The position numbers and the translations under genes are program-made. Source: Dubosiella newyorkensis (lineage in GTDB: Bacteria; Bacillota_I; Bacilli_A; Erysipelotrichales; Erysipelotrichaceae). From it: a stretch of 32,000 nt of DNA. The stretch spans positions 45,656 to 77,655 of the forward strand of contig NZ_MPKA01000065.1 in the NCBI RefSeq assembly GCF_001945605.1, read 5' to 3'. Shown here piece after piece: positions 1 through 32,000 of the stretch (positions are counted from its first letter, which is position 1; each line of letters starts with the position of its first letter). The notes below the pieces were generated by a model. The model was not told the DNA's origin and searched no databases. It worked only from the letters and a program-made list of their open reading frames with translations.

Positions 1-319
1 AATGATCGATATTCTGCTGGGTGAAGATCGAAGGATGATGACCCGTCTGGATCGCGAACTGCTCAGCTGGAAGACCAAACGAATCAAACCCCATCGGATG
101 CAGAACGTTGAAACCTTCCATTCTCTTTTTTCGCGCGATAATATCTGTCGCCGTATAGCCTTCCGGATGCCCTACATGTAATCCATTTCCGCTCGGATAT
201 GGAAACATATCCAACACATAATACTTTGGTTTGGAAAAATCCGCCGTATCGGTCTTGAACGTTTTATTGTCTTCCCAAACTTTTTGCCACTTCTTCTCAA
301 TAGTCTTGTGATCGTACAT
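1..319 (-). CDS. leuS: leucyl-tRNA synthetase, N-terminal ~106 codons (gene continues past left edge)
   Basis: Not in ORF track (edge-truncated). Reverse-complement translation from ATG 319-317 gives [87 protein letters not shown]... This carries the class I HIGH-type signature (HVGH) in the LeuRS-typical N-terminal context. A Leu T-box leader lies directly upstream. Confidence 0.9.
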
Positions 320-334
320 CGTATCTACCTCTAT

Positions 335-558
335 TCTCTCTAAATAAAATAAAAAAAACGCCCTTAACGATAAGGACGTTTGCACGCGGTACCACCTTAC
401 TTCTTGCCAAAAGGCAAGCACTCATTCCCTTTAACGCAAGGATCACGGTTTCCATTACGAAACAGCTCCCCGACGAGTTCAAAGCCTTCCAACAAGGATT
501 TTCACCAACCATCCTCTCTCTAGCGAATTCCAGCCTCTACTGCTTCGGTTCTATACCT
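335..558 (-). promoter_or_regulatory. T-box riboswitch leader (leucine, CUC specifier) ending in an intrinsic terminator
   Basis: The minus-strand RNA contains the invariant T-box core GGUGGUACCGCG (complement of 385-396). It has an AGAGA / GGUGAAAA stem I start and a GAA-CUC-G specifier-loop context (CUC = complement of 475-477). The terminator is ACGUCCUUA-UCGU-UAAGGGCGU followed by a U-run (343-379). The leader sits between a sigma-A type promoter and the leuS ATG. Confidence 0.8.
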
Positions 559-565
559 GTCTCAA

Positions 566-594
566 AATGTAACAAATTTTCAAACATCCGTCAA
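566..594 (-). promoter_or_regulatory. sigma-A type promoter of the leuS T-box leader
   Basis: On the minus strand: TTGACG (589-594), 17-nt spacer, TGt-TACATT (566-571, extended -10). Confidence 0.5.
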
Positions 595-620
595 CCTATC
601 CTCAAACAAATGATTCAAAA

Positions 621-1085
621 TCATGCCTCAAACTCGATCTGATCGATCTGTACACCCGAATAATAGATCCGAACCCTCTTAGAGAGACCCTCAAAACGAT
701 ACTCGACATCCAAAAATGTAGTTTGATCCATGAATTCGATCGAGCCTTGCCTTGTCTCGTAGTTTTGATATAAGATCAGATCCGCCTCGTCAAACCCACA
801 CTTTCTTATCCTTTCATTGTGATAGAGGATCTTTTTCGCCTCGAAAACAATCGCCATTTCGATCCGGTTTTCCTTTTGCGCCAAATACAGCGCTTGACTT
901 TTCGATACCGAAAGGCAAACAAAAGAAACAAGCTGGATCGAAAACAAAAAAAGCACGATCGCCACTTGACTAATATAGGCGTTGGAACACTTGGAATTCT
1001 TCTTTGTCGATCGAGATATAGATTTTATCTTCCTCTTCATAAAACACGACTTTTTCCACATTCTCCAATAAGATCTCATAGCCAC
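621..1085 (-). CDS. comGG: ComGG-like minor pseudopilin / competence protein (start uncertain)
   Basis: Last ORF of the comG operon. It has one N-terminal hydrophobic helix (YISQVAIVLFLFSIQLVSFVCL) followed by a soluble domain, with size and position as for ComGG. The start is ambiguous: GTG 1085, ATG 1079 behind AAGAGGTGG, or ATG 1040. All candidates overlap comGF. Confidence 0.45.
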   Translation of the reverse strand: MAMRSYWRMWKKSCFMKRKIKSISRSTKKNSKCSNAYISQVAIVLFLFSIQLVSFVCLSVSKSQALYLAQKENRIEMAIVFEAKKILYHNERIRKCGFDEADLILYQNYETRQGSIEFMDQTTFLDVEYRFEGLSKRVRIYYSGVQIDQIEFEA

Positions 1086-1359
1086 CTCTTTTTATGAGCC
1101 GATCTCGATCTTGCTCGATCCGATACGATTGATGAAAGATCGTCGCCTCAAGCGCCCCTTGATCCACTCTGATCGAAGAAGCCGGAGCTAGAAAACTGCG
1201 CAACTGCAGCACCAAGAACTCCCTTTGCGAATCGCGATGGTTTTTCACGATCTGACTAGCAACCTGCATGAATCCGCTCAACAGCCCGATCAGCAAAGAA
1301 ACGACCAAAAGCGAAAACAACGCCTCAATCATCGTAAAGCCATTGGATCTCGATTTCAT
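970..1359 (-). CDS. comGF: ComGF-like pseudopilin
   Basis: N terminus MKSRSNGFTMIEALFSLLVVSLLIGLL is a prepilin-type cleavage/methylation motif (G|FTxxE plus a hydrophobic helix). It is the sixth gene of the operon. Confidence 0.65.
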   Translation of the reverse strand: MKSRSNGFTMIEALFSLLVVSLLIGLLSGFMQVASQIVKNHRDSQREFLVLQLRSFLAPASSIRVDQGALEATIFHQSYRIEQDRDRLIKRGGYEILLENVEKVVFYEEEDKIYISIDKEEFQVFQRLY

Positions 1360-1474
1360 GATCGACCCCCACCCCGCTTTTTCGATACACGAATACAGCC
1401 GAAGAAAACATCAAAACGAGCAAACTCACGATCAAAAAACCAAACAAAGCATCCTGCAATAAAAAACCATTCAT
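1325..1474 (-). CDS. comGE: ComGE-like small pseudopilin (49 aa)
   Basis: ATG 1474-1472 forms an ATGA overlap with the comGD stop (1473-1471). The product MNGFLLQDALFGFLIVSLLVLMF... is a short hydrophobic N-terminal helix protein in the ComGE position. The ORF-track start at 1540 is rejected as an extension into comGD. Confidence 0.45.
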   Translation of the reverse strand: MNGFLLQDALFGFLIVSLLVLMFSSAVFVYRKSGVGVDHEIEIQWLYDD

Positions 1475-1851
1475 TCTAGACGCATCCGCCCCATGCCGAT
1501 CTGAAACACGAGCTGATAGCTTTTCTTTCCATCCACGCACCTTAATGTTCCTCCCTTCGAAATATTGCCTTTCTCGTTATAGTGGAACGAAAGCGGCTCG
1601 CAAACAAAATCAGCAGGAAAAACGATCCTCTCCCTTCCAATATCCGCTTCCTTTTCACCAATCGCGACATCCTGTTTTTCCCGATACGAATAAGCGAGCA
1701 TCTGCGCGCTCAAGCACGCTTCCTCGATCTTGTTCATGACAAGCTTGTTGCTCGCTCTAGGAATAGAAAAAGAAGAAAGGATCATGACGATCAAAAGCAC
1801 GACCAAAGTCTCTTTCAGCGTAAAGGCATTATTCATGATTCGCCTGGCCAT
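1471..1851 (-). CDS. comGD: ComGD-like pseudopilin
   Basis: MNNAFTLKETLVVLLIVMILSS is a prepilin-type N-terminal motif. The start is ATG 1851 or ATG 1836; both overlap the comGC 3' end. Confidence 0.65.
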   Translation of the reverse strand: MARRIMNNAFTLKETLVVLLIVMILSSFSIPRASNKLVMNKIEEACLSAQMLAYSYREKQDVAIGEKEADIGRERIVFPADFVCEPLSFHYNEKGNISKGGTLRCVDGKKSYQLVFQIGMGRMRLE

Positions 1852-2152
1852 CTTGAATATAGATCGCCTTGCCGTTTGGACACGCGTTTTGTCCTTCTTT
1901 CAAATAGCCTTGAGCGATCAGATCATCGATACTTGTCGGCGTTTCTTCTTGATCGATCTCATACAACAAGATCGCCGAGTTGACGACCTCGATCAAGGCG
2001 CTACACCCTTTATTGCGGATGATCTTCTCCTTTTGCTGCAAGTTTGGCAAAGTCAAGATCAAGACGATCGCGATAATGAGCATCACCACGAGCATTTCTA
2101 AAAGCGTAAACGCGTTTTGTTTTTGAGTTTTATTTCTTAGTTTCATATCCAT
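1829..2152 (-). CDS. comGC: ComGC major competence pseudopilin
   Basis: MKLRNKTQKQNAFTLLEMLVVMLIIAIVLIL carries the prepilin cleavage/methylation motif, and the product is ~105 aa. The start is ATG 2152 or 2146, just after GAGGGA. The ORF-track 5' extension to 2365 lies inside comGB and is rejected. Confidence 0.85.
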   Translation of the reverse strand: MDMKLRNKTQKQNAFTLLEMLVVMLIIAIVLILTLPNLQQKEKIIRNKGCSALIEVVNSAILLYEIDQEETPTSIDDLIAQGYLKEGQNACPNGKAIYIQDGQANHE

Positions 2153-2157
2153 TCCCT

Positions 2158-3219
2158 CTAAAATGTCGTCAATAGCGAAAGCGGAGAAAGGAGCACTTGG
2201 TAGACGACGATCACAAGCGCGCCCATGCTCAAATACGAGAGGACACTGATCCATTTCACGATATGAGCGCACCCTTTTTGAAGTTCCTTTTCTTTCTTTT
2301 GAACGTAGAGCCTTAAAAGTCGATGCAGATCTTGACATTCCATCCCGATCTGGAAAAAATCGCAAAATTCCGTCTCAAGATCACAAAAACACCGTTCGAT
2401 CGCCTCTCCATGAGCTAGCCTTTGATAGGCGTTTCGAGCCGTCATCCTCACATGCGCCTGCCCATTCAGAGAAGAGAGAAGCTGAAGCGTTTCCATCGAA
2501 GAAAGTTGAGGAGAAAGAACGCCTTCAAAAAACAAGGCGAACTGCATCGAATAATACATTTGAAGAAACGGGATTTTTTGAAGCTGCTTTTCAACCCAAG
2601 GAATGGGATGTTCGACATAGACATAGAAGAAAAGAAGAAAAAAAGCGCCAAGAAAAACACTCAAAATTAGCATGATCGCCTTGAGAACCCTTAAAAAAAG
2701 AGCTTCCTGATCGATATAGGCCATCATTTGCGGCAAGATCGTATCGATAAAAAAGAGAGTCATTAAAAAAGAAAAGAAAAAGATCGTGACAGGATAGAGA
2801 AGTTTTTGCGCCATTGAAAAAAAATGTTTTTTCGAATAAGCATTCACATGTTCTAAAAGCGTAGCGGCATCCTTCAAAGACATATGCCTGGCTAGTTCAC
2901 ACAACTTAAGACAAAATGGATCGTTCATGCTCGAAAGAATATTGAACAGCTCCTCTCCTTTCTCAAGTCGAGCTAAGATCGCTTTAGAATCCGAAAACGA
3001 AAGCTCGATCTGCTTCTTGATTGGGATCCCGCTTTGCGAAAGAAGAAGAAAAATCGACAATTCATGCTTGAAGCGCTTGGATGTCAAATTTGGCTTGCTC
3101 GTCTTCGATCCTATTCGACTCCAAAGCTCTTTGGATCCTTTGCTCCAAGCGAACATGGTTTGTTGAATATTCTTTGGCAAGAAGGATCGTCTCCGCTTCT
3201 TTACGGTCGACGATTTCAT
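2158..3219 (-). CDS. comGB: ComGB, type II secretion/type IV pilus platform (GspF/PilC-like) membrane protein
   Basis: 353-aa polytopic membrane protein with two similar halves, each a soluble helical region followed by TM helices. It sits directly after the comGA ATPase. ATG 3219 is preceded by AGGAG-N7 but overlaps comGA by 158 nt, and an alternative ATG lies at 3156. Confidence 0.8.
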   Translation of the reverse strand: MKSSTVKKRRRSFLPKNIQQTMFAWSKGSKELWSRIGSKTSKPNLTSKRFKHELSIFLLLSQSGIPIKKQIELSFSDSKAILARLEKGEELFNILSSMNDPFCLKLCELARHMSLKDAATLLEHVNAYSKKHFFSMAQKLLYPVTIFFFSFLMTLFFIDTILPQMMAYIDQEALFLRVLKAIMLILSVFLGAFFLLFFYVYVEHPIPWVEKQLQKIPFLQMYYSMQFALFFEGVLSPQLSSMETLQLLSSLNGQAHVRMTARNAYQRLAHGEAIERCFCDLETEFCDFFQIGMECQDLHRLLRLYVQKKEKELQKGCAHIVKWISVLSYLSMGALVIVVYQVLLSPLSLLTTF

Positions 3220-4057
3220 AAATACACTCCTTTCTGCTAGAGGGCGTTTGATAAAGCCGTTGCGCGAATACGCCGCTTACAAGCCCAATTAGATCATAGG
3301 CTTCGATCCCAAAATCAAGAAGTCGAAAAAGCGCCTCTTTCGCATTTCCCGCATGAATGGTCGAGACGACTAAATGACCAGAAAGCGCGCAATTGACCAT
3401 CTTCTTGGCGCAATAGGCGCTGCGGATCTCGCCAATATAAATAATGTCTGGATCGTGACGCATGAGCTGTTCAATCCCCTTTTCGTATGTGAACCCTTCT
3501 TCCTCGTTGACTTGAAGCTGAACGAAGAGCGGATCTTGGATCTCGACCGGATCTTCAAGAGAGACGATCTTGTACCGTTTGGATAAAGCGATCTCATGCA
3601 AGATCGCGTGGATCGTCGTCGTTTTCCCTGAATTGGTCGGTCCGCACGCTAAAAACAAGCCTTGTCGAAAATGCGTGAGCTGCTTCATGAAATCGATCGC
3701 TTCTTGATCGCTTGTCAACTCTTCGATCTTTAGATCGCTCTTCATAGCGAATAGGCGTAACACTCCTGTTTCAAGATGCTGGTTATGCAAGATCGAAAAA
3801 CGCGCGTCGATCTTCTTTCCTTGGATCTCGATCGAAAACGAACCCGACTGCGGAAGTTTTGGATTGGTCAGATCGAGTCCGGCAATAAATTTCAAATAAG
3901 AAAAAAGCTTAGGATCCCATAGATCTTGATGAAGCGAACACATTCCTTTGGCCGTTCGCAACTGGATCTGAAGATGCTCGTCGTTTTTATAAAAGTGCAG
4001 ATCGCTCGCCTTCTTGTTCAAAGCATATTCGATCAATTGTTCAAGTTGATGTCTCAA
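3062..4057 (-). CDS. comGA: ComGA, competence pseudopilus assembly ATPase (GspE/PilB family)
   Basis: Walker A GPTNSGKTTT, Asp box VSLEDPVE, DPDIIYIGEIR and the His-box region HLVVSTIHAG. The start is TTG 4057, 6 nt after a GAGGGGGG SD; the nearby ATG is out of frame. Confidence 0.9.
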   Translation of the reverse strand: MRHQLEQLIEYALNKKASDLHFYKNDEHLQIQLRTAKGMCSLHQDLWDPKLFSYLKFIAGLDLTNPKLPQSGSFSIEIQGKKIDARFSILHNQHLETGVLRLFAMKSDLKIEELTSDQEAIDFMKQLTHFRQGLFLACGPTNSGKTTTIHAILHEIALSKRYKIVSLEDPVEIQDPLFVQLQVNEEEGFTYEKGIEQLMRHDPDIIYIGEIRSAYCAKKMVNCALSGHLVVSTIHAGNAKEALFRLLDFGIEAYDLIGLVSGVFAQRLYQTPSSRKECIYEIVDRKEAETILLAKEYSTNHVRLEQRIQRALESNRIEDEQAKFDIQALQA

Positions 4058-4112
4058 ACATATCCCCCCTCTTATTCAATACGACAAAATTTCAAAAAAT
4101 GGCCCCAAAAAG

Positions 4113-4141
4113 TTAAAAAAAAATGAGAAGCAGAGCTTCTC
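4113..4141 (-). terminator. intrinsic terminator after the MBL hydrolase gene
   Basis: Minus strand GAGAAGC-TCT-GCTTCTC (4125-4141), a perfect 7-bp stem followed by T9. The stem overlaps the TGA stop. Confidence 0.6.
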
Positions 4142-4751
4142 AATACCGAAAATATGGATTCCAACGCATTTCTTGACCAATACTCGTGCTCGGACCATGA
4201 CCTGGATAAACACGAAGATCGGGATCGAGCGTTTTCAAATAATGGATCGACTCGATCATATCCTTCTCGCTTCCACTCGGAAGATCGACACGACCCACCG
4301 AACCTTGGAAGAGGACATCGCCTGTGAACACGTCGTTTCCGATTTGCAAAATCGTCGAACCGATCGTGTGGCCTGGCAAAGTTTTCGCGAACACTTTGAA
4401 GGCGCCAATATTCTGTTCGCCTTCATGGAGCGGCAACGGTTTGGCATGACTCGCGATTTGTTGATAAAAATATTTCGATCCGTTCAGATCTAGATCGTGC
4501 AGAAAATCAAATTCTTTCGGATTCATATAGACATCGACATCAAAGCGTTTTAGAAGCTTGTCGAGTCCGGCGATATGATCAAAATGTCCATGTGTCAAAA
4601 CGATCGCGTCAAGTTTGGCATCTTCTTGTTTCAAGATGTCTTCTAATTGTGGATAATCATCGCCTGGATCAATGAGCAAAGCGTGATGGTCTTTCACGAG
4701 CACATAACAGTTCGCTTGTCCAGGCCCTAATGGCTGTGTAATTATTTTCAT
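4140..4751 (-). CDS. MBL-fold metallo-hydrolase (glyoxalase II-like)
   Basis: THGHFDHIAG is the HxHxDH metal-binding motif, and downstream His/Asp residues (PGHT, GDVLF, PGHGP) are typical of the beta-lactamase fold. Confidence 0.8.
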   Translation of the reverse strand: MKIITQPLGPGQANCYVLVKDHHALLIDPGDDYPQLEDILKQEDAKLDAIVLTHGHFDHIAGLDKLLKRFDVDVYMNPKEFDFLHDLDLNGSKYFYQQIASHAKPLPLHEGEQNIGAFKVFAKTLPGHTIGSTILQIGNDVFTGDVLFQGSVGRVDLPSGSEKDMIESIHYLKTLDPDLRVYPGHGPSTSIGQEMRWNPYFRY

Positions 4752-4765
4752 CTTTTTCTATTTCA

Positions 4766-4792
4766 ATAAAAAAGACCGCAATACGGCCTTTC
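4766..4792 (-). terminator. possible weak terminator after rpmG
   Basis: Minus strand AAAGGCCG-UAUUG-CGGUCUUU followed by a U-run. The GC core is short (5 bp including one G-U pair) and is extended by A-U pairs. Confidence 0.4.
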
Positions 4793-4942
4793 TTATCTTT
4801 TCTCCTTATGATCTGTTTTTTGATTGCATTTTGGGCAGTATTTTTTCACCGTCATGCGATCTGGATGTTTTTTCTTATTTCTAGTACCGATGTAGTTTTC
4901 TTCCCCACAAACAGAACATTTAAAAGTAATACGATCTCTCAT
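4793..4942 (-). CDS. rpmG: 50S ribosomal protein L33 (zinc-ribbon form)
   Basis: Absent from the ORF track because it is 49 aa (all listed ORFs are 60 aa or longer). Manual translation gives MRDRITFKCSVCGEENYIGTRNKKKHPDRMTVKKYCPKCNQKTDHKEKR*. This has two CxxC pairs and the L33 signature context, with a GAGGAGG SD 7 nt upstream of ATG 4942 and a TAA stop at 4795-4793. Confidence 0.9.
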   Translation of the reverse strand: MRDRITFKCSVCGEENYIGTRNKKKHPDRMTVKKYCPKCNQKTDHKEKR

Positions 4943-4969
4943 GGTCAGACCTCCTCACATTACTGGAAA

Positions 4970-4999
4970 ATAATACCATAAACCCGAAATCGTTGACAA
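4970..4999 (-). promoter_or_regulatory. sigma-A type promoter of rpmG
   Basis: Minus strand TTGTCA (4994-4999), 18-nt spacer, TGg-TATTAT (4970-4975). Confidence 0.5.
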
Positions 5000-5007
5000 G
5001 TCTTTCT

Positions 5008-5772
5008 TTATCTCATCGCTTGATGGATCGTTTCGAGCGTTTGATTGAGCGCTTTCAGATCGATTTGTCCTGGAGCCGACGCTTGAATTCCTGCTCCAAA
5101 TGTAAGCGAAGAACCAAAAGCTTCCCCGCTCAGGCGGCTGATCACCCCTAGCTTGCCCATGGCCATCGTCGCTAGCGGACACGTCGAATAGTAGCGCTTC
5201 ATCCGTTCTGTAGCCGACAGCAGTGTTAAAACATCTTGGATCGAATTGGGCATAAGCGCGATCTTCAAGACATCGGCTCCCATATCCTGCATTTTGCATA
5301 GTCGAGAAATGATTTCTTCTTGATTGGGTGTTTGTTTGAAGTCGTGGTTGGAAGCGATCACTTTGACTTGCGCTGCGTGGACTTGATCGATGATTTCTTT
5401 TACAAGTCCCTCTTCTTTAAAGATCTCGACATCGATCATATCGACAAGTTGGCTCTTGGCCATTTCGATATTGAGCGTTTTATAAGTTCGATCGTCGATT
5501 TCTTTTACTCCCCCTTCTTTATTGGTCCTGAACGTCATCAAGATCGGTGTTTCTTGAACGACTTCTCGCAATCGCTTGGCGGCTTGCTTGAGTTTTTCAA
5601 GATCTAACACATCATCAAAATGATCGACGCGCCATTCAATCATATCGTATTCCATTCCTTTTAGTTGTTTTGCGTCTTGAAGAAGTTCTTCTTGCGTCGA
5701 GCTAGTGAGAGGAACGATTACTTTTGGCTTTCCCGCTCCAATTTCTATTCCGCGGATCTTTACTGTTTTCAT
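5008..5772 (-). CDS. aroD: 3-dehydroquinate dehydratase, type I
   Basis: MKTVKIRGIEIGAGKPKVIVPL...MIEWRVDHF...VLKIALMP (Schiff-base Lys context). The start is trimmed to ATG 5772. The ORF-track extension to 5955 runs through the divergent aroK promoter and into aroK itself. Confidence 0.85.
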   Translation of the reverse strand: MKTVKIRGIEIGAGKPKVIVPLTSSTQEELLQDAKQLKGMEYDMIEWRVDHFDDVLDLEKLKQAAKRLREVVQETPILMTFRTNKEGGVKEIDDRTYKTLNIEMAKSQLVDMIDVEIFKEEGLVKEIIDQVHAAQVKVIASNHDFKQTPNQEEIISRLCKMQDMGADVLKIALMPNSIQDVLTLLSATERMKRYYSTCPLATMAMGKLGVISRLSGEAFGSSLTFGAGIQASAPGQIDLKALNQTLETIHQAMR

Positions 5773-5820
5773 ACTGTCAGTATAAAAGATGTGAAAACAA
5801 ATGTAAATGATTGAAAAATA

Positions 5821-5850
5821 TAGACTAAGTTTCAATCTTTCTTGTATAAT
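5821..5850 (+). promoter_or_regulatory. candidate sigma-A promoter of aroK-aroE
   Basis: TAGACT (5821-5826), 18-nt spacer, TATAAT (5845-5850), then a TAGGAG SD ahead of ATG 5884. Confidence 0.45.
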
Positions 5851-5883
5851 GAGTGCGTTTATATATAGGAGCATCGAATAAAT

Positions 5884-6387
5884 ATGAATATATTTTTGAT
5901 TGGTTTTATGGGGGCTGGCAAGAGCACCATCGCGAAGCAATTTGCCAAAACGCATGGCAAAGAAGTCGTCGAGATGGATGAGCGCATCGCCAAAAGCAAT
6001 GGAATGTCGATTTCCGAAATTTTCGAAACACGAGGAGAGGCGTATTTTCGTGAAGAAGAGACGAAACTGCTTAACGATCTAAGTTCAAAAAAAGATGTGA
6101 TCGTCTCGTGTGGCGGGGGCGTGGCGATGCGAAAAGAAAATGTCGACATCATGAAACAAAGCGGAACGATCGTTCTTCTTAGCGCTGAGCCAAAGACGAT
6201 CTTAAAGCGCGTGGAAAACGAACACGATCGTCCGCTGCTCGAAAACAATAAGACGATCGAGCACATTCAAGAACTCATGGAGGCGCGCAAGCCATTTTAT
6301 GAATCTGCGGCCGATGTTGTGGTCGTGACGGATGGAAAAAGCGCTTCAACGATTTGCGAAGAGATCTTCAAGAAGATCCAAGAATAG
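5884..6387 (+). CDS. aroK: shikimate kinase
   Basis: P-loop GFMGAGKST at the N terminus, 167 aa, with the typical MDERI...SISEIFETRGEAYFREEE context. Confidence 0.9.
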   Translation: MNIFLIGFMGAGKSTIAKQFAKTHGKEVVEMDERIAKSNGMSISEIFETRGEAYFREEETKLLNDLSSKKDVIVSCGGGVAMRKENVDIMKQSGTIVLLSAEPKTILKRVENEHDRPLLENNKTIEHIQELMEARKPFYESAADVVVVTDGKSASTICEEIFKKIQE

Positions 6388-6398
6388 AAAGGATCATT

Positions 6399-7268
6399 AT
6401 GTCAAATTCAATTACAGGTCATACAGGGCTTCTTTGCTTGTTAGGTTCGCCTGTCGCCCACAGTATTTCTCCGGCTATGCATAACGAAGCGTGCAGGCAG
6501 CTTGGGCTTGATTATGCCTATCTTGCCTTCGATGTCGATGAAGAGCATTTGAAGGAGGCTGTCGATGGACTTAAGGCCATGAAGGTGCGTGGATGGAACA
6601 TCACGATGCCTTGTAAAAATAAAATGTGCGTGTTGGCGGATCGTCTTTCGCCAGCTTCCGAGATTTCGGGAGCGTGCAATACGATTGTCAATGAAGATGG
6701 GATCTTGACTGGCTATACGACAGATGGGATCGGTTTTCGCGAAGCTTTGAAAGAAGAAGGGTTCTTGCTTCCTGGCAAAAAGATGACGCTTCTTGGAGCT
6801 GGAGGTGCGGCGACTGCCATTTTAGTGCAGGCGGCTTTGGATGGTGTTCAAGAGATCCATGTGTTCAATATCAAGGATCCTTTTTATGATCGTGCCCAGC
6901 AGATCGTAAAGACGCTCAACGAAAAGACGAATTGTCATGTAACGCTGCATGATTTTAGCGATAAAGCTATTTTGAGCGAAGCGATCAAAAATAGCGATCT
7001 GCTCGTGAATGGAACGAATGTCGGCATGGCTCCACATACGGATCGTTCGATCATTCAAGATCCTTCCTTGTTTCATCCAGATTTGTTTGTGTTCGATGTC
7101 ATCTACAATCCAAAAGAGACCAAGCTTTTAAAGGATGCCAAGGTGGCGGGTTGTAAAACTGCGAATGGTTTGTATATGCTTTTGTATCAAGGGGCGGCAT
7201 CGTTCAAGCTATGGACTGGAAAAGAGATGCCGGTGAATATCATCAAAGAGAAATATTTTTCCAAGTAA
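6399..7268 (+). CDS. aroE: shikimate 5-dehydrogenase
   Basis: LLGSPVAHSISPAMHN substrate-binding motif and a GAGGAA Rossmann loop. The start is trimmed to ATG 6399, after the aroK stop. Confidence 0.85.
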   Translation: MSNSITGHTGLLCLLGSPVAHSISPAMHNEACRQLGLDYAYLAFDVDEEHLKEAVDGLKAMKVRGWNITMPCKNKMCVLADRLSPASEISGACNTIVNEDGILTGYTTDGIGFREALKEEGFLLPGKKMTLLGAGGAATAILVQAALDGVQEIHVFNIKDPFYDRAQQIVKTLNEKTNCHVTLHDFSDKAILSEAIKNSDLLVNGTNVGMAPHTDRSIIQDPSLFHPDLFVFDVIYNPKETKLLKDAKVAGCKTANGLYMLLYQGAASFKLWTGKEMPVNIIKEKYFSK

Positions 7269-7293
7269 AAAAGTGGCTCTAAATGCCACTTTT
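7267..7293. terminator. bidirectional intrinsic terminator between aroE and the convergent small ORF
   Basis: AAAAAGTGGC-TCTAAAT-GCCACTTTTT, a perfect stem with an A-run on one side and a T-run on the other. Confidence 0.7.
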
Positions 7294-7473
7294 TTAGTCG
7301 TTATGATCTTCTTCTGAATATTGAGCAATGAAGTCTTCAAGATAGGCTTGAAACGCTTGAGATTGCGTGATCTTCGCTCGGATACAAGCAATTTTGAACT
7401 TTTCGCAAAGTTCGCGTTCGATCTTGAAGGTTTTGGTGATGAGATCTTTTTTTTGAGCTTGATTCTCTTTCAC
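7294..7473 (-). CDS. small ribbon-helix-helix-like protein (59 aa, GTG start), function unknown
   Basis: Not in the ORF track. GGAGA lies 7 nt upstream of GTG 7473. Translation gives (M)KENQAQKKDLITKTFKIERELCEKFKIACIRAKITQSQAFQAYLEDFIAQYSEEDHND*. The pattern is a beta-strand (KTFKIE) followed by two helices, as in CopG/Arc-type RHH proteins. It ends at the shared terminator. Confidence 0.45.
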   Translation of the reverse strand: MKENQAQKKDLITKTFKIERELCEKFKIACIRAKITQSQAFQAYLEDFIAQYSEEDHND

Positions 7474-7494
7474 GATTTTCTCCTTCTGCTTTTT

Positions 7495-9546
7495 TTATTC
7501 TGGATACAATTCAAAATACGTTTTGAGTACAGGTCCGACCACTTCGGTCGTACAAATATTTGGCGCCACGCTTTGAGAATTGACAGACGAGGTTGGCGAC
7601 ATGCAGGCGAACGATACTTTTGGATCGTCGTAAGGCCCAAAACCAACAAGGTTGGCTGTCGTCCATTCGTTGACTTCGGCCGTTCCGGTCTTCGCCGCCA
7701 TCGGGATTTCCATATCTTTGAGCGGATCGCCGCAGTTGCCGCTTGTCACACAAGCTCTAAATCCTTCGCGGACTCGATTCAAATACTCTTCATTTTGTTC
7801 AGGTAGCGTGGAAATCAGTTTCTTTCCAAAGGCATCGAGAACTTCATCGCCGCCGACTTCTTCCGCGTATTCTAAAAAATGCGGTTGATAAAGCGATCCG
7901 CTTGTCGCGATCGTCGAAACGTAGGAAAGAAGCTGGACGGGCGTATACATATCGAGCTGTCCGATCGAGTAGTTCAGCAAGATTCCCGGGCTCGAGGCGA
8001 CACCCATATAGCCTTGGACTTCGCCTGGAATATCCAAATTCGTCTTATTGCCAAGGCCAAAGAGCGAATAGTAGTTCCGCATTTTGTTGAAGGTGCGTTG
8101 AAGATCCGAGAAGGCAGGCATCTTTCCTGGAACATAAGTCCCTCCGCCTAAACGAATAGCAATATGGAACATGTAGACGTTACTGGATACTTCAAGAGCC
8201 TGAATGTCGTTGACGGGTCCATGGTTTTCAAAAGAGCCGAACTCTTCCCCATTCAAGTTCATCACTTCGTCGAGGATGACTTCGCCTGGCGAGACGACAT
8301 GTTCGCTCAGTCCCATATAGACGGTCGCGCCTTTGATGGCCGATCCAGGATTGACAAGAGAGACGTAATTGCCCGAGGCAAAATACGTCATCTTTCGGGT
8401 TTCTAGATCCATTTGATAGCCGGATAGAGCGAGGAGCGATCCATCATTCGGATTTTCCATACACATGAAAAGCGACGAGAAATTTTCTCGGTTTCGAGTT
8501 CCCGCGTTTTTTTCAAGAGTGCTTCGCACGGTGTCGTCCATCACTTGTTGAAGGTCGATGTCTATCGAGATCACGATATCGTTTCCCTTTCGTCCACTTT
8601 GGATCATTTCTTTGACGGCGAGTCCATTGGAGTCATAGGTGATCTTGTTGATTTCATTGGTTCCGGACAAAAGGTCGTTGTATTGATACTCTAGACCGGA
8701 TTTTCCTACGGGCGCGTTGAGCTGATAGCCTTTGGCTAGATAATAGTCTTTCGATTCGGCGGGGAGTCCTTCGGTATTGGTGGATACGGTTCCTAGCACG
8801 TCGCTGAGCGTTTCTCCATAGGGGTATTCGCGTTTCCATCCGCCAAAATCGACGTCAAAGCCTGGGAATTCGGTTTTATGTTCCATCAAGTAGGCGACAT
8901 CGTCGTCTGGAATATCTTCTAGGATCACACTTTCCTGTCCTGTCGAGAGGTTGCTGATCATGCGTGAATACAAGATATAGGTGACCATTTCTTCGTCGCT
9001 CATTTCTTTGAGCTCGTCTTCGCCGATCCTCGAAATCAAAAGTGCGTAGCGTCGGCTTTCTCTTTCATTTCCCCAAATTCCGCTCGAATACGCTGTTCTT
9101 TCTTTTTCGGTGAGAAGATGGTTGGCGGCGTATTCGGGATCGTCGGCGTCGAGCGTGTTCTTCCATGCGATATAGGCTTCTTTTTTAGCTTGTTCGCTAA
9201 AATCGGAAAGTGGCACGTCGAAAACTTTGGCAATGCGGTTGGCGTAGATCAAATAGTCTTCGGTGCTCATATTGTTTGGCGAAGTGAAGACGATGTTGTG
9301 GGAGACGACAGTTTTGGCGAGCACGCGTCCTTTACAGTCGAGGATATTTCCTCTTGGGGCGCTTGTATATTGATAGATCGATGTATAATCATCCTTTTTT
9401 TGGACGTAATCATGATAAGAAAAGACTTGTAGATAGATCAAACGAATAAAGATCGTTACAAACACGACGGCGATGATGAGCGAGAGCACGCGGATCCGTT
9501 TCGAGATGACTCGGTCAATCGCTTTTTGGCGGACCACTTTTTTCAT
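7495..9546 (-). CDS. class B penicillin-binding protein (PBP2-type transpeptidase)
   Basis: N-terminal membrane anchor plus the transpeptidase triad SAIK (SxxK), SSN (SxN) and KTGT. ATG 9546 lacks an SD; a G-rich SD-like run lies ~35 nt upstream, so the exact start is slightly uncertain. Confidence 0.9.
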   Translation of the reverse strand: MKKVVRQKAIDRVISKRIRVLSLIIAVVFVTIFIRLIYLQVFSYHDYVQKKDDYTSIYQYTSAPRGNILDCKGRVLAKTVVSHNIVFTSPNNMSTEDYLIYANRIAKVFDVPLSDFSEQAKKEAYIAWKNTLDADDPEYAANHLLTEKERTAYSSGIWGNERESRRYALLISRIGEDELKEMSDEEMVTYILYSRMISNLSTGQESVILEDIPDDDVAYLMEHKTEFPGFDVDFGGWKREYPYGETLSDVLGTVSTNTEGLPAESKDYYLAKGYQLNAPVGKSGLEYQYNDLLSGTNEINKITYDSNGLAVKEMIQSGRKGNDIVISIDIDLQQVMDDTVRSTLEKNAGTRNRENFSSLFMCMENPNDGSLLALSGYQMDLETRKMTYFASGNYVSLVNPGSAIKGATVYMGLSEHVVSPGEVILDEVMNLNGEEFGSFENHGPVNDIQALEVSSNVYMFHIAIRLGGGTYVPGKMPAFSDLQRTFNKMRNYYSLFGLGNKTNLDIPGEVQGYMGVASSPGILLNYSIGQLDMYTPVQLLSYVSTIATSGSLYQPHFLEYAEEVGGDEVLDAFGKKLISTLPEQNEEYLNRVREGFRACVTSGNCGDPLKDMEIPMAAKTGTAEVNEWTTANLVGFGPYDDPKVSFACMSPTSSVNSQSVAPNICTTEVVGPVLKTYFELYPE

Positions 9547-9602
9547 CGTCGTTCGTTTTAGCTTATGTTCGATAATTCTCCCCCCTTTTTTTCTATCTTT
9601 TA

Positions 9603-9630
9603 ATTATACCGTGATGGTCTGAAAAATCAA
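9603..9630 (-). promoter_or_regulatory. sigma-A type promoter of the PBP gene
   Basis: Minus strand TTGATT (9625-9630), 16-nt spacer, TATAAT (9603-9608). Confidence 0.5.
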
Positions 9631-9695
9631 CGACTCCTCTTTCCTTCGTCCTGTTTAGAAAAATGGTATATACTGTAGGAAAACGAGGTATAAAT

Positions 9696-10745
9696 ATGAA
9701 ACGAAATGAAACGAGAAGTGTTCGCGTGGGTGATTTGATCCTTGGTGGAAACGACGAGGTGATCATTCAGTCGATGTGCAACGTTCCTACAAAAAACGCT
9801 AAAGAAGTGATCGAGCAGATCCTCGATCTTGAAGAGATGGGATGTCAAATGATCCGGGTTTCTTGCATGGATCTCAAGGATGCAGCGGCCATCAAAGAGA
9901 TCAAAGAAAATATCCATATTCCTTTAGTGGCGGATATTCATTTTGATTATAAGCTGGCGCTTGCCTGCATCGAAAATGGGGTGGATAAGATCCGTCTCAA
10001 TCCGGGGAATATTGGTTCTAGAGAAAATGTGGAAAAGGTCGTCAACGCCTGCAAGGAAAAAGGCATTCCGATCCGGATCGGGATCAATTCAGGTTCTTTG
10101 GAAAAAGATATTCATGAAAAATATGGCAAGCCGACTGCGGAAGGAATGATCGAAAGCGCAAGAAGGCATGTCGAGATCTTGGAGTCGATGGATTTTTACG
10201 ATACAGTGCTTTCTTTCAAATCGAGCGATCCGCTCTTATGTATCGAAGCGTATCGTCTTGCGAGCGAGACATTCGATTATCCGCTTCATTTAGGTGTGAC
10301 GGAGGCTGGAACGATGATGACAAGCGCCATCAAGTCCTCTTTGGCTCTTGGCAATTTGTTGTTGGACGGGATCGGAAATACGATCCGGATCAGCGTAAAT
10401 GGAGCTCCACAAAAGGAGATCCCGATCGTCAAAGAGCTTCTGAAGGATTGTGGTTTATTGAAAAGCGTGCCAAATTTGATCGCGTGTCCAACGTGCGGGC
10501 GAACGCAATGGAACATGGAGCCTGTCGTCAATTGGGTCGAATCGTATTTACAGAAAGTGAATAAAGAGGTGACGGTTGCGATCATGGGTTGCGCGGTCAA
10601 TGGGCCTGGCGAAGCGAAACATGCCGATATCGCGATCGCTGGCGGTAAAGACGAGGGATTGTTGATCAAGCGGGGTGTGATCATCGAAAAGATCCCGCAA
10701 GAGAAGATGGTGGAGCGCCTGAAGGAAGAAATTGATGCATTCTAA
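9696..10745 (+). CDS. ispG: 4-hydroxy-3-methylbut-2-en-1-yl diphosphate synthase (MEP pathway)
   Basis: VIIQSMCN, the CPTCGR...GC(A)VNGPGE Fe-S cysteines, and ~350 aa. The start is trimmed to ATG 9696, behind an ACGAGG SD. Confidence 0.9.
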   Translation: MKRNETRSVRVGDLILGGNDEVIIQSMCNVPTKNAKEVIEQILDLEEMGCQMIRVSCMDLKDAAAIKEIKENIHIPLVADIHFDYKLALACIENGVDKIRLNPGNIGSRENVEKVVNACKEKGIPIRIGINSGSLEKDIHEKYGKPTAEGMIESARRHVEILESMDFYDTVLSFKSSDPLLCIEAYRLASETFDYPLHLGVTEAGTMMTSAIKSSLALGNLLLDGIGNTIRISVNGAPQKEIPIVKELLKDCGLLKSVPNLIACPTCGRTQWNMEPVVNWVESYLQKVNKEVTVAIMGCAVNGPGEAKHADIAIAGGKDEGLLIKRGVIIEKIPQEKMVERLKEEIDAF

Positions 10746-10794
10746 TACGAATCGAAAGTAAGAGTGTGCTATTTTTTTCTAAAAGGAGGCTGTT

Positions 10795-11322
10795 ATGGAA
10801 GACCAATATATTTATGAAACAAACGCGGATAATACGGCTCGTTTTGTGATCGGGACCAAGGGCAAAAATCCTTTGATCGTCATGAGCATCAATCCAAGTG
10901 TCGGCTCTCCGACTCGCACTTCTCCAACTTTAGGCACGGTTCGCCATATTGCGGCGGATTATGGATACGACAGCTGGATCATTCTTTGTCTCTATCCGCA
11001 AAGGGCGACGCATTTGAACGAATTGGATCAAAACGCCGATCCGCAGCTTGTGGAAGAGAATGAAAAAGTCATCAAAGAAATCTTGTCTCAATTTCCAGAT
11101 CATAAGATCTGGGCGGCGTGGGGAACGCATTATCATGCGCGCTTCTTCTTTCCGCAATGTTTGAAAAAGATCGTCGAGATCGCGAATGAATACCATGAAT
11201 CTTGGATGCATTATGGTCCTTTAGATGAGGATGATACGCCTCGTTATTGTTTGTATTTAGAAAATGGCGAAGGCTGGTATCCATTTGATGTGGAAGCGTT
11301 CTTAAAGAAAACTTTGTATTGA
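10795..11322 (+). CDS. DUF1643-family protein (unknown function)
   Basis: 175 aa. It carries INPSxxxxxxxxPT near the N terminus, an AAWG block and a C-terminal DTPRYCLY block. From memory these match the DUF1643 pattern (NPS...D.T / aWG / PrHPLy). The assignment is by recall only. Confidence 0.55.
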   Translation: MEDQYIYETNADNTARFVIGTKGKNPLIVMSINPSVGSPTRTSPTLGTVRHIAADYGYDSWIILCLYPQRATHLNELDQNADPQLVEENEKVIKEILSQFPDHKIWAAWGTHYHARFFFPQCLKKIVEIANEYHESWMHYGPLDEDDTPRYCLYLENGEGWYPFDVEAFLKKTLY

Positions 11323-11324
11323 TC

Positions 11325-11355
11325 AAAAAGATCGGTCGCTTGGATCGATCTTTTT
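11325..11355. terminator. bidirectional terminator between the DUF1643 gene and the recombinase gene
   Basis: AAAAAGATCG-(11 nt loop)-CGATCTTTTT, a 10-bp stem with flanking A/T runs. Confidence 0.7.
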
Positions 11356-11381
11356 TCAGTATAAGTCGCTTTTCTTTTTTT

Positions 11382-12332
11382 TTAGCTCAGAGTCGATAAT
11401 GCTCTCATAACGAGATCGATATCTTTATTTTCAAGTTCCTGAATAATGTGTAAATAAGTTTTTTGAGTAGTCGTCATGCTGGCATGACCTAATCGTCTTG
11501 CTACACTGGCAGTCGATACACCCGCGAACAATAATAAGGATGCATGGGTATGACGAAGTCCATGGATCGTAATGACCGGAATATTGGCTTCTTTGCAGTG
11601 GCGTTCCAATACATCGTTGACTGTTGAATTGTAAATTTTCTTATTTACAAATATTGGACGATCTTCGGGAAGACCTTGAATCAAGGATGAAAACTGGACG
11701 ACAGTTTGCCAATCGATTTGGATCTTTCGAACTGAAGAGTGGTTTTTCGTGGGTGAAAATCCACCGTTTCCTTTATAATCCCATGTTTTTGATACTGATA
11801 CTGTTTGATGGGCGAAATCGAAATCTGCTGGAGTGATCGCTAAAGCTTCTGAGAAGCGCATTCCTGTTTTCGCAACAAGTAGAATAAACCAATCCCATGT
11901 GATTTCTTCTTTCAAGTAAAGTGTTGATAATAACGTATGCAGTTCGTATTGATTCAAATATTTCAGCTTTTTAGGTCGTGGTTGTTTTCCTTTGATGATC
12001 GCTTTTCGAGTTGGATCTCTAGGAACCAATCCTTCATCGACCGCATCCATGATCGCGCCTTTTAGTTGATGATGAAAGTCCATCGTAGTTTGACGCTCAT
12101 GTTCGATCGCATACTCGTTTAAAATTTGTTGGTATGTGATCCGAGACAAATCACAAAGTTTTAAGTTTGGGGCTAGCTTCCGAATCCACGAAAGACTCAT
12201 ATAATACTTATTCATTGTTACATCTCGGATAGCACCTTTCTTATAAACTTCGATCCATTTTTCAAAATAATCACAAAACAAAATTGTATTAGTTACTTCA
12301 TTAATCATTCTTTTTTCTCCATCTTCGTTCAT
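11382..12332 (-). CDS. tyrosine site-specific recombinase (phage-integrase/Xer family) linked to hsdS cassettes
   Basis: Catalytic signature: AKTGMRFSEAL (Arg I), HGLRHTHASLL (His-x-x-Arg), LGHASMTTTQKTYLH (His/Tyr nucleophile). ATG 12332 shares ATGA with the hsdS' stop. An alternative ATG at 12308 has a GGAG SD 8 nt upstream. Confidence 0.85.
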   Translation of the reverse strand: MNEDGEKRMINEVTNTILFCDYFEKWIEVYKKGAIRDVTMNKYYMSLSWIRKLAPNLKLCDLSRITYQQILNEYAIEHERQTTMDFHHQLKGAIMDAVDEGLVPRDPTRKAIIKGKQPRPKKLKYLNQYELHTLLSTLYLKEEITWDWFILLVAKTGMRFSEALAITPADFDFAHQTVSVSKTWDYKGNGGFSPTKNHSSVRKIQIDWQTVVQFSSLIQGLPEDRPIFVNKKIYNSTVNDVLERHCKEANIPVITIHGLRHTHASLLLFAGVSTASVARRLGHASMTTTQKTYLHIIQELENKDIDLVMRALSTLS

Positions 12333-12829
12333 TGCGACTTATACTGATGAAGGGTGATAAGTTTATCAGCATGATACATAAATTGCCCTATATTAAACTG
12401 TTCATATTTTTGTTGTGGAATTTTTATTATAAAATTTCTAGCAGTTACTCCAGTTATTCCCTTTATGGATGATCCTTGAAGATTTAAATTTCCGTTTAAA
12501 GTCTTGTAACATAAAAACGTTCCAAATAGAGTATCAATATTTAAATTACTAAAGGATATAAAATCTTGACTAGTAGCATAACTATAAGGGAAATATCCAA
12601 CTTTTCCTACACCAACTCTAGTTACTATTGCTATTGAATTTGCAGGAACTTGCTTTGAAGCTGAGTTGTTCAAACCATTTTCAGAAATATACTTTTTAGG
12701 TTTTATATCAAATAATTTCCCCACCACTAAATCAGATGATTGAATCCACGGTAAATTTCCATCCCAATACTTCTTAACTGAAGTTTTTGGAGTACCACCT
12801 CCAAAAAACTTATTAGCAATATCTCCCAA
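12329..12829 (-). CDS. hsdS: Type I specificity subunit half-module (single TRD), 5'-truncated, possibly a silent cassette
   Basis: It has the (A)WEQRRLGDI box, a TRD with the GGGTPKT...YWDGNLPWI motif, and the conserved LITLHQYK end. The frame is open from 12865 but holds no ATG/GTG. The only start candidate is TTG 12829, which has no SD. Confidence 0.6.
   Translation of the reverse strand: MGDIANKFFGGGTPKTSVKKYWDGNLPWIQSSDLVVGKLFDIKPKKYISENGLNNSASKQVPANSIAIVTRVGVGKVGYFPYSYATSQDFISFSNLNIDTLFGTFLCYKTLNGNLNLQGSSIKGITGVTARNFIIKIPQQKYEQFNIGQFMYHADKLITLHQYKSQ
12343..12360. repeat. direct repeat A, copy 1 (encodes the ITLHQ box at the end of hsdS')
   Basis: ACTGATGAAGGGTGATAA is identical to 12906-12923. 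Extended to 24 nt there is one mismatch (12337-12360 vs 12900-12923). Confidence 0.9.
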
Positions 12830-12848
12830 CCTACGCTGTTCCCAAGCA
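12828..12848. repeat. direct repeat B, copy 1 (encodes the AWEQRR box at the start of hsdS')
   Basis: AACCTACGCTGTTCCCAAGCA is identical to 13379-13399. Extended to 26 nt there is one mismatch (12823-12848 vs 13374-13399). Confidence 0.9.
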
Positions 12849-12888
12849 GTAACTTTTTGGTAATTTTAAATTTCACTCACTTATAATT

Positions 12889-13491
12889 TTAATTTTCTAA
12901 CTTACACTGATGAAGGGTGATAAACTTGTCTATATCCAAAAATAAATTCCCGATTTTATTCTGTTCTTCTATACCTGGAATTAGAATAACTTGTTTAAAA
13001 AAATCTTCAGGAACTAATTCGTTCATCATAGTGCCAAGTTTAGTAGATTGATTAAGAATAGGCCTAAATATAGATTCTAAATAGAACAGTTTTTTTGTAA
13101 ACAAAGGATTGAGCATCGATACTGGCCTAATTGATGAAAAACGAGGAGACATTAATCCAATACCCCTAGTATTTACAACAAATCTACCATGAGCAAATTG
13201 CTTATTAGAATGGCCTTCGAAACCTGCATCTCCTATTCTCAATACTTTATAAGACTTAACGGAAGTCTCTGCAGATCCATTTCCATCTTTTTTATATTTC
13301 ATAGTTGCTACGGACAATGTTTTATCAACTGTTATTCCAATTAAATTACGTTCATTATTGATTTTATATAGTTCTCCAAACCTACGCTGTTCCCAAGCAT
13401 CGTTAAAGCCCTTGAATCGAATTTGAGGAACATTAGACTGTTTTTGATGGATTTTTGTACTATTTACTTGTTCATTCTTGAATGTTTCCAT
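12889..13491 (-). CDS. hsdS: Type I specificity subunit, half-size (single TRD), expressed copy
   Basis: ATG 13491 lies 2 nt after the hsdM stop. It has the N-terminal box PQIRFKGFNDAWEQRRFGEL, one TRD, and EEQNKIGNLFLDIDKFITLHQCKLEN* at the end. At 200 aa it is about half of a normal HsdS. Confidence 0.8.
   Translation of the reverse strand: METFKNEQVNSTKIHQKQSNVPQIRFKGFNDAWEQRRFGELYKINNERNLIGITVDKTLSVATMKYKKDGNGSAETSVKSYKVLRIGDAGFEGHSNKQFAHGRFVVNTRGIGLMSPRFSSIRPVSMLNPLFTKKLFYLESIFRPILNQSTKLGTMMNELVPEDFFKQVILIPGIEEQNKIGNLFLDIDKFITLHQCKLEN
12906..12923. repeat. direct repeat A, copy 2 (end of hsdS)
   Basis: Identical 18-mer to 12343-12360, in the same orientation, with a period of 563 nt. 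Confidence 0.9.
13379..13399. repeat. direct repeat B, copy 2 (start of the hsdS TRD)
   Basis: Identical 21-mer to 12828-12848, in the same orientation, with a period of 551 nt. Confidence 0.9.
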
Positions 13492-13493
13492 AA

Positions 13494-16040
13494 CTAGTAC
13501 CCTAATAAGCTTTTAAAAGCTTCCAGTCCTTTCATGTCATATTCATTTCCTGTTAGATCATCGATCATTTTGGCAAGTTCTTGTTCAGTCTGATGGATTT
13601 GATCATCTAAATCATTCAGAGTTTCGCTATATTTATCTTCCAATTGCTCTAATTGTTTTTTAAGTTTTTCCATTACATTTTGAGGGATTTGAATGAGTTG
13701 ATCCATTAATGGACTTATCCACTTTTCATAGACGAGCGCCTTAGCTTCTTCAATTGAAAGAGATTCAAGTTTATCTTTTGTCATAGCATGAATATTTTCC
13801 TTGCTTGTTTTGATTTCTTTTTGGATAGCTTTCTGCTCTTTCAAAAGTTTATTCGCTTCGTTTAATTTCTTAAGCAATTCATCATCATCTTTATCCTTTT
13901 TCAATTCTTTAATTCTATTAGTTAAGTTAGAAGTGACGAATTGTGTTCCTTCCTCATTGGCTAAATTCTCTTTTTCTTCTTCGTCTAAATTTTCAAGAAT
14001 TTCTTGGATTTCATTATCAATTTGATAAATATGTTGCTCTAACTGTTCTATTTTTTTGAATTCTTCGGTAAAATATCGTCGTTCGACCAATTCAAATGGA
14101 ATAATATGACCTTTCCAACCTTCTTGGGTTTCTACGTCTTTTCCATTCTTTTTTTTCATCACTAAATTTGGATCGACTTTGGTCAACGCTCTTTCAGATT
14201 CATTTTGAATATTTTCCAAATCCCCAAGAATGACTTTCCAGTGATTATCTAAAATTTGATATGCCTCATAACGATCGATCAACGAAAACTCTTTTAACTT
14301 ATGAAATAAAAGATTTCCTAAATCATCTTCTTCTCGATTAAGATCGACCTCCATCATCCCTTCGATCAAACGCTGTTTTAAATCCGATTCAAACGAGTTA
14401 GACTCCTTATAAAAAGCTTTCTTAAACGAGTGAATATCGGAATCTTCTTCAAAAATCTGTTTTAAATCATTTCCTTTTACACTAACGTACGAGTCGTTCT
14501 TTTCATTAAATAGTTTCTTTTTTAGATTTGGGAAATTTTTCCAATAGACATCAAATCGAGAAAGTTCCGATTTCGGAATTCCTCCATACATTGAAGCATA
14601 CAAATCCCATGTTTCCGTAGGTTCAGAAGAATCTACATACCGAGGAATATTCAAGTTATAGTCATTTGCTCGAATTTCTTCTAAAGAAACAGTTCGTGAA
14701 AACTTATCTATTGTCTTTCTAGATACCACTACATCTCGAATTCTTTTGATATCTGATGCTCGTAAAACATTACTTTTGCCTGATTTCTCAAAATATTTGG
14801 AACTATCCACGATTAATACATCGTTATTCTCCCGTTTTTGTCGTAATAACATAATAATCGTTGGTATACTCGTCCCATAAAAAATATTCGCAGGAAGACC
14901 GATTATCGTATCGATATTATTATTCTCAATCAAGTTTTTTCGAATCTCGCCTTCCTCGCCACCACGAAATAATACACCGTGAGGAAGAACGATAGCCATA
15001 ATGCCATCCGGCTTTATATGATACAAATCGTGTAATAAGAACGCGTAATCCGCCTTTGTCTTTGGAGCTACTCCATAACGACGATACCGAGGATCGTTTC
15101 TTTTCCCTTCCGGATCCCATTTTTGCGAATAAGGGGGATTAGATACCACAGCATCCACATATAGTGGCATTCCTAACTTTGTTTCATTAGGTGGCCAATC
15201 ATCTTCCAAAGTATCAGCATTTCGAGTAAAGATATTGCTCGGCTTGATTCCACGCATGATCAAGTTCATCCGCGTTAAGTTATATGTATTTCGCTTCAAT
15301 TCTTGGGCATAATACTGAATTCGATCTTTGCTTTCTAGATATCGCGAAGCACTTTCTCCAATATTCAACAACAAAGAACCTGACCCACTCGTCGGGTCGT
15401 ATATTTTAATTTCTTTTCGATCTTTTAAATGGTTCGCGACCAAGTCAGACATCAACACTGAAACTTCATGCGGTGTATAGAACTCACCAGCCTTCTTTCC
15501 AGCATTCGCGGCGAACATTCCAATTAAATACTCATAAACAAAACCAAGCACATCATAGTCCTGCTTACTATCCATTGGAATGTCCTTGATCAGTTGCAAT
15601 AAATTAATGATCGCTTTCGTTTGAGATTGAGCACTATCTCCTAATTTACTCAATCCCGTTTCCAAAGTTTCAAAAATTCCATCAAACACATCGCGATGTG
15701 TATTTGAAATCAAACGACTAAAGGCAGACAATGCTTCACGTACATTTGAAACATCAAATTCCTTTTCATGTTCGATCCAAGTAGAAAACAAATTAGGATA
15801 ACTAATAAAATATCCCAGACGATCTTGAATATATCGAACCGTTTCCTGATCTTCTTCAGTCACCAATGGTAACGTTTCTTCATCCCATCCATCATTAATC
15901 AGAAGTTTTAATTCCTGCTCTGACAAGTATTTGTAAAAAATAAACCCTAGAATATAATCTTTATACTCACTTGCCTCGATTTTAGAACGCATCTGGTTTG
16001 CCGATTCCCATATTTTGGCAGCCAATTGCTGTTTATTCAT
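13494..16040 (-). CDS. hsdM: Type I restriction-modification N6-adenine DNA methyltransferase subunit, long form (848 aa)
   Basis: HsdM_N-like start (MNKQQLAAKIWESANQMR...YILGFIFYKYLSE), AdoMet motif I IYDPTSGSGSLLL and motif IV VVSNPPYS. A ~360-aa E/K-rich C-terminal extension follows. The start is set to ATG 16040, 8 nt after GGAGG; the ORF-track start at 16055 is a TTG. Confidence 0.9.
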   Translation of the reverse strand: MNKQQLAAKIWESANQMRSKIEASEYKDYILGFIFYKYLSEQELKLLINDGWDEETLPLVTEEDQETVRYIQDRLGYFISYPNLFSTWIEHEKEFDVSNVREALSAFSRLISNTHRDVFDGIFETLETGLSKLGDSAQSQTKAIINLLQLIKDIPMDSKQDYDVLGFVYEYLIGMFAANAGKKAGEFYTPHEVSVLMSDLVANHLKDRKEIKIYDPTSGSGSLLLNIGESASRYLESKDRIQYYAQELKRNTYNLTRMNLIMRGIKPSNIFTRNADTLEDDWPPNETKLGMPLYVDAVVSNPPYSQKWDPEGKRNDPRYRRYGVAPKTKADYAFLLHDLYHIKPDGIMAIVLPHGVLFRGGEEGEIRKNLIENNNIDTIIGLPANIFYGTSIPTIIMLLRQKRENNDVLIVDSSKYFEKSGKSNVLRASDIKRIRDVVVSRKTIDKFSRTVSLEEIRANDYNLNIPRYVDSSEPTETWDLYASMYGGIPKSELSRFDVYWKNFPNLKKKLFNEKNDSYVSVKGNDLKQIFEEDSDIHSFKKAFYKESNSFESDLKQRLIEGMMEVDLNREEDDLGNLLFHKLKEFSLIDRYEAYQILDNHWKVILGDLENIQNESERALTKVDPNLVMKKKNGKDVETQEGWKGHIIPFELVERRYFTEEFKKIEQLEQHIYQIDNEIQEILENLDEEEKENLANEEGTQFVTSNLTNRIKELKKDKDDDELLKKLNEANKLLKEQKAIQKEIKTSKENIHAMTKDKLESLSIEEAKALVYEKWISPLMDQLIQIPQNVMEKLKKQLEQLEDKYSETLNDLDDQIHQTEQELAKMIDDLTGNEYDMKGLEAFKSLLGY

Positions 16041-16094
16041 ATCCTTTTCCTCCAATACAAATCTATTTATTAAACATCTCTTCTGTTTATTCCC

Positions 16095-16123
16095 ATTATA
16101 GCAATCTCTAAAATGATAGGCAT
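16095..16123 (-). promoter_or_regulatory. candidate promoter of the hsdM-hsdS-hsdS'-recombinase operon
   Basis: Minus strand extended -10 TGc-TATAAT (16095-16103) with a weak -35 (ATGCCT, 17-nt spacer), ~50 nt upstream of the hsdM ATG. Confidence 0.45.
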
Positions 16124-16163
16124 CTGGAACTAAGTAAAAGTTCGGAAAAAATATGATTTTAAA

Positions 16164-16200
16164 TAAAAAAAAACGAAGCCCTGCTTAACCAAAACTTCGC
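16164..16200 (-). terminator. possible terminator after the alpha/beta hydrolase gene
   Basis: Minus strand GCGAAG-(16 nt loop)-CUUCGU followed by U9. The large loop makes it a weak call. Confidence 0.4.
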
Positions 16201-16206
16201 TTATGT

Positions 16207-16893
16207 TTAACTCTTTTTCAACAAAAACTCCAAGACCACCTTATTAAAAGCTTCAGGATCCTTGTTTGCGACAAAATGATTTCCCTTCAAGATACAAAGT
16301 TTTGCGCCAGGAATCTTCTTTGCGATCGATCTTGTATGTTCTTCCTTGATCATATCGTTATCTCCAGCGATCACGAGCGTCTTTGCTTTGAGCTTGGCAA
16401 GCTCCTCAATATTAATATTTGGATCATGGACCATCAATCCAAGCATTTCCGCATTCGCTTTCGCCTTGTCACTGTTCTTTTCAAAACGCTTCGCGATCCG
16501 ATATACAATTTCGATTGGGATCTGCGTCCTTTTCTTCACACCGCGTGGATTTAAATTCGCGCCATTTAAGATCAAGCGATCCACCATATAAGGATATTTG
16601 AGAGCGAATACCAACGCGATATTTCCACCATCTGAAAATCCAAGCAAATTCGCTTTTTCGATCTGGTGTTCATCCATAAACGATTTTAGATCCTTGGCAA
16701 ATTGACGAATCGTAAAAGGCGCCTCTCCTCTTAGTGTTTTGCCATGACCTCTCGTATCTAAAGCGTAAACATGAAAATGTTTAGAAAAGTCTTCGATCTG
16801 TCCTTCAAAATATGTATGATCTTCTCCATTTCCATGAAGCAAAATCATACAATCTCCCTCTCCTTTTTCTTGATAAAAATGTTTGATATCCAT
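16207..16893 (-). CDS. alpha/beta-fold hydrolase
   Basis: LLHGNGEDH oxyanion region, GFSDGG nucleophile elbow (GxSxG) and a C-terminal His (GNHF). Confidence 0.75.
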   Translation of the reverse strand: MDIKHFYQEKGEGDCMILLHGNGEDHTYFEGQIEDFSKHFHVYALDTRGHGKTLRGEAPFTIRQFAKDLKSFMDEHQIEKANLLGFSDGGNIALVFALKYPYMVDRLILNGANLNPRGVKKRTQIPIEIVYRIAKRFEKNSDKAKANAEMLGLMVHDPNINIEELAKLKAKTLVIAGDNDMIKEEHTRSIAKKIPGAKLCILKGNHFVANKDPEAFNKVVLEFLLKKS

Positions 16894-16973
16894 TCGTAAA
16901 TCCTTTCTTATTTGTTACTATATGAACATCCGCTATTGAAATCCAAAAGCGAATGAGATGAAGGAGGAAAAAA

Positions 16974-17606
16974 ATGAAACGCATTTATATCCACGGATTA
17001 GGACAAACCGCATCCAGCTGGAATCCAGTCCTTGATGCTCTACCAGTCACAAGTGATCAAAATATTTGCCTCGATCTTTCAGCAATGATCCAAAAACAGC
17101 AGACAACCTATTCCAATATTTATTCCTCGTTTTCTAATTTTTGCGATTCACAATCCGAAGAAATCGTTCTATGCGGGCTTTCTTTAGGCAGCGTGCTCGC
17201 GCTCCACTACGCGATCGATCATCCCGATCGAGTCAAAGCGCTCATTTTGATCGCTCCTCAATATAAAATGCCAAAACGCCTTTTAAAAATCCAAAACATG
17301 CTTTTTCGCTGCATGCCAAAATCGATGTTTCTTCAAACAGGCTTTGATAAAGATGATTTTATCACTCTCTGTAAAACGATGATAGACTTGGATTTTAGCG
17401 CTTCTTTGAACAAGATCACTTGTCCCGTTTCCATTCTTTGCGGAGAAAAAGATAAAGCCAACAAAAAAGCGGCAAATGAACTCTTTCACACACTCAAGAA
17501 CGCCCAATACCAAGAAATCAAAAACGCCAGTCACGAAGTCAATGTCGAAGCGCCAGTCCAACTTGCCACGCTCCTTCATCAATTCTATTCGCAAATTGAG
17601 CGCTGA
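16974..17606 (+). CDS. alpha/beta-fold hydrolase
   Basis: IHGLGQTASSW, GLSLGS nucleophile elbow and a C-terminal ASHEV catalytic His context. Confidence 0.7.
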   Translation: MKRIYIHGLGQTASSWNPVLDALPVTSDQNICLDLSAMIQKQQTTYSNIYSSFSNFCDSQSEEIVLCGLSLGSVLALHYAIDHPDRVKALILIAPQYKMPKRLLKIQNMLFRCMPKSMFLQTGFDKDDFITLCKTMIDLDFSASLNKITCPVSILCGEKDKANKKAANELFHTLKNAQYQEIKNASHEVNVEAPVQLATLLHQFYSQIER

Positions 17607-17610
17607 AAAA

Positions 17611-17635
17611 AGGAAGAATGCGATCCATTCTTCCT
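17611..17635. terminator. bidirectional terminator between the convergent hydrolase and nfo genes
   Basis: AGGAAGAATG-CGATC-CATTCTTCCT, a perfect 10-bp stem flanked by A6 and TT. Confidence 0.75.
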
Positions 17636-17647
17636 TTCGTTACTATC

Positions 17648-18502
17648 TTATTGCTCTTTCCAAGAGCGAAGCTGCTCGATCTCTTCTTTATATGGCGGCT
17701 TATTCTCAATGTATGGCGTCTCCAAGATCTTTGTAATCGACTCGAGCTTTGGATGATGAACGATCTTCGCCAACGTCTCAAACCCGATAAACCCATTCCC
17801 GATATTTTCATGCCGGTCTTTACGTGCGCCTCTTTCGTTCTTTGAATCGTTGATATGCAAAACCGCCAAGTTCTCTAGACCAAGGATCGAATCAAACTCG
17901 TCGAGCACCTCGTCAAAAGCCGTAAGATCATAGCCCGCGTCATGAATATGACACGTATCCAAACAAATTTTGATCCGTTCTTTTTTATGGATCTGCTCCC
18001 GGATCTTGGCGAGCTCTTCAAAATTCGAACCGATCTCACTGCCCTTGCCAGCCATCGTCTCTAAAGCGATCACCACATTCGAATCGTCTTGATCCAGCAC
18101 TTGGTTTAGTCCATTGACGATCCACTCTACACCGACTTCAACGCCCGCCTTGACATGCGCTCCAGGATGAAGAACAAGAACACTTGCGCCGATCGCATCG
18201 ACCCTTCTTAGCTCTTCCTGCAAAAATTCCACCCCGAACTCCGCCGTTTCAGGACGCATCGAATTTGCCAAGTTGATAATATAAGGCGCATGAATGATGA
18301 CCCGATCCATTGAAAAATCGTGTTCTTCCATCAATCTCTTGGCCTCTTCGACCTTGAATTTCTCGATTGGGACGCGTTTTGAATTTTGAGGCGGCCCCGT
18401 ATAGATCATGCAAGCGTTGGCATCGTAGGAGAGCGCCTCTTGAATCGAGCCCAACAAATAATTGGGCGCCTTCATCGAAACATGAGAACCAAGAAAAATC
18501 AT
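17648..18502 (-). CDS. nfo: deoxyribonuclease IV (endonuclease IV, AP endonuclease)
   Basis: MIFLGSHVSM...IIHAPYIINLA...LVLHPG...ETMAGKG...CLDTCH...HINDS is the Nfo TIM-barrel metal-ligand pattern. ATG 18502 shares ATGA with the upstream stop. Confidence 0.85.
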   Translation of the reverse strand: MIFLGSHVSMKAPNYLLGSIQEALSYDANACMIYTGPPQNSKRVPIEKFKVEEAKRLMEEHDFSMDRVIIHAPYIINLANSMRPETAEFGVEFLQEELRRVDAIGASVLVLHPGAHVKAGVEVGVEWIVNGLNQVLDQDDSNVVIALETMAGKGSEIGSNFEELAKIREQIHKKERIKICLDTCHIHDAGYDLTAFDEVLDEFDSILGLENLAVLHINDSKNERGARKDRHENIGNGFIGFETLAKIVHHPKLESITKILETPYIENKPPYKEEIEQLRSWKEQ

Positions 18503-19818
18503 TGTTGTTCTCGTTTCGCGCGCTGCTTCATCTTGGCCCGCTCTTTCTTTTGACGCTTGATATCATTTTGAATGATCTCCCGCTTCTTCTTACGGCGTAA
18601 ACGATCGATCTCCTCGCGCTGTCTTTTCTTATAATTCGGCTTGACCTTCTTGCTCTTCTTTTTCACGATTTGAGCGATCTCTTTTTCCAGAGGATCTTTT
18701 TTGCGAGGTTGTTTTTGATCCAACGGCTTCAAAGCGATCCACTCGTTTCGGCGAACATCTTTATGCTCGAACTCGATGCCTTGTCGAATCAAAGCCTCTA
18801 CTGTGCGCACATCCGTCGGTTTATACAAAGCGATACATAAACCATCCCGACCAGCGCGGCCAGTCCGACCAGCTCGGTGGACAAAAAACTTTAGATCTTT
18901 TGGAAAACCGCATGAAATGACATGGGTGATCCCTTCCAAATCGATTCCTCTAGAAGCGATATCGCTCGCCACGATATAGCTTTTCTTTTGCGACTGGATC
19001 TGTCGGATCGCTTGCGCTCTTTGTCTCGATTCAAGTCCAGAATGCAGCTCGACAAGATCATATCCTTCTTCCCGCATACGTTTAGCTGTTTGGGAAGCTT
19101 CCTCGGTCGTGTTGCAGAAAATCAAGCACACATAAGGATTGATCGCCGGGAGTACTTGCAGAAGCTTTTCCTCATACGACATATGCTTGCAAGGAACCAA
19201 ATAATTCTTCACATCGCTTTGATACTTTTCATCTTTGTCAATGCGGACGATTTCAGGATCATGCAAATACTTTTTCAAGAACGGTTCAAGATTTTCGGGA
19301 ATCGTCGCCGAAAAGACATCGATCTGCACATTCTCATCCATCTTCGACAAAATTTGATCCAGATCTTCCAAAAAGCCAAATTCCATCGTCATATCCGCCT
19401 CATCGATCACGACGATCTTGGCAGTATCTAAACGAAGATTCTTCTCATCCAAAAACAAGTCTTTCATTCTTCCTGGCGTTCCGATGACGATTTGCGGAGT
19501 CAGCGTGCCAATATTTTTGTCCATGCCCCCCGTCACGAGCTTCATCCTCACGCCAAAATGACCCGCCAGCCCTTTGAAACGCTCATACAATTGGTAGGCG
19601 AGCTCTCGAGTCGGCGCAGAAATCACCGCCTGCACCTCATCCAAATCCGGATCGACCATCTCTAAGATCGGAATAAAAAAAGCATGCGACTTACCAGAAC
19701 CGGTAGAAGAAATCCCAATAAAATCGCGGTTTTTATTTGTTCGCTTGAGCATCGCCTCCTGTATTGGCGTCAATGTTTTAAAATGCTCAAACTCCATGAT
19801 TTCTTGTAATTTTGACAT
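18499..19818 (-). CDS. DEAD-box ATP-dependent RNA helicase with a basic C-terminal tail
   Basis: Motifs GSGKSHAF (I), PTRELA (Ia), VIDEADM (II), SAT (III) and HRAGRTGRAG (VI). The start is trimmed to ATG 19818, behind an AAGGAGG SD. Confidence 0.9.
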   Translation of the reverse strand: MSKLQEIMEFEHFKTLTPIQEAMLKRTNKNRDFIGISSTGSGKSHAFFIPILEMVDPDLDEVQAVISAPTRELAYQLYERFKGLAGHFGVRMKLVTGGMDKNIGTLTPQIVIGTPGRMKDLFLDEKNLRLDTAKIVVIDEADMTMEFGFLEDLDQILSKMDENVQIDVFSATIPENLEPFLKKYLHDPEIVRIDKDEKYQSDVKNYLVPCKHMSYEEKLLQVLPAINPYVCLIFCNTTEEASQTAKRMREEGYDLVELHSGLESRQRAQAIRQIQSQKKSYIVASDIASRGIDLEGITHVISCGFPKDLKFFVHRAGRTGRAGRDGLCIALYKPTDVRTVEALIRQGIEFEHKDVRRNEWIALKPLDQKQPRKKDPLEKEIAQIVKKKSKKVKPNYKKRQREEIDRLRRKKKREIIQNDIKRQKKERAKMKQRAKREQQ

Positions 19819-19895
19819 AAAGACCTCCTTGTCTTTTTCAGACCTATTATCCCAAAATGATCTCCTTTTTACAAATCTTCTGAAAACAGTGACCA

Positions 19896-19924
19896 TAGAC
19901 AACTTGTAAAAACAAAATTATAAT
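19896..19924 (+). promoter_or_regulatory. sigma-A type promoter of the DUF554 gene
   Basis: TAGACA (19896-19901), 17-nt spacer, TATAAT (19919-19924). Confidence 0.55.
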
Positions 19925-19950
19925 TTGAATTTGAAAGAAGGTTTTTTGAA

Positions 19951-20625
19951 ATGGGAACACTCGTGAATGTAAGCGCCATCGTCTTAGGCGGACTAGGCGG
20001 AATGGTTTTAGGAAAATACTTAAAAGACTCGACACAACAGCTGCTGATGAAGATCAATGGCGTCTGCGTAATATTCCTCTCGATCCAAGGAGCGATGGAA
20101 TACATGCTCAAAGACTCGTATACGATCATGCTCATCGTTTCGCTAGCCATAGGTGCCGTTGTAGGCGAAAGGATCGATATCGAAGGAGCGTTGGAACGAT
20201 TCGGATCCTGGCTCAAACAAAAAACTGGCAACGCCAAAAACAAACTCTTCATGGAAGGGTTCATCACATCGACATTGACTGTATGTATCGGAGCGATGGC
20301 GATCGTAGGCGCCTTGCAGGATGGACTGTTTCACGATCCAAGCACGCTTTATGCCAAGTCGCTGCTCGATCTCATCATTGTTTTTGTCTTAAGCGCTTCG
20401 CTTGGGATCGGATGCCTTTTTTCCGCCATTCCTGTCGGGATACTTCAAGGCACGATCATGCTTTTCTCTTCTTTATTGGCCTTTCTATTGACGGATGGCG
20501 CGCTCGACCAGCTTTCTGTTGTCGGAAATGTCTTGATCTTTTGTGTCGGCCTCAATTTGATCTTTCCTAAAACGATCAAAGTCGCCAACTTGCTGCCTGC
20601 CTTGTTGGTCGTGCTCTTGTTTTAA
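19951..20625 (+). CDS. DUF554-family integral membrane protein
   Basis: MGTLVNVSAIVLGGLGGMVLG start, ~6 TM segments, 224 aa. This matches the DUF554/YdfK-like pattern by recall. Confidence 0.65.
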   Translation: MGTLVNVSAIVLGGLGGMVLGKYLKDSTQQLLMKINGVCVIFLSIQGAMEYMLKDSYTIMLIVSLAIGAVVGERIDIEGALERFGSWLKQKTGNAKNKLFMEGFITSTLTVCIGAMAIVGALQDGLFHDPSTLYAKSLLDLIIVFVLSASLGIGCLFSAIPVGILQGTIMLFSSLLAFLLTDGALDQLSVVGNVLIFCVGLNLIFPKTIKVANLLPALLVVLLF

Positions 20626-20796
20626 ATTCTTACAAGATGCTTAAATTGTTTTCATGCGTAGGATCGGCAAAATCTTCCTCACAAAAAACATAAGAAGAAC
20701 TTATGATAATTACGTTAGTAGCTACCCTTAACGGTTAACTTTTTTAGCTGAAAGAAGGTCCTTTTCAAATCCGCAGAAATCAGCCATAATAAAAGA

Positions 20797-21702
20797 ATGA
20801 AAAACAATACGATTATTGAAGTGACTCCACAAGGCTTTTGTGGAGGTGTTATGAAAGCGATCCAGATCGCTAAAGAAGTAAGAATTCAACATCCAGAAGC
20901 GACGATCACGATCTTAGGTAATCTCGTGCACAATGAGTATGTCAAAAAAGCGCTGTCGGCTATGGAAATCCATACGATCGAAGATCCAAAAAAAACGCGG
21001 CTCGAATTATTAGAAGACGTTCCATCCGGTATCGTCATCTTTACCGCCCATGGTGTCGCTCCTGCCCTTTATGAAAGAGCCAAAGAAAAAGGACTTGTCG
21101 TCTATGATGCCAGCTGTCCTTTCGTCCTGCAGACCCAAAAGATCGTGCAGGAGAAGCTGAAAGAAGGATATTCGATCTTCTACATTGGAAAAAACCACCA
21201 CCCTGAAGCCGAATCGATCTATACTCTTTCCGATGCGGTTTTCTTGATCGAAAAGGAAGCGGACATACCACAGGATATTGAAAACAAGATCTTCGTGACC
21301 AACCAGACGACCATGTCCACCCTCGAGATCCAAGAACTCTTCGACGCGATCGAAGAACGATATCCAAACGCTCTTTTCAACAACGAGATCTGCAACGCCA
21401 CTAGGATCCGTCAAGAAGCGATCCTCAAGCTAAAAGATCAAGCCATCGATCTACTTATCGTTGTTGGCGATCCCAACAGCAACAATACGAACAAGCTTGC
21501 CAGCATCGGAAAAAAAGCGGGCATTCCTCAAGTATTGCTCGTCCAGACGCTTCAAGAACTTAAATCCTACAACCTAGATCTCAACGAACAAAAGATCGCC
21601 ATCACTTCGGGCGCCTCCACCCCAAAATATTTGACCGATCAAATCGTTCAATATCTCAAAACCAACACAGACGAGCCATTCGATCTGAAGAAGGTGCTTT
21701 AA
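20797..21702 (+). CDS. ispH: 4-hydroxy-3-methylbut-2-enyl diphosphate reductase (MEP pathway)
   Basis: PQGFCGGV (Cys1), AHGV, SCPFV (Cys2), NEICNAT (Cys3), SNNTNKL. No SD precedes ATG 20797. Confidence 0.9.
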   Translation: MKNNTIIEVTPQGFCGGVMKAIQIAKEVRIQHPEATITILGNLVHNEYVKKALSAMEIHTIEDPKKTRLELLEDVPSGIVIFTAHGVAPALYERAKEKGLVVYDASCPFVLQTQKIVQEKLKEGYSIFYIGKNHHPEAESIYTLSDAVFLIEKEADIPQDIENKIFVTNQTTMSTLEIQELFDAIEERYPNALFNNEICNATRIRQEAILKLKDQAIDLLIVVGDPNSNNTNKLASIGKKAGIPQVLLVQTLQELKSYNLDLNEQKIAITSGASTPKYLTDQIVQYLKTNTDEPFDLKKVL

Positions 21703-22440
21703 ATGATCTATATCACAGGCGATAAACATGGAGATATTCAAGAAATCGAAATGTTCGCCAAAAAACATAAAACAAGCAAAGACGATATCTTGATCTTATT
21801 AGGAGACGCTGGATTTAATTATTACCGCAAAAAAGACCGCAAAACCAATCTCTATCATAAGATCGAGACCGAAGACGTGTACCAGTATCTCAAAAAGATC
21901 GACCTAACGATCCTTGTGGTTCAAGGCAATCACGAAGCGCCCGCTTGGTGTTGCGATGATGTGCATGAAACCTTTCGTTTTGGCAACACGCTCTACCAAG
22001 CTAATGATGCCGACAATATTTATTATTTAAAAAATGGCGAGATCTATTGGTTCAATGGAAAAAGCTATCTCGTATTAGGCGGGGCTTTCAGCGTTGATCG
22101 CAATTGGAGACACATCCCCTATACGGATGAAGAAGATAGCTGCTGCGGCTATTATTTTCCTGAAGAACAAATGAGCGACGACCAATTCAAACGGGCCTGG
22201 GAATCGATCAAAGAAGCGAACTACAGCGTCCATGGCGTTCTTTCTCACACATGTCCTAAACCGATCGTCCCTTTATACGCGATCGACAAGATCTTAGCTA
22301 ATGATCGTATGGAAACAAAACTTGAAGAGATCGCAAGCCAGCTCCACTTCGACATTTGGTATTTTGGACATTTCCATGACAACCGGATCCTTCAAAAAAA
22401 GTACCACATGCTTTTTGAGCAAGTAGTACCTCTAGAATAA
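21703..22440 (+). CDS. calcineurin-like metallophosphoesterase
   Basis: GDKHGD, GDAGFN and GNHE are metallophosphoesterase motifs I-III, with later GHFH. The ATG directly abuts the ispH TAA (TAAATG). Confidence 0.7.
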   Translation: MIYITGDKHGDIQEIEMFAKKHKTSKDDILILLGDAGFNYYRKKDRKTNLYHKIETEDVYQYLKKIDLTILVVQGNHEAPAWCCDDVHETFRFGNTLYQANDADNIYYLKNGEIYWFNGKSYLVLGGAFSVDRNWRHIPYTDEEDSCCGYYFPEEQMSDDQFKRAWESIKEANYSVHGVLSHTCPKPIVPLYAIDKILANDRMETKLEEIASQLHFDIWYFGHFHDNRILQKKYHMLFEQVVPLE

Positions 22441-22445
22441 ATACG

Positions 22446-22820
22446 CTATATTTTATGAACTTCTCTTGTCGCGACAAGATCGACATTCGTATTTGCGATG
22501 TTTTCGACAAGGATCTCTCCGATCTGGATCGGTGCCTGCACTATTACATCTTGAAGAAGCTCCATGATCTCGCCGATCTTTTCTTTTGGGATCGGCGCTT
22601 TTGTTTTGCAGGAAACCATGCGCCAGTCTCCATCGACAACAGGAAGACTTGTTGTCACGATCCTAGCCGGATGCTCGATTTCGCTATAGGCATACGCCTT
22701 TCCTCTAGGACACGTGTTTCCTTTTACCGAACACACCTTTCCCTGCTCGATCAGGACTTCGAGCGAACAGCCTAAAGGACAGTTGATACACGTCAATTGT
22801 TTGAACATATTCTTACTCAC
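22446..22820 (-). CDS. DUF1667 domain protein (third subunit-like partner of the FAD G3P dehydrogenase cluster)
   Basis: The N-terminal CINCPLGC cysteine motif, 124 aa length and position after two FAD oxidoreductases match the DUF1667 pattern by recall. Confidence 0.65.
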   Translation of the reverse strand: MSKNMFKQLTCINCPLGCSLEVLIEQGKVCSVKGNTCPRGKAYAYSEIEHPARIVTTSLPVVDGDWRMVSCKTKAPIPKEKIGEIMELLQDVIVQAPIQIGEILVENIANTNVDLVATREVHKI

Positions 22821-24060
22821 TCTCTATCCAAATCGAAGACGGATTCGATGAAAGCCATTCTCTTTTCAAAGTGATCGTCTCCATTTCGCCTGGGGCCATG
22901 ATCCTGCGCGGAAAACGAACGATCTTCTTACCATCGATATAGACTTGGATCGCTCCATCCTGGATCACGCTTCCCACCCGAAAACGCACGACAACATCTT
23001 CTTTTCCATTCTTTAAATCGATCTTAGAAGGAATCACATACCGTGTCTTTCCTTTGGGCTCGATCGAAACGAAATCTTGACTTTTTTTCAAATCCCCTAA
23101 CACGTATTCTGCCGCTTTTTTACCCGCCAGAGATGCTTCTTGACTCACAAAATCGACAAGATCATGAACATGAAGGACATTTCCGCACGCGAAGATCCCA
23201 TCCACGCTCGTCTGCAAAGAATCACTGACAATAGCTCCTTTCGTGATCGGATCCATTTCAAGCTTGGCCTGCGCGCTCAATTCATTTTCCGGGATCAAAC
23301 CACAACTGAACAAAATCGTATCGCACGCATATTCTTTTTCCGTCCCTAAAATCGGCTTTCGGTCTTGATCGACTTTAGCGAGGACGACCCCTTCGACCCG
23401 GTCTTTCCCTAGGATCTTTACGATCGTATGCTCCAAAAACAACGGAATGTGATAGTCCTCTAGACATTGGACGATATTACGCTTAAGACCGGATGAGTAA
23501 GGCATGATCTCGGCCACCGCATGGACTTTCGCTCCTTCTAAAGTCATTCGCCGAGCCATGATCAAACCAATATCCCCAGATCCTAAGATTACGACATCCT
23601 TCCCAGGTAAAAATCCATCTAGATTGACGAGCTTTTGAGCCGTGCCTGCGGAATAGATGCCAGCCCCTCGAAAGCCAGGAATATTCAGAGCGCCTCTAGG
23701 CCTTTCACGGCAACCCATCGCCAAAATGATCGCCTGCGCTTGAATGACTTCGATTCCTTGTTCCGAAATGAACCGAACATTTTTTTGATCGTCGATTGAA
23801 AGCACCATCGTGTTAAGTCGATATGGGATCGAATGCTCGTTGACTTGATCGATATATCGCTTGGCGTACTCAGGCCCAGTCAATTCTTCATGAAACGTGT
23901 GCAAACCAAACCCATTGTGAATACACTGATTCAAGATCCCGCCTAGACAAGCATCTCGTTCTAAAATCAAAAGATCGTCGACACCATTCTTTTTGGCTTC
24001 GATCGCTGCAGCAAGCCCAGCAGGTCCTCCACCAATGATCAATAACTGCTTATGTTCCAT
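22813..24060 (-). CDS. FAD/NAD(P)-dependent pyridine nucleotide-disulfide family oxidoreductase
   Basis: N-terminal IIGGGPAGLAAA dinucleotide fold, a second GSGDIG Rossmann motif and a GDV-like ACGNV motif. Confidence 0.75.
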   Translation of the reverse strand: MEHKQLLIIGGGPAGLAAAIEAKKNGVDDLLILERDACLGGILNQCIHNGFGLHTFHEELTGPEYAKRYIDQVNEHSIPYRLNTMVLSIDDQKNVRFISEQGIEVIQAQAIILAMGCRERPRGALNIPGFRGAGIYSAGTAQKLVNLDGFLPGKDVVILGSGDIGLIMARRMTLEGAKVHAVAEIMPYSSGLKRNIVQCLEDYHIPLFLEHTIVKILGKDRVEGVVLAKVDQDRKPILGTEKEYACDTILFSCGLIPENELSAQAKLEMDPITKGAIVSDSLQTSVDGIFACGNVLHVHDLVDFVSQEASLAGKKAAEYVLGDLKKSQDFVSIEPKGKTRYVIPSKIDLKNGKEDVVVRFRVGSVIQDGAIQVYIDGKKIVRFPRRIMAPGEMETITLKREWLSSNPSSIWIESE

Positions 24061-25486
24061 CGTCTTTCATTCCTTCCTTGATCTTTTGGATGATATATCC
24101 GCTTTCTGGATTTGATTTATGAACGTCCTTCCAGTCGAGGCCGTATTGTTTCACTAAGATTTCCATCACTTTCGGCAAACAAAAACCGCCTTGACATCGA
24201 CCCATTCCGGCGCGTACTCGACGCTTGATGCCATCGACACTTCTTGCCGGGATCGATCTAGAACACGCGTCGACGATCTGTCCTTCGCTGATGCTTTCGC
24301 ACCGGCATACGATTTTTCCATAACGAGGATCTTTTTGGATCAAATCGTTCCATTGCGAGTCGCTCAGTGTCTTCGTATTGACAAATCCTTTTCGCCTAGC
24401 GATATAGGGTTCTTTAAGCGATGGATCAAAATGATCAACGACGATCTCTTTTACATAGGAGGCAATACTTGGAGCCGAAGTCAATCCTGGCGATTCGATA
24501 CATGCGACATCGATCCAGTTGTCCATGCTCTCCTCGATCACGAAATCCCCTGTATTCCCTCTAGCTCTTAATCCGGCAAAAGAAGTGATCGTTTGAGAAA
24601 AAGGAATATCTTTGATCGTGATCTTCGCCTTTTCTTGAATCTGTTCAAGACCATCCGTTGTCGTATCGATCCCTTCTTTATCGTCGATATCTTGGGCTGT
24701 CGGACCGACAAGAAGATTTTCATGCACGGTCTGGGTGATCAACACGCCCTTTCCATATTCGCTCGGAAGCTGAAAGAGCGTATGAGAACATAGATGGGAA
24801 GCGCTATGATCGAGCAGGATATATTCTCCTTTTCGCGCTTGGATCTTAAAGCGTGGCTCTTCAAGCAAAGAATGGATGAAATCGGCTTTCACGCCAGCTG
24901 CGTTGATGATCATTTTGGAGGCGTATATTCCATTGATCAAAAACCCATTTTCTTTTTTTTCGATCGTTTCCACGGGTGTGTCAAATATAAATTTCACTCC
25001 ATTATCGGCCGCGTTTTCGGCGAAGGCGATCGTCATCCCAAAAGGACAAACGATGCCAGCGCTAGGCGCGTATAAAGCGGAAACGACATGATCGGAAACG
25101 TTAGGCTCCATGGAGAGAACTTCTTCTTTTGAAAGGATCTTCAGTCCTTCAACTCCATTTTGAATCCCTTGCTCATACAGTTTTTGGATCGTCTCTTTTC
25201 CTTCTTCGCTAAAATTCAAAACGAGAGATCCGCAGTTTTTATAATCGAAAGCAAGCAGTTCGGAAAGGATCGGGATCCGTTTAGCTCCATCAACATTGAA
25301 TTTTGCTTTTAAGGTGGCTGGTTTCGCGTCGTAGCCAGCATGAACGATTCCTGAATTAGCTTTGGATGTTCCTGAGCATACATCGCTTTCTTTCTCGAGA
25401 ACGAGCACGTCAAGCTGATATTTGGCAAGCTCGTAGGCGATGGCGCAACCAATGACGCCAGCGCCAATGATCACAATATCATACAT
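24050..25486 (-). CDS. FAD-dependent glycerol-3-phosphate dehydrogenase/oxidase-like enzyme with a BFD-type [2Fe-2S] domain
   Basis: MYDIVIIGAGVIGCAIAYELA (DAO-type FAD fold) and C-terminal CRCE...CxGGFC cysteines. It lies immediately downstream of glpK. The start is trimmed to ATG 25486 (or 25492), behind GAGGGA. Confidence 0.8.
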   Translation of the reverse strand: MYDIVIIGAGVIGCAIAYELAKYQLDVLVLEKESDVCSGTSKANSGIVHAGYDAKPATLKAKFNVDGAKRIPILSELLAFDYKNCGSLVLNFSEEGKETIQKLYEQGIQNGVEGLKILSKEEVLSMEPNVSDHVVSALYAPSAGIVCPFGMTIAFAENAADNGVKFIFDTPVETIEKKENGFLINGIYASKMIINAAGVKADFIHSLLEEPRFKIQARKGEYILLDHSASHLCSHTLFQLPSEYGKGVLITQTVHENLLVGPTAQDIDDKEGIDTTTDGLEQIQEKAKITIKDIPFSQTITSFAGLRARGNTGDFVIEESMDNWIDVACIESPGLTSAPSIASYVKEIVVDHFDPSLKEPYIARRKGFVNTKTLSDSQWNDLIQKDPRYGKIVCRCESISEGQIVDACSRSIPARSVDGIKRRVRAGMGRCQGGFCLPKVMEILVKQYGLDWKDVHKSNPESGYIIQKIKEGMKDDGT

Positions 25487-26993
25487 GTCCATTTCCCTCG
25501 ACTTGGACCGGTTTGAACGCCTGGCAAGAAGCGATCGCTCGATGCCAGTTTTCAAAATGTAGATCCATTTCTTCTTTCTTTTTGTTGGGCTCGAATGTTT
25601 GATCGATCTCGATCTTCAAGTTTTCTAGCTTCCAATAGCCGATCGCAAGTCCAGCTAGAAAGGCAGCGCCTAAGGCGGTCAATTCGGTGACCTTGAAACG
25701 TTCAAGAGCGCATTGACACAAGTTGGCTTGGAATTGAAGCAAATAATCGTTGCTCGTGGCGCCTCCGTCAACTTTAAGCTTCGAGATCTTTAAGTTCGAG
25801 TCTTTTTCCATGGCGTCCATCACATCTTTTGCTTGATAAGCCATCGATTCGATGCCGGCTTTTACAATTTGATTCCGGTTGGATCCTAAAGTCAAACCAA
25901 CGATCGAGGCTTTCGCTTTATCGTCCCAATAAGGAGCGCCTAAGCCGACAAAAGCAGGCACGATAAAAAGATCGTCTTGCGCCTTAGCGTTATTGGCCAT
26001 TTGGCTTGTTACTTTTACATCGTCAAAGAGCTGCAGCTCGTCGCGCATCCATTTCATGATGGAGCCGGAAACGAAGATCGATCCTTCTAAAGCGTATGTC
26101 ACATGATCGCCGATCTTCCAAGCGACTGTCGACAACAAGCCATTTTTTGAGCGGACGATCTTATCTCCTGTGTTCATCAATAAAAAGCCGCCTGTTCCAT
26201 ACGTGTTTTTGACCATGCCTTTTTCTAGGCAAAGCTGACCAAACAAGGCGGCTTGCTGATCGCCGACCATAGAACAAATCGGAATACGGCTTCCAAAAAA
26301 GTGATAGGGCGCTGTGGTTCCATAATTGAACGAGGTCGGAACGATTTCTGGCAAGATCGTTTTGGGGATATGGAACGCTTCAAGAAGTTCATCGTCCCAT
26401 TCGAGCGTTTCGATGTTGCACAACAACGTTCTCGAGGCGTTTGAAACATCGGTGATGTGTCTTTCTTCTCCGCTCAAGTTCCATACGATCCAGGAATCCA
26501 TTGTGCCAAACATCAAATCGCCGTTTTCGGCTTTTTCTCGAGCGCCTTCGATGTTTTCGAGCATCCAGGCGATCTTTGAGGCGGAAAAGTAAGGATCGAT
26601 CCGAAGCCCTGTTTTCTGGCGGACCATTTCTTCGAGTCCTTCTTCTTTCCATCGATCGCAGATCTCGCTTGTTTGTCTAGATTGCCAAACGATCGCTTTT
26701 CCGATCGGAAGTCCTGTTTTTTTATCCCAGAGCACGCTCGTTTCGCGTTGATTCGAGATCCCGATGGCCGCGACTTGATCTGGCTTGATTCCGGATTTGT
26801 TGATGATGCCCGCGATCACATATAAAATATCGAGCCATACGGCCAGAGCGTCTTGTTCGACCCACCCTGATTTTGGGTATTCGACTTTCCCTTCTTTTTG
26901 CACGATATCGACCATATTGCATTCATGATCGAACAGGATCGCTCGCGTCGAAGTCGTTCCATGATCGATCGCTAATATATATTGTTTATCCAT
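25479..26993 (-). CDS. glpK: glycerol kinase
   Basis: ILAIDHGTTSTRAILFD, the FGGY family blocks (GDQQAALFGQ, VDGGAT), ~500 aa. ATG 26993 has AAAGGA 7 nt upstream; ATG 26999 is the alternative. Confidence 0.9.
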   Translation of the reverse strand: MDKQYILAIDHGTTSTRAILFDHECNMVDIVQKEGKVEYPKSGWVEQDALAVWLDILYVIAGIINKSGIKPDQVAAIGISNQRETSVLWDKKTGLPIGKAIVWQSRQTSEICDRWKEEGLEEMVRQKTGLRIDPYFSASKIAWMLENIEGAREKAENGDLMFGTMDSWIVWNLSGEERHITDVSNASRTLLCNIETLEWDDELLEAFHIPKTILPEIVPTSFNYGTTAPYHFFGSRIPICSMVGDQQAALFGQLCLEKGMVKNTYGTGGFLLMNTGDKIVRSKNGLLSTVAWKIGDHVTYALEGSIFVSGSIMKWMRDELQLFDDVKVTSQMANNAKAQDDLFIVPAFVGLGAPYWDDKAKASIVGLTLGSNRNQIVKAGIESMAYQAKDVMDAMEKDSNLKISKLKVDGGATSNDYLLQFQANLCQCALERFKVTELTALGAAFLAGLAIGYWKLENLKIEIDQTFEPNKKKEEMDLHFENWHRAIASCQAFKPVQVEGNGHV

Positions 26994-27009
26994 TCGCATT
27001 TCCTTTCTT

Positions 27010-27023
27010 TGTAAGCGTTTTCT
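27010..27023. promoter_or_regulatory. candidate cre (CcpA) operator in the glpK leader
   Basis: TGTAAGCGTTTTCT against the consensus TGWAANCGNTNWCA shows one mismatch, at the last position. It lies between the -10 box and the glpK start. Confidence 0.4.
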
Positions 27024-27038
27024 TTACTTAAGACTTTC

Positions 27039-27067
27039 ATTTTACCAAATGTCCTATATCTTCGCAA
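27039..27067 (-). promoter_or_regulatory. sigma-A type promoter of the glp operon
   Basis: Minus strand TTGCGA (27062-27067), 17-nt spacer, TGg-TAAAAT (27039-27044, extended -10). Confidence 0.5.
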
Positions 27068-27090
27068 ACAAAAAAGCGGATCACTCCGCT
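27064..27090 (-). terminator. intrinsic terminator after the ATP-grasp gene
   Basis: Minus strand AGCGGA-GUGA-UCCGCU followed by UUUUUGUUU. The stem overlaps the TGA stop. Confidence 0.6.
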
Positions 27091-28253
27091 TGATCGAGCA
27101 CATATTGGATGAACGCGTCCTTCTCTTCTCTTGTATCGAGCTTGACCGTATACATTTGGTTTCCCATCGTCCGGACCATCATTTCAGGCATTCTTTCACA
27201 CATCACAAGCTTGTCTTTGTATCGTTCTAGGATCTTATCATGAGAATGAAGATAAGGTTTTCCATCTTTTTGCGACGCATAGACACAATACGATTGAGAA
27301 GCTTCCTGGTTTGCGACGGGTTGTTTTTTCGTGACCATGTCCGCATAGATTTGATAGACATCGACTGAATGGGCGAAGTTCATCATGTCGGGTGTATACC
27401 CTCCAGCTGGTCGCATATTGACTTCTAGGCCATAGTATGTGTTCTTCCGCTTTGTTTTGAAAAATTCAAGATGAATAAATCGAGAATAGGCGTGAAAGGC
27501 TTGGATCGCGTTTTGGGCTAGTGTTTTTAGTTCGGGATCGAGTTCTGGAGAAACATAATAGGCAAGATCTAAATCTTGATTGACGATATCCGCGATCGAT
27601 GGGGGCCAATAGGTCATCGATTCAAAGATCGGCTCTCCTTTGTCGTTTACGATCGCGTCGTAAGAGACGATATCGCCTTCGATAAATTCTTCTAAAACGT
27701 ATTCTTCTTGGGGCTTGTTTGCATCGAATGAGCGAAGATCGTCTTCGTTTTTGAGTTTGAACACATCGCTTGCGCCCACTCCGGTTTCGGGTTTGACGAT
27801 GAGCGGATAGCCGATCGAGTCCGCCCATTTTTTGGCTGTTTCAAGATCTGTATATCGGATCGAAGCGGCGCTTGGGATGTTGGCTTCGCGATACTTTTCT
27901 TTCATTTTGTATTTGCTTTTGAAATAGTCGATATGATTTGGTTGGACGCCCGTTTTTACATTGAAATCTTCGCGTAGCTTGGCGTCTTGTTCCAGCCAAT
28001 ACTCGTTGTTGGATTCGATCCAGTCGATGCGTCCATATTTGAAGGCATAATAGGCGACGGCTCGATACATGTCGGCGTAGGATTCCATCGACGGAACATA
28101 ATAATATTCGACAAGCGCGTTTTTGAGCAATGGGTCGAGTTGATCGTAGGGTGTATCGCCGATTCCCAATACGCGAACTCCATTTTTAGAAAGCCGGTCG
28201 CAGAAGTACCAGTTCGTTTTCGGAAACTGGGGTGAAATATAAATAAAATTCAT
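27081..28253 (-). CDS. ATP-grasp domain protein (carboxylate-amine ligase type), substrate unknown
   Basis: Central YPLIVKPETGVGASDVFKL (ATP-grasp Lys loop), EEFIEGD, and the LEVNMRPAGG Mg/ATP site. Confidence 0.7.
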   Translation of the reverse strand: MNFIYISPQFPKTNWYFCDRLSKNGVRVLGIGDTPYDQLDPLLKNALVEYYYVPSMESYADMYRAVAYYAFKYGRIDWIESNNEYWLEQDAKLREDFNVKTGVQPNHIDYFKSKYKMKEKYREANIPSAASIRYTDLETAKKWADSIGYPLIVKPETGVGASDVFKLKNEDDLRSFDANKPQEEYVLEEFIEGDIVSYDAIVNDKGEPIFESMTYWPPSIADIVNQDLDLAYYVSPELDPELKTLAQNAIQAFHAYSRFIHLEFFKTKRKNTYYGLEVNMRPAGGYTPDMMNFAHSVDVYQIYADMVTKKQPVANQEASQSYCVYASQKDGKPYLHSHDKILERYKDKLVMCERMPEMMVRTMGNQMYTVKLDTREEKDAFIQYVLDQAE

Positions 28254-28280
28254 AACATTCTCCCTTTTTTATGATTATAC

Positions 28281-28311
28281 AAAAAATGCCTACGGTTTGG
28301 GTAGGCTTTTT
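28281..28311. terminator. intrinsic terminator after the histidine kinase gene
   Basis: GCCTAC-GGTTTGG-GTAGGC (28288-28306), flanked by A6 and T5. Confidence 0.7.
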
Positions 28312-28314
28312 GGT

Positions 28315-29868
28315 TCAGAAGGTCACGAGAAATCGCGTTCCTTTTCCGAGTTTTGATTCGACTTGTATGCTTCCGTGCATGAGTAAAAGAGCGTGTTTGA
28401 CGATCGAGAGTCCGATGCCAGAACCTGGATAGGAGGAACGGATCGAATTGCTTCGATAAAAACGGTCGAATATGTGTTCTTGTTCTTCTGAAGCGATCCC
28501 AATTCCTGTATCTTGGATCATGATCGTCGCGCCTTCTTGGTTTTTTTGTTCGAGGCAAATGGTGATCGTGCCTTTGTTTCGATTGTATTTAATCGCATTG
28601 TCGATCAAGTTGTTCAAGATCATTCGACATGCTTTATGATGGCCAAAGAGCTTGACTGGTTCGAGTTTTGTTTTGATTGTAAGTTCTTTTTTTTCGATCG
28701 ATAGCTTATGCATTTCAAGGATCTGTTCGATCAGCTCTTTCATATCGATACTTTCGAAGTTAAGGCGGTCGACTTCTTGTTCCATCTTGGAAAGATCGAG
28801 GAGTTCTTCGACGATCGAGCGCATCAAGAGCGCTTTGTTATAGATTTTTTTAACAAAGAGGGGTTGGTCTTCTTTTTTGACACATTTGGAGTCGAGAAGT
28901 TCCGAATAACCTAGGATGCTTTGAATCGGGGTCTTGAGTTCATGGGAAATGTTGGCTGAAAATTCGCGTCGAATCTGTTCCATCTTTTCCTTTTCGCTTA
29001 TATCTAGGATCAAGATCGCTTGGCCAGAAAACTTGTCATGGGTCTCGATCGGATCGAGGTGGAACTCGTAAGTATGGTCTTCGCGTTTTATCGTCAAGAC
29101 TTTCTTTTTGATCTTCTCTTCGAGAATGGCTTTTTTCAAAGCTTCTTCGGGAAAAAGTTTTAAGAAGTGAAACCCTTGAACTGGGCCATGTAAATTTCCC
29201 ATCTGCATGGCGGCTTCGTTGATCTGGACCACGATGTTTTTTTCGTTGATGAGAATGATTCCTTGCGTGATCCCATTCATCAGTGTTCTTAATTCTTCAT
29301 GTTTATGTTCGAGCTGACGATTTTGTTTGCGAATCTCTTTTTGTTGGAGAGAGAGCCGATGAATGATCGGATCGAGTTCAGGATACGCGTTCTTCACCTT
29401 AGGGTGTTCTAGGTCGAGATCATTGAGCGGCTGCATACATTCTTTGGCGATCTTGTACGAAAGAAACAAAGAAAGGATAAGGCCGATCCCCAATACGATA
29501 CTCAGCGGCCTAAGCAAGGCGAGCGTCTGCATCGCGATCGAGAGCTTGTTTTGAGATAAAGTCAAAATATCGCCATTGGCTAATGTTTTATGCAAGGTGA
29601 TCGATTGGTCTTCGTAATGGTTCGAGGAAGTTTGGCTTGCGTATACAATCGTGCCAGCTTTGTTTTTGAGAACGGCTTCCATCGAGCGTTTCGCCCAGTC
29701 GATCGTTTCTACATCGTCTTGATCGTCGATCAGATCGGCGATGACGGAAAGTTCTTGTTTAAGGGAGGCGTTGAAATATTGATTGAGGACAAAAAGAAAG
29801 ACGAGCGAAGTGCCGATGAGCATCCCCATACAGCCTAAAAGGATCGATTGAAAGATTTTTTGTCTCAT
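28315..29868 (-). CDS. membrane sensor histidine kinase (HisKA + HATPase_c)
   Basis: Two TM segments, H-box SHELKTP, N-box LNNLIDNAIKY, G1 DTGIGI and G2 GSGIGLSIV. ATGA overlap with the response regulator stop. Confidence 0.85.
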   Translation of the reverse strand: MRQKIFQSILLGCMGMLIGTSLVFLFVLNQYFNASLKQELSVIADLIDDQDDVETIDWAKRSMEAVLKNKAGTIVYASQTSSNHYEDQSITLHKTLANGDILTLSQNKLSIAMQTLALLRPLSIVLGIGLILSLFLSYKIAKECMQPLNDLDLEHPKVKNAYPELDPIIHRLSLQQKEIRKQNRQLEHKHEELRTLMNGITQGIILINEKNIVVQINEAAMQMGNLHGPVQGFHFLKLFPEEALKKAILEEKIKKKVLTIKREDHTYEFHLDPIETHDKFSGQAILILDISEKEKMEQIRREFSANISHELKTPIQSILGYSELLDSKCVKKEDQPLFVKKIYNKALLMRSIVEELLDLSKMEQEVDRLNFESIDMKELIEQILEMHKLSIEKKELTIKTKLEPVKLFGHHKACRMILNNLIDNAIKYNRNKGTITICLEQKNQEGATIMIQDTGIGIASEEQEHIFDRFYRSNSIRSSYPGSGIGLSIVKHALLLMHGSIQVESKLGKGTRFLVTF

Positions 29869-30536
29869 TCGACAAGCTCCAGTTTATAGCCGATCCCTCG
29901 GACTGTTTTGATGTAGTTTTTGTGGTTTTCCAGTTTATTGCGAAGCATTCCAATATGCACGTCGACCGTTCGAGTTTCGCCTTCATATGAATAGCCCCAG
30001 ATCTTTTCTAAGATTTGTTCTCGAGTGATGACTTGATTGACATGGCGCATCAAGAAATAGAGCAGATCAAATTCTTTTTTCGAAAGTTCCAGTTTTTTTC
30101 CTTCGATAAAAACGGTCCGGCTTTTTTCTTCGAGTTTCAAAGATCCGCATTTTAAACCTTCTTCTTTAGATTTTATAGATCGTCTAAGCAGCGCTTTGAT
30201 GCGAGAGACGAGTTCCATCATCCCAAACGGCTTTACGATATAATCGTCGGCGCCTTCATCCAATCCGATCACTTTATCGAATTCGCTGCCTTTTGCCGAG
30301 GCGATCAAGATCGGGATCGTGCTGGAATTTGGATCTGAGCGCAATAAGCGAAGAAGGCGCATTCCATCCAAGTCAGGGAGCATTAGATCCAATACGATCA
30401 GATCGGGTTTTCGTGTTTTCAATGCTTCTAAAAAATCCTTTCCGCAAGAAAAGCCTTCACAGTCCATATTGTGGACTTGAAGGGTGTATAAGATCAATTC
30501 GCGGATGGATGGATCGTCTTCAATACAAAAAATCAT
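29865..30536 (-). CDS. OmpR-family response regulator
   Basis: Receiver domain (LIVLDLMLPDLDG phospho-Asp context, conserved K in VKPF) plus a winged-helix output (RTVDVHIGMLRNKL...VRGIGYKL). Confidence 0.9.
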   Translation of the reverse strand: MIFCIEDDPSIRELILYTLQVHNMDCEGFSCGKDFLEALKTRKPDLIVLDLMLPDLDGMRLLRLLRSDPNSSTIPILIASAKGSEFDKVIGLDEGADDYIVKPFGMMELVSRIKALLRRSIKSKEEGLKCGSLKLEEKSRTVFIEGKKLELSKKEFDLLYFLMRHVNQVITREQILEKIWGYSYEGETRTVDVHIGMLRNKLENHKNYIKTVRGIGYKLELVE

Positions 30537-30620
30537 GCGTCTACCTCTTTTGTTTTAGTATATCGGATCTTGTTTTCTAGTCCATCAATGCGATGTAAAA
30601 CGTATGTAAACTTTGGCATC

Positions 30621-30644
30621 AGAAAAGGCGGAATCTTGCCGCCT
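30621..30644 (-). terminator. intrinsic terminator after the truncated ABC gene
   Basis: Minus strand AGGCGG-CAAGAUU-CCGCCU followed by UUUUCU. Confidence 0.55.
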
Positions 30645-30753
30645 GTTTGATTAATGCGACCAATGATGTATCTCGCTGAATGCTTTATTATATTTCGAAA
30701 TTCTAAACTTTCTTCCTTGTATTTTCGCTTGATACCTTTTCCGGTGTGAACTC

Positions 30754-31527
30754 TTACGGGGCTAAATCAACCACTTCATCAAAGAGTGAAAGAATAGCCT
30801 GATTCTCCGTATGCATTACCACGATACATGTTTTTTTCAAACCAAGAATATCCTTCAATACTTGTTCCTGTAGCCCGGGATCCATTCCTGTCGTCGGTTC
30901 ATCCAGCAGGTTCCAGTCTTTATTCTGCTGGAGGATTCGATCAAGAAGGACACGCTGTTTTTGTCCTCCCGAGAGAACGTTTATGTTTCCTTTCAAATCG
31001 ATCGCCCTCTGATCCTTTTTTTGAGGACTCGAGGAGAATGTGATATTTTCTTCCACCGTACCGTGGATCAGTTCCTGGGATTGCGGCATCCAGGCTATGT
31101 TTTCAAGAAGCGCGTCCGTCGTATATCCACTCGTTCCATTGTACACGATCCGCCCGGATGACGGTTCATAAATTCCCAGGATCAGCTGAAGCAGCGTGGA
31201 CTTTCCAAAACCCGAAGGAGCCCGTACGAGATAGGAGCGTCCCGACAAAAACGTATACGAAAAATCCTTTAAGATTTCCTGGTCCGGAAATTTGAACCAC
31301 ACATGGTCGAAGGAGATCGAATCAATTTGAAGCGAAGCCGGAAAGCAATGGTTTTCCTTCAATGTTTCTTCCATTGTTTTCGCTAATCGAACTGCTCCCG
31401 ACTGACGCGACAACAAAGCAGGCAGCTCGGTTACCGGCTCAAGGATATAATTCAGCAGCTGGACAAATATTACGACTTGTCCTGCGGTCAATGTGCCGGT
31501 CCGTATGGCGATCCATCCTCCCGCGCA
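30754..31527 (-). pseudogene. ABC exporter (fused TMD-NBD type) truncated at its 5' end by IS insertion
   Basis: Only the tail of the membrane domain remains (AGGWIAIRTGTLTAGQVVIFVQLLNY), followed by a complete NBD (SGFGKST, LSGGQKQR, LLDEPT, H-loop). There is no ATG, and the frame is closed by a TGA at 31540-31542 inside the IS end. Confidence 0.7.
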
Positions 31528-31529
31528 GC

Positions 31530-32000
31530 TGGTACTATGTCAAGTTTGAGAACAACCTAAATTTCTGTTTTTTGACAAATCCGAAAAAATTTGTTCCGCT
31601 TTCCATTGACTACGGGTCCCTATCCCTAAGAACCCATTTCTTGTTGCTTTTCAAACTCCCAGCTCTTGCTGCGGCTTGAAAAGCCCCAAGCTTATCTTAG
31701 GGATCCCCATCGTCAATGACGCTTCTCAATTTTTTTCTAAACGCATCTTTTTCAATATCTTGTAGTTTTTCTCGTATTCCATCGGGGATTCGTATCCGCA
31801 ATGGGAATGGATCCGGATCGTATTGTAGAATCCTTCTATATATTCGAATACGGCTTTCTTCGCTTCTTTCATCGTTTCGAAATGGTAGAAGTTGATCCAT
31901 TCTCTCTTGATCAGTGAATGAAAGCTTTCGATGCAGGCGTTGTCCCATGGATTGCCTTTTCTCGAATACGATCTTTCCATTCCTTCTGTCTTGTAAATCC
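31530..32000 (-). mobile_element. IS3-family insertion sequence, right-hand end (continues past the window edge)
   Basis: The terminus TGGTACTATGTC... reads ...CA in element orientation. About 195 nt of non-coding end follow, then the transposase 3' end. Confidence 0.65.
31726..32000 (-). CDS. IS3-family transposase (OrfB integrase-core C terminus), partial
   Basis: ...IYKTEGMERSYSRKGNPWDNACIESFHSLIKREWINFYHFET...YNTIRIHS is the rve/DDE C-terminal block. The frame is open to the window edge. Confidence 0.8.
   Translation of the reverse strand, partial: IYKTEGMERSYSRKGNPWDNACIESFHSLIKREWINFYHFETMKEAKKAVFEYIEGFYNTIRIHSHCGYESPMEYEKNYKILKKMRLEKN

Follow-up and report, generated by a model that had tools for sequence, protein, structure and literature searches.

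Background

Phase variation of a Type I restriction-modification (R-M) system by excision and reintegration has been described at the tvr/SpnIV locus of Streptococcus pneumoniae, where direct repeats, circular intermediates and shortened loci occur (Kwun et al. 2018, PMC6265443). This is the closest known system to the Dubosiella newyorkensis locus described here. In both, a single strand carries all Type I coding sequences and repeats, the recognition-domain cassettes are delimited by short direct repeats of two kinds, the locus contains a tyrosine recombinase and, embedded in it, a Fic/Doc-family gene, cassettes occupy differing slots among related strains and 'shortened' loci result upon loss of the excised segment. 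The excisable segment of tvr consists of tvrATR (toxin-antitoxin genes and recombinase) plus cassettes while hsdR stays chromosomal, whereas the Dubosiella segment excludes the recombinase and includes fic and hsdR, so that collapse deletes restriction. Each Dubosiella cassette carries both repeats and fits either the N- or C-terminal position, unlike the position-specific cassettes of tvr, and its repeats lie at WEQRR and LITLHQ with DNA-level conservation across phyla.

Inverting Type I hsdS shufflons ('epigenetic invertons') include pneumococcal ivr/SpnIII, Mycoplasma pulmonis hsd and loci of Bacteroides fragilis and Listeria monocytogenes (Huang et al. 2020, PMC7672463). They share with the Dubosiella locus one expressed hsdS, silent cassettes, an adjacent tyrosine recombinase and the use of conserved hsdS sequences as recombination sites, and other members of the same HsdS/recombinase family have inverted cassettes upstream of hsdM (L020, L026, L066, L077, L079). 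The Dubosiella locus, however, has no inverted hsdS cassettes, its sole inverted repeat bracketing the recombinase gene, and it therefore cannot vary by simple inversion, deletions being an inherent by-product. The ivr/M. pulmonis model suggested by a sequence-only reading of this DNA is thus unfit; all cassettes are direct repeats, which makes tvr excision-reintegration the right comparison. In Helicobacter pylori, recognition domains of hsdS reportedly undergo domain movement (DoMo; Furuta et al. 2011, cited in PMC6265443). DoMo likewise places the same recognition domain at the first and second hsdS positions with conserved repeats flanking, as in the L001 [A,A] arrangement, but differs in that it is not known to have a dedicated recombinase or a silent-cassette store, and in its evolutionary, not clonal, time scale.

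We analysed a 32-kb stretch of mouse-gut D. newyorkensis DNA (the window), and consider it probable that it holds the collapsed remnant of a Type I R-M locus that was once complete, shuffled its specificity and was not built to work without restriction.

Architecture of the locus

The ORF list of the window confirmed four co-directional minus-strand ORFs encoding HsdM, two short HsdS-like products and a tyrosine recombinase, and the gene junctions read from the sequence (TAG 13494-13496, ATG 13489-13491, ATGA 12329-12332) were as previously given.

13494-16055, minus strand: hsdM ORF, open from TTG 16055
13494-16040, minus strand: hsdM, 848 aa from ATG 16040
12889-13491, minus strand: hsdS-like ORF 1, 200 aa
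12329-12829, minus strand: hsdS-like ORF 2, 166 aa
11382-12332, minus strand: recombinase ORF
16095-16103, minus strand: extended -10-like element TGcTATAAT upstream of hsdM, read directly
11334-11350, unstranded: short hairpin (stem of 5 bp) between an A-run and a T-run

The hsdM gene likely starts at ATG 16040, which has GGAGG upstream, instead of TTG 16055. Both DPTSGSGS and NPPY are present in the translation, which is identical to P0001 of D. newyorkensis and carries HsdM_N and N6_Mtase domains (Pfam) and a TIGR00497 match at 318 bits, exceeding its cut-off (NCBIfam). Residues 1-486 constitute the Type I methyltransferase, and matches to PDB sequences are confined to residues 2-486; residues from about 487 to 848 form a family-specific C-terminal extension. 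Of the proposed promoter, the TGcTATAAT element stands, but it has no -35 element and for that reason was not called by a generic consensus promoter scan. A terminator at 16171-16202, belonging to the adjacent hydrolase gene, precedes the element. The 'strong' terminator hairpin proposed downstream of the recombinase has a stem of just 5 bp, and could be a bidirectional terminator common to the recombinase and the convergent DUF1643 gene. The island is foreign-looking, as had been noted, with a G+C content of 30-34% over 12001-15000 against 44-48% in the flanks.

A 4,995-bp deletion relative to a sister locus

The same site in GCA_041448535.1 is occupied by hsdM-hsdS-fic-hsdR, two silent hsdS cassettes and the recombinase, with 1 mismatch to the window in about 25 kb of flanks. 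The sole difference is that the window lacks 4,995 bp lying between direct repeats and comprising the 3′ half of hsdS, fic and hsdR. In blastn against L001 and L012, alignments of 13,141 bp (1 mismatch) and 12,016 bp (0 mismatches) overlapped by 498 bp and were offset by 4,995 bp. Slots 1 and 3 of the full locus both match this overlap, which must therefore contain the crossover.

12900-13397, minus strand: deletion junction interval, 498 bp matching slots 1 and 3 of the full locus (blastn against L001 and L012)

Full loci with fic and hsdR are present at this chromosomal site in L001, L005, L008, L010, L101, L102, L113 and L114, their HsdR being 1,040 aa in length with HSDR_N, ResIII and EcoR124_C domains. 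The reported absence of hsdR from the 32 kb was borne out by tblastn with a sister-strain HsdR, which found none. The ancestral order would be hsdM, hsdS (slot 1, CR1, slot 2, CR2), fic, hsdR, a terminator, silent slot 3, silent slot 4 and the recombinase. This order is seen intact in sister strains, CR1 and CR2 being the two conserved coiled-coil regions of HsdS.

Recognition cassettes and their repeats

Every recognition cassette has the 19-nt repeat R5 at its 5′ boundary and the 17-nt repeat R3 at its 3′ boundary, and all copies of both repeats at the Dubosiella locus, like the cassettes themselves, are in direct orientation.

12889-13491, minus strand: chimeric truncated hsdS, 200 aa (slot-1 5′ end, cassette A, slot-3 tail)
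13379-13397, minus strand: R5 copy 1, CTTGGGAACAGCGTAGGTT, encoding WEQRR; 5′ boundary of cassette A
12907-12923, minus strand: R3 copy 1, TTATCACCCTTCATCAG, encoding (L/F)ITLHQ; 3′ boundary of cassette A
12329-12848, minus strand: silent recognition cassette B, slot 4, tail ..LHQYKSQ* (sequence read; Pfam Methylase_S)
12828-12846, minus strand: R5 copy 2, in cassette B
12344-12360, minus strand: R3 copy 2, in cassette B

R5 is present twice in the window against 0 copies expected by chance. Across phyla, both repeats are conserved as DNA sequences, synonymous positions included, TGGGAACAGCGT encoding WEQR in 116/130 cases and ATCACCCTTCATCAG encoding ITLHQ in 83/108. In the slot model the flanks are fixed and the R5/R3 boundaries exact.

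The two hsdS-like ORFs had been taken for tandem half-hsdS modules; they are instead a chimeric truncated hsdS and a silent donor cassette with no proper start. The 200-aa ORF, which has no Pfam match, runs from the expressed 5′ end of slot 1 through recognition cassette A into a silent slot-3 tail (..LHQCKLEN*), its 5′ side matching L001 slot 1 and its 3′ side L001 slot 3. Its conserved coiled-coil helix is short by about 14 residues (register from alignment to 1YF2), functional HsdS proteins having 18-20 more helix residues after LHQ. Methylase_S (Pfam, 7.7e-16) was found only in the 166-aa ORF, the frame of which is open from TGA 12871-12873 with TTG 12829, lacking a Shine-Dalgarno sequence, as its sole start codon. 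Strain L005 expresses cassette B as its first recognition domain. Both ORFs stop 4-5 residues past the LITLHQ motif, and therefore neither is a normal half-HsdS.

Cassette shuffling and recurrent collapse

Seven cassette types (A-G) fill the four slots, and at least six full arrangements were seen among the strains. Alleles with identical HsdM differ by a reciprocal swap of slots 2 and 4, slots 1 to 4 reading E, F, E, G in one and E, G, E, F in the other. Cassettes thus change slots between near-identical strains, and the specificity switching predicted earlier is upheld. Duplicate occupancy, with cassette A in three slots of L001 and E in two slots of L010, cannot be made by purely reciprocal excision-reintegration, so gene conversion or RecA-dependent events also contribute.

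At least five different collapsed hsdR-less forms were identified, some of them with junctions of no more than 19-35 nt: the window ([A][B]), L006/L007 ([C]), L013/L112 ([E][F]), L103 ([C-B]), L105 and L009. Some junctions, a number of them on k=141 contigs, join unlike cassettes, placing the crossover in the 17-19-nt repeats. The same collapse is found in Huintestinicola, a human-gut species, with junction overlaps of 21-35 nt, and L052 and L078 are collapsed-looking too. Each collapsed allele shares an identical HsdM with some full-length allele, an observation neutral on residual function.

The window junction lies inside the 490-bp cassette A, present three times in the sister genome, and a rather unlikely alternative is that the source genome has the full locus of GCA_041448535.1 and that the assembler jumped 5 kb, running from hsdM through cassette A to the slot-3 tail, cassette B and recombinase. 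Such a path through a thrice-present repeat is valid, and a short-read assembler could yield the same join; apart from the join, the window and L001 differ by 1 mismatch over about 25 kb, the 200-aa chimeric product was not found in a large gene collection, and L013, the other two-cassette collapsed form, has a full relative, L113, with the same slot-1 and slot-3 cassettes. However, short-read assemblies with the same HsdM (L002-L004) break at R5 and do not join across, and collapsed forms with 17-35-nt junction repeats, k=141 contigs included, cannot arise in this way, which indicates that real collapse is common. The same collapsed structure is present in two assemblies from different samples, and collapse in two species. 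Perfect 490-bp direct repeats 5 kb apart are also unstable in vivo, RecA-dependent deletion acting on long perfect direct repeats.

Is the hsdR-less form maintained?

The sequence-only reading had proposed a maintained hsdR-less, phase-variable, phasevarion-like methyltransferase whose half-HsdS dimerise and which perhaps borrows an unlinked HsdR. We regard this as quite improbable, although hsdM and the recombinase are intact, hsdM-S-recombinase forms without hsdR recur in several taxa, and half-size HsdS followed by hsdR occur in the family (L019, L064, L079, L122). Truncated or half-size HsdS from EcoDXXI and EcoR124I deletion derivatives can dimerise, and a cassette-A homodimer would mimic the L001 [A,A] HsdS. 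These polypeptides resemble the window ORFs in having one recognition domain and one conserved helix each, but their helix is full-length; natural half-HsdS retain the distal third of the helix that the expressed HsdS here has lost. Restriction-free design is further contradicted by the window being a deletion of the full locus, by the presence of fic and the 1,040-aa hsdR exactly here in most conspecific strains, and by hsdR adjoining hsdMS in 36/40 long-HsdM-family loci of other taxa. Collapsed alleles are in every case recent, each having the same HsdM as some full allele, cassette B lacks start signals, and with only direct repeats remaining any further switch would be a one-way deletion. 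Borrowing is unlikely as well: just one other Type I HsdR was found in the species, that of a second system, and it is 34% identical, the HsdM of that system being 45% identical.

The recombinase and its inverted repeat

The recombinase likely starts at ATG 12308, giving the family-wide length of 308 aa, and translational coupling through the shared ATGA is therefore improbable.

11382-12308, minus strand: tyrosine recombinase, 308 aa (Pfam Phage_integrase, 9.8e-21)
12334-12347, minus strand: inverted repeat, left arm, TCAGTATAAGTCGC, 14 nt, perfect; end of R3 and slot-4 tail
11356-11369, plus strand: inverted repeat, right arm, 13 nt past the recombinase stop codon

Its catalytic motifs are intact (..TGMR.., HGLRH, LGHAS, KTYLH). 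A perfect 14-nt inverted repeat has a chance expectation of 0, and R3-type inverted repeats of 13-34 nt flank the recombinase gene in other taxa and at the paralogous D. newyorkensis locus. Homologues with 70-80% identity adjoin hsdS cassettes in many taxa and phyla, at varied positions within Type I loci, and the family co-occurs with extra copies of R3, the conserved hsdS recombination site (Fisher p = 1.3e-4). The recombinase belongs to a specificity-switching hsdS system, as had been proposed. That it is the integrase of an acquired genomic island carrying hsdMS by chance, with no action on hsdS, is highly improbable: the low G+C content, the position at the island edge adjoining housekeeping genes and the Phage_integrase class would suit an integrase, but there are no convincing direct repeats around the island, the homologues are always beside hsdS cassettes, a paralogue with 87% identity lies in the second Type I locus, and inverted copies of R3, a site of hsdS, sit on either side of the gene.

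A model for collapse and its consequences

In the collapse that we favour, recombination at R5/R3 would shift cassettes from slot to slot, probably driven, by analogy with tvr, by the adjacent tyrosine recombinase through excision and reintegration of circles. With hsdR enclosed by direct repeats, excision without reintegration would delete it permanently. The window would derive from a slot-1 x slot-3 event, with the crossover in R5, R3 or the identical 490-bp cassette A between them. In this event hsdM would have survived intact, alongside a chimeric HsdS that has a single recognition domain and a shortened helix, one silent cassette and the recombinase. Collapse may not depend on this recombinase, as in the L101/L103 lineage an inserted element truncates it before the catalytic tyrosine and both full and collapsed forms are present. 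If this reading is true, restriction by this system has been lost in the strain of the window and methylation by the collapsed system is probably lost or crippled, while the only rearrangements remaining to it would be further deletions, ending at a single cassette.

Gene content of the island

ORF calling identified four co-directional ORFs on the minus strand of the window, coding for a Type I HsdM, two HsdS-like products of 200 and 166 amino acids and a tyrosine recombinase. The island contains restriction-modification (R-M) genes only. The features used below are:

16040, minus strand: most likely hsdM start (ATG), with GGAGG upstream
13497-14603, minus strand: C-terminal extension of HsdM (residues 480-848)
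13379-13397 and 12828-12846: repeat R5, at 5′ cassette borders
12907-12923 and 12344-12360: repeat R3, at 3′ cassette borders
12334-12347 and 11356-11369: perfect 14-nt inverted repeat bracketing the recombinase gene
12308, minus strand: most likely recombinase start (ATG), giving 308 amino acids, the family-wide length

The 853/848-amino acid product was assigned to Type I HsdM through PF12161 (HsdM_N), PF02384 (N6_Mtase, 2.5e-102) and TIGR00497 (318 bits against a cut-off of 243), carries motifs I (DPTSGSGS) and IV (NPPY) in its translation and is 100 % identical to a D. newyorkensis protein. The 316/308-amino acid ORF has a PF00589 domain (9.8e-21) with intact catalytic motifs, and the 166-amino acid ORF a Methylase_S domain, while the 200-amino acid ORF matched no family. 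ORF calls, sequence reading and composition bore out the four-ORF layout, junction details, TGcTATAAT element and low G+C content (30-34 % in the island vs 44-48 % in the flanks) described in the sequence-only reading; the terminator that it called strong, after the recombinase, is a weak hairpin with a 5-bp stem. That reading had also seen no HsdR within the 32 kb, and a tblastn search of the whole window with a genuine HsdR of 1,040 amino acids, from the near-identical sister assembly GCA_041448535.1 (L001/L012), gave no match. Compared with a complete hsdRMS system, the window holds HsdM, with neither a two-domain HsdS nor a linked HsdR. The C-terminal extension of HsdM, about 365 residues, is common to thousands of HsdM proteins ~855 amino acids long. 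It is predicted by AlphaFold (pLDDT 89) to form long helices and two beta-hairpins, with no Pfam family above threshold and no fold match in the PDB (best E = 0.24). An ordinary HsdM of 534 amino acids is also found with the same recombinase and repeat system.

Recognition-domain cassettes are bordered by short direct repeats

Aligning the sequence contexts of the repeats yielded a model with four slots, two within the expressed hsdS (slots 1 and 2) and two silent and near the recombinase (slots 3 and 4). Every slot holds one exchangeable recognition-domain cassette between the 19-nt R5 (CTTGGGAACAGCGTAGGTT, coding for WEQRR) and the 17-nt R3 (TTATCACCCTTCATCAG, coding for (L/F)ITLHQ). Both repeats occur twice in the window (0 expected by chance) and four times in full loci, always in direct orientation.

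Fixed flanks of the four cassette slots (CR1 and CR2, conserved coiled-coil regions of HsdS; t1 and t2, tails)
Slot 1: hsdS 5′ end; CR1
Slot 2: end of CR1; CR2 and fic
Slot 3: terminator hairpin after hsdR; tail t1 (..LHQCKLEN*)
Slot 4: spacer; tail t2 (..LHQYKSQ*), then the recombinase

The 200-amino acid ORF is composed of the slot-1 head, cassette A and the slot-3 tail, and the 166-amino acid ORF, with a TTG as its sole start codon, represents cassette B, silent in slot 4. Both encode one recognition domain, with a helix ending 4-5 residues past LITLHQ. The HsdS of the sister strain is normal (413 amino acids). The conserved helix of HsdS forms the coiled coil holding the M2S complex together. 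Since functional HsdS proteins have 18-20 further conserved-helix residues past LHQ, a stretch that aligns to the long helix of M. jannaschii HsdS 1YF2, the window HsdS appears to lack about a third of its coiled coil, and it is doubtful that it could support methylation. What had been taken for two working half-HsdS modules is instead a truncated chimera and a silent cassette without a ribosome-binding site. An exact look-up of the 200-amino acid chimera in a large gene collection returned no record.

We surveyed the best 80 loci (L018-L097) in GTDB genomes with a long HsdM 55-61 % identical to that of the window, drawn from Bacillota, Bacteroidota, Pseudomonadota, Spirochaetota, Actinomycetota and Verrucomicrobiota; no D. 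newyorkensis genome was among these 80. Of these, 40 have 8 kb or more of downstream sequence; hsdR adjoins hsdMS in 36 of the 40, and a recombinase 70-76 % identical to that of the window is present in 12 and is associated with additional R3 sites (Fisher p = 1.3e-4). The neighbourhood comparison proposed in the sequence-only reading thus speaks against an hsdR-less design. ITLHQ was encoded by an identical 15-mer (ATCACCCTTCATCAG) in 83/108 cases (77 %) and WEQR by an identical 12-mer (TGGGAACAGCGT) in 116/130 (89 %), each across many phyla. Nucleotide identity so far in excess of the protein requirement marks R3 and R5 as sites conserved at the level of DNA inside coding sequence. Many family members carry inverted cassettes upstream of hsdM and are classical invertons, with the Dubosiella and Huintestinicola loci being all-direct variants within the same family.

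The window corresponds to a full locus minus hsdR

At the same chromosomal site, flanked by an alpha/beta-hydrolase gene on one side and DUF1643/ispG on the other, other strains carry hsdM, hsdS (413-440 amino acids), fic (207 amino acids), hsdR (1,040 amino acids, with HSDR_N, ResIII, SWI2_SNF2 and EcoR124_C domains), two short hsdS-like ORFs and the recombinase. The window aligned to the sister assembly over 13,141 bp with 1 mismatch on one side and over 12,016 bp with 0 on the other. As 498 bp of the window (12900-13397) belong to both alignments, with a 4,995-bp offset between them in L001, the window is best read as the L001-type locus without fic, hsdR and the 3′ half of hsdS. It is an otherwise ordinary R-M locus shortened by a recent deletion, or possibly by a collapse in assembly. 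A G+C-rich hairpin with a T-run (gggccgagtattattttcggctctattttt) at L001:17560-17640, past hsdR, insulates the silent cassettes and recombinase in the sister assembly and is gone from the window. Because the deletion removed this hairpin, the window recombinase may be co-transcribed from the hsdM promoter.

The crossover could equally have been RecA-dependent, inside the identical 490-bp cassette A. Since that cassette occurs three times in the sister genome, a short-read assembler might also have taken a legal but wrong path through it; we consider this unlikely, as other short-read assemblies with the same HsdM stop at R5 instead of crossing it, and real collapses are common. Deletion from a full locus leaves little room for an island that is hsdR-less by design, given that the cognate hsdR sits at the same locus in sister strains. 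The presence of that hsdR in the lineage and the doubtful competence of the truncated HsdS likewise speak against a phasevarion-type orphan methyltransferase. Borrowing of an unlinked HsdR is unlikely, as the one further Type I system observed in the species has an HsdR only 34 % identical and an HsdM 45 % identical.

Collapse to hsdR-less forms is recurrent

We identified a number of further collapsed alleles in Dubosiella.

Collapsed Dubosiella loci and their cassettes
L006/L007: [C]; structure shared by two assemblies of different samples
L013/L112: [E][F]
L103: [C-CR1-B-t2]
L105, L009: slot-2 cassette fused to t2

In L006, L103, L105 and L009 the cassettes flanking the junction are unrelated, so that the crossover must, on the evidence of these junctions, have fallen inside repeats of only 17-19 nt. 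As k=141 contigs, L103 and L105 are not open to a mis-join across a repeat of this length. Because the HsdM of each collapsed Dubosiella allele is also found, unchanged, in a full-length allele, these collapses are both recent and repeated. Similar events were found in Huintestinicola sp. from human gut metagenomes (L121-L129), with the order hsdM, hsdS, hsdR, silent cassettes and recombinase, a recombinase 79 % identical to that of the window and an HsdM of 534 amino acids; two of its forms are collapsed and hsdR-less (L124 and L126), with R5 junction overlaps of 21 and 35 nt. A Verrucomicrobiales MAG (L052) and a Peptoniphilaceae isolate (L078) look collapsed as well. One pattern search of JGI metagenome contigs for a slot-1 head followed by a single cassette with any tail, for counts of full and collapsed forms, gave 0 matches.

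Huintestinicola samples sharing one identical recombinase protein have an expressed hsdS of full or half size, with three or four cassettes in full loci. Five loci from several taxa (L019, L039, L064, L079 and L122) carry a half-size expressed hsdS, with one recognition domain and a full-length conserved helix, directly followed by hsdR. These natural half-size genes are presumably products of slot-1 by slot-2 recombination and would give palindromic specificities.

Cassettes move among slots in related strains

Only seven cassette types (A-G) were found, in at least six full and at least five collapsed arrangements. The full arrangements, given as slots 1,2/3,4, include [A,A/A,B], [B,D/C,A], [E,F/E,G], [E,G/E,F], [C,E/A,B] and [A,C/D,B], as well as [../A,C]. 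Those with E, F and G have identical HsdM and differ by a clean reciprocal swap between slots 2 and 4, and one cassette can act as first or second recognition domain. These slot changes, all of them between samples, uphold the proposal of specificity switching by hsdS recombination, with the recombinase serving hsdS variation. Purely reciprocal excision and reintegration is insufficient, and non-reciprocal events such as gene conversion or sister-chromosome exchange must also be at work, because in some full loci two or three slots are filled by one cassette type.

The recombinase and its flanking repeat

The perfect inverted repeat bracketing the recombinase gene (0 expected by chance) is formed by two copies of the hsdS R3 site in opposite orientation. 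Inverted repeats of the R3 type, 13-34 nt long, are found at both of these positions in distant taxa (L055, L041, L078, L066 and L052) and in a paralogous Dubosiella locus (L098:9948-10965), and the orientation of the gene with respect to hsdM differs among loci (reversed in L041 and L078). Together these suggest that the recombinase gene may itself be invertible, possibly as a switch on its own expression. The paralogous locus, a second Type I locus in some D. newyorkensis strains (L098:2500-11000, GCA_948699105.1), consists of an hsdS fragment, hsdR (1064), hsdS (437), hsdM (537), a further hsdS fragment and a recombinase 87 % identical to that of the window; its cassettes are direct, and a 300-nt perfect direct repeat joins the expressed and silent ones. 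An island or prophage integrase, the other role considered for the recombinase, was rejected, as there are no convincing att-type direct repeats at the island ends in the window, no other mobile-element genes, and its homologues are always linked to hsdS.

In one strain lineage (L101:16809-18547 and L103:11836-14231) a mobile element with a 514-amino acid large serine recombinase lies in the tyrosine recombinase gene directly after HGLRH, with loss of the catalytic tyrosine, and both full and collapsed R-M loci carry this insertion. This limits any model based on the recombinase, since both forms occur although it is cut before its catalytic tyrosine; the collapse may be older than the insertion, may depend on the 87 %-identical paralogue in trans or may be recombinase-independent.

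Comparison with known phase-variable systems

To our knowledge phase-variable Type I systems are mainly inverting shufflons, and the pneumococcal tvr locus is the sole characterised direct-repeat system. Our literature searches found nothing on Dubosiella R-M systems or, in the library searched, on direct-repeat hsdS shuffling beyond tvr. In ivr/SpnIII and M. pulmonis hsd, the expressed hsdS shares inverted repeats with silent hsdS copies in the opposite orientation. Neither inverted R5/R3 copies nor an inverted hsdS were present in the window or any Dubosiella locus examined, the 14-nt pair at the recombinase gene being the lone inverted repeat, and inversion-based, ivr-like switching was rejected on this ground. 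With tvr/SpnIV the locus shares several cassettes on one strand, two kinds of direct repeat, a tyrosine recombinase and the placement of cassettes in different slots of related genomes. However, the excisable segment of tvr carries the recombinase and toxin-antitoxin genes, with hsdR outside it, whereas here fic and hsdR are enclosed by the repeats and the recombinase lies beyond the last of them. We conclude that the locus belongs to a tvr-like, direct-repeat variant of phase-variable Type I R-M systems and has recently collapsed. The foreign-looking R-M island of the sequence-only reading, with its recombinase serving hsdS variation, is retained in this interpretation; its hsdR-less design, working half-HsdS, likeness to the inverting ivr and M. 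pulmonis systems and borrowed HsdR are not.

In pneumococcal tvr, excision is directed by direct repeats, and the excised circle is reinserted at a different repeat or, if it is lost, the locus stays shortened (PMC6265443). The best-supported model for the Dubosiella locus is recombination at R5/R3, probably by the adjacent recombinase acting in the same manner. As fic and hsdR sit between the repeats, in the segment from slot 1/2 to slot 3/4, loss of this circle would mean loss of restriction. It is conceivable, if rather improbable, that this placement is purposeful throughout this widespread family of direct-repeat Type I shufflons: excision of fic-hsdR would silence restriction during reconstruction of the specificity subunit and so prevent self-restriction once specificity has changed, and frequent failed reintegration would seed restriction-free sub-lineages as a bet-hedging switch for DNA uptake, the window being one "off" state and not mere decay.

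The direct-repeat architecture is common in gut anaerobes; its recombinase is strongly conserved (70-80 % identical across phyla), as are its recombination sites at the DNA level. Having hsdR between the repeats makes recurrent, irreversible loss of restriction intrinsic to this architecture, a property little described. Annotated "orphan" hsdM-hsdS-integrase loci may for this reason often be collapsed remnants and not epigenetic regulators, which bears on their annotation, on the reading of methylomes and on judging the permeability of strains to foreign DNA.

Follow-up and report, generated by a model that had tools for sequence, protein, structure and literature searches.

To our knowledge, the pneumococcal tvr locus is the only one for which experiments have demonstrated that a recombinase shuffles TRDs at direct repeats. 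In tvr, TRDs are shuffled through excision and reintegration at two types of direct repeats that share a common core, circular intermediates are formed, and the loci shorten when the circles are lost (PMC6265443). Direct-repeat loci are treated as rare; one of the 46 loci checked was of this kind, and surveys of phase-variable Type I systems look for inverted repeats (PMC7672463). Such inverted repeats are found in Efa4125I and EfaH25I of Enterococcus faecalis (hsdSA-efiA-hsdSB), for which inversion at 5'-ATCACTCTTCATCAGCGTAAGTTAGAACAG... and 5'-TGGGAACAGTGTAAG was revealed by PCR and sequencing (Huang et al. 2020, PMC7672463).

A Type I locus resembling both systems was found from the mouse-gut bacterium Dubosiella newyorkensis, in a stretch of DNA of 32 kb that was analyzed as a whole and is designated here as the window. 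A literature search found no report on restriction-modification in Dubosiella. With a probability of roughly 70%, the window contains the collapsed product, devoid of hsdR, of a tvr-like Type I locus that shuffles TRDs between direct repeats of the EfiA type.

Genes, Cassettes and Repeats in the Window

The genes of the locus are arranged on the minus strand in the order of hsdM, S1, a 51-nt spacer, the S2 frame, and a tyrosine recombinase. The G+C content of this block is 30-35%, while that of the surroundings is ~45%. The features are listed below; A and B are the two types of repeat boxes, TA and TB are TRD cassettes, and the slots are the cassette positions in the complete locus of conspecific contigs such as L092.

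13494..16055, minus strand: hsdM, 853-aa ORF from TTG; Pfam HsdM_N and N6_Mtase
12889..13491, minus strand: S1, predicted hybrid truncated hsdS, 200 aa, ATG start
13373..13399, minus strand: A box copy 1 (AWEQRR), left flank of the slot-1 type; exchange interval CTTGGGAACAGCGTAGGTT at 13397..13379
12900..13397, minus strand: A-TA-B cassette, 498 nt, the same sequence as in slots 1 and 3 of L092
12900..12923, minus strand: B box copy 1 (ITLHQ), right flank TGTAAGTTAG of the slot-3 type; exchange interval ACCCTTCATCAG at 12918..12907
12849..12899, minus strand: silent-array spacer with stop codons, leaving the downstream cassette out of frame; identical across all conspecific contigs
12329..12865, minus strand: S2, silent slot-4 cassette with TRD TB; Pfam Methylase_S 7.7e-16
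12822..12848, minus strand: A box copy 2, left flank of the slot-4 type
12337..12360, minus strand: B box copy 2, right flank TATAAGTCGC of the slot-4 type; adjoins the integrase gene
11382..12332, minus strand: tyrosine recombinase (integrase), 316-aa ORF; Pfam Phage_integrase 9.8e-21
11356..11369, plus strand: inverted B4 core with inner flank, TCAGTATAAGTCGC, 12 nt past the integrase stop codon (11382-11384)

HsdM matches TIGR00497 with 318 bits (cut-off 243), and its 848-aa form (start at 16040) is 100% identical to HsdM of L092 in a tblastn comparison. The PDB matches, 3lkd and the M subunit of EcoR124II (1e-74 for the latter), cover residues 2-486 alone. Residues 1-486 are Type IC-like, and are followed by a C-terminal coiled-coil extension of ~370 aa. 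Judged by the components of a Type I system, the window contains HsdM, while HsdR and a two-TRD HsdS with complete conserved helices are absent. Neither hsdR nor fic was found across the 32-kb window, and L092 HsdR used as a tblastn query gave no match there.

S1 is made up of the leader of hsdS, the slot-1 A-box flank, the TRD TA, and the slot-3 B-box flank. It ends with ITLHQCKLEN, so that the conserved helix is short of its distal ~18 aa. S1 is probably translated, because its ATG sits 2 nt beyond the hsdM stop codon. The S1 protein has no exact match in the gene collection. S2 ends with ITLHQYKSQ, so that both frames stop 4-5 codons past ITLHQ. The TRDs of S1 and S2 are unrelated, as had been proposed from the sequence, and only S2 shows a Pfam Methylase_S match. 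The S2 frame begins after the TAA at 12868-12866 and includes no ATG or GTG start; the sole start candidate is TTG 12829, and the next ATG is only 16 codons from the stop codon, in full agreement with the original prediction. S2 is not a gene. A rescue of S2 by frameshift (GTG 12876, with one A added to the A5 run to give MKFKITKKVTAWEQRR...) was considered and rejected; all conspecific silent arrays share an identical spacer, and the spacers of other species are likewise non-coding.

The integrase gene is intact and adjacent to the cassettes. Its true start is likely to be ATG 12308, which would give a protein of 308 aa; GGAG is located 8 nt upstream, and family members are 308 aa in length.

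Both pairs of repeats are direct and lie within the minus-strand genes. The 21-mer AACCTACGCTGTTCCCAAGCA is present in just two copies in the 32-kb window, at 12828-12848 and 13379-13399, and belongs to the A repeat of 27 nt with one mismatch (12822-12848 and 13373-13399). The 18-mer ACTGATGAAGGGTGATAA likewise has just two copies in the 32-kb window, at 12343-12360 and 12906-12923, and belongs to the B repeat of 24 nt with one mismatch (12337-12360 and 12900-12923). The positions and the periods, 551 for A and 563 for B, are as had been predicted, and shuffled sequences contained no match to either repeat (0/100 for each). The claim that there is no inverted copy holds for the full-length boxes, of which none was found in the 32-kb window. 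It does not hold for the B-box core, as the sequence TCAGTATAAGTCGC at 11356-11369 is a perfect 14-nt inverted match to 12334-12347. An inverted copy just outside the window, which would have restored an inversion model, was searched for in the 20-kb conspecific loci, and no full-length inverted copy of the A or B box was found there.

The Complete Locus and the 4,995-bp Rearrangement

Exact look-up of the integrase and the flanking hydrolase found ~20 contigs with the same chromosomal neighbors, namely the hydrolase and, at the opposite end, DUF1643, IspG, and PBP. One HsdS carries the NCBI name Dubosiella newyorkensis, and the contigs are treated here as conspecific. Three contigs, L091-L093, cover the entire locus with the same chromosomal flanks. 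The order is hsdM, hsdS (slots 1-2), fic, hsdR, a terminator-like hairpin between hsdR and slot 3, silent cassettes (slots 3-4), and the integrase. In these contigs HsdM is 848 aa, HsdS 413-432 aa, and HsdR 1040 aa in length; HsdR of L092 matches TIGR00348 with 362 bits and includes an EcoR124_C domain.

Each of the four slots has an A box (AWEQRR) at one end and a B box (ITLHQ) at the other. The intact hsdS is composed of leader-A-TRD-B-linker-A-TRD-B-tail, in which the linker is 123 nt and in frame, and the intact conserved helices read ITLHQRKCDQLKNIKKSLLEKLF... and ITLHQRKVEKLKKVKASLLEKMFV, the latter running to the stop codon. The silent array is composed of A-TRD-B-spacer-A-TRD-B, in which the spacer is 77 nt, out of frame and interrupted by stops, and both cassettes are start-less. 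All eight A and B boxes are in the same orientation, with the common core CAG(C/T)(G/A)TA(A/G)GT in the same reading frame.

The window and L092 show no SNP over 16.2 kb, and their sole difference is a rearrangement of 4,995 bp. BLAST returned two matches with 100% identity: one over 13,987 nt, ending at CATCAG of the slot-1 B box, and another over 2,196 nt, from the slot-3 A box on. The overlap between them is the 498-nt A-TA-B cassette, and they are offset by 4,995 bp. The lone apparent mismatch, at 12906, is the base that distinguishes the slot-3 flank from the slot-1 flank. L092 contains TA in slots 1, 2 and 3 and TB in slot 4, and TB occupies slot 4 in L091-L093 alike. L092 without the DNA between the slot-1 and slot-3 copies of TA reads hsdM-leader-A-TA-B(slot-3 flank)-spacer-A-TB-B-int, which is exactly the window. 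Judging from this alignment, the deletion crossover would lie within the 498-nt A-TA-B cassette (12900..13397), and the window would have lost slot 2, fic, hsdR, and the terminator. Because L092 minus 4,995 bp gives the window exactly, S1 is interpreted as the 5' end of hsdS fused to the slot-3 cassette, and S2 as the unchanged silent slot-4 cassette. The deletion may have been mediated by RecA, with no need for the integrase, because its ends share 498 bp of perfect identity. A second short form, hsdM-[TD]-int, was found in L005 and L007 from another lineage. L100 was considered as a further short form without TRD1 and rejected, since it contains an N gap from scaffolding.

Several other readings of the arrangement were weighed against the deletion. 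It had been suggested that the loss of ~25-30 central codons divided a once complete hsdS (TRD1-CR-TRD2-CR) in place, and the distance from B to A, 77 nt in the window against 123 nt in the intact hsdS, fits such a loss. The 77-nt junction, however, is the invariant spacer between slots 3 and 4, identical downstream of hsdR in all conspecific contigs, and is no deletion derivative of the 123-nt linker, a different in-frame sequence; in addition, the right flank of B is of the slot-3 type and the left flank of A is of the slot-4 type, rather than those of slots 1 and 2. Because the S1/S2 junction is the silent-array spacer, a split in place is practically ruled out. Another suggestion was that S1 and S2 are both produced as half-HsdS proteins, whose homo- or heterodimers constitute a working methyltransferase with HsdM. 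Truncated HsdS proteins can act as dimers on symmetric targets. Like the half-HsdS homodimers of EcoDXXI and the EcoR124I deletion derivatives, S1 has a single TRD after a normal hsdS start downstream of hsdM, to which its start codon is coupled, and after the deletion no terminator is left between hsdM and S2. Those homodimers keep a complete conserved region, whereas S1 is without the distal half and no hsdR is present. Both ORFs are devoid of the RK..LKK..LLEKLF half of the coiled-coil helix, and S2, without ATG or GTG, is a start-less silent cassette in all full loci. The suggestion is thus unsupported, and two working half subunits are very improbable. The short form may conceivably be an assembly collapse instead: the true locus would be of the L092 type, with the 498-nt TA repeat collapsed and fic-hsdR placed on another contig. 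Outside the gap, every base of the window agrees with L092, the ends of the gap are a perfect repeat of ~0.5 kb with three copies in L092, and the S1 protein is absent from the gene collection, all of which agree with a collapse. Against it, a De Bruijn assembler usually ends its contig at a repeat of this sort and does not jump over 5 kb, the independent short forms of L005 and L007, which have a different cassette, come from other samples and assemblers, including the conservative Logan contigs, and shortened loci are documented for tvr (PMC6265443). An artefact is unlikely.

Cassette Exchange and the A and B Boxes

Four TRD cassettes were recognized: TA (457 nt), TB (469 nt), TC (463 nt), and TD (514 nt). 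Each is 99.6-100% identical in nucleotide sequence across contigs, yet its slot varies. At least seven arrangements are present, and every TRD is seen in both N- and C-terminal slots. In the following list, a slash separates slots 1 and 2 from slots 3 and 4.

L091 and L093: TA, TD / TC, TB
L092: TA, TA / TA, TB
L004: TB, TA / TD, TC
L001: ?, TC / TD, TA
L008: ?, TB / TC, TA
L095: TB, TD / ..
L002: .. / TB, TD
L003 and L006: .. / TA, TD

The left flank of the A box and the right flank of the B box are fixed by the slot without exception, and the inner flanks by the TRD, which limits the exchange to CTTGGGAACAGCGTAGGTT (19 nt) in A and ACCCTTCATCAG (12 nt) in B. These intervals were thus mapped from population data. 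Ordinary homologous recombination needs more than 12 or 19 nt, and for this reason site-specific exchange is favored.

Contig ends inside the locus are within 40 nt of a box in 8 of 15 cases, and one contig starts exactly on B2. These ends are only suggestive of alternative continuations within samples. Metagenomes were also scanned for non-canonical junctions on the slot-3 left flank (circles and 3+1 forms), although circle junctions look like canonical slot junctions over short spans, and one contig was obtained, L101, which is canonical and is the contig that starts on B2.

The boxes are conserved at all codon positions, including the third, in other species whose integrases show 72-81% aa identity to that of the window (135 B sites from 59 loci and 107 A sites from 44 loci). 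The consensus across species is CTTATCACCCTTCATCAGCGTAAGT for the B box and GCTTGGGAACAGCGTAAGTT for the A box, with the common core CAGCGTAAGT in the same frame. The boxes are identical to the published EfiA-type repeats of E. faecalis, ATCAC(T/C)CTTCATCAGCGTAAGT and TGGGAACAG(T/C)GTA(A/G)G, at 21/22 and 13/15 bases, respectively. On the basis of this identity, the A and B boxes of Dubosiella are taken as the proven EfiA-type crossover sequences. A tyrosine recombinase acting on direct sites leads to excision, not inversion, because of topology. Excision is thus expected in Dubosiella, where the same sites are direct.

Relatives of the integrase were found in at least 540 genome contigs and at least 8000 proteins. 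They are located in Type I loci of two layouts, with either direct silent arrays or an inverted cassette beyond int. Many gut bacteria hold relatives with direct silent arrays. In the loci of this family, the central linker is always 123 nt and the silent-array spacers are 54-90 nt, and the integrase adjoins a B box in every locus examined. In 52 of 71 loci, the B core on the upstream side of int has an inverted partner of at least 10 nt just past the int stop codon, whereas the controls gave 1-2 of 71; the 14-mer at 11356-11369 in the window is this family element. The best 120 matches in a protein search are gut sequences with 77-100% identity, and a tblastn search against plasmids revealed relatives from Enterococcus raffinosus (66%), Listeria innocua (63%), and Ligilactobacillus salivarius (55-58%). 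The integrase family is broad.

It is most likely that the linked tyrosine recombinase acts on the A and B boxes. The DNA between two direct boxes would be excised as a circle in the first step, and reintegration at the other box type (excision at A followed by reintegration at B, or the reverse) would swap two TRDs, leaving the linker, the tail, and the spacer in place, as observed in the contig arrangements. The loss of the circle would leave a short locus, of which the window would be an example. In an L092-type locus (TA, TA / TA, TB), recombination within or at the edges of the slot-1 and slot-3 TA cassettes would have removed 4,995 bp. The A/A and B/B pairs that are left would still allow circles of 551 or 563 bp to be excised and TA and TB to change places.

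The permutations could instead have been generated by general homologous recombination, gene conversion, or inter-strain transfer at the coding boxes, with the integrase as a bystander or a remnant of island integration. The 498 bp of identity, which would allow a RecA-mediated deletion in the window, is compatible with this, and so is L092, where the presence of TA in three slots requires a non-reciprocal event (conversion or unequal exchange) beyond simple excision and reintegration. Also, two lineages with flanks 2% apart have cassettes and int that are 100% identical, which hints at horizontal exchange. The short exchange intervals argue against this explanation, as do the conservation of synonymous box positions in dozens of species, the proven function of the same sequences as site-specific crossover sites in E. 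faecalis, and the constant location of the integrase next to a B box. Thus, it is quite unlikely that general recombination accounts for the permutations, and the site-specific exchange at the boxes is preferred.

Comparison with tvr and EfiA Loci and Biological Significance

Like tvr of Streptococcus pneumoniae (SpnIV; Kwun et al. 2018, PMC6265443), the Dubosiella locus is a restriction-modification locus of Type I in which TRD segments lie between two kinds of direct repeats with a short common core. A linked tyrosine recombinase is common to the two, as are a terminator or attenuator upstream of the recombinase and a Fic/Doc-fold gene inside the locus. In both, the TRD positions vary among near-identical genomes, and shortened loci are present, attributable to excision without reintegration. 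The gene order is different: the silent cassettes and int of Dubosiella come after hsdR, and int, unlike tvrR, lies outside every excisable segment, while the excisable segment carries hsdR and fic. In tvr, N- and C-terminal TRDs keep their own class and the first TRD never moves, whereas in Dubosiella both box types accompany every TRD, and every TRD occurs in N- as well as C-terminal slots, slot 1 included. The box sequences and the HsdS family are also different, and the fic product of the full locus is of the NmFic type, with no Phd-like partner seen.

The similarity to the EfiA invertons (PMC7672463) lies in the sites and the enzyme. The inverted repeat ATCACTCTTCATCAGCGTAAGT is the counterpart of the B box ATCACCCTTCATCAGCGTAAGT, and TGGGAACAGTGTAAG that of the A box TGGGAACAGCGTAGG. 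Next to hsdS lies a tyrosine recombinase of ~308-309 aa, and the TRDs of either half are exchangeable. The repeats of E. faecalis are inverted around hsdSA-efiA-hsdSB and the reaction is inversion, whereas the full boxes of Dubosiella are all direct, with only the 14-nt inverted core beyond int, and the allowed products are excision and deletion. The Dubosiella locus is a second direct-repeat system, unrelated to tvr, that uses proven EfiA-type sites. Among the readings in the original prediction, recombinase-driven deletion or excision-reintegration after the model of tvr is the nearest: the boxes are direct, they are conserved as DNA and matched by proven crossover sites, and the TRDs are permuted. 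It could not be seen there that the arrangement in the window is itself already the product of a 4,995-bp deletion, without slot 2, fic, and hsdR. An annotation of S1 and S2 as two hsdS genes should be avoided.

The all-direct layout with four slots may represent a distinct and widespread design in gut Firmicutes, although the odds are against it. Any TRD could then enter either half of HsdS, each switch would proceed via a circle carrying hsdR and fic as a built-in alleviation of restriction, and the inverted core would let the integrase flip its own gene or generate a convergent inverton. If this is true, restriction and the Fic toxin would leave the operon exactly during the change of specificity, and a single inversion at the inverted core could turn the direct array into a classical convergent inverton.

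Loci of this type have a built-in failure mode, the irreversible loss of hsdR, of which the window is an example. Provided that such systems are active, inverton-based screens would under-count the phase variation of gut commensals, both epigenetic and in restriction.

Genes and signals between hsdS and the silent cassettes

Two features of the complete conspecific locus L092 fall in the interval between hsdS and the first silent cassette (slot 3).

L092 14653-15276: NmFic-type adenylyltransferase gene (fic) between hsdS and hsdR; 295 bits, motif HPFREGNGRSGR
L092 18454-18478: terminator-like hairpin between hsdR and slot 3; 9 pairs and a T run

The fic gene lies within the segment deleted from the window, and it is missing from most loci of other species, among which only L080 carries one. 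A gene of this type in this position is reminiscent of PrrC in EcoprrI and of the Doc-like TvrT of the pneumococcal TRD-shuffling locus tvr. The hairpin also has an analogue in tvr, the attenuator upstream of tvrR. With the hairpin lost from the window, the integrase gene now lies immediately downstream of hsdM, the truncated hsdS hybrid (S1), and the start-less slot-4 cassette (S2).

HsdM extension and the integrase gene

Window 13494-14595, minus strand: HsdM C-terminal extension, residues ~487-853; ~370 aa, coiled-coil-rich
Window 12308-12332, minus strand: alternative integrase start, ATG 12308, with GGAG 8 nt upstream

The HsdM extension has neither a match in the PDB nor a convincing one in Pfam. 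Loci from other species, at least 20 of them, keep it with 55-62% identity across the full length. The integrase ORF is 316 aa as annotated. ATG 12308 is probably the true start, giving 308 aa, the typical length of the family; with this start, the gene is clear of the stop codon of S2.

The integrase gene is flanked on both sides by a perfect 14-nt inverted repeat (window 11356-11369 and 12334-12347), composed of the core of the B box and its inner flank. A corresponding inverted repeat, 10 nt or longer, occurs at 52 of 71 integrase-family loci (within L011-L090), against 1-2 of 71 in controls. This repeat could be a self-inversion switch, or a vestige of an inverted hsdSB.

Three-TRD proteins and possible exchange between lineages

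Three HsdS proteins of ~600 aa (P0001, P0012, and P0053) contain three TRD modules in a single frame with full linkers, and in P0001 two of the three are the same TRD. Such proteins resemble what unequal exchange at the boxes would generate.

Two D. newyorkensis lineages, one represented by L091 and the other by L092 and the window, show ~2% divergence in the hsdM-side flank, yet their TRD cassettes and integrase region are 100% identical. This contrast points to recent exchange of the cassette-integrase module, or to its sweep.
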